From contig OY760074.1 in the NCBI GenBank assembly GCA_963663035.1, forward strand, positions 3,488,001-3,552,000: a stretch of DNA of 64,000 nucleotides. Direction: 5' to 3'. The notes beneath the pieces were generated by a model. It had not been told where the DNA came from. It saw only the letters and a program-made list of their open reading frames with translations, and ran no database searches. This DNA comes from Acidobacteriota bacterium (lineage in GTDB: Bacteria > Acidobacteriota > UBA6911 > RPQK01 > JADFOI01). Shown one piece after another: positions 1 to 64,000 of this stretch; the stretch's first letter is position 1; each line of letters opens with the position of its first letter. The position numbers and the translations under genes were made by a program.

Positions 1-278
1 AAATTGCAGCTAGCCGTCCCGTGGTCGACAGTGAGTGGTTGACTCGGGACCGCCAGATCGGGAGCTCAGGACAGACCGTAACTCCTCGCCTCTATGTGGC
101 TTGTGGTATTTCCGGCGCCATTCAACACATCGTGGGAATGAAGAACTCTGATTGCATCGTAGCCATCAATACCGATCCCAATGCTCCCATTTTCAATATT
201 GCCACCTACGGAATTGTTGGGGACCTGTTCGAGATTGTCCCAGCCTTGACCAAGAAACTCCAAGAAGCCAAAGGTTAG
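1..278 (+). CDS. etfA: Electron transfer flavoprotein alpha subunit, C-terminal part (5' end outside window)
   Basis: Frame open from position 3: ASRPVVD...[25 protein letters not shown]...[10 protein letters not shown], the FAD-binding signature of EtfA. Confidence 0.95.
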
Positions 279-471
279 CCCGCATTATGCATAAATTTTC
301 TGCTGCAGTGTCGCAATCATCCGCGCTGACTGCGTTGTGTTTCCTTGCGTTCCTCGACGTACTGCAAGAGTACGTCTGCGGGGGCTTGGGGTACCCGCTT
401 GCGGGTCGCACGCCTTGTCATCGCGGCGCTTGCGCCACTTCGCTACGAAAACCTATGCATACTGCGGGCTA
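276..471. mobile_element. MITE-like element, family A copy 1
   Basis: 18-bp terminal inverted repeat TAGCCCGCATTATGCATA (276-293) / TATGCATACTGCGGGCTA (454-471) with 1 mismatch. Internal hairpins. Left end overlaps the etfA TAG stop. Confidence 0.75.
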
Positions 472-481
472 GTCCGCGTCT

Positions 482-1510
482 ATGAAAGCACTCCTGATTC
501 GCCAGCACGGGGACTTGGAGCAAGTACGATTCGAGGAGATCGACGATCCTGCGATGCAGCCGGGCTGTGTTCGGGTGAGAATCCAAGCCACCTCCTTGAA
601 TCATTTAGATCTGCATACAGTAAGGGGACTTCCCGGCCGAAGTTTGAAGATGCCGCACATTCTCGGTTCGGACGGGGCTGGAGTGGTGGAAGCCACTGGA
701 CAGGGAGTGAGTCGTTTTTCTGAGGGCGAGCGGGTCCTGCTCAACGCCGTCCTGTCCTGTGGCAAGTGCGAATTTTGTATTCAGGGTGAAGAGAGCCGTT
801 GTGTCGATCTGCAGCTTCTGGGAGGACAGCTCAGCGGGACCCATGCCGAGTGTCTGGTGGTCCCGGAAGCCAATCTGGAGAAAATTCCGGAAAGTGTCTC
901 CTTCCAGGAGGCAGCTGCCTTTTCGCTGGTGTTTCAAACGGCCTGGCGCATGCTCAAAAACCGAGCACGACTTCAGCCGGGAGAAGATGTTTTCATCCAT
1001 GGAATCGGAGGTGGAGTCTCTTCTGCAGCACTGCAGATCGTCAAGCTCTTGGGCGGCAGGGTCTTTGTCAGTTCCTCCAGTGATGAGAAGTTGAAGCATG
1101 CTCGAGAGATGGGCGCTGACTTCGGGTACAACTACACCAAAACAGATGTGCTCCAGGAAGTGCTCGGAGTGACAGGAAAGCGAGGGGTGGACGTTGTCGT
1201 AGACAGCGTGGGAGATTCAACATGGGTCCAAAGCCTCCAGCTGGTCAAGAAAGGAGGGAAGATCGTCACCTGTGGAGCCACCTCGGGAAGCAATCCTGAA
1301 ACCGAAATTCGCCTGATTTTCTGGAAGCAGGTCGACATTCTCGGCTCCACCATGAGCAACCGAAAGGAGCACCAGGAAATCGTCGCGCTTTTAGGAGAGG
1401 GGAAGCTGAAACCCGTCATCGATAAGGAATTTGCTCTCTCGGAGGGAAAAGACGCTTTGCAGTATCTTCAACAGCAAAAGCAATTCGGAAAAGTAATCCT
1501 GGTTCCCTGA
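482..1510 (+). CDS. Zinc-binding MDR-family alcohol dehydrogenase / quinone oxidoreductase
   Basis: PHILGSDGAG, structural-zinc CGKCEFC...C, GIGGGVS Rossmann motif, C-terminal QFGKVIL. Confidence 0.9.
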   Translation: MKALLIRQHGDLEQVRFEEIDDPAMQPGCVRVRIQATSLNHLDLHTVRGLPGRSLKMPHILGSDGAGVVEATGQGVSRFSEGERVLLNAVLSCGKCEFCIQGEESRCVDLQLLGGQLSGTHAECLVVPEANLEKIPESVSFQEAAAFSLVFQTAWRMLKNRARLQPGEDVFIHGIGGGVSSAALQIVKLLGGRVFVSSSSDEKLKHAREMGADFGYNYTKTDVLQEVLGVTGKRGVDVVVDSVGDSTWVQSLQLVKKGGKIVTCGATSGSNPETEIRLIFWKQVDILGSTMSNRKEHQEIVALLGEGKLKPVIDKEFALSEGKDALQYLQQQKQFGKVILVP

Positions 1511-1546
1511 GCGCGGGTCAGTGGTCAGCGTTTCACCGGTCAGCGT

Positions 1547-2521
1547 TTAGAATGTTTGGGTGAGGAACTCAAGTTCTTCTTTCAAGTGATCCCTGATCAG
1601 GACCCACCCGTGAGGTTCTCCGTCGAAAACTCGGAAGACGTGTGAAATTCCTCTTTCGGTCAGGGTCTGGTCAATTGTCTGGAGACCCTTCTCCATGGGG
1701 AAGGCATCCAGGTAGCGGTCGGCCGTACCGTAGGAGAAATAAACCTTCAAATCCTTCAGGTCACTTTCGCGGGCTAACAACTCCACACTGTTGTCGAGCC
1801 AATGATCACGATCAAACGGCATCCCGAAAACGGGCTTAAATAATTGGACGAAGAACTCCGCTCTCCGCGATGGAGAGTTAAGGACTAGCTCGGAGGGATC
1901 CTCACCCAAAAGTACAATCGGTGAGCCAGCCATGACCGAGCTGAATAGCTCAGGTTGTTTCATGGCGATTTTCAATGCCCCATACCCTCCCATGGAGGTC
2001 CCAGCGATAGCGCGGTTCTCTCGCCCAGTGTCAACGCGAAATTTCTTTTCGACCTCTTGAATCAGGTCCTTGTAAATGAATTGCTCCGTCTTCTTGGTTC
2101 CGTCCAGAGAATCTGTGTAAAAACTGTTTCCTCCCTTGGGATGGACCATCAGGAATTGTGGGAGGTTTCCCTCGAGGAGCAGGTTTTCAATGAGCGAAGG
2201 GATGTTCCCATACCTTGCCACTGCCCAGCTGGTATGGTCATTATTCAGTCCATGAAGAAAATAGATGACCGGAAATCGCCTATTGGTTTCCTTGTCGTAG
2301 GCTGGGGGGAAGAAGATACTGTATTCTCCCTGCCCTCCCAGTTCAGCGGAGGAAAACTCGTGAAATTCTACTCGCGATCCTCCCTCCAGGTGAATGGTTT
2401 GAGGATCGGGGATGCGTTGTGGTGGACCGCCTCCTCGCTGAGCCCAGCTCGAGCTGGAGGCTAGAGAAATCGCCAGAATCGGTAGTACGAAGAACCTTAC
2501 ACTTAGCTTTGCCACGTTCAT
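1547..2521 (-). CDS. Secreted alpha/beta-hydrolase esterase (Fes/FrmB-like esterase family)
   Basis: Signal peptide, FPVIYFLHG, nucleophile GTSMGG, C-terminal H-x-W. Confidence 0.85.
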   Translation of the reverse strand: MNVAKLSVRFFVLPILAISLASSSSWAQRGGGPPQRIPDPQTIHLEGGSRVEFHEFSSAELGGQGEYSIFFPPAYDKETNRRFPVIYFLHGLNNDHTSWAVARYGNIPSLIENLLLEGNLPQFLMVHPKGGNSFYTDSLDGTKKTEQFIYKDLIQEVEKKFRVDTGRENRAIAGTSMGGYGALKIAMKQPELFSSVMAGSPIVLLGEDPSELVLNSPSRRAEFFVQLFKPVFGMPFDRDHWLDNSVELLARESDLKDLKVYFSYGTADRYLDAFPMEKGLQTIDQTLTERGISHVFRVFDGEPHGWVLIRDHLKEELEFLTQTF

Positions 2522-2530
2522 CCTGCCAGG

Positions 2531-3592
2531 TTAGAGGGACTTGAGACTTCTTAGTATTTTCTTGATATACGAGGAAACAGGATAACCTTTCTCACCCGGT
2601 CTCGTCCAGGTGAATCTTGGGCGGGGTGCCGGACTTTTGAGGGAGACCAAAACGGGATGAAAGTTCAGCTTCCGAAAGGTAATCTGATGGGTCACGGGGG
2701 CAGCTCTCTTCCTGACCTTTAGATCCAACCCGTGAGTCTTCAGAAAAGTTTCTGCCAGATGGGGAGTCGGTTGTCCCTGGACCCGGGGAAACTCCCAGAA
2801 TCCTCTCAGGAAAGTTTCATCCCAGTTTTGGGTGAGCAGATATTTTTCGCCTTTGGCAATCAAGGCGACGGTATGGTGAAACTCCTGGACAGAAGGCCGG
2901 GTCCGTGGTCGAGGGAGAGTCTCCTGAAGCCCTGCTTTGTTGGCCATGCAGCTTTCGGTGAGTGGGCATGAAGCGCACAGAGGGTTGCGAGGCTTACACA
3001 CCAGGGACCCGATTTCCATCAGAGCCTGGTTAAAATCGCGGATATTTTTCGTAACAGAGGCTTCATTGACAAGCTGGGCAAGAAATTTCCGCAGCTTCCC
3101 CACGATGGTGCGCTCAAGATCGTCTTCGATCTTGAGATAGCGAGTGAAAAATCGGGTGATGTTGCCGTCCAGGATGGGGAGAGGTTCTCCATGTGCGAGA
3201 GAAAGGATTGCCCCGGCCGTGTAGTCTCCGATGCCGGGCAGCTCCAGGGCCTGGCTGAGGTCGCTAGGGAATTCTCCACCATGTCGTTCACAGACCATCT
3301 GCGCGGCTCTATGGAGGTTTCGTGCCCGCCTGTAATATCCCAAGCCGGACCAGGAAGAGAGAATTTCGCTTTCTTCTGCTTTGGCCAGATCTTCTACGGT
3401 TGGGTAGCTTCTCAGGAATTCTTCGAAGTAAGGCACTACGGTCTTGACCTGCGTCTGCTGGAGCATGACTTCGGAAACCCACACTCGATAAGGATCAGGA
3501 TCATTGCGCCAGGGAAGGTCGCGCTTGTTGTCCCGGTACCACCCTAGAAGACGAGGGGCGAATTCCGTGACGGGAATGGGCAGCCGCAGCAT
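2531..3592 (-). CDS. mutY: A/G-specific adenine glycosylase MutY
   Basis: WVSEVMLQQTQV, GLGYYRRARNLH, HhH LPGIGDYTAGA, Fe-S motif C-x6-C-x2-C-x5-C. Confidence 0.96.
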   Translation of the reverse strand: MLRLPIPVTEFAPRLLGWYRDNKRDLPWRNDPDPYRVWVSEVMLQQTQVKTVVPYFEEFLRSYPTVEDLAKAEESEILSSWSGLGYYRRARNLHRAAQMVCERHGGEFPSDLSQALELPGIGDYTAGAILSLAHGEPLPILDGNITRFFTRYLKIEDDLERTIVGKLRKFLAQLVNEASVTKNIRDFNQALMEIGSLVCKPRNPLCASCPLTESCMANKAGLQETLPRPRTRPSVQEFHHTVALIAKGEKYLLTQNWDETFLRGFWEFPRVQGQPTPHLAETFLKTHGLDLKVRKRAAPVTHQITFRKLNFHPVLVSLKSPAPRPRFTWTRPGEKGYPVSSYIKKILRSLKSL

Positions 3593-3594
3593 TG

Positions 3595-4758
3595 TTATTT
3601 AAGCAGAAGCTTGGCAATGGTGGCCAGCTGGATGTTTGAGGTTCCCTCGTAAATCTTTCCGACCTTGGCGTCCCGAAAATATTTTTCCACAGGATACTCC
3701 TTGGTGTAACCATAACCGCCAAAGATATCTATCACTTGGGAAGTGACTCTTTCTGCTACCCAGGAACTGAAGTATTTAGCCATGGCCGCCTGTTTAATAA
3801 AATCTTTTCCCGCATCTTTGAGCCGCGCCGCGTTGTGGACCAACAATTGGGCGGCTTCCAATTCGGTCGCCATCTTGGCAAGAGGGAACTGGATGCCCTG
3901 AAAACTGGCAATGGGTTTACCGAAGGCCTCACGTTCCTGGGAATATTCGACTGCATATTCAAATGCTCCTCGAGTCAATCCGATCATCTGGGCCCCGATT
4001 CCGATTCGACCTTCGTTGAGGCTCTCCATGGCCACCTTGTAGCCCTTTCCAACCTCCCCCAAGACATTGGATAGTGGGATCTCACAGTCCTCCAGGATGA
4101 GCTCGCAGGTGGAGGAAGCTCGAATCCCCAGTTTCTTCTCCTTTTTTCCAACCGAGAAGCCTTCAAAGCCGCGCTCGACCAGAAAAGCTGTGATCCCCTT
4201 ATAACCCTTTTCCGGTGCGGCGTTGGCAAAGACAATAAAAAGTGAAGCTTCCGATCCGTTTGTGACCCACAGTTTGTGACCGTTGAGAAGGAATCTGTCC
4301 TTATGTCTCTCGGCTCTCGTGCGCAGTGAGAAGGCGTCGCTACCCGAGCTGGCTTCCGAAAGGGCATACGCTCCCACCCATTCTGAAGCCAAACGGGGAA
4401 GATAACGTTTCTTTTGTTCCGCCGATCCCCAGCCAAGGATGGCGTTGTTGACCAGGGTGTTTTGCACGTCCACCATCACTCCCACAGAGGCATCCACCCG
4501 ACTCAGTTCTTCAACGGCTACAACGGACATGAAGAACGTTGATTCAGAGCCGCCCAGAGAAGTGGGGATTCCGATCCCCATGAGTCCGAGCTGGAAACAT
4601 TTCTTGATGATTTCCGAATCGATCTCTTCCTGCTCATCCATCCTCATGACGTGAGGGCGAATCTCGTGCAGAGAGAAGTTCGCCACACTCTCTTTAAACA
4701 GGTTTTCTTCTTCGGAAAGTTCGCTTAAGGGAGTTCTCTCTTCTGGATCAGGGGGCAT
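3595..4758 (-). CDS. Acyl-CoA dehydrogenase, short/branched-chain type (start at 4758 or 4794 uncertain)
   Basis: YALSEASSGSDA, KLGIRASST, FGGYGYTKEYPVEKYFRDAKVGKIYEGTSNIQ. Confidence 0.93.
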   Translation of the reverse strand: MPPDPEERTPLSELSEEENLFKESVANFSLHEIRPHVMRMDEQEEIDSEIIKKCFQLGLMGIGIPTSLGGSESTFFMSVVAVEELSRVDASVGVMVDVQNTLVNNAILGWGSAEQKKRYLPRLASEWVGAYALSEASSGSDAFSLRTRAERHKDRFLLNGHKLWVTNGSEASLFIVFANAAPEKGYKGITAFLVERGFEGFSVGKKEKKLGIRASSTCELILEDCEIPLSNVLGEVGKGYKVAMESLNEGRIGIGAQMIGLTRGAFEYAVEYSQEREAFGKPIASFQGIQFPLAKMATELEAAQLLVHNAARLKDAGKDFIKQAAMAKYFSSWVAERVTSQVIDIFGGYGYTKEYPVEKYFRDAKVGKIYEGTSNIQLATIAKLLLK

Positions 4759-4821
4759 AATGTAGGCCTTTGATGTCGACGGTCTCGTTATCATACACTG
4801 AGACGTTGTCTCGACAGAACT

Positions 4822-5100
4822 CTAGTGTCCCGTCCCATTTATACCCAGACATTTGCTGATGGGGCTTGGGAGGGGAGATCAAGGAGCGAGGAGGAGGTGA
4901 TGCAGGGACATCGGCGACGACGAGCGACGCAGAGACCGCCCGCAACCCCCATCAGCCCGAAGGGTGGCGGCGGGACGGCATCAATTTCTTTGTCGCTCCT
5001 CCTCCGCGATGCACACAGACATCGCGTTGTCGTCGCTTCGCGAACTCGACGCCGTCGCGCTCGCCACAAACGGCAAGGTATTCATGGGACGGGACACTAG
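4822..5100. mobile_element. MITE-like element, family B copy 1, inserted in the 5' end of dinB
   Basis: Perfect 17-bp inverted repeat CTAGTGTCCCGTCCCAT (4822-4838) / ATGGGACGGGACACTAG (5084-5100). Right half is near-identical to 50940-51065. Confidence 0.85.
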
Positions 5101-6178
5101 CTGGAATCGAACCATTTTTCACGTTGATATGGACGCCTTTTACTCGTCCGTTGAGCAGCGTGAGCACCCAGAGTACCGGGGTAAAGCGGTGGTTGTGGGA
5201 GCGGATCCTCAAGAGGGGAAAGGTCGAGGAGTCGTGGCCGCCTGTTCCTACGTGGCACGAACCTTCGGAATCCATTCCGCAATGCCGATCAGCCAGGCTT
5301 TTCGATTGTGCCCAACTGGAATTTATTTACGGCCTGATTTCAAAAAATATACCCAGGTGAGCCGTGAAATCCGGACCATCTTTCGTTCCTTCTCTGATCT
5401 GGTGGAGCCCCTCAGTATTGACGAGGCCTTTCTCGACATGTCTCACCAGGTGAAGGACCCTGCAACAGCCCTTGAACTCGCCCAGTCTTTGAAAGCTGAA
5501 ATTGTCCAGACCCAACACCTCACCTCATCCGTTGGGATCGCTCCCAGCAAGTTCGTTGCCAAGATTGCCTCAGACCTCGAGAAACCCGATGGCTTAGTCC
5601 TGGTGTGCCTGGATCAGGTGCAAAGTTTTCTCGATCCTCTTCCTATTTCGCGCCTTTGGGGCGTGGGACCAAAAACTGAAACAAAACTCTCTGAGATGGA
5701 AATCAGGACCATTTTGCAGCTTCGCCATTACGACAAACGAGCGTTGGTAGAGCGTTTTGGAAAATTTTGGGTGCACTTGTGGCGCTTGTCCAATGGCCTT
5801 GACGATCGGCCCGTGGTGCAGAATCGGGAGGCTAAATCCATTGGGCACGAAACCACTTTTGCTGAGGATGCCTGGGAGAACGAAACTCTCGAACACGCTC
5901 TAGAAGGCCTCAGCAGCCGTGTCTCCCAACGGCTGTGTCAAAGAGGACTGTCCGGCAAGACAGTCACTCTTAAACTGCGTTACTCGGATTTCACCACCAT
6001 CACCCGGCAAACCACCCTGCGGGAAGCGCTGGACAGTGGGTCAGATATCTATTCCATGGTCCGGAAGTTGCTGCGGAAGTTTCGTGACCCGGAACGCAGG
6101 ATTCGTCTGGTCGGTGTCTCTGTCTCTTCCCTGCAAACGGACTCCCAGCTCAGCCAGGGACAAATGAAGCTCTTTTAA
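5084..6178 (+). CDS. dinB: DNA polymerase IV
   Basis: IFHVDMDAFYSSVE, SIDEAFLD, AKIASDLEKPDG, IRLVGV. Start assigned to the ATG inside the MITE right repeat. Confidence 0.95.
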   Translation: MGRDTSWNRTIFHVDMDAFYSSVEQREHPEYRGKAVVVGADPQEGKGRGVVAACSYVARTFGIHSAMPISQAFRLCPTGIYLRPDFKKYTQVSREIRTIFRSFSDLVEPLSIDEAFLDMSHQVKDPATALELAQSLKAEIVQTQHLTSSVGIAPSKFVAKIASDLEKPDGLVLVCLDQVQSFLDPLPISRLWGVGPKTETKLSEMEIRTILQLRHYDKRALVERFGKFWVHLWRLSNGLDDRPVVQNREAKSIGHETTFAEDAWENETLEHALEGLSSRVSQRLCQRGLSGKTVTLKLRYSDFTTITRQTTLREALDSGSDIYSMVRKLLRKFRDPERRIRLVGVSVSSLQTDSQLSQGQMKLF

Positions 6179-7404
6179 CTCTTCTCTATGAGGCACTCAG
6201 GGTCTTCAAGGAGGGGAATGATGTGATGCAGAAATTGAGCAGCCAGAGTTCCGTCCACAACCCGGTGGTCTGAAGAAAGACTCAGATTCATCATTTTGCG
6301 CACGACGATTTGGCCATCCCGCACGACAGGCTTCTCGGAAATCTTGTGTAGTGCGAGAATTGCAACTTCAGGGTAATGGATGATGGGAATGGCCAGGACT
6401 CCTCCCAGCGCTCCCAAACTCGTGATGGTGAAGGTTCCCGCCTTCAAATCCTCGAGCCTGGTTTTGCCCTCCACAGCGGCCTTGGAAAGCTGGGCGATTT
6501 CCTGGGCAAGCTGAAGCAGGTCTTTCTTATCCACCTCCTTCACCACGGGAACGATCAACCCGTTGGGAGTGTTGGTGGCGATTCCGATGTTGTAATATTT
6601 CTTGAGCTGAATGACTCCCTGTTCTTCATCAAGAGAGGAATTGAGTAGGGGAAACTCCCTCAGTCCGCTGACTGCGGCCTTCATGAAGAAGGGAAGATAG
6701 GTCAGACGTACTTTCTTGCCTTGGCTTGATTGAAGAAGCTGTTTGCGCAAACGCACCAGTTCTGTTGCGTCCAGTTCCTCTACATAGGTGAAGTGAGCAG
6801 CTGTTTTTTGGGAGTTCACCAGATGTTCGCCCATCTTTTTGCGAACTCCACGATAGGGAATGGTCTCCACTTCACCACCTGAAGGCACATCTATCGCCCC
6901 GGTGGGCTGGGTGTCCCCTGCCGGCCCCTTCAGAGCCTCGAGATCCTCCCTGGTCACCTTTCCACCTCGTCCGCTGCCTCGAATCTTACTGAGATCAACC
7001 CCCATCTGACGGGCAAGAGCACGAACTGCTGGCGTGGCCAGCACTGCACCTTGGGCAGGCTGTTTGCCCTGCTTGGGAGCAGACATGTCTGTGGGGGCCC
7101 CGGCTCGAGGTTTCGCCAACTGAGCCTGAATGCTTTCCTCGATTGCCGCCCTTTCCTCCTCGTCTCCTTCTTTCTCGATGACCACCAGAGTTGCTCCCAC
7201 TTCGATCAGGTCTCCCTCTTCTCCGATCCGCCTGGCGATCTTGCCCTTTAATGGAGAGGGAATTTCCACTGTGGCTTTATCAGTCAACACTTCCACAATG
7301 GGCTGATCCTCTTCAATAGACTCTCCCTCCTGGACCAGCCAACGCACGATTTCTCCCTCCACGATGCCTTCCCCGATGTCAGGAAACTTGAATTCAAAAG
7401 CCAT
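6175..7404 (-). CDS. 2-oxoacid dehydrogenase E2 dihydrolipoamide acyltransferase
   Basis: Lipoyl domain TDKA, E3-binding ATPAVRALA...GSGRGG, catalytic DHRVVDG. Confidence 0.95.
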   Translation of the reverse strand: MAFEFKFPDIGEGIVEGEIVRWLVQEGESIEEDQPIVEVLTDKATVEIPSPLKGKIARRIGEEGDLIEVGATLVVIEKEGDEEERAAIEESIQAQLAKPRAGAPTDMSAPKQGKQPAQGAVLATPAVRALARQMGVDLSKIRGSGRGGKVTREDLEALKGPAGDTQPTGAIDVPSGGEVETIPYRGVRKKMGEHLVNSQKTAAHFTYVEELDATELVRLRKQLLQSSQGKKVRLTYLPFFMKAAVSGLREFPLLNSSLDEEQGVIQLKKYYNIGIATNTPNGLIVPVVKEVDKKDLLQLAQEIAQLSKAAVEGKTRLEDLKAGTFTITSLGALGGVLAIPIIHYPEVAILALHKISEKPVVRDGQIVVRKMMNLSLSSDHRVVDGTLAAQFLHHIIPLLEDPECLIEKS

Positions 7405-7418
7405 AGCGATAGTGGAGT

Positions 7419-8396
7419 TCAGAAATCCATGCTGTCTCTGAGCGCTTTTCGGATGCGTTTCTCATTGGGTAGATATTCCGGCTCAAAGACATAGGGGACG
7501 GGAGTGTCAAAGCCGGTTACCCTCAGAATAGGCGCTTGAAGATGAAGGAGAGCCTTTTCACTGATGGTTGCCGCCAGCTCTGCTCCGAAGCCGCATGTCC
7601 TGGGAGCCTCATGGACGATGACTACCCTGCCCGTCTTCTTGACCGATGCAATGATGGATTCGATATCGTAAGGCAGTAGCGTGCGCAGGTCGATGACTTC
7701 TACGGAAATCTGGTCCTCCTGGGCAGCCTTCTCAGCAGCTTCTACCGTCACCGGCACCATTGCCCCATAGGTCACGATGGTGATGTCTTTTCCGTCTCGA
7801 GGCACCGTCGCCTTGCCCAGTTCGATGACGTATTCTCCCTCGGGCACCTCACCTCGTACCGCTCTGTAGAGGCGCTTGGGTTCCAAGAATATGACGGGAT
7901 TGTTATCCCGGATCGAAGCAATCAGCAAGCCTTTGGCATCGTAAGGATTGGAAGGCATCACGACTTTCAGTCCTGCGGTATGGATGAAATAAGCTTCTGG
8001 ACTCTGCGAGTGGTAATGACCGCCTTTGATCCCGCCTCCGCAGGGGCTTCGAATCACCATGGGACAGGTGTACTGCCCACCTGATCGATAGCGCATCTTA
8101 GCGACTTCATTGACGATCTGGTCAAAAGCGGGGTAAATGAAGTCAACAAACTGAATCTCCGGCACCGGACGCAGTCCGTATAGCGCCATGCCGAGGGCAC
8201 TCCCAACAATCCCGGCTTCGGCCAGTGGTGTGTCAAAGACCCGATCCGGACCGAATTCATCTAAGAGTCCTTGAGTGGCGCGGAAGACGCCACCGAACTT
8301 TCCCACATCTTCGCCCAGAATGATGACCCGGTCGTCGCGCTTCATTTCAGTGCGCATTGCATCATTGACGGCCTGTATGATGTTAACGGTTGGCAT
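7419..8396 (-). CDS. 2-oxoacid (pyruvate/branched-chain) dehydrogenase E1 beta
   Basis: GEDVGKFGGVFRAT, DTPLAEAGIVG, EIQF, HSQS. Confidence 0.95.
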   Translation of the reverse strand: MPTVNIIQAVNDAMRTEMKRDDRVIILGEDVGKFGGVFRATQGLLDEFGPDRVFDTPLAEAGIVGSALGMALYGLRPVPEIQFVDFIYPAFDQIVNEVAKMRYRSGGQYTCPMVIRSPCGGGIKGGHYHSQSPEAYFIHTAGLKVVMPSNPYDAKGLLIASIRDNNPVIFLEPKRLYRAVRGEVPEGEYVIELGKATVPRDGKDITIVTYGAMVPVTVEAAEKAAQEDQISVEVIDLRTLLPYDIESIIASVKKTGRVVIVHEAPRTCGFGAELAATISEKALLHLQAPILRVTGFDTPVPYVFEPEYLPNEKRIRKALRDSMDF

Positions 8397-8438
8397 TAAT
8401 TTCGCGCTCGCTCGCATCGTGCTCCTGAAGCAAGCTGA

Positions 8439-9539
8439 CTAGTCCTTTTGTTGCGAGGCTTCGCTCTCTAATACAGCGCGAAGTTCCTCACGCTGTTCTT
8501 CCAGGTGCCAGGGGACGCTGTCCAGCACATCCTCGAACATCGTATCGATGGATGGTGGGCCAATTTTCTCAGCCTTTTTCAAGGCCGCGTCGATTTCGTT
8601 TTTGATATCTTCCTCCAACCCAACATCCTTTTTTTCACTCCAAGTTCCCTTGCCGATGAGATAGGACTTGAAACGAGAAATCGGATCTTTCTTTATCCAC
8701 TCCTCTACTTCTTTGTCATCTCGGTAAACTCGTGGATCGTCGGATGTGGTGTGAGGTCCCTGACGATAAGTCACGGCCTCAATCAGGGTCGGTCCTTTTC
8801 CCTGGCGAGCTTTTTCAGCTGCTTTCCGGGTGACTTCATAGACGGCCAAGATATCGTTGCCGTCGACTTGCACGCCTTCGATATTGTAGGCCGTAGCCTT
8901 GATGGCGAATGATGGTGAAGCGGTCTGAACTTCTCGCGGGACCGAGATTGCCCATTGGTTGTTCCGGCACAAAAATATTGTGGCCGCTTTGTAAACACCG
9001 GCGAAATTCAAGGCCACATGGAAGTCCCCCTCTGAGGTAGCACCATCGCCGAAAAAGACCAGCGCAAGGTCCTGAGTGCCCTGTAGTCGAGCAGCCATTC
9101 CGATGCCTGTGGCATGTGGTATTTGATTTCCAACCGGACTCGAGATGGAACCAAAGCGCAATTTATAGGAGGCATAGTGATTGGGCATCTGCCTGCCCTT
9201 GATCTGGTCTTCGGCGTTACCAAATAACTGGCAGAAGAGCTCATGGAGAGAGAAGCCACGCAGCAAAGCTGCTCCTAACTCACGATAGCAGGGAATGACC
9301 CAATCCTTTGGCTTGAGAGCAAAAGTGCTTCCAATGATCGAGGCTTCCTCACCGACAGAACCAACGTAGAAACCAATCCTCCCTTGTCTTTGGAGTGTAA
9401 CCATCCGCTCATCGACTCGACGATTGAGCAGCATCACACGATACAAGCGGATAAGATTCTTCTCGCTGATGGAGGGGACCTTCTGTCCCTTCAACACCTT
9501 TCCGTCAGAGCCCAGAATCCTGATCAATTCCTCCGACAT
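8439..9539 (-). CDS. 2-oxoacid dehydrogenase E1 alpha
   Basis: QRQGRIGFY, TPP motif GDGATSEGDFH...NN, HTTSDDP. Confidence 0.95.
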   Translation of the reverse strand: MSEELIRILGSDGKVLKGQKVPSISEKNLIRLYRVMLLNRRVDERMVTLQRQGRIGFYVGSVGEEASIIGSTFALKPKDWVIPCYRELGAALLRGFSLHELFCQLFGNAEDQIKGRQMPNHYASYKLRFGSISSPVGNQIPHATGIGMAARLQGTQDLALVFFGDGATSEGDFHVALNFAGVYKAATIFLCRNNQWAISVPREVQTASPSFAIKATAYNIEGVQVDGNDILAVYEVTRKAAEKARQGKGPTLIEAVTYRQGPHTTSDDPRVYRDDKEVEEWIKKDPISRFKSYLIGKGTWSEKKDVGLEEDIKNEIDAALKKAEKIGPPSIDTMFEDVLDSVPWHLEEQREELRAVLESEASQQKD

Positions 9540-9692
9540 AAGCTTGGAATTATAGCTTTGGCACTTTCCTCACACAAGCACGGGGGCCGCGGACAACTGA
9601 CAACGGCGCGCGCAGCGCGCTCTGTGATGTCATACCAACACGTTATATAGGCTAAGAAACTTTTCATACGATCATACGAAAGGAGTCAACGT

Positions 9693-9863
9693 ATGGCGAA
9701 GGCAAAAGCAAAGAAGAAAGCTACCAAGAAGAAAGCTACCAAGAAGAAAGCCACCAAGAAGAAAGCCACCAAGAAGAAGGTTGCCAAGAAGAAAGCCACC
9801 AAGAAGAAGGCCACCAAGAAGAAGGTTGCCAAGAAGAAGGCCGCCAAGAAGAGAAGAAGGTAG
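9693..9863 (+). CDS. Small Lys/Ala-rich histone-H1-like protein (56 aa), absent from the ORF track
   Basis: SD AAGGAG at 9680-9685. Protein MAKAKA(KKKAT)4 KKKVA (KKKAT)2 KKKVA KKKAA KKRRR, built from 15-nt units. Confidence 0.85.
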   Translation: MAKAKAKKKATKKKATKKKATKKKATKKKVAKKKATKKKATKKKVAKKKAAKKRRR

Positions 9864-9871
9864 CTAGTAGT

Positions 9872-9899
9872 GGGCTCGGTCGCTGTACGCACCGGGCCC
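9872..9899. terminator. GC-rich hairpin between convergent genes, possible terminator
   Basis: GGGCTCGGT-N10-ACCGGGCCC immediately after the H1-like stop; no strong U tract. Confidence 0.35.
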
Positions 9900-9967
9900 C
9901 TCCCTTTCTCCCCAAACGATCAGCCCTCCAACCCGTCCTCCAGAATCACTAAGCGGAGTGTCTTCTG

Positions 9968-11374
9968 TCAGCGGTCAGTGGTCAGCGTCCCCCCCATCCT
10001 TGCCTCAATTTCACGGATCTCACGGGGTGCACCTTCCGAGAGTACCTGGTAGCCGTTCTCGGTCACCAGGACATCCTCTTCAATTCGGACACCGATGTTC
10101 ATGAACTTCCTGAGAGCCGGACGAATCTTTTCCAGCTCCTTTTCAGTGACTCCCTGGTTGGCCAGTCTTAGCTCAGAATCTTCTCTGACGTAGATGCCCG
10201 GTTCGACAGTAAGGACCATGTTGGATTCCAGGCGATCACCATGGCTCACGTCGTGAACATCCAGCCCGACAAAGTGCCCGATTCCATGGATGGTAAAAAC
10301 ACGATATTGATGACTTGTTGGATCGGTAATGAGTCCGAGACGCAAGAGTCCTTCCTTGAGCACGTCCACTGCCTTTTGATGAACAGCTTTAACGGATGCT
10401 CCAGGTTGGATCCAGTCTATTGCAGCTTCTTGTGCTGTCAGCACAAGCTGATAAATGGCGGTCTGCTCTGGCGTGAACTTTCCGTTGACGGGGATGGTTC
10501 GCGTGATATCAGCGGCGTAATAATTGTATTCGGCGCCAATATCGATCAGTAGGAGTTCACCATCCTGGGTTTGTCGTTGGCTGTCTTGATAGTGCAGGGT
10601 TGTGGCATTCGGACCGGATGCGACAATGGAGGGAAAGGCCCAGTCAAAGGAGTTTCTCTTCTTGAACACGTATTCAATCAGGGCTTCGACTTCGTATTCC
10701 CAGAGGCCGGGATGGAGGCTCTGCATGGCCTGAATCTGTGCTTCGATGGTGATGTCGATGGCTTCTCGAAGCTGCTTGATCTCATAAGGTGACTTGATCA
10801 CTCGAAGTTGAGCCAAAATCTGGGAAGTATCTTTGATCTGAATTCCACTGAATCGCTCTCGCAGACGATCGGCGAATTGAAGCTCCTTCCTCACCTCGCC
10901 GAGAATCCGGGCTTTGGGTTCCATCAGTAAGAATACGTCAGCCACACTATTTTGCAGGGTGGAATCCAGAAAAGAATCAAACTCAGAAGCACTCCGGACG
11001 GTCTGGATACCGCTCACTTCCACAGCCTCCTGAGGACTCAGCATTTTCCCATCCCAAACCTCTCTTTGGGTGTTCCGATCTGACAGGAACAGAATCTCGC
11101 GGCTGGAGGAATTCTGAGGCATCAAGACGAGTGTTGTGTCAGGCTGACGGATTCCGGTGAGATAAAAAAGGTTGTTTTCCTGACGAAACTCATAGGCAAC
11201 ATCTCCAGAATAGGGGCGGCGATCGGCGCTCAAGAAAATCAGCATTCCACGATTACCCATCTTTTGCATCACGGATTCTCGCCTGTGAACGAGGTCGGCT
11301 GTTAACTCCGGATCACTGGCAAACAGAGTGGGACAAATCAGGAAAAATGACAGGAGATGAAGCCAATTGCGCAT
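9968..11374 (-). CDS. pepP: Xaa-Pro aminopeptidase (M24B) with signal peptide
   Basis: FRQENNLFYLTG, DIGAE...ADITRT, HGIGHFVGLDVHD, TVEPGIY, GVRIEEDV. Confidence 0.9.
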   Translation of the reverse strand: MRNWLHLLSFFLICPTLFASDPELTADLVHRRESVMQKMGNRGMLIFLSADRRPYSGDVAYEFRQENNLFYLTGIRQPDTTLVLMPQNSSSREILFLSDRNTQREVWDGKMLSPQEAVEVSGIQTVRSASEFDSFLDSTLQNSVADVFLLMEPKARILGEVRKELQFADRLRERFSGIQIKDTSQILAQLRVIKSPYEIKQLREAIDITIEAQIQAMQSLHPGLWEYEVEALIEYVFKKRNSFDWAFPSIVASGPNATTLHYQDSQRQTQDGELLLIDIGAEYNYYAADITRTIPVNGKFTPEQTAIYQLVLTAQEAAIDWIQPGASVKAVHQKAVDVLKEGLLRLGLITDPTSHQYRVFTIHGIGHFVGLDVHDVSHGDRLESNMVLTVEPGIYVREDSELRLANQGVTEKELEKIRPALRKFMNIGVRIEEDVLVTENGYQVLSEGAPREIREIEARMGGTLTTDR

Positions 11375-11448
11375 TTTGAATTCCACCAGACGGTTATTTG
11401 GACTTTAACAAATGCAGAGGATTAATTCTATTTGCTGGAAGGGAGCGC

Positions 11449-11928
11449 TTAGCCCAGAAGCTCTTGATAAGCGTTGACTGCCAGTTCATCGCAGCGTTCG
11501 TTTTCGGGGTGGCCAACATGCCCGCGCACCAGTTCGAAACTGAGCTCGTGGCTTTGAGCCAACTCGTCCAACTGTTTCCACTGGTCGACATTCTTGACCG
11601 GCTTAAGGCCGTGGCTGGTCTTTCTTTTCCAGCCGCGGAGTTTCCAGCCCTGGATCCACTCGGTGAGGCCCTGCTTCAGATAGGTGCTGTCAGTGACGAC
11701 ATGCACTCGTGTGGGCCGCTTGAGGGATGACAGCCCTTCGATCAGTGCTTGCAATTCCATTTGGTTGTTCGTGGTTTGGACTTTTGAGCCACTCACTTCC
11801 ATGGTTTTGCCGGTGGGTTGGTGGCGAAGAATGAAGGCCCAGCCTCCCGGTCCGGGATTTCGACTGCAGGCACCATCTGTGTATAAGATTACTTCCGCAT
11901 CAGGGGATTCGTTCTGGGTGTTGGTCAT
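11449..11928 (-). CDS. rnhA: Ribonuclease HI
   Basis: YTDGACSRNPGPGGW, TTNNQMEL, TDSTY, GHVGHPENERCDELA. Confidence 0.96.
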   Translation of the reverse strand: MTNTQNESPDAEVILYTDGACSRNPGPGGWAFILRHQPTGKTMEVSGSKVQTTNNQMELQALIEGLSSLKRPTRVHVVTDSTYLKQGLTEWIQGWKLRGWKRKTSHGLKPVKNVDQWKQLDELAQSHELSFELVRGHVGHPENERCDELAVNAYQELLG

Positions 11929-12018
11929 CCATTTGTCCTCGGGACGTCGAGAATGATACACATAGACGGGTGGAGAAGCCACAAACGTTAACCTATTCAT
12001 GAATCGAGGAGCGAAGAA

Positions 12019-13101
12019 GTGCCTGAAACCGACAAGCAGAATATTCTGGATGCCTTGAAAAGTGTAAAGGATCCTGACCTGGGTCGTGACATTGTTTCAT
12101 TGGGCTTTGTAAAAGACGTCAAGCTCTGCGGTGGTGCGGCGGCCGTTACCATTGAACTCACCACGCCTGCCTGCCCTGTCAAGGATCAGCTGAGAGAAGA
12201 GGCAAAGCAGGCGATTCTTGCACTGGACGGAATCGACGAGGTCAATGTGGAGATGACAGCGCGTGTTCGGCCTTCCTCATCGGAGAGGCAGGAGCTTCTC
12301 TCTGGTGTGAAGAACATTGTCCCGGTCGCCAGTGGCAAAGGAGGAGTGGGAAAGTCAACCGTCAGCGCCAACTTGGCGGTGGCTCTGGCACGAAGTGGTG
12401 CCCGCGTCGGTTTGATGGACGCTGATGTCTATGGACCCAGTATTCCCACCTTGCTGGGTATCTCTGAGAAGCCCGTTACCGGGCCAGATCAAAAAATTAT
12501 TCCTGTCACTCAATATGATTTGGAAGTTATATCCATGGGTTTTTTCCTTCCTCAGGAAAAGGCCGTAATCTGGCGTGGGCCCATGCTCGATAAAATGATG
12601 ACCCAGTTCCTGGGGGGGGTGCAGTGGGGAGCATTGGATTATCTGATCATTGATCTGCCGCCGGGTACCGGCGACATCCAGTTAAGCCTGTGCCAGAAGG
12701 TTTCCCTGACAGGTGCAGTCATCGTTTCAACCCCGCAGGATGTGGCGTTGAACGTGGCGGAGAAGGCCATTGCCATGTTCGATCAGCTGAACACACCGGT
12801 TCTCGGAATCGTAGAGAACATGAGCCATTACATCTGCGGCCATTGCGGTCAACGGGATGATGTTTTTGGAAGTGGGGGAGCACGTGAGGTGAGCGAGCGC
12901 AGGCAGTTGCCCTTCCTGGGAGAGATTCCGCTTTCCACCAAGATTCGCCTCCATTCGGATTCTGGAAAGCCAGTGGTCCTGGCCGAGCCGGAATCAGAAG
13001 ATGCAAAGGCCTTTATCAAGGTGGCCGAGAATACCGCGGCCCAGATCAGTATCCGTAACATGTCTCAAGATCCGGAGCAGGATATAAAGGTTTCGTTTTA
13101 A
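12019..13101 (+). CDS. apbC: Fe-S cluster carrier Mrp/ApbC/NBP35
   Basis: DUF59-like N-terminus LTTPACP, SGKGGVGKST, DLPPGTGD, CxxC. Confidence 0.94.
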   Translation: MPETDKQNILDALKSVKDPDLGRDIVSLGFVKDVKLCGGAAAVTIELTTPACPVKDQLREEAKQAILALDGIDEVNVEMTARVRPSSSERQELLSGVKNIVPVASGKGGVGKSTVSANLAVALARSGARVGLMDADVYGPSIPTLLGISEKPVTGPDQKIIPVTQYDLEVISMGFFLPQEKAVIWRGPMLDKMMTQFLGGVQWGALDYLIIDLPPGTGDIQLSLCQKVSLTGAVIVSTPQDVALNVAEKAIAMFDQLNTPVLGIVENMSHYICGHCGQRDDVFGSGGAREVSERRQLPFLGEIPLSTKIRLHSDSGKPVVLAEPESEDAKAFIKVAENTAAQISIRNMSQDPEQDIKVSF

Positions 13102-13116
13102 TGGTGGGGCAGTGAT

Positions 13117-13446
13117 TTGGGTGACACTACCAGGCCCATTCCCGGTGAGATCACTCGGGCCGGCGATCACGACATACGAATCCTCTGGAAGAGTGGACAC
13201 GAAAGTCTCTATCCAGCCCGTTATCTACGACTGAAGTGCCCCTGTGCCGGATGTGTGGATGAATGGACGGGGCGAAAGGTTCTCAGACCTCAGGAGATCG
13301 GCGAGGATGTTGCTCCCAGCTCTCTTGAGTTAGTCGGTCGATATGGCCTTAGGGTCCGTTGGACCGACGGCCACTCCGACGGGATTTACACTTTCAAACT
13401 TCTCCGAGATCTCTGCCCCTGCTGTCAACCTAAAGAATCCTCCTAG
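13117..13446 (+). CDS. DUF971 / GBBH-N-like protein
   Basis: LRLKCPCAGC...VGRYGL...WTDGHSDGIY. Confidence 0.88.
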   Translation: MGDTTRPIPGEITRAGDHDIRILWKSGHESLYPARYLRLKCPCAGCVDEWTGRKVLRPQEIGEDVAPSSLELVGRYGLRVRWTDGHSDGIYTFKLLRDLCPCCQPKESS

Positions 13447-13645
13447 CCCGCATTTCTCACAACAGCTCGTCGCGAAGCGGCGGAAGGGCCGGAAAACAGA
13501 GCCGTGGGCTTTAGCCCACGGGCCCGCAGGCTAAAGCCTGCGGCTCCGACTGGCGCGCGAGGGGTACCCGCTTGCGGGTCGAGCAACGCAGGCAGGTCGG
13601 ATCATTGCGCCGATGCAGTAGAGCGGGTGTGAGAAATGCGGGCTA
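13444..13645. mobile_element. MITE-like element, family A copy 2, carrying a nested REP-like pair
   Basis: Perfect 18-bp inverted repeat TAGCCCGCATTTCTCACA / TGTGAGAAATGCGGGCTA. Overlaps the DUF971 TAG stop. Shares GGGGTACCCGCTTGCGGGTCG with 276-471. Confidence 0.75.
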
Positions 13646-13656
13646 AAATTCTTTCT

Positions 13657-14187
13657 TCACTCCTTCGATTTCTTCAGCACGGACAGGTGGTGCCGGTAGT
13701 CAGAACGAACAGCGATGAAATCCTTGTGTTCCAGCTTGAGCTCGGCCGTGATCTGGCGGATTTCCCTGTTCTCTTCACTCGAAATGTCCTCGTCTGTGGA
13801 GGAGACTGCAAAAAGACAGTGTAATAAAGCAAGTTTCTGCTTCCTTGTTGCGATATTGTTGAACTCCCGTGTCACCAGATAGTTTTCCGTTCCGCCAAAG
13901 AGGAGATTTTGGGTTTTGGCAATCTGAACCACAATGATCGCCTGTTCCTCGGGTAATTGCCCCAGCTCCATGATCGCGCGCTCCATCTCGTGGATCTCCT
14001 CTTCACTGATTTCCAGGTCGGCGTGAGCGACCCGCCCGAGAGTGTAGGCGAAGACGGCTATGTATTGAGATTGCTTGGGGTCCATTTGATCTAAGGCTTT
14101 GGTGATCTTGCGAACGGTCTCGGTTTCCTTTGATCCCGACTCCGGTTCTTCTTCCTTTCCCAGCCCCAGAAATTTGAAAAGCGACAT
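13657..14187 (-). CDS. TerB-family protein
   Basis: VAHADLEISEEE and second repeat LFAVSSTDEDISSEE. Confidence 0.8.
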   Translation of the reverse strand: MSLFKFLGLGKEEEPESGSKETETVRKITKALDQMDPKQSQYIAVFAYTLGRVAHADLEISEEEIHEMERAIMELGQLPEEQAIIVVQIAKTQNLLFGGTENYLVTREFNNIATRKQKLALLHCLFAVSSTDEDISSEENREIRQITAELKLEHKDFIAVRSDYRHHLSVLKKSKE

Positions 14188-14229
14188 AGGAGATCGTGAA
14201 AGGCAGATTACAGGACCCACTGAGAAGGG

Positions 14230-15483
14230 TCAAGGAGGGGAAAGTTGCTGCTCAGCCTTCTCAAGATCGCGGCGGGTGCAGAAGAACCGCTTTTGAATCT
14301 TGGTCCCGCTCTGCTCAGCCAGCCGCGGATACTCTCTCAAGAGCTCCTCGATGAAGATCTCCAGAAACGAACCGGGATCCAGGGGAATAAAAGACTCCTT
14401 CAATTGCTGGGCCTTTTCTTGCAGGTCCATGATACGACTGTACCCCACCTGAAAGAAGGACTGGAGATAATGACGCTGAAGATCCTGGGCGGCCCTTTGG
14501 AGATTTCCTTTTGAATGCCAGTCCAATCCCAGATTGATCCCGGCGATTGCCTTGCCGATCGTTTCCTTGACACGATCTGGATCCCCCGGCGAAGCACAGT
14601 CCGCCGACAATACCTTGTTGCAGACAAAGAAAATCTCCTCCAACAAGGCTTGAGAGTCCTGAGGGGAGGTGATCAGGTCTAAAGCTTGAAAAAGGAGTAA
14701 AGGCCCTTTCAATTGGTCCTGTAACTTGACCGGTAGAGCACTCACCTCCAGGATTTGCTCCCGCTTCTTTTTGGGTAAGGCTTCGTCAGCTGGGAAAAGG
14801 GTGTAAATATCGATGGCGTCGAAGTAATCCTGAAAACCCATCTCCTCGACGCGACGCTTCCGACTTTGGTAAGCCGTTTCCTCTATTTCAATTGAGGTCC
14901 GAGCCTGACACGACTCCAGCAGGAGAGAGATGTACTTTGGGTCTAACGCAAAAAGACGCAGAATCATGGCACGAAGCAGACGGGCCTCTTCGGGTTTCTG
15001 GGGCAGTACGATGAGGTAGTTATTATCGGGTGTTTCCAGCCATTCTCCTTCCTGTGGCTCAGCTTGAAACTCATCCTCTTCCACTCGCGGATAGATCTTC
15101 AGCTTTTGCTTGAAGATGAATTCCCACAAGTCCGAATCAGTTGCGCGAACGAGTTTTCGAGCCACTGGATCTTCGGCTCTCACGATGTGCCGTTCCAGAT
15201 CCAGAAACTCCCCGCTGCTCATCTTGTCACCGGACCACAAGGCCAGGTCAAGAATGCCGCTCCACTGTTCCTCGGTGACATGAGTTAGGAGCTTCAAGAG
15301 CTCTTCGTCGCCCAACTCCTTGAGCCCAAAAAAGAGGTGAGGCACGGGCAGCCGTCGGATGCGTCCCCGCGTTTCAGCCGTGGCCAGCATTTCTCTCACA
15401 TCAACTGGTGCATAGACACTGTGATAGATGAGCTCTTGAGAGTGATGAACGAGAGCCTCACCTCCCTCAATCTCTTCAGTCAT
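14230..15483 (-). CDS. Conserved hypothetical protein (DUF6178-like)
   Basis: Long ORF overlapping the nfi stop; EEQW..ILDL.LW and EE.AY..R..RVEEMGF motifs. Confidence 0.65.
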   Translation of the reverse strand: MTEEIEGGEALVHHSQELIYHSVYAPVDVREMLATAETRGRIRRLPVPHLFFGLKELGDEELLKLLTHVTEEQWSGILDLALWSGDKMSSGEFLDLERHIVRAEDPVARKLVRATDSDLWEFIFKQKLKIYPRVEEDEFQAEPQEGEWLETPDNNYLIVLPQKPEEARLLRAMILRLFALDPKYISLLLESCQARTSIEIEETAYQSRKRRVEEMGFQDYFDAIDIYTLFPADEALPKKKREQILEVSALPVKLQDQLKGPLLLFQALDLITSPQDSQALLEEIFFVCNKVLSADCASPGDPDRVKETIGKAIAGINLGLDWHSKGNLQRAAQDLQRHYLQSFFQVGYSRIMDLQEKAQQLKESFIPLDPGSFLEIFIEELLREYPRLAEQSGTKIQKRFFCTRRDLEKAEQQLSPP

Positions 15484-16201
15484 TGGAGCAGTATACCTTG
15501 CTCTCACGGCATAATTGATCAGCTCTTCGAATGGGCTCGGGTAGTCGAAAGCGCGAGGTCATGGTCAGGGCCCAGCTCACACAGTCCTCCAGGGGCAGAC
15601 CGTACCCCACCGAGACGAACACTGGCTTGACTCCAGCCCGCGTGCGCAGCACTTTTCCAATCACTTCTCCCTTGTGAACAAGATCTGTGGAAGACCCCCG
15701 CAGATGAGAGGCGATGCCGAAACGGCGCGGATGGGCTCGCCCGTGTCCGTCAACCATCTTGTTGCCGGGCTCTCTGAACTCCCCGCAAAGACGCGACTTT
15801 CCAATACCAATGGTGGGATGTTTTAACCACTGTCCCAGATGAGAGGCGATGCCGAAACGGCGCGGATGGGCTCGCCCGTGTCCGTCAACCAGGATGAGAT
15901 CGGGAAGGCGGGAGAGCTTTTTCAGGGCCTTTAGAATGGGTGGAACTTCTCGAAAGCTGAGTAAGCCGGGAATATAGGGAAAGGGCGTCTTCATTTTTGC
16001 CACTGCCGACTCAACGGTTTCAAAGCCGACAGAGGAGACGACCACCGCTGTAGCCACGGATTGTTTTTCTTCACGGAGGTAGGCGACATCCACTCCGGCG
16101 ATGGACTGCGGGAGCCTCAGGGTGAGATTGGTCTTGACCTGATCTTTCAGATCTTTCTGGAGTTGAATGGCTTCCTTGGGAGTGAGATTCCAGGAGTGCA
16201 T
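15476..16201 (-). CDS. nfi: Endonuclease V with an internal 19-aa duplication
   Basis: AGVDVAY, FPYIPGLLSFREVP, VDGHGRAHPRRFGIASH (twice), PTIGIGKS, RLPEPIR.AD. Confidence 0.93.
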   Translation of the reverse strand: MHSWNLTPKEAIQLQKDLKDQVKTNLTLRLPQSIAGVDVAYLREEKQSVATAVVVSSVGFETVESAVAKMKTPFPYIPGLLSFREVPPILKALKKLSRLPDLILVDGHGRAHPRRFGIASHLGQWLKHPTIGIGKSRLCGEFREPGNKMVDGHGRAHPRRFGIASHLRGSSTDLVHKGEVIGKVLRTRAGVKPVFVSVGYGLPLEDCVSWALTMTSRFRLPEPIRRADQLCRESKVYCSND

Positions 16202-16220
16202 TGTCCAGCCTTCGAGAGCT

Positions 16221-16805
16221 TCACTGTTTATTCTCGTATTCTTGAATCCGGTCTTCGTACTGGATCGTCAACTCAATGTCATCCAGGCCCTGCAGCAGGC
16301 AGTCCCGGCGAAAGGGATCCACCTCAAAGCGATACTCTACAGCTGAGTCGCCGGTGATGGTCTGTGACTCCAGATCAACGGTGAGTTGGGCACCGGGATT
16401 CGCTCCGACCCACTCGAAGAGTTCGTCTATCTGATCCAGAGAGAGCTTCACCGGGAGCATGCCGTTTTTGAAACAGTTGTTATAGAAGATATCCGCAAAG
16501 GAAGGAGCGAGAATCGAACGGAAGCCATAATCCAAAAGTGCCCAGGGAGCGTGCTCTCGAGAGGAACCACACCCGAAATTATCACGGGTGAGAAGGATGG
16601 AAGCGCCCTTGAAGCGGGGATCATTCAATTCAAAATCAGGATTGGGAGAGCCATCTTTTTTTAATCTCCAGTCGTAGAACAGAAACGGTCCGTAGCCCGT
16701 TCTCTCGATCCGCTTCAAGAACTGTTTCGGTATGATCTGATCGGTGTCCACATCGACGCGGTCCAGCGTAGCGACCAGTCCCTTGATTTGAGTAAATGGC
16801 TCCAT
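16221..16805 (-). CDS. leuD: 3-isopropylmalate dehydratase small subunit
   Basis: [29 protein letters not shown]. Confidence 0.97.
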
Positions 16806-16821
16806 GACTCAAGTAGAGATG

Positions 16822-18228
16822 TTAATCATTGTCCCATTGGCGAATATCTGCGAAGTGCCCTTCGATTGCCGCGGCGGCAGCCATAGCCGGGCTCACCAGA
16901 TGAGTGCGTCCCCCGCGTCCCTGCCGTCCTTCAAAGTTACGGTTGGATGTGGAAGCGCAGTGTTCACCCGGCTTCAGGATGTCGGGATTCATTCCCAAGC
17001 ACATGCTGCATCCTGACTCTCGCCAGTCAAACCCCGCTTCTTTGAAAATCTGGTCAAGGCCCTCTTCCTCAGCCTGCCGCTTGACTTGCTGCGATCCCGG
17101 CACCACCATGGCCTGGACTGAAGAAGCCACTTTTCTTCCCTGAACCATTTGGGCCGCTGTTCTCAGGTCTTCAATGCGGGCGTTGGTACAGGAGCCGATA
17201 AAAACTCGGTCCAGCTTGATTTCCGCGATAGGGGTGCCCGGCTGCAGTCCCATGTACTCCAGGGCGCGGCTCACCGCCTGGCGGGTCTTTTTGTCGGCAA
17301 AGGACTCAGGATCAGGCACTTCTCCCGTCACGTCCGAAACCATTCCCGGATTGGTTCCCCAGCTTACCTGGGGTGCAAGAGAAGAGATCTCCATTTCGAT
17401 CGTCTCATCAAAGGAGGCCTCCGCGTCTGTGGGGAGCATGCTCCACTGCTCAACCGCCTTCTGAAACGCCTTCCCCTTGGGTGCATGAGGGCGTCCCTCT
17501 AGATAGGCATAGGTGGTCTCGTCAGGTGAGATCATTCCGGCTCGCGCGCCCGCCTCAATGGACATGTTGCACACGGTCATGCGCTCTTCCATGCTGAAGC
17601 GGCGAATGGCGTCTCCCCTGTACTCAATCACATAACCGGTGCCCCCATCGGTCCCAATGGTTCGAATAATGTAGAGGATGACATCCTTGGCGGTGACACC
17701 GGGCTGGAGTTGGCCGTGCAGCTGAATCTGAAGAGTTTTGGGTTTGGATTGCAGCAAACACTGGGTCGCTAGCACATGCTCAACTTCACTGGTACCCACC
17801 CCAAAAGCCAGAGTGCCAAAGGCCCCATGGGTCGAAGTGTGGCTGTCACCACAGACGACCGTCTTGCCCGGCTGAGTAATACCCAACTCCGGTCCGATCA
17901 CATGAACGATTCCCTGCTGGGGGCTCTGCAAGCCGAACAACTGGATTGCGAATTCCTCACAGTTTCTTTCCAACGTTTCGATCTGAAGCTTGGAGATGGC
18001 GTCTGTGATTGGAAGAGAACGGTCCCAGGTGGGGACATTGTGGTCCGCAGTTGCAAAGGTCAAGTCGGGCCGCCGCACCTTGCGTCCAGTCAGTCGCAAG
18101 CCCTCAAAGGCCTGAGCTGAAGTGACCTCATGCACGAGGTGACAGTCGATGTACAGAATCGCGGGTTGACCCGGCTCTTGGTGGACGACATGCCGGGCCC
18201 AGATTTTCTCAAACAGCGTTTTAGGCAC
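16822..18228 (-). CDS. leuC: 3-isopropylmalate dehydratase large subunit
   Basis: [42 protein letters not shown]. Confidence 0.97.
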
Positions 18229-18231
18229 GTA

Positions 18232-19815
18232 CTAGGATCCGGTGGCCTTGCGTTTTATCTTTTTCTCTTCTTCTGAGACGACCTCTGATTCCCGTCCTGC
18301 TTCCTGCTTCTTCTCGTAAAGCGCCTTGTTGACAGCATTGAGATAAGCACGCGCACTGGCGTCGATTATATCTACGCTAGCCGCTTTAGCAGTGTAATTT
18401 TTTCCGCTAAAGGAAACATGGACGAAGACCTCTCCCAGCGCGTCTTTGCCTCGGCTCACCGAGTTGATGCTGTAATCCAGAAGGCGACCAGGCATGCCTG
18501 TGATCTGATCAATGGCCTTGCAGGTGGCGTCCACGGGTCCGTCTCCGTGCGCGGATGCGACAAAGGTTTCTTCCTGTCTCGCCAGTCTGACAATCGCAGA
18601 AGAGAGTTCCTGGTTCCCACCCTCTGAGTGAACGTAAGAGATCTTGTAGGTATCGGGGATGGTCTTGATCCCATCCTGAACGATGGCGATGAGGTCCTCG
18701 TCGTATACCTCTTTTTTCTGGTCAGCCAGCTTGGTGAAGAAGAAGTAAGCCCGCTCAAGTTCCTCTTTCGTCAACTGGTAACCCAATTCCTCATACTTCT
18801 TTAGCAGTGCGTGCCGCCCGCTGTGTTTCCCCATGACCAGAGTGCTGCTGATGATTCCCACTGTTTGGGGTGTCATGATCTCGTAGGTCAGAGCATTTTT
18901 CAGCATTCCGTCCTGGTGAATTCCTGCTTCGTGAGCGAAGGCATTCTTTCCAACAATGGCCTTGTTGGCTTGAACGAACGCCCCGGTGAGGTTTGAGACC
19001 ATCCGGCTGGAACGGTGAATCTCCTCGGTGACGATTTCCGTGTGGTAGGGGAGTAGATCCTTTCGCGTCCGCAGTGTCATGACGATCTCCTCGAGGGAGG
19101 CATTGCCGGCACGCTCACCGATTCCGTTGACGGTACATTCAATCTGTCGGCATCCACTTTCGACACCGGTCAGGGAGTTGGCCACGGCCAATCCTAAATC
19201 GTCGTGGCAGTGGCAGCTGAAAATCGCCTTGTCCCGATTGGGAATCTTTGAGATGAGCTCTTTCACAAAAGGTCCATATTCCTGGGGTACAGTGTAGCCG
19301 ACGGTGTCGGGAATGTTGATGGTTGTAGCCCCGTTCTCGATGGCCGCTTCGAACACTTCAGCCAGGTAATCAATGTCGCTGCGTGTGGCATCTTCGGCAG
19401 AAAATTCCACATCCGAGCACAGATCACGAGCAATCTTGACGGCCTCTATGGTCATCTCCAGAACCTCCGAACGTGACTTCCGCAGCTTGAACTCCAGGTG
19501 AATATCGGAAGTTGCAACAAAGGTATGAATGCGCGGTTTGCCGGCGTTTTTCACGGCTTCCCAGGCGCGTTCAATGTCCGGTCTGCGGGTTCTGGCCAAA
19601 GCGGCGATGGTGGGCTGGCGCACCTCGGCTGCGGTCGCCTGAACGGCTTCAAAATCTCCTTCCGAGGCAATAGGAAAACCAGCTTCGATAATATCCACAT
19701 TGAGGCGCTCCAGTTGTCGCGCCATTTGGAGCTTCTCCTGGAGGTTCATGGAACATCCCGGGGACTGTTCTCCATCTCTCAAGGTAGTGTCAAAAATCAA
19801 AACTCTTTCCGACAT
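18232..19815 (-). CDS. leuA: 2-isopropylmalate synthase
   Basis: [37 protein letters not shown], regulatory GDGPVDA. Confidence 0.97.
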
Positions 19816-19895
19816 AATCTCTCCTTAGTGGATTGGTAGAATCTGGCAATTACTCTATCAAATCGACCCTGGGCAATCAATGAAGACGGGGATGT

Positions 19896-21170
19896 CTACA
19901 GCCTTTTCACCGAGCTTCGGGAGACGAGAAAGCCCAATGCGCTGGCGCCTAACAGGGCACTAAATGTGAGGAGGGCCATGGAGGGTGAAAAGCGGGAGGC
20001 CAGGGTGCCGGCCAATAAGCTGCCGAAGGGCATGCCGCCTCGAAAGGCCAGCATATAGATACTGGTCGCGCGGCCGCGCATTTCTTCGGTGATGCTGAGT
20101 TGAACCATTGAAGTGATGGAGGTAAACAGCATCAATAAGCACAGGCCGGCCAAAAACAGGGCCACATAACTGAGCCACAGGTTTCTCGACAGTGCAAAGC
20201 CGGCAATCATCAGAGCCATGGCTAACTGGAAACCCAGGGTCAGCTTTCCGCGGGACTTGATGTCCTTCAGACTGGCAAACATGAGGGCTCCAAGGACAGA
20301 GCCGATTCCCGAGATGGTCATCATTCTGGAAAGACCCGTGGAGCCTACTTGGAATATATCTATTGCATACATGGGCAGCAGCGTCATCAAGGGAATTCCG
20401 CAGAAGGTGCTGATGAATCCCAACAGATTGAGCTGCCAAAGCCCTTGGCAGCTCCAGACGAACTCCAGTCCCTTCTTCAGTCCTTTGAGGACTGATTCAT
20501 CCGTTTTCAGTGGCCTGAAGGTGGGCCGGATGAGATAAAGGCTGACAATTACGGCTAGAAAGGAAAGTCCATTGAGTGCAAAGCATAAAACAGGTCCTAC
20601 CAGAGCAAGGGCTGCTCCTGCCAATAGGGGTCCGAAGACTCGAGCAAGGTTGAACTGAATGGAGTTCAAGGCGATGGCATTGGGCACATCCTTTTTGTCG
20701 ACCAGAGTGGGAATCAGCGAGTGGTAAGCAGGACCTCCGAAAGCCTGTGCTGTGCCCACTACAAAAGCCAGCACAAAGAAATGCCAGATCTGGATCCAAT
20801 CAAGGTAGATCAGCACGGTCAAAAGAAGGGCAGTCGTCATTTGCAGGTACTGGGAGAACAACAGCAAGTTGCGCCGCTCGATTCTGTCGGCAAGAACTCC
20901 TCCCACCAGAGAAAAGAGAATGATGGGGAGTTGTCCCAGAAATGCGGTGAGCCCCAGGTAGAGCCCGGATCCGCTCATACTGAAAACAAGCCAACCCTCA
21001 GCCACCTGCTGCATCCAGGTTCCGGTCGTGGAGGTAAAGGCCCCCAGCCACATCCAACGAAAATCGCGATAGCGAAAGGCCCGAACTGTTCCGAAAAAAA
21101 AAGCCAGCACCCCATGTTCTTCATGAGCGCTGATTCGATCCGGTTCGCCCTTTTGCCTGCTGTCGTGCAT
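19896..21170 (-). CDS. MFS transporter (MFS_3/DUF894-like); start uncertain
   Basis: About 12 TM segments; AFRYRDFRWMWLG, GVLADRIERR, NAIALNS..FN.AR..GP. Confidence 0.9.
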   Translation of the reverse strand: MHDSRQKGEPDRISAHEEHGVLAFFFGTVRAFRYRDFRWMWLGAFTSTTGTWMQQVAEGWLVFSMSGSGLYLGLTAFLGQLPIILFSLVGGVLADRIERRNLLLFSQYLQMTTALLLTVLIYLDWIQIWHFFVLAFVVGTAQAFGGPAYHSLIPTLVDKKDVPNAIALNSIQFNLARVFGPLLAGAALALVGPVLCFALNGLSFLAVIVSLYLIRPTFRPLKTDESVLKGLKKGLEFVWSCQGLWQLNLLGFISTFCGIPLMTLLPMYAIDIFQVGSTGLSRMMTISGIGSVLGALMFASLKDIKSRGKLTLGFQLAMALMIAGFALSRNLWLSYVALFLAGLCLLMLFTSITSMVQLSITEEMRGRATSIYMLAFRGGMPFGSLLAGTLASRFSPSMALLTFSALLGASALGFLVSRSSVKRL

Positions 21171-21203
21171 TCGTGCCTTGGTGCGGTCGTGCCTTCGTGC
21201 GGG

Positions 21204-22307
21204 CTAAGGGTTGAAAAAGAATTGGATGACGTCGCCGTCTTGGATCTGATAATCCTTTCCTTCGGTTCGTACCAGACCCAGGCGATTCAATTCCTGAAAA
21301 CCGCTGTGCTGGCACAGGTCCGCAAAAGAGGCGACTTGTGCCCGAATGAAGCCCTGCTCCATGTCCGAGTGGATCTTTCCGGCGGCCTGAGGCGCCCGAG
21401 TCGACCTCTCCACTTCCCAGGCCCTGAGCTTTTCATTGGCGATGGTGTAGAAGGTCAGAAGTCCCAGGAGCTTGAATGCTTTCCTGACTAGTCTCTGAAG
21501 ACCAGATTCCGTCATTTTCAGTTCCTTCATGAATTCAGCCCGCTCCTCCGCATCCAGCTGCTGGACTTCCCATTCTATCCGGGCCGACACGGTGACGACT
21601 TCTGTACCGGAAGGCTGCCGCAACATTGGGCTCTCCTTGAGCTGCTCCAGACAGGGCTGATTCCCTCCCTGGGATTCACTCTCGGACAGGTTGGCCACGT
21701 ACAGAACGGGTTTCCCTGTTAACACACCCAGTCCCTTCAATTCTCGCTGATCTTCTCGGTCCAGATCGATTGTCGACAGCGGCATACCCTCGTCCAGTTT
21801 TGCTCGGTAAAGCAGCCACCGTTCCTTTTCCGTGGCATACTCTCGGGGATCGGTTTGCCAGATTCGCTGACGCTTTTCAATGGCGCGATTCAGCACGTCC
21901 AGGTCAGCCAGCAGCAGCTCGGTCTCGACCACCTCCAGATCTCGCACCGGATCCACGCCCTCCAGAACATGAGCGACCTCATCTGCCTGGAAGCAACGAA
22001 CCACATGGGCCAGGGCATCCACTTGACGGATATTCCCCAGGAACTGGTTCCCCAGTCCCTCACCCTGGCTGGCACCCTCGACCAGTCCGGCAATGTCGAT
22101 GAACTGGATAAAGCAAGGCGTACACTCTTCAGGCTCCAGGATTTCATTGAGTTCCGCCAGCCGCCCGTCGGGTACCGGAACCATGCCCGTGTTGCTGTCA
22201 ATAGTGGTGAAGGGGTAATTGGAGACATTGGCTTGACCTGCTGTGAGCAAATTAAACAAAGTGGATTTTCCGACGTTGGGCAGGCCGATGATTCCCACCG
22301 AAAGCAT
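21204..22307 (-). CDS. ychF: Ribosome-binding ATPase YchF
   Basis: GIIGLPNVGKSTLFN, NYPFTTI, DIAGLVEGASQGEGLGNQFL, TGS domain AGKIHSD. Confidence 0.96.
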   Translation of the reverse strand: MLSVGIIGLPNVGKSTLFNLLTAGQANVSNYPFTTIDSNTGMVPVPDGRLAELNEILEPEECTPCFIQFIDIAGLVEGASQGEGLGNQFLGNIRQVDALAHVVRCFQADEVAHVLEGVDPVRDLEVVETELLLADLDVLNRAIEKRQRIWQTDPREYATEKERWLLYRAKLDEGMPLSTIDLDREDQRELKGLGVLTGKPVLYVANLSESESQGGNQPCLEQLKESPMLRQPSGTEVVTVSARIEWEVQQLDAEERAEFMKELKMTESGLQRLVRKAFKLLGLLTFYTIANEKLRAWEVERSTRAPQAAGKIHSDMEQGFIRAQVASFADLCQHSGFQELNRLGLVRTEGKDYQIQDGDVIQFFFNP

Positions 22308-22353
22308 AGCAAGTTTCAACTGACCACTGACAGCTGACAGCTGACAATAGTCC

Positions 22354-24030
22354 TCAGGCCTCAGTCCGGGGGATGCTGAAGACGGTTCCCACCACCAACA
22401 CCACCACGGCCCCCACGACGTTATAGTAAAGAAATGAAATATCGGTGTAGATGCTGACCAGGAACACGGAAAGCATTCCGCCCCAAAGCCCCCAGAATGC
22501 TCCTGTCCCATTAGCCCTTTTTACCAGGAAGGCCAGCAGAAAGACCCCCAGCAGGGACCCGTAAAAGTAGGATCCTACACGGTTGACGGCCTCGATCAAG
22601 GAGCCCAGTTGGCCTGCATAAAGAGCCATTCCGCCGGCCAACACTCCCCACAGCAGAGTCGTCCACCGGGAGGCGGCCAGATAATGTCTCTCAGAGGCGT
22701 CCCGCTTCCAGTAGCGCCGGTAAAAATCCACAATCGTAGCGCTGGAGAGGGCCGTAAGCTCAGAATCCAGTGAAGACATGGCTGCCGCAAAAATGACGGC
22801 GATCATCAGTCCCAGCACACCAGCCGGAACGTACTTGATCAGAAAGGAGGGAAAAACGTAATTCACATCATTGGAGGACGCTCCTCGCACCTCCTCTACC
22901 AGCTCCTTTGATTCCCTTCGCAAAAGGGCCAGCTGCTGGTCATACTCTTGAATTTGATCCTGCCAGGGACCCAGGTCCTCTCCACTGCGACGTGCTTGCA
23001 GGAGATCCAGTGTGGCGACCCTTCGGAGATCGTGAGTCTGTTCGTGTTGGGTCCTCAGTTGAGCAAATTCGTCTCGCTGCTGGCTGCTCTCGACCAGGGC
23101 GGTCTCGACGGGATTGAAGATCAGAGGCGGGCGCTCAAAATGATAGAAAACAAAGAGTAAAACGCCGATAGAGAGTATGAGAAACTGCATGGGGACTTTC
23201 AGGAAGGCGATAAAGATCAAAGACAGTCGACTCTGCTTGAGGGACTTGGCGGTTAGATAGCGCTGGACTTGACTCTGATCGCATCCAAAGTAAGCCAGTG
23301 CCAGGAAGAAGCCGCCGATGAGACCTGACCAGAGGGTGTATCTGTTGTTCAGATCCCAGGATAGGTCGATGCTCTTCCACATCTGCTGAATGCCTCCAAT
23401 GTAGATCGCATCTCCCATGCCGACCTCCGAAGGCAACTCGGCAAACAGGACCAGCAGGGCAACCCCAATTCCAGCAAACATCATCAGCATCTGCACCACA
23501 TCCGTCCAAATGACGGCCGTGATTCCTCCCACCATCGTGTAGAGAATGGTCACCGCTCCCATGATCACAATGGTGACGGTCTCGTCCCAGCCCATGATGA
23601 TAGAGAGCACTACCGCCGGTGCATACATCACGATCCCGGCCGCCATTCCCCGTGAGACCAAAAACAGAAAGCTGGTCAGGGAACGTGTCTTGGCATCAAA
23701 GCGGTTCTCCAGATATTCGTAAGCGGTATAGACCTTGGCCCCATAGAAGAAGGGCACGAACAACACAGACAACACGATCATTGCCAGAGGAAGAGGCAGG
23801 TAGACCTGGATGAATTCCATGCCATCGTCATAGGCTTGCCCGGTCGTTCCAATAAAGGTGATGGCGCTGGCCTGAGTAGCCATGACCGAGAGCCCTATTG
23901 CGCCCCAGGGGAGACGACGATTTGCAAGGTAGTATCCTTCTATGCCCACGTTCTTTCGACTTTGGAAGATGGCAAAGGCGATCACGCCACCGAAGTAGAG
24001 GGCAAAGATAAACCAGTCCAGAGCAGTCAT
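22354..24030 (-). CDS. Sodium:solute symporter
   Basis: SVMATQASAITF, YEYLE.RFD, GG..AVIWTD, DQSQVQRYL, AAAMSSLDS. Confidence 0.93.
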   Translation of the reverse strand: MTALDWFIFALYFGGVIAFAIFQSRKNVGIEGYYLANRRLPWGAIGLSVMATQASAITFIGTTGQAYDDGMEFIQVYLPLPLAMIVLSVLFVPFFYGAKVYTAYEYLENRFDAKTRSLTSFLFLVSRGMAAGIVMYAPAVVLSIIMGWDETVTIVIMGAVTILYTMVGGITAVIWTDVVQMLMMFAGIGVALLVLFAELPSEVGMGDAIYIGGIQQMWKSIDLSWDLNNRYTLWSGLIGGFFLALAYFGCDQSQVQRYLTAKSLKQSRLSLIFIAFLKVPMQFLILSIGVLLFVFYHFERPPLIFNPVETALVESSQQRDEFAQLRTQHEQTHDLRRVATLDLLQARRSGEDLGPWQDQIQEYDQQLALLRRESKELVEEVRGASSNDVNYVFPSFLIKYVPAGVLGLMIAVIFAAAMSSLDSELTALSSATIVDFYRRYWKRDASERHYLAASRWTTLLWGVLAGGMALYAGQLGSLIEAVNRVGSYFYGSLLGVFLLAFLVKRANGTGAFWGLWGGMLSVFLVSIYTDISFLYYNVVGAVVVLVVGTVFSIPRTEA

Positions 24031-24161
24031 TGAATGCTGTGATCAAGAGCGATGGTTAGAAGATAAAGCAGCAAAATGATAACTGTCGCATAGACGATCA
24101 CGGTCAGATACAGCCAATTCCAACTTGGGAAAATGCCAACTCTTTCGTCTTTTTCGTCCAT
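24027..24161 (-). CDS. Small single-TM protein (44 aa) coupled to the symporter, absent from the ORF track
   Basis: MDEKDERVGIFPSWNWLYLTVIVYATVIILLLYLLTIALDHSIQ; stop overlaps the symporter ATG (ATGA). Confidence 0.75.
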   Translation of the reverse strand: MDEKDERVGIFPSWNWLYLTVIVYATVIILLLYLLTIALDHSIQ

Positions 24162-24197
24162 TTTACGCCTGGTCTTTGATTAAACTAAGTGAGGCAC

Positions 24198-24923
24198 TCA
24201 CGGATGGGAGGAAAAGAGGCGGTGATTGTTTCTTCCTTCTTGCTTCACGCAGTACATGGCCGTATCGGCATTCTTCATGAGAGTCTCTGGCGTGTCTCCG
24301 TCATCGGGATAGAGGCTGATGCCGATACTGGCCGAGGTGAAAAGCTCACGCCCCTCGATGCGGAAGGGTTTTTTTAAGGTGCCAATAAGTTTCTTGGCAA
24401 CCGTGATGGCATCTTCCGCCTGGGTAATTTCTGGGAGCAATATGATGAACTCATCCCCACCAAGTCGTGCAACCACATCGCTGGCACGCAGACAACTCTT
24501 CAGCCATTTGGCCACGCCTTGCAACAAGCGGTCGCCCACCGTGTGCCCCCAGGTATCATTGATGGACTTGAAGTGATCCAGGTCAATGAACAGTACGGCA
24601 AGTTTCCGATGGTTGCGGTGTGCCAATTCCAGTGCCTGTCCCAGATGACTGTGAAACAGTCTGCGGTTGGGCAGATTTGTCAAGCTATCATAATGGGCGT
24701 AGCGTGCCAGCTCCGCTTCCGCTTGCCTACGCTTGGCGAGTTCGCGTTTCAGTGCCTCGTTGACTTCCGCTAGTTCAGCCATGCGGGCTCCCAATTCAGC
24801 CAGGTCCTGGGGTACCGTCGGCAGCTCAGTCAGTTGTTTCTCTGTTTCCTTTTCGGACTTCGTCGGTGCGTGCTTTTGTGGGATCGTGCTTTCGTGCGGT
24901 CGTGAACTCATCCGTTCACTCAC
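24198..24923 (-). CDS. Diguanylate cyclase: coiled coil plus GGDEF
   Basis: AHYDSLTNLPNRRLF, IDLDHFK.IND, I-site RASD, intact GGDEF. Confidence 0.9.
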   Translation of the reverse strand: MSERMSSRPHESTIPQKHAPTKSEKETEKQLTELPTVPQDLAELGARMAELAEVNEALKRELAKRRQAEAELARYAHYDSLTNLPNRRLFHSHLGQALELAHRNHRKLAVLFIDLDHFKSINDTWGHTVGDRLLQGVAKWLKSCLRASDVVARLGGDEFIILLPEITQAEDAITVAKKLIGTLKKPFRIEGRELFTSASIGISLYPDDGDTPETLMKNADTAMYCVKQEGRNNHRLFSSHP

Positions 24924-24939
24924 TCACCCTCTCTCGGGC

Positions 24940-26268
24940 TCATCGGACGGCGTTGATAAGCTTGTTCAGAATGTTTTTGCGTGCTGGATCGCTCTTGCGC
25001 AAATTCTCAATTTTACGGATCGAGTGAAGAACTGTTGTGTGGTGTTTTCCCCCGAACTCCTTGCCGATTTGGGGTAGTGAACTGTTGGTCAGTTCTCGGC
25101 ACAAAAACATGGCCATTTGACGGGGCTCAGCCACCCGCCTCGAATTGTCTTTGGCTTTGAGCTCAGAGACTTCCAAAGAGTAATGGTCGGCCACCACCTT
25201 CTGGATCCCATCTATGGAGATAAGACGAGTATTGTTTTCGGTGAGGTTCTTGAGCACCTCTTCGGCCATGGGAAGCGTAATCTCTCTTCCGGTCAGTCTA
25301 CTGTAGGCGCCCAGCCGCACCAGGGCCCCCTCCAGCTCTCGAACATTCGACTTGACATTGGTGGCGATGAAATAAGCCACGTCATCAGGCAGGTTGATGC
25401 TTTCAAATTCCGCCTTCTTGCGGAGAATGGCAATCTTGGTCTCCACATCTGGGGGTTGCATATCTGCGATTAAGCCCCATTCAAAACGACTGTGGAGCCG
25501 CTCCTCTACGGTTGGAATCTCCCGAGGTGGACAATCGCTGGTCATGACGATCTGCTTCTGGGAGTCATATAAGGCGTTAAAGGTATGGAAAAATTCCTCC
25601 TGGGTGCGCTCTTTGCCAGCCAGGAATTGAACGTCATCCATCAAGAGCACATCGATACTGCGATACTTCTCTCTGAACTGGATGGTTTGGTCGTAGCGGA
25701 TGGCGTTGATCAACTCGTTCATGAACTGCTCAGAGGACATATAGAGGAGCCGCGCCTGGGGAGTTTGAGCCTTGATGCAATGCCCGATGGCGTGCATCAA
25801 ATGGGTTTTTCCAAGGCCTACTCCTCCATAAATAAAAAATGGGTTATAGGCTTTGGCAGGCTGCTCGGACACGGCAACTCCAGCGGCGTGGGCAAACTGA
25901 TTGCAAAACCCCACCACAAAGCGACTGAAGGTGTAGTTACCATTGAGATGGCAAAGTGCAGCGTCCGGACAAGGCTCCCCCAGGGTTGCTGCCAGCCGCT
26001 CTTCACTCAAGCCACTCTTACGCGAATCGTCGTAGGCAACGAAGGAAATCCGGAAGTGATCCAGTTTCAGTTCAGATAAAGACGCCTGAATGGCTTCGGA
26101 AAAGTTCTGGTCGAGCCAATATTGAAAATGGGTATTGGGGACGTGAACAAAGAGCCTCTTGTTCTCTAGATCCTGCTTCTGAAGGGAAGTCGGTTTGAAC
26201 CAGATATCAAAGTTTTGAAAGGAAACCCTTTTTTCAATCCGCGAAAGAACATTATTCCATAGGTCCAT
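24940..26268 (-). CDS. dnaA: Chromosomal replication initiator DnaA, possibly a paralog
   Basis: YNPFFIYGGVGLGKTHLM, LLMDDVQFL, QEEFFHTFN, NVRELEGAL, domain IV SLPQIGKEFGGKHHTTVLHS. Confidence 0.95.
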   Translation of the reverse strand: MDLWNNVLSRIEKRVSFQNFDIWFKPTSLQKQDLENKRLFVHVPNTHFQYWLDQNFSEAIQASLSELKLDHFRISFVAYDDSRKSGLSEERLAATLGEPCPDAALCHLNGNYTFSRFVVGFCNQFAHAAGVAVSEQPAKAYNPFFIYGGVGLGKTHLMHAIGHCIKAQTPQARLLYMSSEQFMNELINAIRYDQTIQFREKYRSIDVLLMDDVQFLAGKERTQEEFFHTFNALYDSQKQIVMTSDCPPREIPTVEERLHSRFEWGLIADMQPPDVETKIAILRKKAEFESINLPDDVAYFIATNVKSNVRELEGALVRLGAYSRLTGREITLPMAEEVLKNLTENNTRLISIDGIQKVVADHYSLEVSELKAKDNSRRVAEPRQMAMFLCRELTNSSLPQIGKEFGGKHHTTVLHSIRKIENLRKSDPARKNILNKLINAVR

Positions 26269-26352
26269 GGCGTACCTTCGAGTTCACAGGCAGGGGCGAA
26301 TCCGCAACTCAAAATCACTGAAATCCGCAGGCTCTAGTTGGGTTCCCTGCCG

Positions 26353-26564
26353 ATTTCCACAGTAATTCAACAGATGTGGAAAACCCTCTGGCTTCCCTTT
26401 GTGAGAGTGTGCCCGATAGCGAGTACCCTAACATGAGCTCAAAACCGATTTCAACGGATTTTTTGAAGAAAGTATCAGTGAAAGAGTCGAGCAACCCAGT
26501 TATACCCTGCAAAGCATGTTTTGGTTGGATTTTGAGCGCGCGCTGCTCCAGAATCTGTTGAAGA
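26353..26564. promoter_or_regulatory. Degenerate DnaA-box-like motifs upstream of dnaA
   Basis: ATTTCCACA 26353-61, AATTCAACA 26364-72, TGTGGAAAA 26375-83, TGTTGAAGA 26556-64; none is a perfect TTATCCACA. Confidence 0.45.
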
Positions 26565-26715
26565 ACTGTGACAGTTTAGAGTAAGTTCGTTTCCTATAAT
26601 GCACTTGCGGGGAGATCTCTATTTGGGAGGACAGAGACGGCGATTTCCTGCCATCGGCCTTATGCTCTTTTTACCGTTTTGGCTGTTTAACTGGTCCCAC
26701 CAAAACGCAAAGTTC

Positions 26716-27510
26716 TTGAACTTCTTGCGGGTCCTGGTCGTGGTCACGGTTGTGCTGATGGCATCCTGTTCCAACCCGCCGGCTAGCTCATCGGAAACAT
26801 TCGCGGAGGATCCTTCCCAGACAACTTCTCCTCCTGGTCCCGTCTCGATGAGTGTTCGGGAAGGGCAAGACCGAGGAGGCCAGGTCCTGGAAGGACGAGT
26901 TCTTTTTGAAGGCTCGAATATTCCCCGCTCTACCCGGGTCCAAAACACAACAGATCCACAGGATTGTGAAACGATTCAATCGCTCAGTAATATCATCATC
27001 TCCGGGGAGAACCGAGGCATCAAGAATGTTATTCTTGCCCTCAAGGGTGTACCTGTTCCAAAGGACTACCGCCCCCAACCCTCCCCCCTCATCCTGGACA
27101 ACCGCGACTGCCAGTTTGAACCGCATGTGGGGGTACTGACGACCGGGAGCAGCATTGAAGCCGTTAACCGTGACCCCATCTTTCATTCGGTCCACTTGTA
27201 CGGATTTCTCAACCTAAACCTAGCCTTGGGTCCAAACCAAGCCAAGGTTGCTCAGACGGTAGAACGTCCAGGCTACGTCATCGTCAAATGCGACGTTCAT
27301 GGTTGGATGCAGGCTTTTTTCAGGGTTGACAATCATCCCTTCCACTCCGTTAGCGCTGCAGACGGCAGCTTCCGGATCGAGAACATCCCGCCAGGTTCTT
27401 ACGTGCTGGAGGTTTGGCACGAATACTTTGGAGAAAAGGAAATCGCGGTGATAATAGGAGGTGATGCGCCCTCGCGTGTCACCATAGACTTTCGCGATCA
27501 ATCACCCTGA
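26716..27510 (+). CDS. Lipoprotein with a cupredoxin-like domain and a carboxypeptidase-regulatory-like domain
   Basis: Signal ending VLMASC from TTG 26716; CQFEPHV, HSVH, KCDVHGWM; GSFRIENIPPGSY.LEVWHE. Confidence 0.75.
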   Translation: MNFLRVLVVVTVVLMASCSNPPASSSETFAEDPSQTTSPPGPVSMSVREGQDRGGQVLEGRVLFEGSNIPRSTRVQNTTDPQDCETIQSLSNIIISGENRGIKNVILALKGVPVPKDYRPQPSPLILDNRDCQFEPHVGVLTTGSSIEAVNRDPIFHSVHLYGFLNLNLALGPNQAKVAQTVERPGYVIVKCDVHGWMQAFFRVDNHPFHSVSAADGSFRIENIPPGSYVLEVWHEYFGEKEIAVIIGGDAPSRVTIDFRDQSP

Positions 27511-27532
27511 ACGGGAAAAAAGGAGGAGAAGA

Positions 27533-28306
27533 ATGAAAGTAAATTGCTTTCGAGTGTTGGTCTTTCTCATCTTTGTCTCACCCCTCATGATCTCCTGTGG
27601 GGAGGACACCGGGGGAGAAGCTGAGGAGGCGGCCGCTCAGCAGGCGCCACCGGCAGGTCCTCGCTCGCAGCCGGGGACAGAGATGGAAATCTATACGCCT
27701 GAACAGCACGAACTGTACAGTGGGATTTTCACCATCAGTGCCGGCCGGATCTATCAAGTCGGCCGCCTGGATGATCCACCCGGTTGGGATCACATAGATA
27801 ACGAAGCCCAGCGGGTGAATCCAGTGGAAGGGGTGGTCGATCTGGACGTTGATGAGATCCAAAACACCGGCACTTTCATTGCTCGGCTCCAAGTCCCGGA
27901 GGGAGAACTTGTGCTTGAAATTGATCGCTTTCACGAATTCAGTCCCTGCCAGGATGGAGGGGTGGCGGCCTACATTTTCGAGCACGGTGATTCAGGCTGT
28001 GGGGACTCCAATTGGCCCAAGTCGTTTCTCTATGTTGCAGGTTGGGGTTACGGGCATGCCACCTTGAACGGGGAGGAGCTGTACCAGGATTATCAGATGC
28101 ACTTTATGCTCACTCAGGGCATGCGTGATCGGGATACGTTAAAAGTGAGTTATCCACTGCTTAATAAAAGGAGTGCGGCTGGGGCGGTCGACCCGGCATC
28201 CCAGCAGCTGGATTTCTTTATTCGGAGTCCCGATCTGGAGGAACAGAACAATCCAAATAGAAAGGTTTTCGACCACTTCTTCGCTATGGAAGTGACCTGG
28301 AAGTAG
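27533..28306 (+). CDS. Hypothetical lipoprotein
   Basis: Strong SD AGGAGG, lipobox LMISC, EHGDSGCG...AGWG...HFMLT. Confidence 0.8.
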   Translation: MKVNCFRVLVFLIFVSPLMISCGEDTGGEAEEAAAQQAPPAGPRSQPGTEMEIYTPEQHELYSGIFTISAGRIYQVGRLDDPPGWDHIDNEAQRVNPVEGVVDLDVDEIQNTGTFIARLQVPEGELVLEIDRFHEFSPCQDGGVAAYIFEHGDSGCGDSNWPKSFLYVAGWGYGHATLNGEELYQDYQMHFMLTQGMRDRDTLKVSYPLLNKRSAAGAVDPASQQLDFFIRSPDLEEQNNPNRKVFDHFFAMEVTWK

Positions 28307-28610
28307 AAATTGGTTAGGCCAGACTGACGGTGACTGGCTCTCTCCGCAATTCACTGCTCAAATGACAGCAGAACTCTTTTTATATAAGTTACTTGCGAGG
28401 TTTTATTCGACGACTTCTGCTGGAATAGCCGCTATGGAGAAGAGTTTTTTTCGCTTTCCTTTTGCTTCCCTTTCGAATAGAATAGGAATCAGACACTTCG
28501 ACCGGGTAGACTTGGTTGGTTCAAATTCAGTTCAGTGGACCAGCCCCTCCCAAAGATCTAGTGGCTTCGATCAGAAAGTGATGGGAGAACAGTGACTCAG
28601 AATAACTGAT

Positions 28611-29579
28611 ATGGCCGATCAAAAAGACTCTCTGGACTTGCGTGAACTAGAGAACATGATCCTCTTGAAGGGTGTAGAACTTGAATCGATTCAAGGTGTT
28701 CTCGATAGCTGTTCAGTACAATACTTAAAAAAAGGCGATATCCTCATTCGCGCCGGACAACGTAATCATTCCCTTTTTATGCTTCTTTCGGGTCGTTTAC
28801 GTATTCACCTCGAGCTTTCGTTGAGTCCAATTGTCATAATGGGACCAGGCGAGCTCGTCGGAGAACTCTCTCTCATCGACGGCCAGCTGACCTCAGCCTA
28901 TGTTGTGGCCGCCGAGGATTGTCGCTTGCTAGTGATCGACGACAGGACAATGTGGTCTCTGGTTGCTTCCTGTCACGCCGTCGCGCGCAATCTCCTAGTT
29001 GTCCTTGCTCAGCGTTTACGTCATGGGAATTCTGTCCTCTTGACAGCCCAACACTCACAGCCCGTCGAGAATTACGCTGTTTTCGATGTGCTGACAGGTC
29101 TCTATAACCGTCAGGGCCTGGACGCGCTGCTGCCACGGGAAATGGAGCGCTGTAGTAGAAAAGGCAGTGCCCTTTCTTCACTGATGCTTGAGATCGATGA
29201 TTTCAGCAGCTACAGAGACTCCCATGGAAATCGGGGAGGTGACCGTGTCCTTTATACGATCGCACGGACTCTCAGAGAGAGTATGAGTGACGGCGAGATG
29301 ATCGCGCGCTACAGTGGGAACCAGTTCCTCGTTCTTTTACCGGACGCTGAAGTTGAGGCTGGCTGGGAGCTCGGAGGCCAGCTGCACGGGGCGGCCTCGA
29401 AGGCCAAAATATATCTCTCAGACCGGCGTCCTCTTCCTCCTGTTACGATCTCGGGTGGTCTGGCGCAGCTGACTGCTGGGGATACGCCGTTATCGTTTAT
29501 TGCCGCAGCCAAGTGGGCCCTTCATCAGGCTAAGAGACAGGGGGGCAATCGGTTGTCTAAAGTTGACCGTCCGGGCTAG
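28611..29579 (+). CDS. cNMP-binding domain plus degenerate GGDEF domain
   Basis: GELVGELSLIDG...SA.VVA; DVLTGLYNR; A-site SGNQF in place of GGDEF. Confidence 0.85.
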   Translation: MADQKDSLDLRELENMILLKGVELESIQGVLDSCSVQYLKKGDILIRAGQRNHSLFMLLSGRLRIHLELSLSPIVIMGPGELVGELSLIDGQLTSAYVVAAEDCRLLVIDDRTMWSLVASCHAVARNLLVVLAQRLRHGNSVLLTAQHSQPVENYAVFDVLTGLYNRQGLDALLPREMERCSRKGSALSSLMLEIDDFSSYRDSHGNRGGDRVLYTIARTLRESMSDGEMIARYSGNQFLVLLPDAEVEAGWELGGQLHGAASKAKIYLSDRRPLPPVTISGGLAQLTAGDTPLSFIAAAKWALHQAKRQGGNRLSKVDRPG

Positions 29580-29647
29580 CTGCCCGCACCCGCGAAGACC
29601 CCCGCTTCCAAGGACCTTGGGCCACATCGTTATCCAGGAGAGCAATC

Positions 29648-30490
29648 GTGGCGAACAATGAAATCAAGGATCACTACGCTTCTCCTGGGCTGTTACAACG
29701 CATCGTCCAGGGGCTCGAGGCCATCGGAAGGTCTCCCGCGTCTGTGGAGCTCGACGACCTCGCAGCGGTAGACGAGTTCCACCTTCGCGGGCCCGCGGCG
29801 ACCCAGGAGCTCATCGAGATTCTCGAGGTGGGCGCGGATTCCCACGTACTCGATGTGGGGTCCGGTCTGGGAGGGCCGGCGCGCCATCTTGCGAAGGCGA
29901 CCGGATGCCGGGTCACGGGTGTCGATCTGAGCGAGGACTACTGCGCGGTCGGGAACGAACTGACCGGCTGGCTGGGCCTGTCGGAGCGCGTTCGCCTCGA
30001 GCCGGGAGACGCGACCAGGCTCGAGCGCTTCGCTCCCTCTTCATTCGATGCTGCCTGGACGATTCATGTTGGCATGAACGTCCAGGACAAGGGCTCACTC
30101 TATGCCAGTGTCGCCCATGTCCTGAAGCCTGGAGCACAGTTCGTTCTGTTCGACATACTCTCAGCCGGCGCTGAAGAGCCACAATACCCAACGCCCTGGG
30201 CTGCAACGCCCGCGCAAAGCTTCCTTGCCACCGCTGATGAGATGTCTGCGCACCTCGGAGGCGCTGGCTTTTCCATCATAGAGATCGAAGACCAAACATC
30301 GCGGGCGCTCGCCTTTCTCGATCAGAATTTTGTTCGGATTAAAAGCCCGAGTGAGGGGCCGCCGCCGCTCGGACTCCACCTCATCATGGGACCGACCTTC
30401 AAGGAGAGCATCGCAGGTGTGCAACTGAATCTCGCGGAAGGCCGCCTGACGCTCACCCTCATTCACACTCGCAAGAACAGAAAAGGCTAA
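29648..30490 (+). CDS. Class I SAM-dependent methyltransferase
   Basis: DEFHLRG, VLDVGSGLGGPAR, VLKPG; noticeably higher GC than its neighbours. Confidence 0.88.
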   Translation: MANNEIKDHYASPGLLQRIVQGLEAIGRSPASVELDDLAAVDEFHLRGPAATQELIEILEVGADSHVLDVGSGLGGPARHLAKATGCRVTGVDLSEDYCAVGNELTGWLGLSERVRLEPGDATRLERFAPSSFDAAWTIHVGMNVQDKGSLYASVAHVLKPGAQFVLFDILSAGAEEPQYPTPWAATPAQSFLATADEMSAHLGGAGFSIIEIEDQTSRALAFLDQNFVRIKSPSEGPPPLGLHLIMGPTFKESIAGVQLNLAEGRLTLTLIHTRKNRKG

Positions 30491-30609
30491 TGACCAATCC
30501 TAGGATTCTCTTCACGTCGGGAGAGATGTCGTATTCTCGAGATAGGGCGCGGGCAGAGTACCTTCCCCTGAACAAGACCTCAGGGTAAAGCCAGTAACCA
30601 ATTTTTGGG

Positions 30610-32370
30610 TTACAACTCTTCCGCTGCTTCAGCTAATAATCTTTTTTGAAGGGCCAGTTTTTTGGTAAAGACCTTTTCCTTTTCTGACAGGGCTTTTGTC
30701 TTTTCTTCTTCAAGCGCAGATTTTTGAGCGGCTAGGTCACCTTTATGTTCCAGGGCAGCTTCTGCTAAGGCGTGCTCTTTCTCTTTTTTCAATTTCGCGG
30801 CTTCACTTTCGGCTTGCTCTTTGAGCTTCTGCTCTGTCTTGGCCAGCTCCAGTTGCTTTTGTTTCTCGTGTTCTGCTTCCTGTTTGGCCAATGCGTCAAG
30901 TCGTTCTTGTTCGGCTTTTGCTAAGGCTTGCTCTTTTTCTTCTTTCAATTGCGCGGCTTCACGTTCGGCTTTCTCGGCTTTTGCTAAGAGCTCATTTTCT
31001 TTTTTCAAGTTCGCGGCTTCACTTTCGGCATGCTCTTTAAGCTTCTGTTCTGTCTTGGCCACCTCCAGTTGCTTTTGTTTGTCGAGTTCTGCTTCTTTTT
31101 TGGCCACGGCGTCAACTTGTTCTTTCTCGGCTTTTGCTAAGGCGAGCTCTTTTTCCTTTTTCACTTTAGCGGTTTCACCTTCGGCTTGCTCTTTTTTGGC
31201 CAAAGCGTCAACTCGTTCTTGCTCGAGTTTTGCTAAGAGCTTATGTTCCTTTTTCAAGTTCGCGGCTTCACTTTCGGCATGCTCTTTAAGCTTCTGCTCT
31301 GTCTTGGCCACCTCCAGTTGCTTTTGTTTGCCGAGTTCTGCTTCCTGTTTGGCCAATCCGTCAAGTCGTTCTTGTTCGGCTTCTGCTAAGGCGAGCTCTT
31401 TTTCCTCTTTCAATTTCGCGGTTTCACCTTCGGCTTGCTTTCTGAGTTCCTGCTCTGTCTTGGCCAGCTCCAGTTGTTTTTGTTTGTCGAGTTCTGCTTC
31501 CTGTTTGGCCAACGCGTCAAGTTGTTCTTGTTCGGCTTTTGCTAAGGCGAGCTCTTTTTCCTCTTTCAATTTCGCGGTTTCACCTTCGGCTTGCTTTCTG
31601 AGTTCCTGCTCTGTCTTGGTCAGCTCCAGTTGTTTTTGTTTGTCGAGTTCTGCTTCCTGTTTGGCCAACGCGTCAACTCGTTCTTGCTGGGCTTTTGCTA
31701 AATTGAGGTCATTTTCCTTTCTCATCTGCGCGGCTATACCTTCGGCTTGCTCAGTATCAAGCTCTTGTTCGTGATTAAAAAGCATTTCCAGAGTGACTTT
31801 ATACTTGTCAAACGCCTGTCGGTATCGACTTTCATCTGGAAACAATGTGTTTATGTAATCCATAAGCAACGAAACAGGAAGACCAACCAGCGAACTGACA
31901 ATTGCCACGGAGGCGCCAGATTTGATATCGCCACCCTCATTTAACGCCAGATAAAAGCCTGCAAATGTACCAATGATCCCAAGCAGAATGATCATAAAAG
32001 GCGCCCGGAAAAGGACGCCAACAACATCCTCCGAGTCAAAGAATTGAAAGGTGCGCGAAAAATATGGATTATCGTCAAGCGCGATGTGGGTGATGATTTC
32101 ATAATCCGGCGCACGAGCGTAACCTTGATGTTTAATTTCATCGACGGTTAAGTCGATAATAGCTGCCACACCACCCTCAAGGTCAAACAGTTGATCCACG
32201 AGTCCGGCAGGCGCTTTAACGGCAAGGTCTTTTTCCACCAATTCTTCTTTGGTTTTTCCTAACAACACTTCCGCTTTTCTCTCGAGATTGCGTGCTTCGA
32301 GCTTGATTTTCTTTGCTTTTTGAATCTTGGCCCGCAGTTTGGTCAGGAAAGGATCCTTTCCTGAATAGAG
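30610..32370 (-). pseudogene. 5'-truncated MotA/ZorA-like membrane protein with a long repeated coiled-coil tail
   Basis: P..IILLGIIGTFAG...A.VSSLVG TM pair, then 52-aa (156-bp) repeats; frame runs into the IS3 end at 32371. Confidence 0.6.
30770..31702 (-). repeat. Imperfect 156-bp coding tandem repeats plus partial units
   Basis: CTGTTTGGCCAACGCGTCAA at 31501 and 31657 (156 bp apart); unit LAKAEQERLDALAKQEAELDKQKQLELAKTEQ... Confidence 0.9.
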
Positions 32371-32399
32371 TGACCTGCCCCCACGAACGAGTCCACCCT

Positions 32400-33308
32400 C
32401 TATGCTAGACCCGGGACCATTTGAAGTCCACTCCAAGGGATTGGATCCAGTGCCTGCGACCTAGGTAGTTTGGCCTCTGGCGCCGGCGGCCGATAGGCCA
32501 AGGCGCTGTGAGGCCGGATCTGATTGTAATCCCTCCGCCAGCGTTCTACCAACACCTTGGCTTCCCCCAGCGTGTCGAAGATCTCCATGTTCAGCAGCTC
32601 ATCCCGTAGTTTCCCGTTGAAACTCTCAATGTACCCATTCTCCCAGGGGCTGCCCGGCTCGATGTACAAGGTCCTTACCCCAACAGCCTGCAGCCAGTCC
32701 CGGACCGCCTGTGCCGTAAACTCCGATCCGTTATCGGACCGGATAAACTCAGGCACTCCCCGATCAACGAATAACTCCGCCAGCCGGTCCAACACGTCTT
32801 GGTGATTCATCTGCCGTTTCACATCAATGGCGAGGCACTCTCTGGTGTACTCATCCAGGATCGTCAATAGCCGAAAGGCTCGCCCATCATGGGTCCGTTC
32901 ATGCACGAAATCATAGCTCCAGACGTGGTTCTTGCGAGCCGCTCGTAACCGAACACAGGAACCGTCATTAAGCCACAGCCTCCTTCGTTTCGGCTGTCTG
33001 GACGGGACTTTCAGCCCTTCTTGTCTCCACAGCCTCTCCACCCGCTTAGGATTCACCTTCCACCCTTCCCCATGAAGTATCGCCGTGACCCGCCGGTAGC
33101 CATAACGCCCGTATTGCGTAGCCAACTCCACCATCCGGGCCACCAATCGGGCCTCATCATCGGGAATTTGCCTTTCCCTTCGCTGGGTCGATCGAACCTG
33201 TCCCAGCACTTGGCAGGCCCGACGTTCGGAGACTCGCTCTGCTCCTAATCGCTCTCGTACCCACATCACCGCTCGTCTCCTGTTCGCCGGGCCTAGAAGT
33301 TTCCCGAG
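32400..33308 (-). CDS. IS3 transposase OrfB (DDE), probably reached by -1 frameshift from OrfA
   Basis: [48 protein letters not shown]; overlapping GNF*/GKLL junction. Confidence 0.9.
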
Positions 33309-33571
33309 GACACTTCCTTCAGGATCTGCTTGTCCAAAGACAGATCCGCCACCAGCTTCTCCAACCGGGTATTCTCCTTCTCCAACACCTTCAACCTCTT
33401 GGCCTGGTCCAACCGGAGCCCTCCGTACTCTTTGCGCCACCGGTAGTAGGTCTGCTCGCTCACCCCCATCTGCTTCGACACCTGTCCCACCCTCTGTCCT
33501 TGGGCCAGACCCACCTCTGCCTCACGCAGCTTCATGATGATCTGTTCTGCCCTAAACCGCTTCCCTGCCAT
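33293..33571 (-). CDS. IS3 transposase OrfA (HTH)
   Basis: EQIIMKLRE...[17 protein letters not shown]...LEKEN.RL. Confidence 0.93.
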
Positions 33572-33637
33572 CCTTGCCTCCTTCCTAAACCGGAAATCCT
33601 AACATTCAAACTGGACTCGTTTTAGGGGGCAAGGTCA

Positions 33638-35365
33638 ACTGCCGTTGCGCTGATCGAGCCCGATCCTGGGGACTACATGATCGGGGTCATCGGCACACCG
33701 GGAGAGCCCTTCTCGCTGTCCGCGTCGGTAGCCGATTTTCTGGGCAACGTCGAGGTTCCCCGCGTGGTCGAATTCCGGGCCGATGGCATTCTGGCGCCGG
33801 GCGGCAATGCATTTGATTTCGAGATCCGCCTGCGTTCTGGCGCCCCCGGCAGCGGGGCGATGCGTGCTGGCTTCGACGAAGCGACCTTGCCCGCCAACGA
33901 CGATGGGTCGACCGGCCTGGTCCCGATCGGGTTTACGGCTGACCTCTTCGGTACGCTTTTTGACTCAGTCTTCGTCAACAACAACGGCAACCTGACACTG
34001 GATGCGCCGCTGTCGACCTTCACGCCCTTCGATCTGACCTCGACAGGACGCGAGATTATCGCCCCCTATTTTGCTGATGTCGACACGCGCGTCGGCAATG
34101 TATTGACCTTCGGCAACGGCATTGTCGGAGGTCGGCCCGCTTTTGGAGTGACGTGGCCGGGAGTCGGGTGCTTTTCCGTTACCACATCGGTGCTCAACTT
34201 CTTCCAGGTCGTGCTGATCGACCGTTCTGATCTTGGACCGGGCGATTTCGACATTGAATTCAACTTCGATTCCATCCAATGGGAGACTGGCCAGGCCAGC
34301 GGCGGCGACGTCGTTTGCCAAGGCGGGGCTTCGGCCCGAGTCGGCTTCTCGAGCGGTACCGGCGACCCTGCGACCTTCTTCGAACTACCCGGATCAGGCA
34401 TCCCCGGAGCATTTCTCGATAACAACGCCGTCACGGGACTCGCCAATAACAGCTTCAACAGCCAGCAGATGGGACGCTATTTCTTTGCGGTGCGTAACGG
34501 TATGCCTGTCACCCAGGCCGACCGAGACCGGGACGGGGTTCCCGACGAGTTGGACAACTGCCCCAACACATCCAACCCGGATCAGGCGGACGGAGAACTG
34601 AACGGGATCGGCGACGCGTGCCAGAGCCCCGATCAACTGCATGCGACTTCCGGTGTCCTGCAGGCGCTGCTGGACGGGACGACTACGGGAGAACGTCGCG
34701 GCCTGACTGTGGCAGATGAACCAGGCCTCCTCGAACGGGTTGTGCGAATAGTGGACTTTCGCCTCAGAGAGGGTCTAGCTGATTCGGCAGAACAACTTAC
34801 CGCGAACCTGGTGGGCAGTCTCGTTGAAACCGGCTTGGTATCGCCGGAAGATGCAGACCAGCTCATTAGAGACGTGCTCCAACAAATCTTGACTCCGTTC
34901 GCCGCTTTCGCCGTCGATGTCGAAATTGAGGAGGACGAATTCGAGGTCGAGGGGAGCTTCACCCTTGGCCAGAGCAGCGATGGCATCAACCCTGTGACTG
35001 AGGATGTGAGCCTTCAGGTGGGGCCCTTCACCACCACCATCCGGGCCGGTTTCTTCGAGTTGACCAACTCCGGTCCGTTCGGGGAGTTCGAGTTCGAAGG
35101 GGTCATCCAGGGCGTGGATCTGGAGATTGAGATCCGGCCGCTTTGGGGCAACAACTTTAGGTTCGAGGCCGAAGGAGAGGGGGCGGATATGTCCGGGACG
35201 GTGAACCCGGTGACCGTGGTGCTCATCGTCGGAAACGACGGTGGCGAGGTCACCGTCGAGGCCGAAATAGAGAGGGACGACGACGGTGATGATGATGATG
35301 ATGATGATGACGATGATGACGATGACGATGACGGTCCTACTATCATCACCGTTGGAAGCCGTTGA
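33638..35365 (+). CDS. Nidogen (NIDO)-like and thrombospondin type 3 repeat protein with a poly-Asp tail, probably 5'-truncated by IS3
   Basis: NDDGS...IGF...VNNNGN...IIAPYFADVDTR...QWETG; DRDGVPDELDNCP...NPDQ.D..GIGDAC; frame open from the IS end at 33638 with no signal peptide. Confidence 0.8.
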   Translation, partial: TAVALIEPDPGDYMIGVIGTPGEPFSLSASVADFLGNVEVPRVVEFRADGILAPGGNAFDFEIRLRSGAPGSGAMRAGFDEATLPANDDGSTGLVPIGFTADLFGTLFDSVFVNNNGNLTLDAPLSTFTPFDLTSTGREIIAPYFADVDTRVGNVLTFGNGIVGGRPAFGVTWPGVGCFSVTTSVLNFFQVVLIDRSDLGPGDFDIEFNFDSIQWETGQASGGDVVCQGGASARVGFSSGTGDPATFFELPGSGIPGAFLDNNAVTGLANNSFNSQQMGRYFFAVRNGMPVTQADRDRDGVPDELDNCPNTSNPDQADGELNGIGDACQSPDQLHATSGVLQALLDGTTTGERRGLTVADEPGLLERVVRIVDFRLREGLADSAEQLTANLVGSLVETGLVSPEDADQLIRDVLQQILTPFAAFAVDVEIEEDEFEVEGSFTLGQSSDGINPVTEDVSLQVGPFTTTIRAGFFELTNSGPFGEFEFEGVIQGVDLEIEIRPLWGNNFRFEAEGEGADMSGTVNPVTVVLIVGNDGGEVTVEAEIERDDDGDDDDDDDDDDDDDDDGPTIITVGSR

Positions 35366-35814
35366 AGTCCTTGTAAGTACTCCGCGTTTAAAGGCTTTCA
35401 GCCATTTCCTAATGTCCCTGCAAATCCCTCCCGAGGGCAAGACATGGTACTGTGCGTTTTATTGAGGACTTTGATTTCCCAAGAATTTCTATGCCGCCAC
35501 TGACCCAGTGTTCTCTTAAGTTTTTAACAGTTCCCGGGTTAGAGGGCACAGTCAGTCACGGCGTGGTCTGCTCAATTCGGCTTGCATCTAAGCTCGTTCT
35601 TAGAGATGGGAATCTGACAGATATATGGGTCCATTCTAGCGAACATATTGAAGCTAGACTCGCTCGTCGGAAGCCACTCTTTCGCCCACTTGGCCGTAAA
35701 ACGCCCTTACCGGAAAGAGCGGTGACCTGGTGTGCCCTGGAACCAATATGGAACCAATTCTACCGAACCATCGTGTGCAGTAGATCTGAGGTGACGATAA
35801 CATATTGAAAAGAT

Positions 35815-35890
35815 TGGTGGAGCTGAGGGGACTCGAACCCCTGACCCCCTGAATGCCATTCAGGTACTCTTCCAACTGAGCTACAGCCCC
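35815..35890 (-). tRNA. tRNA-Ala (GGC)
   Basis: GGGGCTGTAGCTCAGTTGG...CCTGAAT-GGC-ATTCAGG...GGTTCGAGTCCC...CTCCACCA, 76 nt. Confidence 0.97.
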
Positions 35891-36181
35891 ACGGTGTTCA
35901 TTTTACAATCAGTTTCACGGATTCGCTAGTCCGCCAATTGCCTTCAGCCACCTCCCGGCGTCGCATGGGACATAACTGCACTAGAGTGAGCGGCCATTCC
36001 TGTCCTGGATCGCCACCAGAAAACTCAAAGCAGATAACCCGGTTCACAAACGTCAGTCTGTCGGATTCCCTTGCTGTGATACCGGACCTGCAGGGGGATC
36101 AATGCCAAGAGCGAGAAGGCCCGCATAGGCGCGCGTTACCGGTATAAACGGGTAGAAAGGCCATGGAAAAATAATCTGGCC

Positions 36182-36403
36182 TCACCGAAACACTAACACG
36201 CAAGAAGGGGCCAGCCACAGCATATGCTCCTTTGGCCAAGCCACGAAGAGAAAGATTATAGCCAGCGCCCAGAGCGATAAACTGGCAAGGCGTTTTGGTG
36301 GACTGGGGAAGTCACCGAGTCTCATAATTCTTCGCATATTAAGGGAAGAGAATAACGCCGATATCAGAACCAGGCCCCAGCTTACCCATCCTGTTGCTTC
36401 CAC
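36182..36403 (-). CDS. Small membrane protein, possibly interrupted by a premature TGA
   Basis: Hydrophobic ORF; the frame stays open past the TGA to 36053. Confidence 0.45.
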   Translation of the reverse strand: MEATGWVSWGLVLISALFSSLNMRRIMRLGDFPSPPKRLASLSLWALAIIFLFVAWPKEHMLWLAPSCVLVFR

Positions 36404-36416
36404 AACGTTTTACCTA

Positions 36417-36695
36417 CTAAGAGTGCTTCGCTCTCCCGTCCTGGGCACTACGACGTATCAAGAAGAGCATGGCTGACCATACACCGGAGAACCGATAAGC
36501 AGGATCGATGTACCGCTCGATAACGTAGAATGCGAAGTAATAGAGTCGAGCCGACGCCCAGACAATCACAACCAGCAGGCCAGCGGTACGCCACATCACC
36601 GCCTCTAGCAGCACCAGAGCACAAGACGACAGAAGCAGCACCAGGAACAGCGCTGCCTTGAGGTACATCCACCTGGCGCTTTTGAGATCTCGCAT
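36417..36695 (-). CDS. Small hypothetical membrane protein
   Basis: MRDLKSARWMYLKAALFL...RLYYFAFYVIERYIDP.Y.FSG, 2-3 TM segments. Confidence 0.7.
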   Translation of the reverse strand: MRDLKSARWMYLKAALFLVLLLSSCALVLLEAVMWRTAGLLVVIVWASARLYYFAFYVIERYIDPAYRFSGVWSAMLFLIRRSAQDGRAKHS

Positions 36696-36734
36696 GCGAT
36701 CACCAGAATCACTCCTCGCGAACGACTTTGAATC

Positions 36735-37274
36735 TTATGGGAACTTCTCAGCCAGCTCTTTTCTTTTTCCGATAATCCCGACATCCTTGAACTGGCATCG
36801 TTTGAACATGCAATCGGTGAAGGTCACCACTCCCACGAACTCGTTTCGTTTAGCTTCGATGAGAACATGCTCTGGATCCCCTACGAAGGAGGAGTCGTTT
36901 AAGACATTTCCCGACCCAAAATGGATGACAGCGGGTCCCACAAACTGACGATTTTCATAGACTTGGTCTGTTACAACTGGAGTTTCTTCAGCCAATCGGG
37001 TCAGATAAATTCTTCCAGGTCCTTGATAGCTTGCCAGCAGAATCATTCCCACGCCGATTAAGGATATGGCGAGGGTTCCCCACCCCGTATCCAGAAACTC
37101 AATCCCGGCGGACATCCATCCTTCAGTCGAGAGATCGCCCAGGCTGAACAGTTGGGCAAAAAAATTCATATCGTCCAGAAACTCGAGCAATTGATAGATC
37201 GGCTTGGCCAAAAAGACACACCAGCCAATCAGGGCAATGGGTCTGTGGAACTGTCGAGTCGAATGCCCAGCCAT
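36735..37274 (-). CDS. Hypothetical membrane-anchored protein
   Basis: 179-aa ORF with TM segments and a beta-repeat-like tail (FTDCMFKRCQF). Confidence 0.5.
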   Translation of the reverse strand: MAGHSTRQFHRPIALIGWCVFLAKPIYQLLEFLDDMNFFAQLFSLGDLSTEGWMSAGIEFLDTGWGTLAISLIGVGMILLASYQGPGRIYLTRLAEETPVVTDQVYENRQFVGPAVIHFGSGNVLNDSSFVGDPEHVLIEAKRNEFVGVVTFTDCMFKRCQFKDVGIIGKRKELAEKFP

Positions 37275-37414
37275 TCTTCCATTAGAACAAACAATTTGGC
37301 TTCTCTGCCAAAAGGGAACGAGTTGCCGCTCGCAATGGAGACTATGACGGCAGTGTGGCTGGGAGTTGTTTGTGTCGGAATTTCAGCCCCAGGATGGGAC
37401 AAAGCACTGAATCA

Positions 37415-39298
37415 TCAACCGGCAATCGAGTCCACGAGTGGTTGGTTGATTTGGATCTTATTCTCTTCGTACAGCGTGCTGATGACGTTTTGCACCCAGG
37501 CCGAAAAAAAGCTGCTCCGCTTCTCGTTGGTGATCTGCAGGAGGAGCTCCTCCTTGGCCTGTTCAAATTGCTCTTCGTCGACAGTACTCTTTTCAGCCAA
37601 TTGAAAAACGACATACTTTCCGGAAACTGAGAGCGCCGGGCTCAGCTCATCTTCCTTCATGCGGAAAGCCCGGCTGAGGATCTCCGCTGCGTATCCCAGC
37701 TCATCGTTAATCGAGGCATCTCTCTTGAAAAAGTCAGTCGTGGTCACCTGCAGACTCTCCCCAGCGGCCACCTCCTCAAAGTTGGGCTCTTCCTGGAGTG
37801 CCTGGGCGAAGGCAAAGGCCCTCTCCCGCGCTATGTCCTCACCACGGCTCAACTTGAGATCTTCGGTCACCTGGTCCTGGATTGTTTCGAATTCGGATAT
37901 CGCAGACGGTTGGATCTCCGTGAGTTGGGCGACAAGGTCTGTCCCTCCCTGGTCATAGGGTCCTATGGTTTGCCCCTGGCTCAGTGCGAAAACCTGTTGA
38001 TTGAAATCATTGCGAACCCGCAAATCAGGCAGCACATCTCCCAGGCTGAAAAAAGGAGATTCTTGAATTTCCAGGTGGTATCGCTCAGCCGCCGTCTCCA
38101 GGTTTGAGTCTGTTTCTATCTCGCGGGCAACTTTGGCCGCCAGATTTTTAGCTAACTTCTCACCCTCTTCTTGCCGCAAGGCGGATTCGGCCAATGCTCG
38201 GGAATCCACCATGTTAACCTCGGTGACCTTGATAATGTGAAAACCGTAATCGGTTGTCACCAGATCACTGATCTCACCGGGTTCCAGTGAAAAGGCCGCA
38301 TTCTCGAATTCGGGAACCATGGCCCCACGTCCGAAGAAGCCGACATCTCCACCATTGACTGCCGAGGCTGGATCTTCCGAGAGCTCCTTTGCCAGTTCTG
38401 CGAAATCCGCACCGGCACGAAGTTGCTCGAGGATTTCTTCCCCTCTCTCCCGGGCATCTGAGCTGGGAAGAGTCAGGAGGATATGACTGGCACGAACTTC
38501 CTGTTTTTCAGCAATGGAGGCCATGCGGATCTGAATCTGCTCTTCGGTCAGTTCCACCTCCTCAAGCTGGACTGGAAAAACGACGTATTTCACCTTTCTG
38601 AGCTCGGGAGTCCTGTAGCTCTCCTTCTGTTCTTCGAAATAAGCTCTCACATCCTCCAGTTCGACTGTCTCTGGAGCCACTGTCTCCGGGTCAATCGCGG
38701 CGTAGCGGATTTTGATTTCCTCATTGCGGTCTAGAAACTCTTGTCGCACTTCTTCGGGCGTAGCATTGATCCCGTCCGTGATCACTCTCACCAGTTTGTT
38801 GCCAATGATTTCTCGCCTCATATCATCTTCGAATTCCGCTGGTGTCAAGTTATTGGCTTGTAAGAGTTGAAGGTAGAGCTCCGTACCGATGAACTGACCG
38901 TTTTGTTGAAAGGTGGGAAGATTGGTGATGGACTCACGAATTTCCTCTGGAGTGGCTTCGATTCCCAGGGTCTCAGCGCCATATTGGATCGCGTAGTCGC
39001 TTATGAGCTGATCCAGTGCTTGCTGTCCCAGGCCAAGCTCTCTGATGGCCTCAGGATCTCCTTGAAGTAGCGGTATGATTTGTCCATAGCTGTCGTAAAC
39101 CTGGTTGTAAAGTCGTCGGAACTGGTTCGTGGTGATGGGGCGTCCTGCGACGACTGCTACATCACGGTTGCCGATACCAACTCCCACCCCTCCTGGAGTT
39201 TGAACAAAGAGAAAGAGCATACTCCCACCAAGAGCGACGATCACGAGCCAGAGGAGCCACTTTAAGCCCGCCTTTTTTTGTCGAAACAGATCCAGCAT
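37415..39298 (-). CDS. ppiD: PpiD/SurA-like peptidyl-prolyl isomerase
   Basis: N-terminal TM anchor, SurA_N domain, parvulin RASHILL...FAELAKELSED...GGDVG...MVPEFE..AF...GFHII. Confidence 0.88.
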   Translation of the reverse strand: MLDLFRQKKAGLKWLLWLVIVALGGSMLFLFVQTPGGVGVGIGNRDVAVVAGRPITTNQFRRLYNQVYDSYGQIIPLLQGDPEAIRELGLGQQALDQLISDYAIQYGAETLGIEATPEEIRESITNLPTFQQNGQFIGTELYLQLLQANNLTPAEFEDDMRREIIGNKLVRVITDGINATPEEVRQEFLDRNEEIKIRYAAIDPETVAPETVELEDVRAYFEEQKESYRTPELRKVKYVVFPVQLEEVELTEEQIQIRMASIAEKQEVRASHILLTLPSSDARERGEEILEQLRAGADFAELAKELSEDPASAVNGGDVGFFGRGAMVPEFENAAFSLEPGEISDLVTTDYGFHIIKVTEVNMVDSRALAESALRQEEGEKLAKNLAAKVAREIETDSNLETAAERYHLEIQESPFFSLGDVLPDLRVRNDFNQQVFALSQGQTIGPYDQGGTDLVAQLTEIQPSAISEFETIQDQVTEDLKLSRGEDIARERAFAFAQALQEEPNFEEVAAGESLQVTTTDFFKRDASINDELGYAAEILSRAFRMKEDELSPALSVSGKYVVFQLAEKSTVDEEQFEQAKEELLLQITNEKRSSFFSAWVQNVISTLYEENKIQINQPLVDSIAG

Positions 39299-39342
39299 GA
39301 GTCTTTTCCTTATTCGGAGAAGCAATCAATATAACACAGTAT

Positions 39343-39483
39343 GGGGTGCTGCGGCCGGTCCTGAGCAGGCTGGTTGGCGGGTTCACTGGTGGCGTGCCTT
39401 TGTGACGATGATCACTTGCGAGCCTTCCCAACCCGTATACACTTCATCTGCGAAGGTTCAGGACAGGACTACGGCAGTGCTTT
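39343..39483 (+). ncRNA. ssrS: Probable 6S RNA
   Basis: Long closed hairpin on the + strand: GGGTGCTGC/GCAGTGCTT, GTCCTGAGC/GTTCAGGAC, GGTTGG/CCAACC. Central bubble with 3' CTTC-GAAG hairpin before GGTTCA. TATAAC at 39330. Confidence 0.55.
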
Positions 39484-39729
39484 TGTCGTGAGGGAGTCGA
39501 GAAGAGAGCAGAAAGCGCTTTAACTTTTCTCGGTCAACAGGCTGTGCTCACTTTGATCTTGCTCCAAACAGAAGGAGAGAGGATAATAGCGTCTGGGTTT
39601 TCAAGGACCAACGGGGAAGAGAAGTGTCTCTATCTCGAGAGTCTGTAGCGGCTTGAGAAGTGATGGGATCTCAAATCGCCCAAGTAAGGAACCTCCTGTC
39701 ATGAAACTGTGCCATACTGAAAAGCGATA

Positions 39730-40758
39730 ATGTTCAACCTCCGCTCAATCTTCAGTTATTTTTCAGATGATCTCGCCATCGACTTGGGTACCGCCAATAC
39801 CCTGGTTTATGCCCGAGGGCAGGGAATCGTTGTTAACGAACCTTCCATTGTCGCGATCAATAAGTTGAGCAACAAGATCGAGGCGATCGGGCATGAGGCC
39901 AAGGACATGCTGGGCCGAACACCGGGCAATATTGTTGCCATCAAGCCCATGAAGGATGGAGTGATAGCGGATTTCGATATCACCGAAGAGATGCTGAAAT
40001 ACTTCATCAAAAGAGCTCATAATCGGAATCACTTACTGAGTCCCAGAATCGTCATTTGTATTCCTTCCGAGATCACTCAGGTCGAGAAAAGGGCGGTCAG
40101 AGAGTCGGCTCTCAGGGCCAATGCCAGCGAGGTCTATCTGCTGGAAGAGGCAATGGCTGCTGCCATTGGCGCTGGACTTCCCATTACCGAACCGGGGGGG
40201 AACTTGATCGTGGACATCGGAGGAGGAACCACCGATATCGCTGTCATCAGTCTGTCCGGCCAGGTTTACAGCCGTTCAGTCCGGGTTGCGGGAAATGAAA
40301 TGGATGAGTCCATCATCCAGTACATCAAAAGAAAGCACAATTTGCTGATCGGGGAACGCACGGCTGAGCAGGTGAAAATCCAGATTGGTTCGGCTGCACC
40401 ACTGGATGAAAAGCTGACCATGGAAATCAAGGGGCGCGATCTAATCGAAGGGATCCCCAAGACCATTGTCATCACAGATGAAGAAGTGTGCGAGGCCTTG
40501 TCCGATACCATGGACATCATCGTGAATGCCGTGCGGGTGGCCTTGGAACGGACACCTCCCGAACTCTCCGCCGACATTGTGGATAAGGGTGTGGTCGTGA
40601 CCGGAGGCGGAGCCCTTCTCAAGAACCTGGATGTGAGAATGAAGAATGAAACAGGACTTCCCATCTTTTTAGCGGAAGATCCTCTTTCCTCGGCAGTCCT
40701 GGGAACGGGCAAGATGTTGGACGACATCCCACTTCTGAAAAGAATCAGCATGCAATGA
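39730..40758 (+). CDS. mreB: Rod shape protein MreB
   Basis: AIDLGTANTLV, DIGGGTTD, LERTPPEL, TGGGALL. Confidence 0.97.
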   Translation: MFNLRSIFSYFSDDLAIDLGTANTLVYARGQGIVVNEPSIVAINKLSNKIEAIGHEAKDMLGRTPGNIVAIKPMKDGVIADFDITEEMLKYFIKRAHNRNHLLSPRIVICIPSEITQVEKRAVRESALRANASEVYLLEEAMAAAIGAGLPITEPGGNLIVDIGGGTTDIAVISLSGQVYSRSVRVAGNEMDESIIQYIKRKHNLLIGERTAEQVKIQIGSAAPLDEKLTMEIKGRDLIEGIPKTIVITDEEVCEALSDTMDIIVNAVRVALERTPPELSADIVDKGVVVTGGGALLKNLDVRMKNETGLPIFLAEDPLSSAVLGTGKMLDDIPLLKRISMQ

Positions 40759-41579
40759 TCGAACTGCTTCAGCGCAAATCCCTGGTTCCATTAGCTTTGC
40801 TGCTGTTGACAAATATCTTGCTTCTCTCTGTGCAAGTGCGGAATGAGGAAGGCCGCCTGTTGATCCGATCCTGGAGTCTTGTGCTTTTCACTCCCGTCGC
40901 CTCCAGCCTGCACTTCCTGGTGGACGGAGTCACACAGGGATTAAACCGATATGTCTTCCTGTACGGGGCACAGGAGGAAAATCTCCAACTTCGGGCAGAA
41001 AACGCGCACTTGGGGGTTGAGTTGACCCAGCTGCGAGGAATCCAGTCCTTGCTATCGATCCGGGAAGATGGTCCTCTGTTCCAGGACCAGTTCCTCTTTG
41101 AGACGGTTTCAGTACCAGTCATCTGGAAAAGCCCTCCCTTTTATACCCACCGGCTGGTCATCAATGCTGGCACTCGACAGGGTATACAGAAAGATGACGC
41201 TGTGATTACCCCCAGGGGAATCGTCGGCAGAGTCTGGGCCACGACTCCCTTTACCGCTGAGGTGGAGTTGATTACCAACGACGGCGCTGCGGCCGGTGCC
41301 ATGCTGGAGGACTCGCGCTTGCAAGGGGTGGTGCAGGGTGACGGGTCAGTCATCTTGCAATGGGATTTTATTCCCAACTACGAGTCGGTGGAGGTGGGAG
41401 ACATTGTCTACACCTCCGGCACCGATCGAATGTACCCCAAGGGCTTTCCCATTGGCCAGGTGGTGGCCTCCCAGAAGAAAGGAACTGTTTATCGGGATAT
41501 CCAGGTTGAGCCCTTCGTTGATTATCTCAGGCTGGAAGAGATAATGGTTGTAGTATCGAAGGGAGAGGGGATTGAATGA
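40755..41579 (+). CDS. mreC: MreC
   Basis: TM plus coiled coil, INAG..QGI, TSG...YPKG.PIG; operon position. Confidence 0.92.
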   Translation: MIELLQRKSLVPLALLLLTNILLLSVQVRNEEGRLLIRSWSLVLFTPVASSLHFLVDGVTQGLNRYVFLYGAQEENLQLRAENAHLGVELTQLRGIQSLLSIREDGPLFQDQFLFETVSVPVIWKSPPFYTHRLVINAGTRQGIQKDDAVITPRGIVGRVWATTPFTAEVELITNDGAAAGAMLEDSRLQGVVQGDGSVILQWDFIPNYESVEVGDIVYTSGTDRMYPKGFPIGQVVASQKKGTVYRDIQVEPFVDYLRLEEIMVVVSKGEGIE

Positions 41580-42072
41580 GACTATCCGTAACACGGAAGT
41601 GGCGCTTCTTTTGGCTGCCACGGCAGTGGCGGAGATTGTCTTTGCGAACTACTTCCCGGCAGCTCTTTACCTGGACATATCGCTGGTTCTTGCACTCTAT
41701 ATCGGCTGGAATTCTACACCCGTAAAGGGGGCAGTGCGCGGATTTACATTTGGGCTGCTGAAAGATGCGATCTCAGGAATCTATTTGGGGCTCAACGGCC
41801 TGAGCAAAACCCTGATGGGTTTTGGAGGGTCTTACCTGAGCAAGTGGTTGTTGTTGGAAGGCTTCCCTGCTCGGTGTGTTCTCATTGGGCTTCTTTCCGC
41901 ACTGGACGATGGGATCGTGGTGGGGATGGGAGCTCTGCTGGGACAGACCATCCAACGAGAGATTTGGCTGAGGACCCTGATTCAAGCCCCCATCACCGGA
42001 GTTGCAGGAGGGGTCGTTTTCCATGTCTATGATCGGTTCAAGTTTTCCGAAAAGGACTTTCGACGATTGTAG
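41572..42072 (+). CDS. mreD: MreD
   Basis: Hydrophobic, GLLKD..SG..LGLN; operon position. Confidence 0.85.
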   Translation: MNETIRNTEVALLLAATAVAEIVFANYFPAALYLDISLVLALYIGWNSTPVKGAVRGFTFGLLKDAISGIYLGLNGLSKTLMGFGGSYLSKWLLLEGFPARCVLIGLLSALDDGIVVGMGALLGQTIQREIWLRTLIQAPITGVAGGVVFHVYDRFKFSEKDFRRL

Positions 42073-42081
42073 GGTGTACTG

Positions 42082-43929
42082 ATGCCCATTTTTCAAGATA
42101 ACCGCGATCTTCTCCATCGCCTCAACTGGCTTCGAATCTTTTTTGTCGTGATTTTCACCTGTCTTTTTACCCAATTGTGGTTCCTGTCGGTGCTCCAGTT
42201 TGAGCACTACGAAAACTTAGCGGAACGAAACCGTATTCGGACGCTACCTCAGATTGCCCCGCGAGGTCTCATCTATGATCGAGAGGATAGAGTTCTGGTT
42301 GACAACGTCTATGGCTTCAACCTTTTGCTTTTCCTGGATGAGCTCCGCGATCTGGACGGAACTATTCAGGTTCTGGTTGAGGGGCTGGATCTCACAGAGG
42401 AGGCTCTCCGGGAGCGGCTGAAGGAGGCCGGGAGTTATGGCATTTACCAACCGTTGGTGTTGAAGGAAAACCTTTCGATGGAGGAAACTGCCTACCTCCT
42501 TGCCCGCCAGTCAGACCATCCAGAACTGGAAATCCTGAAGCAACCTCGCCGGATTTATCGATACGGGAGCCTGGGCGCTCACATTGCAGGATACGTGGGT
42601 GAAATCTCGCGGCGTCAACTCCAGGACCCTGAATTTGCAGAAAATAGGGCTGGGGATGTCGTCGGTCAGTTTGGGGTGGAGCGGACCTATAACCGAGACC
42701 TGACAGGTCGTGACGGCCTACGGCGTGTGCTGGTGGACAGTCGTGGAAAGATTCTCCAGGATCTGGAGCAGATCGAGCCCATCCGAGGAACGGATCTGAC
42801 GCTGACCATTGATCTGGATATGCAGGCCATGGCAGAGACTCAACTGGGGGACAATGCGGGTGCAATCGTTGCCTTCCATGCGCGCACTGGCGAGATCCTG
42901 GTGATGGCCAGCCGACCCGCCTTTGATCCCAACCAGTTTGCTACCCGCATTTCCACGGTAGAGTGGGAGCAACTGCTGGAGAATCCTGATCACCCACTTC
43001 AGAACCGGACGATCCAAAACAGTTTTTCCCCGGGATCGACTTTCAAGATAATTCTGGCAGTGGCTGGACTCGAGCTTGGGATTATCGATGCCGAGACTTC
43101 AGTTTTTTGTGATGGTGGCATAGATCTCTACGGGAACCGCTTTCATTGCTGGAAAGAAGGGGGGCACGGACACGTCAGTTTACGGGAAGCGATTCAGCAT
43201 TCGTGCAACACCTACTTCTATGTTCTGGGACAAAAACTGGGCATCCAGGAGATTGCCAGCTTCAGTCGCCAATTGGGGCTGGGCGCCCCCCTGGGAATTG
43301 ATCTTCTGGGAGAGGCAGCTGGATTGGTTCCTTCAGAGGAGTGGAAAAGGCGGGTCACAGGAGAACCCTGGTATCCCGGTGAGACCATATCCTTGGCAAT
43401 CGGTCAGGGTCCGATACTGGTGACGCCGGTTCAAATTGCTCGCGCCGTGGGTATCATCGCAACAGGAGAAAGCCCCAGACTCCATCTGTTGAAAGGGGAA
43501 TCTCTCACCAGCTTGGCACCGGATCTGGGCTTTCAGCCCCCCGACTTGGCTCCGGAAAGCCTGCAAGCGGTCCGCGATGCGATGTGGAGTGTGGTCAATG
43601 AGGGAGGTACGGGTGCGGGTGCCCGGCTGGCCAATTTCCAGATCAGTGGAAAGACAGGAACTGCCCAAACGATCAGCCTTTCAACGCGTGAAAGTTTGTC
43701 CGAGAGTGAAGCTGAGAGTTTTGAGTCCAATGCCTGGTTTGTCGGTTTTGCTCCCAGAGACAACCCCGAAATCGTTGTCGCGGTCATTGTGCAAAGAGGG
43801 GGTTCAGGAGGAAGCGGAGCTGCCCCTTTGGCCAGGGAGGTTTTCAGAGTCTACTACGAGAAGCATAAAACCCGTGGGCCTGCCGGCCTGGAAGTTGCTT
43901 CACAAGGCCAGCCGGAGGAAACCTTGTGA
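42082..43929 (+). CDS. mrdA: Penicillin-binding protein 2
   Basis: APRGLIYDR, STFK, SCN, KTG motifs. Confidence 0.95.
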   Translation: MPIFQDNRDLLHRLNWLRIFFVVIFTCLFTQLWFLSVLQFEHYENLAERNRIRTLPQIAPRGLIYDREDRVLVDNVYGFNLLLFLDELRDLDGTIQVLVEGLDLTEEALRERLKEAGSYGIYQPLVLKENLSMEETAYLLARQSDHPELEILKQPRRIYRYGSLGAHIAGYVGEISRRQLQDPEFAENRAGDVVGQFGVERTYNRDLTGRDGLRRVLVDSRGKILQDLEQIEPIRGTDLTLTIDLDMQAMAETQLGDNAGAIVAFHARTGEILVMASRPAFDPNQFATRISTVEWEQLLENPDHPLQNRTIQNSFSPGSTFKIILAVAGLELGIIDAETSVFCDGGIDLYGNRFHCWKEGGHGHVSLREAIQHSCNTYFYVLGQKLGIQEIASFSRQLGLGAPLGIDLLGEAAGLVPSEEWKRRVTGEPWYPGETISLAIGQGPILVTPVQIARAVGIIATGESPRLHLLKGESLTSLAPDLGFQPPDLAPESLQAVRDAMWSVVNEGGTGAGARLANFQISGKTGTAQTISLSTRESLSESEAESFESNAWFVGFAPRDNPEIVVAVIVQRGGSGGSGAAPLAREVFRVYYEKHKTRGPAGLEVASQGQPEETL

Positions 43930-45020
43930 AGTTTTCGGAACGAGGGATCCTCACACAATTCGATTACTCCCTCTTTTTGGGAGCCTTGCTTCTAACCCTG
44001 CTGGGAGCACTTGGAATCTATAATGCGAGTTCCGGAGGTGGGGACTACAGCATCTTCCTCCGCCACCTCTTGTGGATCGTCTTAGGAGTGAGAGTCTGTC
44101 TGTTTGTGATGTCCATCGATTATCACGTTCTGGCCGATCACGCCCTCCTTCTGTACGCTCTCTCGGCCTGCACCCTCATTGGAGTTCTCTTTTTCGGAAC
44201 TGAGATCAACGGGAGTAAGAGTTGGATCACTCTTGGCGGAGTGAGTTTCCAACCGTCGGAGTTAGCCAAACTCACCGTCATCCTCCTCCTGGCGCGCTAC
44301 CTGGGTGAACTCAATGAGAATCACCTGCGGCGCAAACATTTCCTCGTTCTCGCTGCCATCACTTTTCTGCCCATGATCCTGATCACCACCCAGGGCGATC
44401 TGGGGACTGCTCTCATGTATCTTCCCATTCTCTTTGGAATGATGGTGGTGTCAGGTGTCAAGAGGCGACTTCTTGTCAGTGTTCTGATTGCCTCCCTGTG
44501 CATCGTTCCCTTGAGCTGGTTTCTGTTGCAGGATTACCAGAAACAACGCATTCTGGCGACCTTTGATCCGGGACTGGATCCCCAGGGGATCGGTTATCAA
44601 TCCCGACAGTCTCAGATCGCCATCGGCTCGGGAGGCTTGTTTGGAAAGGGCCTTGGGCAGGGGTTGCAAAGCCAACTCGGATTTGTACCCGAGATCCATA
44701 CCGATTTTATCTTTGCCATCCTGGCGGAAGAAATCGGCTTTGTCGGTGCCATCATCATTTTGATGCTCTACTTGCTGATTCTGATGCGCTTGATTCGCAT
44801 TGCTGAGACCGCCCGTGATCGCGTCGGCATCCTGCTGATTACGGGGGTTGCATGCCTCATGTTTTTTCATGTGGGGATCAATGTGGGAATGACTCTTGGA
44901 ATCGTGCCTCCTATTGGTATTCCCCTTCCCCTGTTGAGTTATGGGGGATCCGCAACCGTCACCACCTTCGCTGCCCTGGGCCTGGCTCTGAGCGTCTATC
45001 AGCGGCGTTATTTCAATTAG
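43926..45020 (+). CDS. rodA: RodA SEDS glycosyltransferase
   Basis: FQPSELAK, Q.DLGTA, PEIHTDFIF, PLLSYGGS. Confidence 0.95.
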   Translation: MKFSERGILTQFDYSLFLGALLLTLLGALGIYNASSGGGDYSIFLRHLLWIVLGVRVCLFVMSIDYHVLADHALLLYALSACTLIGVLFFGTEINGSKSWITLGGVSFQPSELAKLTVILLLARYLGELNENHLRRKHFLVLAAITFLPMILITTQGDLGTALMYLPILFGMMVVSGVKRRLLVSVLIASLCIVPLSWFLLQDYQKQRILATFDPGLDPQGIGYQSRQSQIAIGSGGLFGKGLGQGLQSQLGFVPEIHTDFIFAILAEEIGFVGAIIILMLYLLILMRLIRIAETARDRVGILLITGVACLMFFHVGINVGMTLGIVPPIGIPLPLLSYGGSATVTTFAALGLALSVYQRRYFN

Positions 45021-45269
45021 GGGACGCCTACCACAATTCCCTTGTAACGGCTGCACTTTACAGCATCTGGGCTCAATCGCTATAATAGTCCCTGTAATGA
45101 TTAGTACCTTCAATACTTTTAGAAGTTTTATGTAAGGCTGTTTTTTAAGCTGTATTTTAAATAAAAGTTTTATTTTCAACGATTTGGAGAAGCTTTTGGG
45201 ACGGCAGGCCGACGCAAAAAGACTAGCCTGCCTCGCTCACAAATGATCGATTACACTGGTGGAACCGTC

Positions 45270-45356
45270 TGCCGACAATGCGTTGCCCATGGGCGCTTGA
45301 CAGCACGACTGCAGTGGCCTCGGGGTATCCGCTTGCGGGTCGCGCGCCTTGTCAGA
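45270..45356. repeat. Hairpin remnant related to the family A MITE interior
   Basis: TGCGTTG...GGGGTATCCGCTTGCGGGTCGCGCGCCTTGTCA matches 388-420; no terminal repeats found. Confidence 0.55.
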
Positions 45357-45561
45357 TAGCTGTTTCTGCCCGTGTCTATGGAAGAGAGTTTTCGTGTCAA
45401 GTAGTTTTCGATATCTATTGCCCGCCCTTTCGAGCTGCCAGCGGAAATGAGATGATCTAGCCTCTTGAGGCCCATCTGCCGCTTGACGAAAAGGACTCTT
45501 CCTCCCTCCCAGCTTCTCCAGGTTGAACAGAAAGGCGAATGCGCAACACCTGGAAAGGACC

Positions 45562-47421
45562 ATGTCAAAAGAATTATTAATTACATCGACGAGTGTAGAA
45601 ACCAAGCTCGCCATCCTGGAAGACGATCAGGTCACTGAACTCTTCATTGAACGAGCTAAGAATAAGAGAATCCTGGGGAACATTTATAAAGGAAAGGTGA
45701 CCCGAGTGCTGCCGGGGATGCAGGCAGCCTTTGTAGATATCGGCCTGGGTCGGGACACTTTCCTCTATGTCTCGGATTTTTCCGAGGACTACGAGGAATA
45801 TGAGGAGCTTTTCGAAGACGAAAAGGAAGACCTTAGGGGACCACGCCAGGACGGCTCCCCTAAAGCGTCAGCTGACTCCGACCTGGCCTCACCCCAACTC
45901 CCGGTTCCAGAGCCGGCAGCAGAAGTTGGACAGATCCTGCCACAGAATCTGGAGATCCCGGTGAGCTCCATCTCTCAGCAGACAGCTGGGAGCAGCGGAG
46001 GTGACTGGCCGGCTCACAATGAGGAACAGGGTCCTCACATCATGCCCCGCTTCCTGCAGCCCATCGTGGAGCATCAGACCGGGGGTCTTCCTGAAGAGAG
46101 ACCGTCCCCTCAAACAGCTCTCCTGGAAGAGAAAGCCGATCTGCCTCAGGTCGAGTCGTCTCGCAACTCCCGTAAACCCAGGCGGAAAAACTCCAATCAC
46201 CGCAACGGGCAGGCGTTGATCGGTGACCTCCTGCAAAAAGGACAGGAAATATTGGTTCAGGTGGCTAAAGAGCCCATCGGTAAAAAAGGGGCTCGTATTA
46301 CCTCTCATAGCGTCTTGCCCGGACGTTACCTGGTTTTTATGCCGACCGTTGAACACGTTGGGGTGTCCAGAAGAATTGTGCGTGACACAGAGCGTAAACG
46401 CCTCAGAGACATGATTGTCAAGCTGCGCGGCGATTCCGAAAAAGGGTTCATTGTGCGAACGGTGGGAGAAAATCATGCTGAAGCAGATTTTCGCAAAGAC
46501 CTGCTCTATCTCACCAGGCTGTGGGAGGATATCCGTCGGAAGGCGGAGAAAAGCTCGGCTCCAGCCCTGGTCTATGCGGAACCCAGCTTGAGTCAACGGG
46601 TGGTGCGGGACCACTTCTCCAAAGATTACCGGGCCATTCGTGTGGACGATGAGGAGGAGTACACAAGGATTGTCGATTTTGTTAATCAATTCAATCCCGA
46701 GCTGGTTCAGCGAGTGCGCCTCTATAAGAAGAAGAAACCACTCTTTGATGCCTACCAGGTGACAACTGAGATTGAGAAGGCCTTGCGGCAAAAGGTCTGG
46801 CTCAAGAACGGCCGCTACATCGTCATCAATCAGACCGAGGCTCTGGTGGCGATTGATGTCAATACCGGTCGGTTCGTGGGAAACACCAGTTCCCTGGAAG
46901 ATACAATCACCAAAACGAATCTGGATGCAGTCAAAGAGATCGTTCGTCAGATTCGTCTTCGTGATCTGGGGGGGATCATTGTCATCGATTTTATTGACAT
47001 GGACGAGAAGAAGAATCGCCAGAAAGTCATGAGTGCGCTCCAGACGGAGTTGGATAAGGACAAATCACCTTCCAGGATGCTCGAAGTCAACGAGTTTGGA
47101 TTGGTGGCAATCACCCGAAAGCGAGTCAAGCAGTCGCTGGAGAGACTGCTGTGCCAGCCCTGCACGACCTGCCAGGGAACCGGTATGACAAGATCAGTGC
47201 GGACGGTTTGCTACTCCATTCACGAGCAAGTTCAAAAGATGATCTCCGGTTTGGGGGACAGCCAGGAACTCATGATTCGCTGCCATCCAGATGTCGGTAA
47301 GGCACTCCGGGGCGGCGAAAAAGGAGTGATGAGGGAGATGGAAGAGATGACCGGCAAAGCCGTTTCCGTTCAACCCGATCCCCTGATGCACATCGAACAC
47401 TTCGATGTCATCGAAATGTAA
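45562..47421 (+). CDS. rng: Rne/Rng-family ribonuclease with an insertion in the S1 domain
   Basis: GNIYKGKV..VLPGMQAAFVDIG, KEPIG.KG, IDVNTG, LRDLGGIIVIDFIDM, CxxC. Confidence 0.93.
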   Translation: MSKELLITSTSVETKLAILEDDQVTELFIERAKNKRILGNIYKGKVTRVLPGMQAAFVDIGLGRDTFLYVSDFSEDYEEYEELFEDEKEDLRGPRQDGSPKASADSDLASPQLPVPEPAAEVGQILPQNLEIPVSSISQQTAGSSGGDWPAHNEEQGPHIMPRFLQPIVEHQTGGLPEERPSPQTALLEEKADLPQVESSRNSRKPRRKNSNHRNGQALIGDLLQKGQEILVQVAKEPIGKKGARITSHSVLPGRYLVFMPTVEHVGVSRRIVRDTERKRLRDMIVKLRGDSEKGFIVRTVGENHAEADFRKDLLYLTRLWEDIRRKAEKSSAPALVYAEPSLSQRVVRDHFSKDYRAIRVDDEEEYTRIVDFVNQFNPELVQRVRLYKKKKPLFDAYQVTTEIEKALRQKVWLKNGRYIVINQTEALVAIDVNTGRFVGNTSSLEDTITKTNLDAVKEIVRQIRLRDLGGIIVIDFIDMDEKKNRQKVMSALQTELDKDKSPSRMLEVNEFGLVAITRKRVKQSLERLLCQPCTTCQGTGMTRSVRTVCYSIHEQVQKMISGLGDSQELMIRCHPDVGKALRGGEKGVMREMEEMTGKAVSVQPDPLMHIEHFDVIEM

Positions 47422-47444
47422 AACAAGAGACTCTTCCTTCACCA

Positions 47445-48245
47445 TTGGGAAACTACTTTCAGAAACTACTGGACCTGATGGATACTCTGCGGGGACCGGA
47501 GGGTTGCCCCTGGGATCAGGAGCAGACCCGAGAGACACTGAAGCCCCTGCTGGTGGAAGAAGCTTTCGAAGTTCTGGAGGCTCTGGATGGATCGGACTCA
47601 GCTGAGTTATGTGAAGAATTGGGAGATCTGCTCTTCCAAGTGATTTTTCACAGCCGCATTGCCAAGGAGAAGGGAGAGTTTGATATCCACGACGTGTGTC
47701 GCAGAAGCTACGAAAAGATGGTTCATCGCCACCCTCACGTTTTTGGAGAGGAGTCTTTCCGGGATTCTCGCGAACTGTTGAGACAATGGGAGGATATCAA
47801 GACCGCTGAAAGGAAATCTGCCGGGCTGGAAACGACTCGGGAGTCCATACTGGATGGAATTCCAGAAAATATTCCAGCTCTGTACGCCACTTATCAGATG
47901 TCTTCAAAGGCGGCTCGGGTTGGATTTGATTGGAACGGTATCGAGGAGATCCGCGATAAGGTCCTGGAGGAGTTTGAAGAGCTTCAGGATGCGCTCCAAG
48001 GGGGAGAGGAGAATGAGATCCGGGAAGAGGTAGGTGACCTGCTTTTCGCCGCTCTCAACATTGCTCGTTATCTTCAAATTGATCCTGAAACGGCACTCAC
48101 CCGGGCCAATCGAAAATTCTCAGCACGCTTTAAGACAATGGAAAAGCACTTTACCTCTCAGGGGAGAGCTCTCAAAGAGATTTCTGTGGAAGAAATGGAA
48201 GCCTTTTGGAAAAATCAAAAAAGAACAGGGGAAGAACATGGATGA
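47445..48245 (+). CDS. mazG: Nucleoside triphosphate pyrophosphohydrolase
   Basis: GCPWDQEQT, EELGDLLFQV, RHPHVFG, second EE.GDLLF domain. Confidence 0.95.
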   Translation: MGNYFQKLLDLMDTLRGPEGCPWDQEQTRETLKPLLVEEAFEVLEALDGSDSAELCEELGDLLFQVIFHSRIAKEKGEFDIHDVCRRSYEKMVHRHPHVFGEESFRDSRELLRQWEDIKTAERKSAGLETTRESILDGIPENIPALYATYQMSSKAARVGFDWNGIEEIRDKVLEEFEELQDALQGGEENEIREEVGDLLFAALNIARYLQIDPETALTRANRKFSARFKTMEKHFTSQGRALKEISVEEMEAFWKNQKRTGEEHG

Positions 48246-48885
48246 CGAAAGAGAAGAACAGCAGCAGAGCGGATTCAAGGTGACCGATCGTCGCCAGTTT
48301 ACTTCCGAAGGGGAGACCCGCGAGGAGGATCCACAGCAGCCAGCTCCCCAGGAGCAAGAGCCTGCTCCCCAGGAGCAAGAGCCTGCTCCCCAGGAGCAAG
48401 AGCCTGCTCCCCAGGAGCAAGAGCCTGCTCCCCAGGAGCAAGAGCCTGCTCCCCAGGAGCAAGAGCCTGCTCCCCAAGAGCAACAGCCTGCTCCCCAAGA
48501 GCAACAGCCTGCTCCCCAAGAGCAACAGCCTGCTCCCCAAGAGCAACAGCCTGCTCCCCAAGAGCAACAGCCTGCTGCGGAAGCCAGTCAGGAAGAGGAA
48601 GCCTCGCAAGCCTCCCCACAGGACTCGTCAAGGTCAGTGGATTTTGCCTCTTTTCTTCTCTCCCTTGCCACCACCGGGATGGTCCATCTGGGGGAGATCC
48701 CCGAACCCAGTACGGGACAGAAATCCGAAGACCTGGAAGGGGCGCGTCAGATGATCGAGATCCTGGACATCATGAAGGTAAAGACAGAGGGAAACCTGTC
48801 AGGCGAGGAATCCAAGTTGCTGGAGAACTTGCTGTATGAACTGCGCATGAAGTTCCTGAGTAAATCCAAAGCCGTGGAGCTCTGA
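48238..48885 (+). CDS. DUF1844-family protein with a repeat linker
   Basis: FKVTDRR N-terminus; F..FLLSLA...LG..P.P..G....DL..AR..I..L.....KT.GNL...E..LL...LYELR. Confidence 0.85.
   Translation: MDDEREEQQQSGFKVTDRRQFTSEGETREEDPQQPAPQEQEPAPQEQEPAPQEQEPAPQEQEPAPQEQEPAPQEQEPAPQEQQPAPQEQQPAPQEQQPAPQEQQPAPQEQQPAAEASQEEEASQASPQDSSRSVDFASFLLSLATTGMVHLGEIPEPSTGQKSEDLEGARQMIEILDIMKVKTEGNLSGEESKLLENLLYELRMKFLSKSKAVEL
48340..48570 (+). repeat. 11 x 21-bp coding VNTR (PAPQEQE x6, PAPQEQQ x5)
   Basis: CCTGCTCCCCAGGAGCAAGAG units followed by CCTGCTCCCCAAGAGCAACAG units. Confidence 0.97.
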
Positions 48886-49640
48886 TGCGGGTCATCTTCC
48901 TAGGGACTGGAACTTCACGTGGAATTCCGACCGTGGGCTGTGACTGTAGAGTCTGCACATCCTCCAATCCTAAGAACAAGCGGCTGCGCTCTTCGATTTT
49001 AATCGAAGGTGAGGCCAACGTGGTGATTGATACATCTGTAGACTTTCGTGCCCAGATGCTGCGACAGAATGTGAAGCATGTGGATGCCGTCCTCTATACT
49101 CATTCCCACGCCGATCATATTCTGGGCCTGGATGATGTTTACCCCTTCAATCTGTGGTCCAAAAGAACCACCCGGCTCTATGCCAGCCCGGCAACCCTCA
49201 AGGAGGTGAAGATTACCTTCCGGCACCTGTTTAAGGGAGAGTTTCGATCGGGTGTCCCCTGTGTGGAATTGATTCCGATTGAGGGTCATTTTCGGATCGG
49301 GGATCTGGATTTTGAACCGGTGGAAGTCCTGCACGGTGATCTGCCGGTTCTGGGATTTCGGGTGGGCAGCTTCGCCTATGTGACGGATGTCAGCTTTATC
49401 CCGGAGAAGAGCCTTGAGCAACTGAAGGGACTCGAATGCCTGGTGCTGGACGGCCTTCGCTACGACAGTCATCCCAAACATTTCAGCCTTTCTGAAGCAG
49501 CTGAAATGGCGCAGAGACTGGGTGCCGGGAAAACCTATTTAGTGCATATGAATCACGATGTCGACCATGACGAGGGAAATGCCTGTTTACCCGCATCGGT
49601 GAGGTTGGCTTACGACGGTCAGATACTGGAGATTGCCTAA
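48885..49640 (+). CDS. MBL-fold metallo-hydrolase (PhnP-like)
   Basis: LGTGTS.G.P..GCDC.VC, THSHADHILGLDD. Confidence 0.92.
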   Translation: MRVIFLGTGTSRGIPTVGCDCRVCTSSNPKNKRLRSSILIEGEANVVIDTSVDFRAQMLRQNVKHVDAVLYTHSHADHILGLDDVYPFNLWSKRTTRLYASPATLKEVKITFRHLFKGEFRSGVPCVELIPIEGHFRIGDLDFEPVEVLHGDLPVLGFRVGSFAYVTDVSFIPEKSLEQLKGLECLVLDGLRYDSHPKHFSLSEAAEMAQRLGAGKTYLVHMNHDVDHDEGNACLPASVRLAYDGQILEIA

Positions 49641-49646
49641 CCCGTC

Positions 49647-50612
49647 ATGCAAATCATCCATGATCTGACCCAGTTTCCTCGATCTTTGAACTTTCCAATC
49701 ATGACCATCGGTGTCTTCGATGGAGTTCATCGTGGACATCAGGTGATCCTCGAGCAGTTAGTGAAGCGAGCAGGAGAAAAGAAAGGGACGTCGATTCTAC
49801 TGACCTTTTCCCCTCACCCCCAGAAGATCATTTCTCCCAACGACGCGCCTCCTCTTCTTCAAACAGAACTTCAGAAAGAAAAGATGCTGGAAGAGTTCGA
49901 ACTGGACTTGATCGTGTGCCTGCCCTTTACTCGAAAGCTTTCTCTTCACACTCCGGCAGACTTTGCGCGCCAGATCTTGCATAATCACGGGATCCGCGAA
50001 ATTCATGTTGGGAGCAATTTTCGCTTTGGCCACCGGCGCGCCGGAGACATAGAAACTCTCAGGTCCCTGGGAGAGGAGTTCCAGTTCGAGGTTCACGAGA
50101 TCGAACCCGTTTACTTGCGTGGCACCCGCATCAGCAGCAGTTACATTCGGGATCTGCTGAGAAAGGGAAGAGTGGCTCTGGCCAAGCGTTTGCTCAAACG
50201 CCCCTACCAGATACAGGGTCTTGTGGTGCGCGGGTCAGGGAAGGGAGTGGAACTGGGATTTCCAACTGCCAATCTGGAACTGGAAAATGAACTTATTCCT
50301 GCCAACGGAGTTTATGCGACCCGGGTTCATCTCGATGGGCAGATCTACCCCAGTGTCACCAATGTGGGACATCGCCCCACCGTGCATGAGGGGACCAGCG
50401 GTGCTCCCGTCGTGGAACCTCATCTGCTGGACTTCCAGGAGGATATTTACGGTAGACAGATGAAGCTGGATTTCTGTTTTCGTCTCAGAGCGGAGAAGAA
50501 GTTTGAAAGTATCGGCAAGCTTCAAGAACAGATCGCCAGGGATGTAGCTGCAACCCGCAAGTATCTGAAGCGCATCAAAGACAGGGGTTTAGGAGGGAAC
50601 AGTGCCCATTAG
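49647..50612 (+). CDS. ribF: Riboflavin kinase / FAD synthetase
   Basis: IGVFDGVHRGHQ, ISSSYIR, GFPTANL, NVG.RPT. Confidence 0.96.
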   Translation: MQIIHDLTQFPRSLNFPIMTIGVFDGVHRGHQVILEQLVKRAGEKKGTSILLTFSPHPQKIISPNDAPPLLQTELQKEKMLEEFELDLIVCLPFTRKLSLHTPADFARQILHNHGIREIHVGSNFRFGHRRAGDIETLRSLGEEFQFEVHEIEPVYLRGTRISSSYIRDLLRKGRVALAKRLLKRPYQIQGLVVRGSGKGVELGFPTANLELENELIPANGVYATRVHLDGQIYPSVTNVGHRPTVHEGTSGAPVVEPHLLDFQEDIYGRQMKLDFCFRLRAEKKFESIGKLQEQIARDVAATRKYLKRIKDRGLGGNSAH

Positions 50613-50901
50613 CACCGCAGAAGTTGAGAAGATTGCCGAGCTGGCCAAATTGAAGTTCGATTCCCAGGAGTTGGAACGATTTGTCGACCAGTTCCAGGAG
50701 ATCCTGGAGTACATTGCCAAGCTGGAGGCGGTGCCGACTGAGGAGGTGGAACCCACCTATCAAGCTCTTGGCCAGGAGGAGGACCTGGCCACACCCACCC
50801 GAGAGGATGAGGTTAAGCCTTGCTTTCCCGTGGAGACGGCCCTGGCCAATGCGCCGGACTCCAGTGAAGACCATTTTCGCGTCCCTCCGGTGATTGAATA
50901 G
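50602..50901 (+). CDS. gatC: Asp/Glu-tRNA amidotransferase subunit C
   Basis: VEKIAELAKL...REDEV...LANAP...FRVP.VIE. Confidence 0.93.
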   Translation: MPISTAEVEKIAELAKLKFDSQELERFVDQFQEILEYIAKLEAVPTEEVEPTYQALGQEEDLATPTREDEVKPCFPVETALANAPDSSEDHFRVPPVIE

Positions 50902-51065
50902 TGTCTCGTCCCATGAATAGCATGACGTTTGTGGCGAGCGCGACGGCATCGATTTCTTTGTCGCTCCTCCTCCACGATGTCACAGACATCGCGTCGTCGT
51001 CGCTTCGCGAACTCGACGCCGTCGCGCTCGCCACAAACGTCATGCTATTCATGGGACGAGACACT
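50899..51065. mobile_element. MITE-like element, family B copy 2, between gatC and gatA
   Basis: Perfect 48-bp inverted repeat (50900-50947 / 51018-51065) starting AGTGTCTCGTCCCATG; overlaps the gatC TAG. Confidence 0.85.
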
Positions 51066-51069
51066 TAAG

Positions 51070-52542
51070 ATGAGCGAGCTTTGCCAGCTTTCCATCCGAG
51101 AACTCCGCCAGCGAATCCAGGACGGGGATTCATCAGTCACAGAAATCACCCAGAGCTTTTTGGATCGGATCCAGCTGTGCGACGAGAAGGTCAAGGCGTT
51201 CTTGACTCTCGAGCCGGAGTCGGTTCTCGCCCAGGCCGAAAAGCTGGATCAAGAGCTTGCTGAGGGGAAGTCCGGAAACGGACTTCTCACGGGAATCCCC
51301 ATTGCCATCAAGGACAATATGGTCACCCAGGGCGTTCGAACCACCTGCGCTTCCCGCATTCTGGAGAACTATATCCCTCCCTATGATGCCACCGTGATTG
51401 GAAAGCTGACTCAAAATGGAGCTGTTCTGATAGGAAAGACCAATTGTGACGAATTTTCCATGGGCTCCAGTACGGAAAACTCCGCTTTTTTTCCGACCTG
51501 CAATCCATGGGATCTGGAACGGGTTCCCGGGGGATCAAGCGGAGGTTCAGCTGCAGCGGTGGCTGCCAGGGAAGTGCCAGGGGCGCTGGGCAGTGATACG
51601 GGAGGCTCGATCCGCCAGCCGGCGGCATTCTGCGGAATCGTGGGTCTCAAGCCCACCTATGGCCGGGTGTCTCGCTACGGTCTGGTTGCCTTTGCTTCCT
51701 CTCTTGACCAGATTGGTCCGCTGGGTAGCAGCGTCTATGATGTGGCCATCCTGCTTCAGGCAATCGCCGGAGCGGATCCCAATGATTCCACTTCGGTTGC
51801 GCGTCCCGTGGAAAACTATCTGAGCGAGCTCGACCAGAACAAGGATGTCAAAGGTCTCAAGATAGGAGTCCCCAAGGAGTGGTTCGGATCCGCCCTGGAT
51901 CCACAGATCGAGCAGAGCATTCAAGCGGCTCTCCAGAAGCTGGAAGGACTGGGGTGTCCAGTGGTCGAGGTCAGTATGCCCCAGACAGAGTACGCCATCA
52001 GCACCTATTACATCATCGCTCCCGCTGAGGCCAGTTCGAACCTGGCGCGCTATGATGGGGTCAAGTACGGGCACCGTAGTGCCGGTCAGGAAGACCTTGA
52101 GAGTATGTTCAAGTTTACCCGCAGTGAGGGGTTCGGTGAAGAGGTCAAGCGACGGATCATGATCGGGACTTACGTTCTGAGTTCCGGTTACTATGATGCT
52201 TATTTTTTAAAGGCCGGCAAGGTTCGAACTCTTTTGAAAAACGATTATCTGGAAGCCTTCAAGAAGGTGGATTTCCTGGTGGGACCCACCACTCCTTCAC
52301 TTCCTTTCAAGATGGGAGAGAAGAAGACCGATCCGCTGGAGATGTATCTGACCGACATCTACACCGTGACGGCCAATCTGGCTGGCATCCCGGGTCTGTC
52401 CATGCCCTGTGGCTTCAGCCAGGAGGGCCTTCCCATCGGCCTGCAAATCCAGGCTCCTCACTTTCAGGAAGCAAAGCTCCTGCGTCTGGCTCATGCCTTG
52501 GAAGAAGCACTGGACGTCCAAAAACCGGCTCTAGCAGTGTGA
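51070..52542 (+). CDS. gatA: Asp/Glu-tRNA amidotransferase subunit A
   Basis: [53 protein letters not shown]. Confidence 0.97.
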
Positions 52543-52608
52543 GGGAAGTAAGGGCGGTCGGGAGAATGTGGGAGTGGCCTCAGGCCGCGAAGAGGTGTCG
52601 AACATCAC

Positions 52609-53436
52609 TTATCCTCTTTTGATCTGCGTTCCCTCTTTCCCTCTCACTCCCTCCAACAACGCATTCTCCTTCAACCCACTCAAGATCTGTACTGAACCCA
52701 CTCCTCCCTCCAGGACCCTGAGTGCGGTCTGGACCTTGGGCACCATACCGTCAGTTAGACCTCCCTGGCTCAACAAATCCTTGGCCTCGGTGGCACTCAA
52801 CTCAGAAATACAGCTGGAGGCATCGTGAATGTCCCGGTAGATTCCCTCCACGTCTGAAACGGAAATCAGTTGGCTCGCCTGCAGGCTGATGGCCAGTTCA
52901 GCAGCCAGCGTGTCGGCATTGATGTTGAGGATTTGGCCGTCTTTGTCGGCACCCAGGCAGCTCACCACGGGAAGGAAGCCGCTGTCCCAGAATTGCTGCA
53001 AAACAGACGTGTCAATACTGTCAATCTCTCCCACCAGCCCAAAATCAATCAGCTCGGCATGCTCATGGCCGGAGGAGTCGGTGGTCGTAATCGAGAGAGG
53101 CGGCCTTCTGTGGCAGCAAGTCAGCCTGGCATCGAAGGCTGAGATTCCTAAGGCCGACAAACCCAAGGCAACCAGATCCGCAACCAGATTGCGATTCATG
53201 GCAGAGAAGACCATGGTGGCCAGCTCCAGCGTGGCCTTGTCGGTGACACGGCGCCCCTGATGCTGGACGATCGGTATCCCCAGACGGTTGGACAGATTGG
53301 TCAGCTGTTTTCCTCCGCCGTGGACAACGATCAAACGGTGACCGTCTCGGTCCAACTGGACCAGCTGTCGGCACAGGTGGCCTCGCGGTTTGTCCTCCTC
53401 CAAGACCTTTCCACTCAGCTTGACCACCAGGATCAT
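52609..53436 (-). CDS. argB: Acetylglutamate kinase
   Basis: VVKLSG, VVHGGG.Q, GRRVTD, NINADT.A, GMVPK. Confidence 0.92.
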   Translation of the reverse strand: MILVVKLSGKVLEEDKPRGHLCRQLVQLDRDGHRLIVVHGGGKQLTNLSNRLGIPIVQHQGRRVTDKATLELATMVFSAMNRNLVADLVALGLSALGISAFDARLTCCHRRPPLSITTTDSSGHEHAELIDFGLVGEIDSIDTSVLQQFWDSGFLPVVSCLGADKDGQILNINADTLAAELAISLQASQLISVSDVEGIYRDIHDASSCISELSATEAKDLLSQGGLTDGMVPKVQTALRVLEGGVGSVQILSGLKENALLEGVRGKEGTQIKRG

Positions 53437-54590
53437 ATGGTCTTGACGGCCTCCACAAAGAGATCGGCTTCACTTCGTTTCAGGACCAGAGGCGGCATCA
53501 GACGCAGGACCTGGGCATCCATTGAGGTCCCGGCCAGAATGTGCTTTTCGAGGAGCGCCCCCTGCAGTTCCTTGGCCGTCATTTTTTCACCCAATTTTAG
53601 ACCCAACAGAAGTCCCCGGCCCCGCACTTCCTCAACGTGGTCAATGCCGGCAAGAGCTTCCTTCAGATAGACGCCCATCAGGCTAGCGTGTTTGGCCAGC
53701 TCTTCCCTTTCGATGACCTCCAGCGTGGCTTCCATGGCGGCGCACCCCAGGGGGCCACCCCCAAACGTGCTGCCCAGGTCGCCGCTTCTGACCGTTCTGG
53801 CCAGCTTTTCGGTCACAAGCAGAGCACCCGCGGGAAAACCCGAGGCGATCCCTTTGGCTAAAGTCACCATGTCAGGATGAATCTTGAGGTGTCCGGAGAA
53901 GAGAAAGGATCCGGTTCGTGCCACTCCTGTTTGCACCTCATCAAAGATCAGGAGTGCTCCATGGTCTTGGCAGACCTCCTGGATCTGGCTCAGACAGTCC
54001 AGAGGGATCTCCTGCATTCCCCCCATGCTCTGAATCGGTTCGATCAGGACAGCTGCCGTTTTCTCAGAGACGGCAGCTGCCACTCCTGCTGCGGGCAGGA
54101 TCCGATGCATGGGCACCGGTGTGTTCAGGTAATCGAGATACTTGGGGATCCCGGTGCTGGAGAGACTGCCGTAGGTGCGACCATGAAAGGAGCCGGAGAG
54201 GGAAATGACTTCGCGGCGTCCAGTGGTGGCTCGCGCCAGCTTGATGGCGTTCTCATTGGCCTCGCTGCCAGAGGTGACCAGGAATGCCTGGTAGTAGGGT
54301 TCACCGGCCATCTCCAGCAACTTTTTCACCGCTCGCGCTCTAGCCCGGTTGTAGCTGACATTGGAGTAGAAAATCAGCTGGGCAGCCTGTTCTTGAATGG
54401 CTTGAACAACATGGGGATGGCAGTGACCTGTTGAGGCCACCGCATGAGCGCCGTAGAGATCAAGATATTGGGTTCCTTCCTGATCATAAACGTAGCACCC
54501 CTCACCTTTCTCGATGAAGAGAGGAAACTTGGCGTAGGTTTGCAGCTGATACCGGTCCTCGTAGCTCTTCAGGTCATCTACTGTCGTCAT
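53433..54590 (-). CDS. argD: Acetylornithine aminotransferase
   Basis: SGSEANE.AIK, FHGRT, FDEVQTG, LAKG, G.TFGG.PL; arg operon context. Confidence 0.9.
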   Translation of the reverse strand: MTTVDDLKSYEDRYQLQTYAKFPLFIEKGEGCYVYDQEGTQYLDLYGAHAVASTGHCHPHVVQAIQEQAAQLIFYSNVSYNRARARAVKKLLEMAGEPYYQAFLVTSGSEANENAIKLARATTGRREVISLSGSFHGRTYGSLSSTGIPKYLDYLNTPVPMHRILPAAGVAAAVSEKTAAVLIEPIQSMGGMQEIPLDCLSQIQEVCQDHGALLIFDEVQTGVARTGSFLFSGHLKIHPDMVTLAKGIASGFPAGALLVTEKLARTVRSGDLGSTFGGGPLGCAAMEATLEVIEREELAKHASLMGVYLKEALAGIDHVEEVRGRGLLLGLKLGEKMTAKELQGALLEKHILAGTSMDAQVLRLMPPLVLKRSEADLFVEAVKTI

Positions 54591-54639
54591 GGTTGGTCAC
54601 CGCTTTGCTGGATTCGTGCTTTCCTGCATTCGTGCACCC

Positions 54640-55650
54640 CTAAGGGTGCACGGGGGCTGTCTCCAGGCCTGTCTCCTCAGGAAAGTCGCAAATCAGGTTC
54701 ATATTTTGAACGGCCTGACCGGCGGCACCCTTTTGCAGATTATCCAACACCGACCAGACAATGAGAAAGCCATTTTGAGTTGCGGCGCCGATGTCTACGA
54801 AATTGGAGTGACGAACGAAGCTCACATTGGGAGATCCGGAGACCCAGCGAATAAAGAAATCTGAACCGTAGTAGGTTTCATACAGGTTGGCCACTTCCTC
54901 GGTGGTCACCGACTTGGCCAACTCCATGTAGTGGCTGGCGAAGATTCCACGCACGAACGGAGCCGAGTAGGTCTGAAAGATCAACGGGTAGTCGGGCTCA
55001 CCCAGGAGCTGTGTAATCTCGGGAAGATGCTGGTGCGCAAAAGGCTTGTAGGCGAACAGGCTGTTGGTGCGCCAGGGATGATGGGTGGTGGCGCCCGGAG
55101 AGTTTCCAGCTCCCGAGGAACCCGTTTTGGTATCGACGTAGACGGGTCCCTGGATCCACTTCTCCTGAAAAAGCGGATAGAGTGCCAGGAGTGTGGCACT
55201 GGCAAAGCAGCCTGGATTGGCAATGCGCCGAGCCGAGCGGATTTCTTCCCGCTTCAGTTCCGTGAGTCCGTAAACGAAGGCCTTCTGCTCCTCGGGGCAG
55301 TGGGGCGGAAAGCTGTAGAATTTCTCAAACACTTCGGGGTCTGCCAGCCGAAAATCACCGCTCAGATCGATGACCACCAGCTCGCCGGGCAGTTCCGGCA
55401 CCAGCTTCATCGCTTCCCCGTGGGGCAAAGCCAGAAACAGGACATCCAGCTGTGAAGCGGGCAGCTCCTCCAAAGGCGAGAAACGGAGCTTCAGCACCCC
55501 GCGCAAGTGTGGATAGACGCTTGCGACTTCTTTTCCGGCATGTTGTTGGGAGGAGATCCAAGCGATCGTGACATCGGGGTGACGCAGGAGAATTTGAATG
55601 AGCTCAATGCCTCCGTAGCCCGAACCGCCGGCTATTCCGATTTGAGCCAT
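54640..55650 (-). CDS. argC: N-acetyl-gamma-glutamyl-phosphate reductase
   Basis: GGSGYGG.EL, IDLSGDFRL, IANPGCF, HQHLPEI, DNL.KGAAGQAVQN.N. Confidence 0.95.
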   Translation of the reverse strand: MAQIGIAGGSGYGGIELIQILLRHPDVTIAWISSQQHAGKEVASVYPHLRGVLKLRFSPLEELPASQLDVLFLALPHGEAMKLVPELPGELVVIDLSGDFRLADPEVFEKFYSFPPHCPEEQKAFVYGLTELKREEIRSARRIANPGCFASATLLALYPLFQEKWIQGPVYVDTKTGSSGAGNSPGATTHHPWRTNSLFAYKPFAHQHLPEITQLLGEPDYPLIFQTYSAPFVRGIFASHYMELAKSVTTEEVANLYETYYGSDFFIRWVSGSPNVSFVRHSNFVDIGAATQNGFLIVWSVLDNLQKGAAGQAVQNMNLICDFPEETGLETAPVHP

Positions 55651-56717
55651 GGCATCAGAGTCTCTAGAACGAAAGTGCAGATCGTGCCCGTGCCTTCCCG
55701 AGAATTGCCTGCCGGAAGGTCCCAGTGTTCCTCAATGTAACGTATGCCTTCCCCACTGTCCGTGACAGGTCCTGAAATGAGAATCGGATACTTCCTGGGA
55801 CCTTGCTTGGACAACCACTCCATAGCTCCCCACACACCCATCAAGTCATTGGCGCACACGATCATCGATACGCAGCAGCTCATGAATTGTTCATCTTCAA
55901 AGAGGGAGGCAACCTGATAGCCTCCCAGGACTCCGTCACCCATCTCCAGAACAATGAAGTCAGGGTGGGACTCGGACAGATAGTGCACCATGGAGCGGGC
56001 GATGGGGACAACGGTTTCCAGATGGGCCGTGGAAGGTATGCCGAAGTCCTGAAAGCTCAGAATTTTTTGAGCGCCGTTTTCCTTCATGGCCAGAGGGTCT
56101 TTCAAGCAACCTACCCCGGCAACTTTTCCAGCGTTGATGGAAAACCCCTTATCAGTGAACATCTTCAGGAGTTGTTGGCAAACGGCGGTTTTCCCGGCGT
56201 TCATGCAGGTCCCCACAACCATGACTACCGGAACCTCCAGGATGGGCTTATCGACTAGAGCGAGAGCGAAGTCTTTCAGATTAGCAGCTCGGCCGTTCCA
56301 GGAAACGGTGCCCAGGTACTCCAGTTGGGTGGGCCATCCTAAATCGCGATGGAAATCCGTGCATTCTCCTATGACACCACCCCGATTGAGCAGGTGAAGC
56401 TCCATGCCTGCCTTGAGCTCAGAGGGAGGATCGCCTGAAAATCCTTGCAGGGCTTTGCGGCTTCCCAAGGCTCCAATGATCAATTCTCCTCCACTCAGAG
56501 TCTCCTCCTCCCCATCCAGTGTTTCCAGCTTCGAATAGTCGGTATTGACCTTCTTGACTTTTACCAGGACCAGGTCCCCGTGATGGGCGGTCTTCTCCTC
56601 TGTCACCCTGAGAAGTCCGGCAAGGGGAACTCGACTGGTCACGGAGGCGATCAGATCAGGTCTGACTCCTTCAGGCTTTGAGGCAGATGTGGGATCGACT
56701 AAGACTTTAACTTGCAT
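55632..56717 (-). CDS. DUF1611-like P-loop protein, first gene of the arg operon
   Basis: GTCMNAGKT, GKVAGVG...D, VLEMGDG, LLNRGGVIG; stop overlaps the argC start by 19 nt. Confidence 0.75.
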   Translation of the reverse strand: MQVKVLVDPTSASKPEGVRPDLIASVTSRVPLAGLLRVTEEKTAHHGDLVLVKVKKVNTDYSKLETLDGEEETLSGGELIIGALGSRKALQGFSGDPPSELKAGMELHLLNRGGVIGECTDFHRDLGWPTQLEYLGTVSWNGRAANLKDFALALVDKPILEVPVVMVVGTCMNAGKTAVCQQLLKMFTDKGFSINAGKVAGVGCLKDPLAMKENGAQKILSFQDFGIPSTAHLETVVPIARSMVHYLSESHPDFIVLEMGDGVLGGYQVASLFEDEQFMSCCVSMIVCANDLMGVWGAMEWLSKQGPRKYPILISGPVTDSGEGIRYIEEHWDLPAGNSREGTGTICTFVLETLMPWLKSE

Positions 56718-56745
56718 GGTTGACCTCGCTGAACGTTTCTTCCAG

Positions 56746-56781
56746 AGTGCATAATTATACATAGTTTAGTGAATATGTCAA
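56746..56781 (-). promoter_or_regulatory. Sigma70 promoter overlapped by an ArgR (ARG) box
   Basis: Minus-strand TTGACA (56781-76), 16 nt spacer, TATAAT (56759-54). Palindrome AGTGCATAATTATACATA (56746-63) fits the ARG box consensus TGMAT-W4-ATKCA with one mismatch. Confidence 0.8.
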
Positions 56782-56810
56782 GGATAAAGGTGTATAATCG
56801 CCTGAAATAT

Positions 56811-57659
56811 TCAGTGCGGGCGCCGCGACTTCAAGCGGACCACGCTGCCGTAGATCTCGCGCTTGGAGAGAGGGAGTTCTCGGGCGGCTCGCTGGATGGC
56901 TTCTTTTTGAGTGAGTCCTTCTACCTCCATCAGTCCTAAAACGTAGGCCGCTCCATCGACCTGAGGCGAAACCTCATTCTGTTGGGAGGTGCAACCTTCA
57001 AGAACCAGGGTATATTCACCCCGAGGACGTTCTTGCTCCAGAGTCTTGCGGACATCTTGGAGGAGACCGAAGTAGTGAGTTTCATGCAGCTTGGTCATTT
57101 CTCGGACCAGGAAAGATCTCCGATCACCCAGGATTTCCACAATCCTTTTGACGGTGGGAAGAAGACCATGCGGAGAGAGGTAAATCAGGAGGGTGGACTC
57201 CTCTCGGGAGAGTGTTTGCAGCAGTTCCCGTTGTGGGCCGGTTCGGCGGGGAAGGAAACCGACGAAGAGAAAGCGATGAGTCGGCAGACCCGAAATGGAG
57301 AGTGCGGCCGTGGCTGCCGAGGGGCCGGGAACGGAGTAGACGGCAATCTCCTTTTCTCGGCAGGAGACCACCAGGCGATGACCGGGATCGGAGAGAAGTG
57401 GAGTTCCGGCGTCCGAGACCAGCGCGAGGGCATGTCCCTGCTCGAGCTGGGTGATCAGAGCAGGGGTCTTGGCTGCTTCATTGTGCTCGTGGTAGCTGGT
57501 GGTTGCTGTGTGAATGGCGAAGTGGTTGAGAAGCTTGCGGGTGTGCCGGGTATCCTCACAGGCTATGAGGTCCACCTCGCCCAGGATCCGTACCGCACGC
57601 GGACTCAGATCCTCCAGATTTCCCAGCGGCGTGGCCACCACATATAGAATTCCCGACAT
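56811..57659 (-). CDS. rsmI: 16S rRNA C1402 2'-O-methyltransferase
   Basis: LYVVATPLGNLED, ACEDTRHT, VSDAGTP..SDPG, RE.TK.HE. Confidence 0.96.
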   Translation of the reverse strand: MSGILYVVATPLGNLEDLSPRAVRILGEVDLIACEDTRHTRKLLNHFAIHTATTSYHEHNEAAKTPALITQLEQGHALALVSDAGTPLLSDPGHRLVVSCREKEIAVYSVPGPSAATAALSISGLPTHRFLFVGFLPRRTGPQRELLQTLSREESTLLIYLSPHGLLPTVKRIVEILGDRRSFLVREMTKLHETHYFGLLQDVRKTLEQERPRGEYTLVLEGCTSQQNEVSPQVDGAAYVLGLMEVEGLTQKEAIQRAARELPLSKREIYGSVVRLKSRRPH

Positions 57660-57685
57660 ATCTCACCTCGAAGCGGAATTCCGGG

Positions 57686-58444
57686 TTAGTTCGATTGATC
57701 TTGTGTGGTCCGTGGGGTCATCGCCTCCAACATTTCCCGAACGGCCCTTTCCATTCCCACCAGTGCGGCCCTGGCTACAATATTGTGGCCGATGTTCAGT
57801 TCGGTAATTTGAGGAATATCCGAGACGGGACCAACGTTGCGGTAGGTGAGACCGTGACCGGCTAAAACGCGCAGCCCGAGAGATTCGGCCAACTGTGCCG
57901 CCGCCACGATTTTGTCCAGCTCGCTCTGGAACCCCTCATCGCTTTCCTTGAGTCCCTTGGGAACCGCCTCGGAATAAGCAGCTGTGTTGATCTCGATCAT
58001 GGTGACCCGGGTGATGGCGGCATGCTCGATTTGATTGCGTTCGGGATCGATGAAGAGGGAAACTTCCAATCCGCCTTCCTGCAATCTTTGCACTGCCCCC
58101 ATGATCTCCCTCTCGTTTTTGACCACGTCCAGGCCCCCCTCCGTGGTGACTTCTTCCTCCCGCTCCGGAACCAGAGTCGCGCTGTCAGGAGCCACTTCCA
58201 GGGCCAGGCTGACCATCTCCTCTGTGACCGCCATTTCCAGGTTGAGTCGGGTCGTGATCACCTCGCGCAGAAGTCTCACGTCTCGATCACTGATGTGGCG
58301 ACGATCTGAACGCAGGTGAACGGTGATTCCGTGTGCCCCAGCCAGTTCAGCCAGAACAGCCGCCGCCACCGGATCCGGTTCAGGCGCTTGACGTGCCTGA
58401 CGAATGGTGGCGATGTGATCGACATTGACACCGAGCGTAGTCAT
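57686..58444 (-). CDS. pdxJ: Pyridoxine 5'-phosphate synthase
   Basis: [43 protein letters not shown]. Confidence 0.96.
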
Positions 58445-58489
58445 GAAAGAGAGAATACAGAATCCAGAATCCAGAATCCAGAAGGGGAA

Positions 58490-58594
58490 GGCCCGCAGGC
58501 TAAAGCCTGTGGCTCTGACGGAGCTGACGAGGCTCAAACAGAGCCGTGGGCTTTAGCTCCCGGAAACAGAGCCGTGGGCTTTAGCCCACGGGCC
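58490..58594. repeat. Cluster of REP-like palindromes
   Basis: CCGCAGGCTAAAGCCTGTGG and two AAACAGAGCCGTGGGCTTTAGC units; 58564-58594 is identical to 13494-13524. Confidence 0.8.
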
Positions 58595-58599
58595 AGTTG

Positions 58600-59358
58600 T
58601 CAGCTGTCAGCGGTCTGCTGTCCGTACCTCCCCCGGAAATCTTTCCATCTGATCCCCACAAGATCCCACGCCATCCTACCGGCATCGGGAGCGAATCGCA
58701 CACTGCTGCCCGGGACGTGCCGCCACACTACCGGGACCTCTTTGAGAGTGAGTCCCCACTTATGGGCCATATAGAGGATTTCCACATCAAACCCGAAGCC
58801 ATCGATGGTTTGCTTTCGAAAGAGGTCCTGGCAGCGGCCCATGTTGAAAAGCTTGAAGCCACACTGGGTGTCAGCGTAGGGAAGGCCGGTAGAGAGCCGC
58901 ACCAGCCGGTTGAAAATCTTTCCGCTGGTTTCTCGAAACCAGGTTTGGCGCACTTCGATCTGGGATTCTTCCATGTCACGAGATCCGAAAGCGATATGGC
59001 AGCTCCCATCGATAACTTCCCTCTCGAGTTTGGAGATCTCCTCGATCGGAGAACTCAAGTCGGCATCGGTCAACAGCGAGTAGGCGCCCTGAGCTTCCAG
59101 CATTCCACGTCGCACGCTGTAACCCTTGCCCCGGTTCCGGTCGTTGCGAAGGAGGCGCACCGTTCCCTCTGGATCATCCCTTGTGCCCAGCTCTTGGGTA
59201 ATTTCACCGGTCCGATCCTGGGAGCCGTCGTCCACCACCAGGATCTCGAAAGAACGGCTGCGCGATCTCAGGTACACGGAAATCCGTTCCAAGGTGGAGC
59301 CAATGCGCTGCTCTTCGTTGTAGGCGGGGATGACGACGGACAGGGACGGATGATTCAT
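58600..59358 (-). CDS. GT2 glycosyltransferase (dolichyl-phosphate beta-glucosyltransferase-like)
   Basis: VIPAYNEE.RI, VDDGS.D, N.GKG..VR.G, DADL, DTQCGFKLF, FDVE. Confidence 0.9.
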   Translation of the reverse strand: MNHPSLSVVIPAYNEEQRIGSTLERISVYLRSRSRSFEILVVDDGSQDRTGEITQELGTRDDPEGTVRLLRNDRNRGKGYSVRRGMLEAQGAYSLLTDADLSSPIEEISKLEREVIDGSCHIAFGSRDMEESQIEVRQTWFRETSGKIFNRLVRLSTGLPYADTQCGFKLFNMGRCQDLFRKQTIDGFGFDVEILYMAHKWGLTLKEVPVVWRHVPGSSVRFAPDAGRMAWDLVGIRWKDFRGRYGQQTADS

Positions 59359-60806
59359 TGGAGAATGGTGAGGACCTTGCGCAGGCGCTGAAGAGTTCTG
59401 TCCTTTCCCAGGGTGACGATCACATCAAAGATTCCCGGGGCCGCTGTTTTTCCTGTTAAGGCAACCCGAATGGCACCAATAAATTTCCCTGCCTTGATTT
59501 CATGCCGTTCTCCCACTTCTCGCAGGACTTTTTCCGTTGCTTCCAGACTGAACTCTCCCAGGGCCTGATAAGCCTCGGAGAGTTCCTGAATTGCGCCGAC
59601 CAGGGTCAAGCGCTGCGCTGGTTCCTCAAAAGAAAGGAATTTTTCTATCGCCTGTTGCTCATATTCAAAGTCATCAGAAAAGAAGGGCCTTCCCAGATCG
59701 GCGAACTCGGTGAGCTTTTTAGCGCGGGACTTCAAGAGCTCGATTGTGCTCAGGAATTGGTCCCGACCTTCACTCTCCCAAGCCCGATCCCACAGCTTCT
59801 CCTCCTGAAGGAGGGACTTCACCTCTGGTTCCAGCTCCTGAGGTGTCGCCCGTGAGATGTACTGTCCGTTCATCCATTCCAGTTTTTGGGGATCAAACAG
59901 GGCATCGGCCTTATTAATGCGGCGGATGTCAAAGCGTTCGATCAGCTCCTCTTGGGTGAAGATCTCTTCATCCCCGCTGGGTGACCATCCCAGGCGAACC
60001 AGATAATTCTTGAGGGCGGCCGGCAGGAACCCCTGCTTTTTATATTCTAGAACCGAAGTGGCGCCATGGCGTTTGCTGAGACGCTTCTTATCCGGGCCCA
60101 GGATGAGGGGAAGATGCACATAAGAGGGCTTCGGCTGCGCGAAAGCCTGGTAGAGCAAAACGTGTTTGCTGGTATTGGAAAGGTGGTCAGCGCCTCGCAC
60201 CACATGTGAGATCTTCATTTCGCTGTCATCCGCCACCACGCAAAGATGGTAGGTCGGTGTGCCGTCGGAGCGAAGAAGGACGAAGTCTTCAATATTTTCG
60301 GTCTCCACTTCGATGGGACCATAGACAAGATCTTCGAAGTTAACCTTCTGCTGGTCGGGAACCTTGAATCTCACGGCAAAAGGCTCCCCGGCCGTCAGGC
60401 GTCCCTGGACCTTCTCTCTGGAGAGCTTGCGGCAGGTGCGGTCATACCGCCACTCCTGTCCCCCAACCCGGGCTGCCTGTTTTTTGCTCTCCAGCAGTTC
60501 GGGAGAGCAAAAGCAGCGGTAGGCGCCTTCTGACTCCAGCAGTTGCTGGCTGAGGGCACGATAACTTTCAAACCGCTGGGACTGATAGAAAGGTCCTTCG
60601 TCCCAATCAAGTCCCAGCCAGCCCAAGCCCTCCAGGATCCCCTCCACCATCTCGGCACTGGAACGCTTCACATCGGTATCTTCAATGCGCAGGGCAAAGG
60701 TGCCGCCCTTTTGACGGGCCAGCAGCCAGTTGAACAGAGCGGTGCGGGCCCCGCCAATGTGCAGGTAACCGGTCGGACTGGGTGCAAATCTGACTCTTAC
60801 GCTCAT
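59355..60806 (-). CDS. gltX: Glutamate--tRNA ligase
   Basis: RFAPSPTGYLHIGG, RIEDTD, LSKRHG. Confidence 0.97.
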   Translation of the reverse strand: MSVRVRFAPSPTGYLHIGGARTALFNWLLARQKGGTFALRIEDTDVKRSSAEMVEGILEGLGWLGLDWDEGPFYQSQRFESYRALSQQLLESEGAYRCFCSPELLESKKQAARVGGQEWRYDRTCRKLSREKVQGRLTAGEPFAVRFKVPDQQKVNFEDLVYGPIEVETENIEDFVLLRSDGTPTYHLCVVADDSEMKISHVVRGADHLSNTSKHVLLYQAFAQPKPSYVHLPLILGPDKKRLSKRHGATSVLEYKKQGFLPAALKNYLVRLGWSPSGDEEIFTQEELIERFDIRRINKADALFDPQKLEWMNGQYISRATPQELEPEVKSLLQEEKLWDRAWESEGRDQFLSTIELLKSRAKKLTEFADLGRPFFSDDFEYEQQAIEKFLSFEEPAQRLTLVGAIQELSEAYQALGEFSLEATEKVLREVGERHEIKAGKFIGAIRVALTGKTAAPGIFDVIVTLGKDRTLQRLRKVLTILQ

Positions 60807-60898
60807 GCCATGCCCAGAAAAGGGAAGCTCGATTATAACGGCTTAGGAAATATGGGGACAGCTGAACAGCCCATGATAGAATTGGCTCCGCCTGCTGG

Positions 60899-60983
60899 GC
60901 CCGGGTGGCGGAATTGGCAGACGCACAGGACTTAAAATCCTGTGAGGGTTTCCCTCGTGAGGGTTCGAGTCCCTCCCCGGGCA
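60899..60983 (+). tRNA. tRNA-Leu (TAA), CCA not encoded
   Basis: GCCCGGGTGGCGGAATTGGCAGACGC...CAGGACT-TAA-AATCCTG, long variable arm, GGTTCGAGTCCC. Confidence 0.95.
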
Positions 60984-61140
60984 CGCTTCTGACGCGGGTT
61001 TCAGCCAAGTTGAGTCTCCCTGACTCACCCTCCAAAACCCCAAATTGTGCCTGAATTGTGCCCGCGGCAAACTCACTCCAACTCACTCAAACCAAAATAG
61101 AGGCCATTTTTCATTGCTTTCAGGACACCTCAAGACTTAG

Positions 61141-62665
61141 CCGCAATTATTCATAAGTTTGGGGTGAGTGTCGATTTTCTGCGGAAGTTCAGGGCTGAGA
61201 GTGTGTTCAGGTGCGATTACAAGGCGTCCAAGCTTGTTGAGCCGAATAGAGATGAAGCGAGAGCCCCTTCCGGAAACAGCTCGGCCCGCAGGGGGCTGTA
61301 TATCTGTGTTGGCGCAGGGAGTCAGGGGACCGTCAGGTGGGACACAGACGGTGCATCAGTAATGCGAAGAGCTTTTGTTCGGGATAAGACGATGCCAGGT
61401 GCACCCAGATGCGACGAGAAGTTTCCCGAACCCGGGCACCGATTTTGAACAGGCGGCGGCGGAGCGTCTCAATCTCCAGGTTGTGCCAGGGAGTCCCGCA
61501 CAGGTAATCCCGCAGGCGCAGGATTAAGACATAGGCCAGGGCGTGGATGAAGAGTCGGAACTGGTTGGCCAGGAAACGGTGGCAGCTCAAGCGATCCATG
61601 GCCAGATCTTTTTTGAAAGCTTTCACGAAGTTCTCGCACTGGCCCCGTCCGATGTAGTGGTCATACAGCTGCCCGGCCGTGAGATCCTGGCGGTTGGTGA
61701 CCACAAAGCGACGGTTGAACCCGCGCTCGCTCACTTCCACCTTGGCCACCATGCGCCGCTCCCGGTCCCAACTGTCGGCCTGATAGACGAGCTCGGTGAA
61801 CTGGCGTTGCTTTTCTCCTGAGTCGTCATAGTCTGCTTGCACCTGCTCAACCAAGGGCTCGACGGTGGCCGCCAGCCGGGAGTTGCGGGCAAAGCCCACC
61901 ACATACTGCAGTTTTTCCTCCTCACAGAACTCGTACAGTGCCGGCGTCGCAAAGCCACTGTCGGCTCGCACTTCGATCGGAACATCGGATCCCAGAACCT
62001 GGCGCATCCGGGCCACCACCCGTTTGAGAACCGCCACCGCGTGGACGGCCGCCCCCTGGTTGCCGGGCCGCAGTAGCGCACATACCAGATCGCCCGTCTC
62101 GCCATCGAATAGCAACAGCGGATGATACATGTGCTCGCGATAATAGCCGTGGTAAAAGCTGAACTCCTGCTGCCCATGCGTGACGTCATCCGTGCTGTCG
62201 ATGTCCAGGATGATCTTCTCGGGCCGGCTCTTCTTGCGGTGCTTCAAGTAGGTCTCCAGCAGCCACTGTCCCAGGCGAGTGAGATCCTTCGAGTCCACCG
62301 AGTTCTCCAGTCGCGACAGCGTGGGTTGAGAAGCCAGATCCGGATCGCTTTCCGGCAGCCGATCACACACGGTCTTGAAGATGGGATCCGAGCGCAAGCT
62401 GTCGGCATCGTTGCAGTCCTCATAGCCGGCCACGATCTGAAAGCTGCGCTGGGTGAGCAGTTCGCGAATCTGGTGGCGGACGTAGCGGCTATCTCGAGCG
62501 TCCTTCAGGCAGGAGGCAAAGCCAGCCGTCAGTCCGTGCTGTTGATCCAGGGCGTACAGACACAGCAGCCCGGCATCGGAGGAGAGCCGGCCTCCATCGA
62601 ATCGAGCCACCACTTTTCTGTCAGGGTGAGATGGCAAGTTGATCTGGCAGACTGATGCATCGCTG
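61141..62665 (-). mobile_element. IS1380-family element; right end present, left end missing
   Basis: Terminal-like CCGCAATTATTCATAAG at 61141; no matching inverted copy upstream of the transposase. Confidence 0.8.
61333..62637 (-). CDS. IS1380-family transposase (DDE)
   Basis: FDGGRLSSDAG, GYEDCNDAD.LR.DP, LASQPTLSRLEN, LDIDSTDD..HGQQE, RADSGF, RGQCEN..K. Confidence 0.93.
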   Translation of the reverse strand: MPSHPDRKVVARFDGGRLSSDAGLLCLYALDQQHGLTAGFASCLKDARDSRYVRHQIRELLTQRSFQIVAGYEDCNDADSLRSDPIFKTVCDRLPESDPDLASQPTLSRLENSVDSKDLTRLGQWLLETYLKHRKKSRPEKIILDIDSTDDVTHGQQEFSFYHGYYREHMYHPLLLFDGETGDLVCALLRPGNQGAAVHAVAVLKRVVARMRQVLGSDVPIEVRADSGFATPALYEFCEEEKLQYVVGFARNSRLAATVEPLVEQVQADYDDSGEKQRQFTELVYQADSWDRERRMVAKVEVSERGFNRRFVVTNRQDLTAGQLYDHYIGRGQCENFVKAFKKDLAMDRLSCHRFLANQFRLFIHALAYVLILRLRDYLCGTPWHNLEIETLRRRLFKIGARVRETSRRIWVHLASSYPEQKLFALLMHRLCPT

Positions 62666-64000
62666 GGTCGTGTGCAGCTTCATCAAACTGGTGTGCCCCT
62701 TTTCCACAATCGGAGCTCCGGTCAGGATGATCAGGTTGTCGCCTTCTTCCACCTGATTCCGTTCCAGCAGAAGCTTTTCGAGCGCATCAATCAACTCGTC
62801 CACGTTGCTGATTGCCTGCATGCGTGAGGGCTGAACTCCCCAGTAAAGGGCCATTCGGTTCACGATTTCAGGGCTTGGCGTGAGGCCCAGAATCTCAGTT
62901 GAAGGTCGATATTTGGAGATCAAGCGAGCCGTGGAGCCGCTTTGGGTAAAGGCGACGATGGCACGGGCCTGAATAGATTTGGAGGCGTGATAGGCGGCAT
63001 CACAAACGGCTTCCGGAAAGGAGAGCGTCCGGGGTTTCCCAAGTCGCTCCGAATGTGCTCCAGCATCCATCTTCTCAACCTCTTTGATGATATTGGCCAT
63101 CATGGCCACGGACTCCACCGGGTACTGGCCCACAGCGGTTTCACCAGAAAGCATGACTGCGTCGGTTCCATCCAGGACGGCGTTGGCCACGTCCGAGGCC
63201 TCGGCCCGTGTGGGGCGGGGATTATGAATCATGGAATCCAGCATTTGGGTGGCGGTGATGACTAATTTCCCTTTCTTGTTGGCTTCCTTAATGATGTGCT
63301 TTTGAATGACAGGCACCTTTTCTGGTGCCATTTCCACCCCAAGGTCACCGCGAGCGACCATAACCCCTTCACAAACGTTCATGATGGCATCCAGGTTCTC
63401 TATGGCCATCGGCTTTTCCAGTTTGGCAATCACCGGCGCGTCCCAGTTTTTTCCTGCTAGCCGCTCCTTAAACTTGAGGATGTCCTGGGGCTTTCGAATG
63501 AAAGACAGGGCCAGGTAATCGATCTCTTGCTCTGCTCCAAATTCCAGGTCTAGCAAGTCTTTTTCAGTCAGGGAGTCAGCAGAGATGTCTACCTTGGGCA
63601 GGTTGATGCCCTGGTTCTGGGCCAGTGTGCCGCCGGCCACAACCTCACACTCCACACTGTTGCTGGTGGTCGTGAGCACCCGTAGCTCGATCAGACCATC
63701 AGAGAGGAGAACCCGATCCCCCGGTTGAAGGTCTTGAGGAAGAGCCAGGTACGAAGTCGAGACACCTTCCTTGTTGCCCGCAACAGAGTCGGTTGTGAGG
63801 ACAAACTTTTGGCCTGCAGTAAGCTCGACAGGTGTTCCATTTTCCAGCTGACCCGTCCGGATCTTCAGCCCCTGAAGATCTTGGAGGATAGCAACGGGCT
63901 TCTCCATCGCCGTGGAGAGCATGCGGATGTTGGCAATCGTCTGGCGATGGGAGTCGTGATCACCGTGAGAGAAGTTGAGCCGCGCCACATCCATGCCTGC
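62621..64000 (-). CDS. pyk: Pyruvate kinase (5' end outside window); C-terminus runs into IS1380
   Basis: ARLNFSHG, IAKLEK, MVARGDLGVE, ATQMLDSM..NPRPTRAE.SDVANA. Confidence 0.96.
   Translation of the reverse strand, partial: AGMDVARLNFSHGDHDSHRQTIANIRMLSTAMEKPVAILQDLQGLKIRTGQLENGTPVELTAGQKFVLTTDSVAGNKEGVSTSYLALPQDLQPGDRVLLSDGLIELRVLTTTSNSVECEVVAGGTLAQNQGINLPKVDISADSLTEKDLLDLEFGAEQEIDYLALSFIRKPQDILKFKERLAGKNWDAPVIAKLEKPMAIENLDAIMNVCEGVMVARGDLGVEMAPEKVPVIQKHIIKEANKKGKLVITATQMLDSMIHNPRPTRAEASDVANAVLDGTDAVMLSGETAVGQYPVESVAMMANIIKEVEKMDAGAHSERLGKPRTLSFPEAVCDAAYHASKSIQARAIVAFTQSGSTARLISKYRPSTEILGLTPSPEIVNRMALYWGVQPSRMQAISNVDELIDALEKLLLERNQVEEGDNLIILTGAPIVEKGHTSLMKLHTTQRCISLPDQLAISP

Follow-up and report, generated by a model that had tools for sequence, protein, structure and literature searches.

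The stretch of DNA analysed (the window, 64,000 nt) covers positions 3,488,001-3,552,000 of contig OY760074.1 from an Acidobacteriota bacterium (GCA_963663035.1), the genome of which is a single contig of 3.59 Mb and 96.6% complete. On the minus strand of the window four genes are found in the order X-argC-argD-argB, together with the following features (window positions):

52609-53436, minus strand: argB, N-acylglutamate kinase (TIGR00761, 203.3 bits versus a cut-off of 151.3)
53433-54590, minus strand: argD, N-acylornithine aminotransferase (PF00202, E 1e-97; TIGR00707, 347.7 bits, below its cut-off of 410)
54640-55650, minus strand: argC (TIGR01850, 366.1 bits versus a cut-off of 233.6)
55632-56717, minus strand: gene X, encoding a 361-aa candidate N-acyl-L-glutamate synthase from an uncharacterised two-domain P-loop family
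55635-56243, minus strand: residues 159-361 of X, a C-terminal P-loop domain of the BioD/DUF1611 type (VIA, hhalign)
56187-56213, minus strand: Walker-A-like loop GTCMNAGKT, residues 169-177 of X, aligned to the BioD P-loop
56244-56648, minus strand: residues 24-158 of X, a beta-rich domain at its N-terminus (model pLDDT 91.2)
56748-56761, minus strand: ARG-box-like palindrome TGTATAATTATGCA, 12/14 to the ARG-box consensus, overlapping the -10 box
56754-56781, minus strand: sigma-70-type promoter TTGACA-16-TATAAT (12/12 match)

The coordinates of X, its overlap with argC (19 nt) and an overlap of argD with argB had already been given in the original prediction and are upheld; argD and argB overlap by 4 nt, and a gap of 49 nt separates argC from argD. 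The open reading frame of X spans 55632-56762 on the minus strand and has candidate ATG codons at 56717 and 56762. The ATG at 56717 was chosen as the start because the homologues share the opening MQVKVL, because a GAGG sits 6 nt upstream and because the alternative ATG at 56762 falls within the -10 box.

Perfect TTGACA/TATAAT sites with a spacer of 16-18 nt occur six times in the 3.59-Mb genome, versus about 0.6 expected from its composition. The palindrome was scored against TGAATwwwwATTCA, which we take to be the ARG-box consensus and to which 45 sites in the 3.59-Mb genome score at least 12/14. A second ARG-box-like site, TGTATATTTATACA, lies in the 144-nt gap immediately 5' of an argR homologue (116.4 bits, below the cut-off of 130.45), and a 14-mer identical to TGTATAATTATGCA is present upstream of X in the relative L004. 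Classical ArgR operators are a tandem pair of ARG boxes; the X promoter holds one site at 12/14 or better. The consensus promoter overlapped by an ARG-box palindrome was thus correctly recognized beforehand. The control by ArgR that had been deduced from it fits the palindrome over the -10 box and the argR homologue in the genome, but an ARG box was found 5' of X in only one of the three closest relatives with upstream sequence examined; repression of the X operon by ArgR is a prediction drawn from one 12/14 box in each of two arg operons.

The genome was searched for ArgA, ArgJ, the short GNAT synthase (NF005921), LysW and PF04768, the last of which matched no control genome and is therefore uninformative. 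PF01960 (ArgJ) was without a match in X or in the whole genome and matched 10 of 14 control genomes, TIGR01890 (ArgA) matched ArgB alone, and neither NF005921 nor TIGR01206 (LysW) gave a match in the genome. The absence of argA and argJ, claimed earlier for the operon and the window, therefore extends to the complete 3.59-Mb genome, which holds argB, argC and argD plus a separate argR-argG-argH-argF operon. Some general GNAT may serve as synthase in this genome.

Gene product X matched no Pfam or NCBIfam model at E ≤ 0.01 and has neither a GNAT/NAT acetyltransferase domain nor an ArgJ signal, just as had been read from its sequence at the outset. None of 146 homologues has a Pfam domain and every name given to them is "hypothetical protein"; at E ≤ 1e-30 the family falls into 607 sequence clusters of 50% identity. 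One family representative, P0123, is matched by the X profile with an E of 1.4e-119. The AF2 model of X (pLDDT 90.4) consists of two domains. The N-terminal domain, with invariant E65, R87 and N111 and Gly-rich motifs, had no match with Z ≥ 5 among 48,161 solved chains (best Z 3.2, no DUF1611 chain listed), and Foldseek gave a best E of just 0.41. The C-terminal domain had VIA Z scores of 15.8 with 2g0t (DUF1611), 15.0 with 1a82 (BioD), 14.9 with 2obn and 14.8 with 7xrj (DgcN). When X was aligned by hhalign with 12 DUF1611 proteins the probability was 82.8 (E 9.4e-6, 180 columns), the C-terminal domains alone aligning; with BioD it was 44.4 (E 2.3e-4, 159 columns). The Pfam model of DUF1611, PF07755, reached an E of 0.11 on X and 12.3 bits versus a cut-off of 25, over residues 176-208 only, and a genome search with it at E ≤ 1e-10 did not pick up X. 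The designation "DUF1611-like" thus holds for the C-terminal domain, which by profile and model comparison is a remote homologue of DUF1611/DgcN, but not at the level of the Pfam threshold; the N-terminal domain appears to be unrelated. The three motifs GTCMNAGKT, GKxxG and ExGDG, on which that designation had been based, are conserved among the homologues: in 42 sequences G169, M172, G175 and K176 of the Walker-A-like loop are invariant and T170 and T177 are present in at least 90%, and AGKVAGVG (K198) and LEMGDG (258-262) are likewise retained.

Relatives of X were detected in 585 species genomes, from which 80 loci were kept. Of these, 72 are informative, the sequence after X extending for 1300 nt or more. 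In 69 of these 72 argC is the next gene on the same strand, the exceptions being L035, L050 and L054. Acidobacteriota, Planctomycetota, Chloroflexota, Sumerlaeota and other phyla are represented, and the 80 loci contain argG in 65, argR in 52 and argH in 39 cases. Two loci from Planctomycetota (L052 and L079) have the order X-argC-argD-argF'-argB-M20 (ArgE/DapE family)-argH; these operons cover all other steps and therefore leave glutamate N-acylation alone for X. At L029 and L036 a GNAT gene is found between argD and argF' besides X, which is therefore not invariably the sole candidate acyltransferase. A fusion protein, P0156 (626 aa, on 4 contigs), combines an X-like part, 38% identical and with the motifs retained, with an amino-acid-kinase domain of the ArgB/ArgA type.

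Of 301 Acidobacteriota genomes, X is strongly matched in 80, ArgJ is present in 89 and the two coincide in none; ArgJ is thus present in 89 of the 221 genomes without X and in 0 of the 80 with X. In two families (f9 and f28) X genomes and ArgJ genomes both occur, never with both genes in one genome. The 132 genomes with neither X nor ArgJ indicate that other, unrecognised solutions exist. Co-location with arg genes and anti-correlation with ArgJ, proposed at the start as a check, are therefore what was observed.

We propose that X is an N-acylating enzyme for L-glutamate that replaces ArgA and ArgJ, a reading to which we give a probability of about 50%. It is the best reading because of the linkage to arg genes, the exclusion of ArgJ and the finding that X is the sole unassigned gene in otherwise full operons. 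X would acylate the alpha-amino group of L-glutamate in the first committed step of arginine synthesis; the acyl-glutamate would be passed on to the co-transcribed ArgB, ArgC and ArgD, the N-acylornithine formed would be deacylated, probably by an M20 hydrolase (see below), and the freed ornithine would enter the pathway encoded by the separate argR-argG-argH-argF operon. Comparative genomics (argC linkage in 69/72 loci, ArgJ in 0/80 genomes) thus favours the non-homologous replacement of the first step originally predicted, the role itself being a predicted one and product and donor presumptive. The chemistry is most likely, by analogy with DgcN, the transfer of an acyl group from acyl-CoA (acetyl or succinyl) to glutamate, the nucleotide moiety of the donor presumably being bound by the P-loop domain and glutamate by the novel N-terminal domain. 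Among the top-matching DUF1611 structures DgcN is the sole characterised enzyme, and it also acts on glutamate.

Two observations on the C-terminal domain speak against acyl-CoA transfer. The Walker-A Lys and Thr and the acidic LEMGDG are retained, as expected of an NTP-using enzyme, and the fold of X is matched equally well by BioD (Z 15.0) and by DUF1611 (Z 15.8). X could accordingly be a BioD/CobQ-type ATP-dependent ligase that phosphorylates free succinate or acetate, the acyl phosphate then being attacked by the glutamate amine without any acyl-CoA. The spacing of GTCMNAGKT equals that of the GTDTEVGKT loop of genuine BioDs, K198 is aligned with the substrate-binding Lys of BioD, LEMGDG is parallel to the BioD motif EGAGG, and the top sequence-profile match among solved structures is a BioD (3fgn, E 0.032), the structural Z scores being tied. 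We nevertheless regard a ligase as unlikely, since hhalign prefers DUF1611 over BioD and since DUF1611 proteins have the same P-loop, yet their member DgcN was deposited as an N-acetyltransferase.

As to the acyl group, the Glu marking acetyl specificity is missing from 39 of 39 ArgF' encoded next to X homologues, the position of E92 being occupied by Thr in 38 and by Ala in 1, which suggests that the product of X is perhaps N-succinyl- instead of N-acetylglutamate. Six of 70 ArgF' genomes are without a strong match to X. Since ArgF' was not found in the window genome, its acyl group may be acetyl or succinyl alike. The name N-acetylglutamate synthase, as first proposed, is therefore favoured as to acylation, acetyl being one of two candidate acyl groups. 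The window genome instead has a canonical ornithine carbamoyltransferase (OTC; 350 bits versus a cut-off of 280.85) and no ArgE over the curated cut-off (best 132.6 bits versus 297.7); the candidate deacylase is an ArgE/DapE-like M20 hydrolase (genome positions 1,702,669-1,703,775). In the order to which the window genome belongs a canonical OTC and an orthologue of this hydrolase are present in each of the 13 X-bearing, ArgF'-free genomes shared by both samples; the hydrolase is the one that is absent from all 7 ArgF'-only genomes. An ATP-dependent succinate/acetate-glutamate ligase might then feed a linear N-succinyl route, in which the M20 hydrolase desuccinylates N-succinylornithine before the canonical OTC acts; we know of no description of such a route and think the combination quite unlikely.

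The missing ArgE and the 7 ArgF'-only genomes without the M20 orthologue could also be taken to mean that X acts at another acyl step, deacylating N-acylornithine or N-acylcitrulline or catalyzing an ArgJ-like transfer to glutamate, while an unrecognised GNAT starts the pathway. Steroidobacter, too, is without ArgE (GapMind 2026 preprint). Operons L052 and L079, however, carry X plus an M20 of the ArgE/DapE family, the 13 ArgF'-free genomes have the M20 orthologue in addition to X, and the fusion of X to a kinase domain suits the start of the pathway. The P-loop fold is not a known amidohydrolase fold, which also renders this reading improbable. That X is non-catalytic and serves the arg enzymes in a nucleotide-dependent way, by regulation, as a chaperone or as a metabolon scaffold, is brought to mind by the accessory SIMIBI NTPases in the fold list (UreG, HypB, MeaB and MinD, Z 11-14) and by the regulatory BioD-like N-terminal domain of Pta, but it is hardly to be expected, since the first step would stay unassigned in hundreds of genomes, the strict exclusion of ArgJ fits enzyme replacement rather than an accessory factor, and the best structural matches are enzymes.

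In several hundred bacterial species at least, arginine synthesis has no enzyme assigned to its first step. With relatives of X in 585 species genomes and 607 clusters, the gap that metabolic models and predictions of auxotrophy show for Acidobacteriota, Planctomycetota, Chloroflexota and other phyla is therefore a false one. If X acylates glutamate, it would be a third solution, unrelated to the GNAT and ArgJ enzymes, and a family without any Pfam model would have a function. The ArgF'-free lineage of the window is a useful test case for deciding between an obligate link of the family to succinyl chemistry and a role in acyl protection generally.

The idea of a first-step replacement is not new. 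It was anticipated that similar proposals might exist, and the independent GapMind 2026 preprint precedes ours with the same logic: ACG33_RS14135 from Steroidobacter is there a predicted alternative N-succinylglutamate synthase, a hypothetical protein of a family nearly always encoded in arg operons with argG, argC, argD, argF' and argB and never together with ArgA. X and ACG33_RS14135 appear to be of one family, as judged by description and gene context: X, too, is found in arg operons and without ArgJ, and both have weak Foldseek similarity to 7XRJ (1.4e-7 in the GapMind 2026 preprint, 1e-5 for X). The succinyl argument of the preprint is based on the neighbouring, non-Glu ArgF', whereas the window genome pairs X with a canonical OTC and a co-occurring M20 deacylase; this context is what differs here.

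DgcN is described as a D-glutamate acetyltransferase (GapMind 2026 preprint), in agreement with the original prediction, and 7xrj was deposited as an N-acetyltransferase. It shares with X the acylation of glutamate predicted for the latter but differs in its substrate, D-Glu, and its catabolic role. The DUF1611 proteins (PF07755; 7XRJ, 2G0T and 2OBN) are like X in length (about 350 aa), in having two domains, in the position of the P-loop at around residue 160 and in their homologous C-terminal domain (Z 14.8-15.8); they differ in that X stays under the Pfam threshold and in that the N-terminal domains do not align in hhalign. Four genomes (G108, G085, G097 and G023) have true DUF1611 genes alongside X.

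BioD has in common with X an E-G-x-G motif, a Lys following strand 2 and the spacing of the P-loop, but is a single-domain protein; the genome search with TIGR00347 found one BioD, at 2,610,186-2,610,680, and did not match X. ArgA and ArgJ share with X the proposed reaction and pathway position but differ from it, since neither the fold nor the sequence of X gives a GNAT or ArgJ signal. The P0156 fusion mirrors the combination of kinase domain and acyltransferase in ArgA, with the domain order reversed.

The operon that opens with X, an unnamed gene for a protein of 361 amino acids, bears out the architecture of the original prediction: a consensus promoter, an ARG-box palindrome and the gene order X-argC-argD-argB. 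The arginine genes and sites in the genome are the following:

56781..56754, minus strand: promoter TTGACA-16-TATAAT, a 12/12 match
55632-56717, minus strand: X, with the ATG at 56717 as the likely start
54640-55650, minus strand: argC (TIGR01850, 366 bits, cut-off 233.6)
53433-54590, minus strand: argD, class-III aminotransferase (E 1e-97)
52609-53436, minus strand: argB (TIGR00761, 203 bits, cut-off 151.3)
1,803,395-1,807,407 of contig 1, outside the window: second operon, argR-argG-argH-argF
1,702,669-1,703,775 of contig 1 (loci L082/L104): M20 candidate of the ArgE/DapE family, 369 aa, below all curated cut-offs

X overlaps argC by 19 nt, and argD overlaps argB by 4 nt. Translation of X probably begins at the ATG at 56717, because the homologues share the beginning MQVKVL, a GAGG stands 6 nt before this codon and an earlier in-frame ATG falls inside the −10 box. 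Perfect promoter sites number six in the whole genome, against about 0.6 predicted by composition.

The genome (G000) is a single contig of 3,594,683 bases, 96.6% complete, in which the search for a first enzyme was confined to specific synthase families. ArgJ gave no match, though 10 of 14 control genomes did, and the sole match to TIGR01890 (ArgA) was the kinase domain of ArgB itself; the absence of argA and argJ, originally noted for the window, thus extends to the whole genome. A short mycobacterial-type GNAT synthase and LysW were likewise not found in G000, and neither was PF04768, which is uninformative since the control genomes were silent too. The argF of the second operon is a canonical ornithine carbamoyltransferase (OTC; 350 bits, cut-off 280.85). 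Since no known synthase was found and no M20 protein in G000 attains the ArgE cut-off, no enzyme is recognised for two of the steps, the N-acylation of glutamate and the deacylation.

Overlapping the −10 box of the X operon is the palindrome TGTATAATTATGCA, which agrees in 12 of 14 positions with the ARG-box consensus; 45 sites as good as this one occur in the 3.59-Mb genome. A similar palindrome, TGTATATTTATACA, lies in the second operon directly upstream of argR, within a 144-nt gap, which suggests autoregulation and a regulon shared with the X operon. Since each of the two arg promoters holds one of the 45 good boxes, the proposed control of the X operon by ArgR is plausible; the ArgR homologue scores just below its cut-off. 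Of the three nearest relatives whose sequence before X was examined, one (L004) has a box of at least 12/14 there and the other two (L002 and L003) have none. Two metatranscriptome runs contain contigs identical to 234 nt within X (55826-56059) and to 247 nt spanning the argC start (55422-55668), matches not counted as proof of transcription, DNA carry-over being possible and the second holding fewer than 31 nt of X alone. The region 52600-56850 has nearly identical counterparts (95-98% of sampled words) in runs of four host-labelled organisms, and about half of the sampled words were found in marine sediment, seawater and marine metagenomes.

X has no Pfam or NCBIfam match at E<=0.01; at E<=10 there are faint matches in the P-loop alone, to MobB (0.068) and DUF1611 (0.11). 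The first search found 146 homologues, all of them without a Pfam domain and named by the source, where named at all, as 'hypothetical protein'; when 1.84 billion cluster representatives were searched with a profile, 2024 matched at E<=0.001, of which 607 reached E<=1e-30. The AlphaFold model, of high confidence (pLDDT 90.4, pTM 0.88), has two domains. Structure comparison identifies the C-terminal one (approximately residues 159-361) as a P-loop domain of the SIMIBI type, for which DUF1611 proteins (2g0t, Z 15.8; 2obn, 14.9; and the N-acetyltransferase DgcN, 7xrj, 14.8) and dethiobiotin synthetase (BioD; 1a82, 15.0) tie as top matches; Foldseek finds 7XRJ weakly (E 1e-5). Profile-profile comparison, with small reference alignments of 12 DUF1611 and 6 BioD sequences, gave a probability of 82.8 for DUF1611 (E 9.4e-6, 180 columns) and 44.4 for BioD (E 2.3e-4), so that by this measure of sequence DUF1611 is the closer family. 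Against the sequences of solved structures the best match was the BioD P-loop (E 0.032), and no DUF1611 chain was among the matches. The beta-rich N-terminal domain (pLDDT 91.2 when modelled alone) has no fold match, the best Z among 48,161 chains being 3.2 and the best Foldseek E 0.41, which does not by itself establish a new fold. The description of X as DUF1611-like holds for the C-terminal domain, as remote homology. Invariant residues of the family include E65, R87 and N111 in the N-terminal domain and G169, G175, K176, K198, D207, E258, D261, D291, T319 and D320 in the C-terminal one. A complex prediction for X with ArgB returned no answer (score 0.00) and is uninformative either way.

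The expected linkage of X homologues to arginine genes is borne out. With one genome scanned per species, 585 relatives of X were found, and the best 80 of the 585 loci were kept. In 69 of the 72 of these with at least 1300 nt downstream, argC follows X directly on the same strand, the exceptions being L035, L050 and L054; among the best 80, argG is present in 65, argR in 52 and argH in 39. Pyrinomonadaceae and Blastocatellia usually have the order argR-argG-X-argC-argD-argF'-argB; an ArgF'-like ORF stands between argD and argB in 39 of the best 80 loci, and two that were checked scored 455.9 and 359.9 bits with NF003384 (cut-off 288). In two Planctomycetota loci (L052 and L079) an M20 gene of the ArgE/DapE family sits between argB and argH, which leaves glutamate N-acylation as the sole step without a gene in these operons. 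Two Pyrinomonadaceae arg operons that contain X also have a small GNAT gene between argD and argF' (L029:11677-12192 and L036:3375-3860), weakly similar to amino-acid N-acetyltransferase models (28.8 bits).

Among 301 Acidobacteriota genomes with a completeness of 90% or more, a strong X match (E<1e-100) occurs in 80, ArgJ in 89, both in none and neither in 132; the predicted anti-correlation with ArgJ is thus complete in this sample, though related genomes in it do not count as independent. Genomes with X and genomes with ArgJ are both found in family f9, and again in f28, a sign that replacement has happened repeatedly. In four genomes of family f3 (G300, G141, G032 and G096) one TGA lies within the open frame around the X match; it may belong to an upstream extension, outside the gene proper.

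Eleven weaker matches were excluded from the X counts: two fragments (G245, truncated by the end of its contig, and G287, which is in pieces) and nine paralogues, three of which coexist with ArgJ (G037, G145 and G228). The weak paralogues (E 1e-45 to 1e-56) were not counted because they are not arg-linked. Four weak-match loci examined (L120-L123, in G002, G089, G038 and G287) lie away from arg genes and belong to a subfamily of paralogues that share 27-31% identity with X. One copy is fused to an ABC transporter (944 aa), and another adjoins a YheC/D-type ATP-grasp gene; in a further member, P0265 (939 aa), the fusion partners are a methyltransferase and a TauD dioxygenase. These contexts suggest that the fold also serves other chemistry, either amide-forming or acyl-transferring.

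We put the probability that X is a glutamate N-acylating enzyme, by either chemistry, at roughly 0.7. Acyl-CoA-dependent transfer would be the likelier chemistry, at about even odds, because DUF1611 is nearer by profile and DgcN, the only protein of that family to have been characterised, acylates glutamate. That X is instead an ATP-dependent ligase N-acylating glutamate is less likely but credible, since X retains the Lys and Thr of Walker A, a second Lys like that of BioD and the acidic motif E-x-G-D-G. A role in deacylation or transacylation is improbable, and so is a non-catalytic one, both fitting the data less well than N-acylation. Against N-acylation by X stand the GNAT genes inside operons L029 and L036, the 6 of 70 ArgF' genomes that are without a strong X match, the 132 of 301 genomes that lack X as well as ArgJ, and the restriction of the search in G000 to specific synthase families.

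The window genome is without ArgF', which is present in 64 of the 80 X genomes and missing in 16. Of these 16, 13 also belong to the sample of the window's order, and all 13 have a canonical OTC and an orthologue of the M20 candidate; this orthologue is found in none of the order's seven genomes with ArgF' and without OTC, and one genome, G108, combines ArgF', OTC and M20. Over the 41 genomes of this sample, in counts that take in the unpublished genome G048, M20 occurs in 26 of 29 with OTC over the cut-off, against 3 of 12 without. The M20 protein is thus a candidate N-acylornithine deacylase, a role taken from co-occurrence, since none of its 16 loci has arg genes within 1.5 kb; in six of the 16 it adjoins proline dehydrogenase. 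The window's lineage appears to run a linear pathway, in which X is predicted to N-acylate glutamate with an acetyl or succinyl group, ArgB, ArgC and ArgD would process the acylated intermediate, the candidate M20 enzyme would deacylate it and the ordinary OTC would act next.

The suspicion that similar proposals might exist was justified. The GapMind 2026 preprint (10.1101/2024.10.14.618325) predicts that a Steroidobacter protein is an alternative N-succinylglutamate synthase, on the grounds that it is located almost constantly in arg operons, never co-occurs with ArgA, is weakly similar to 7XRJ by Foldseek and has 70 neighbouring ArgF' proteins with a residue other than Glu at position 92. 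The same operon slot and the same weak 7XRJ match suggest, indirectly, that this family and that of X may be identical. The original proposal, X as a replacement for the first step, appears largely right, with arg linkage and ArgJ exclusion in its support, but it is not new. Our own literature searches found nothing that joins N-acetylglutamate synthase with DUF1611 or DgcN with D-glutamate N-acetyltransferase activity, only unrelated work on DUF1611, on N-acetyl-D-glutamate and, among the papers listed, on DgcN, and nothing on mechanism in D-glutamate catabolism.

Position 92 of ArgF', which the Xanthomonas enzyme's mutant chains E92S and E92V served to locate, is Thr in 38 and Ala in one of the 39 ArgF' proteins beside X homologues, and Glu in none. 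This agrees with the preprint's succinyl inference; Thr is not among the substitutions that the preprint cites as tested. What the window contributes beyond the published prediction is a lineage that lacks ArgF', a candidate deacylase, an N-terminal domain without a detected structural relative, a concrete alternative chemistry and a fusion protein.

The last of these, P0156 (626 aa, one cluster, 4 contigs), joins an X-like part, 38% identical to X and with all motifs retained, to an amino-acid-kinase domain of the ArgB/ArgA type. Among 7282 candidates no fused form of at least 633 aa was found, which is weak evidence. The kinase domain reads LKIADE in place of the VKLSGK of ArgB and may have lost the glycine-rich phosphate loop, as has the regulatory kinase domain of ArgA. 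The fusion recalls the architecture of ArgA, in which a kinase domain is combined with an acyltransferase.
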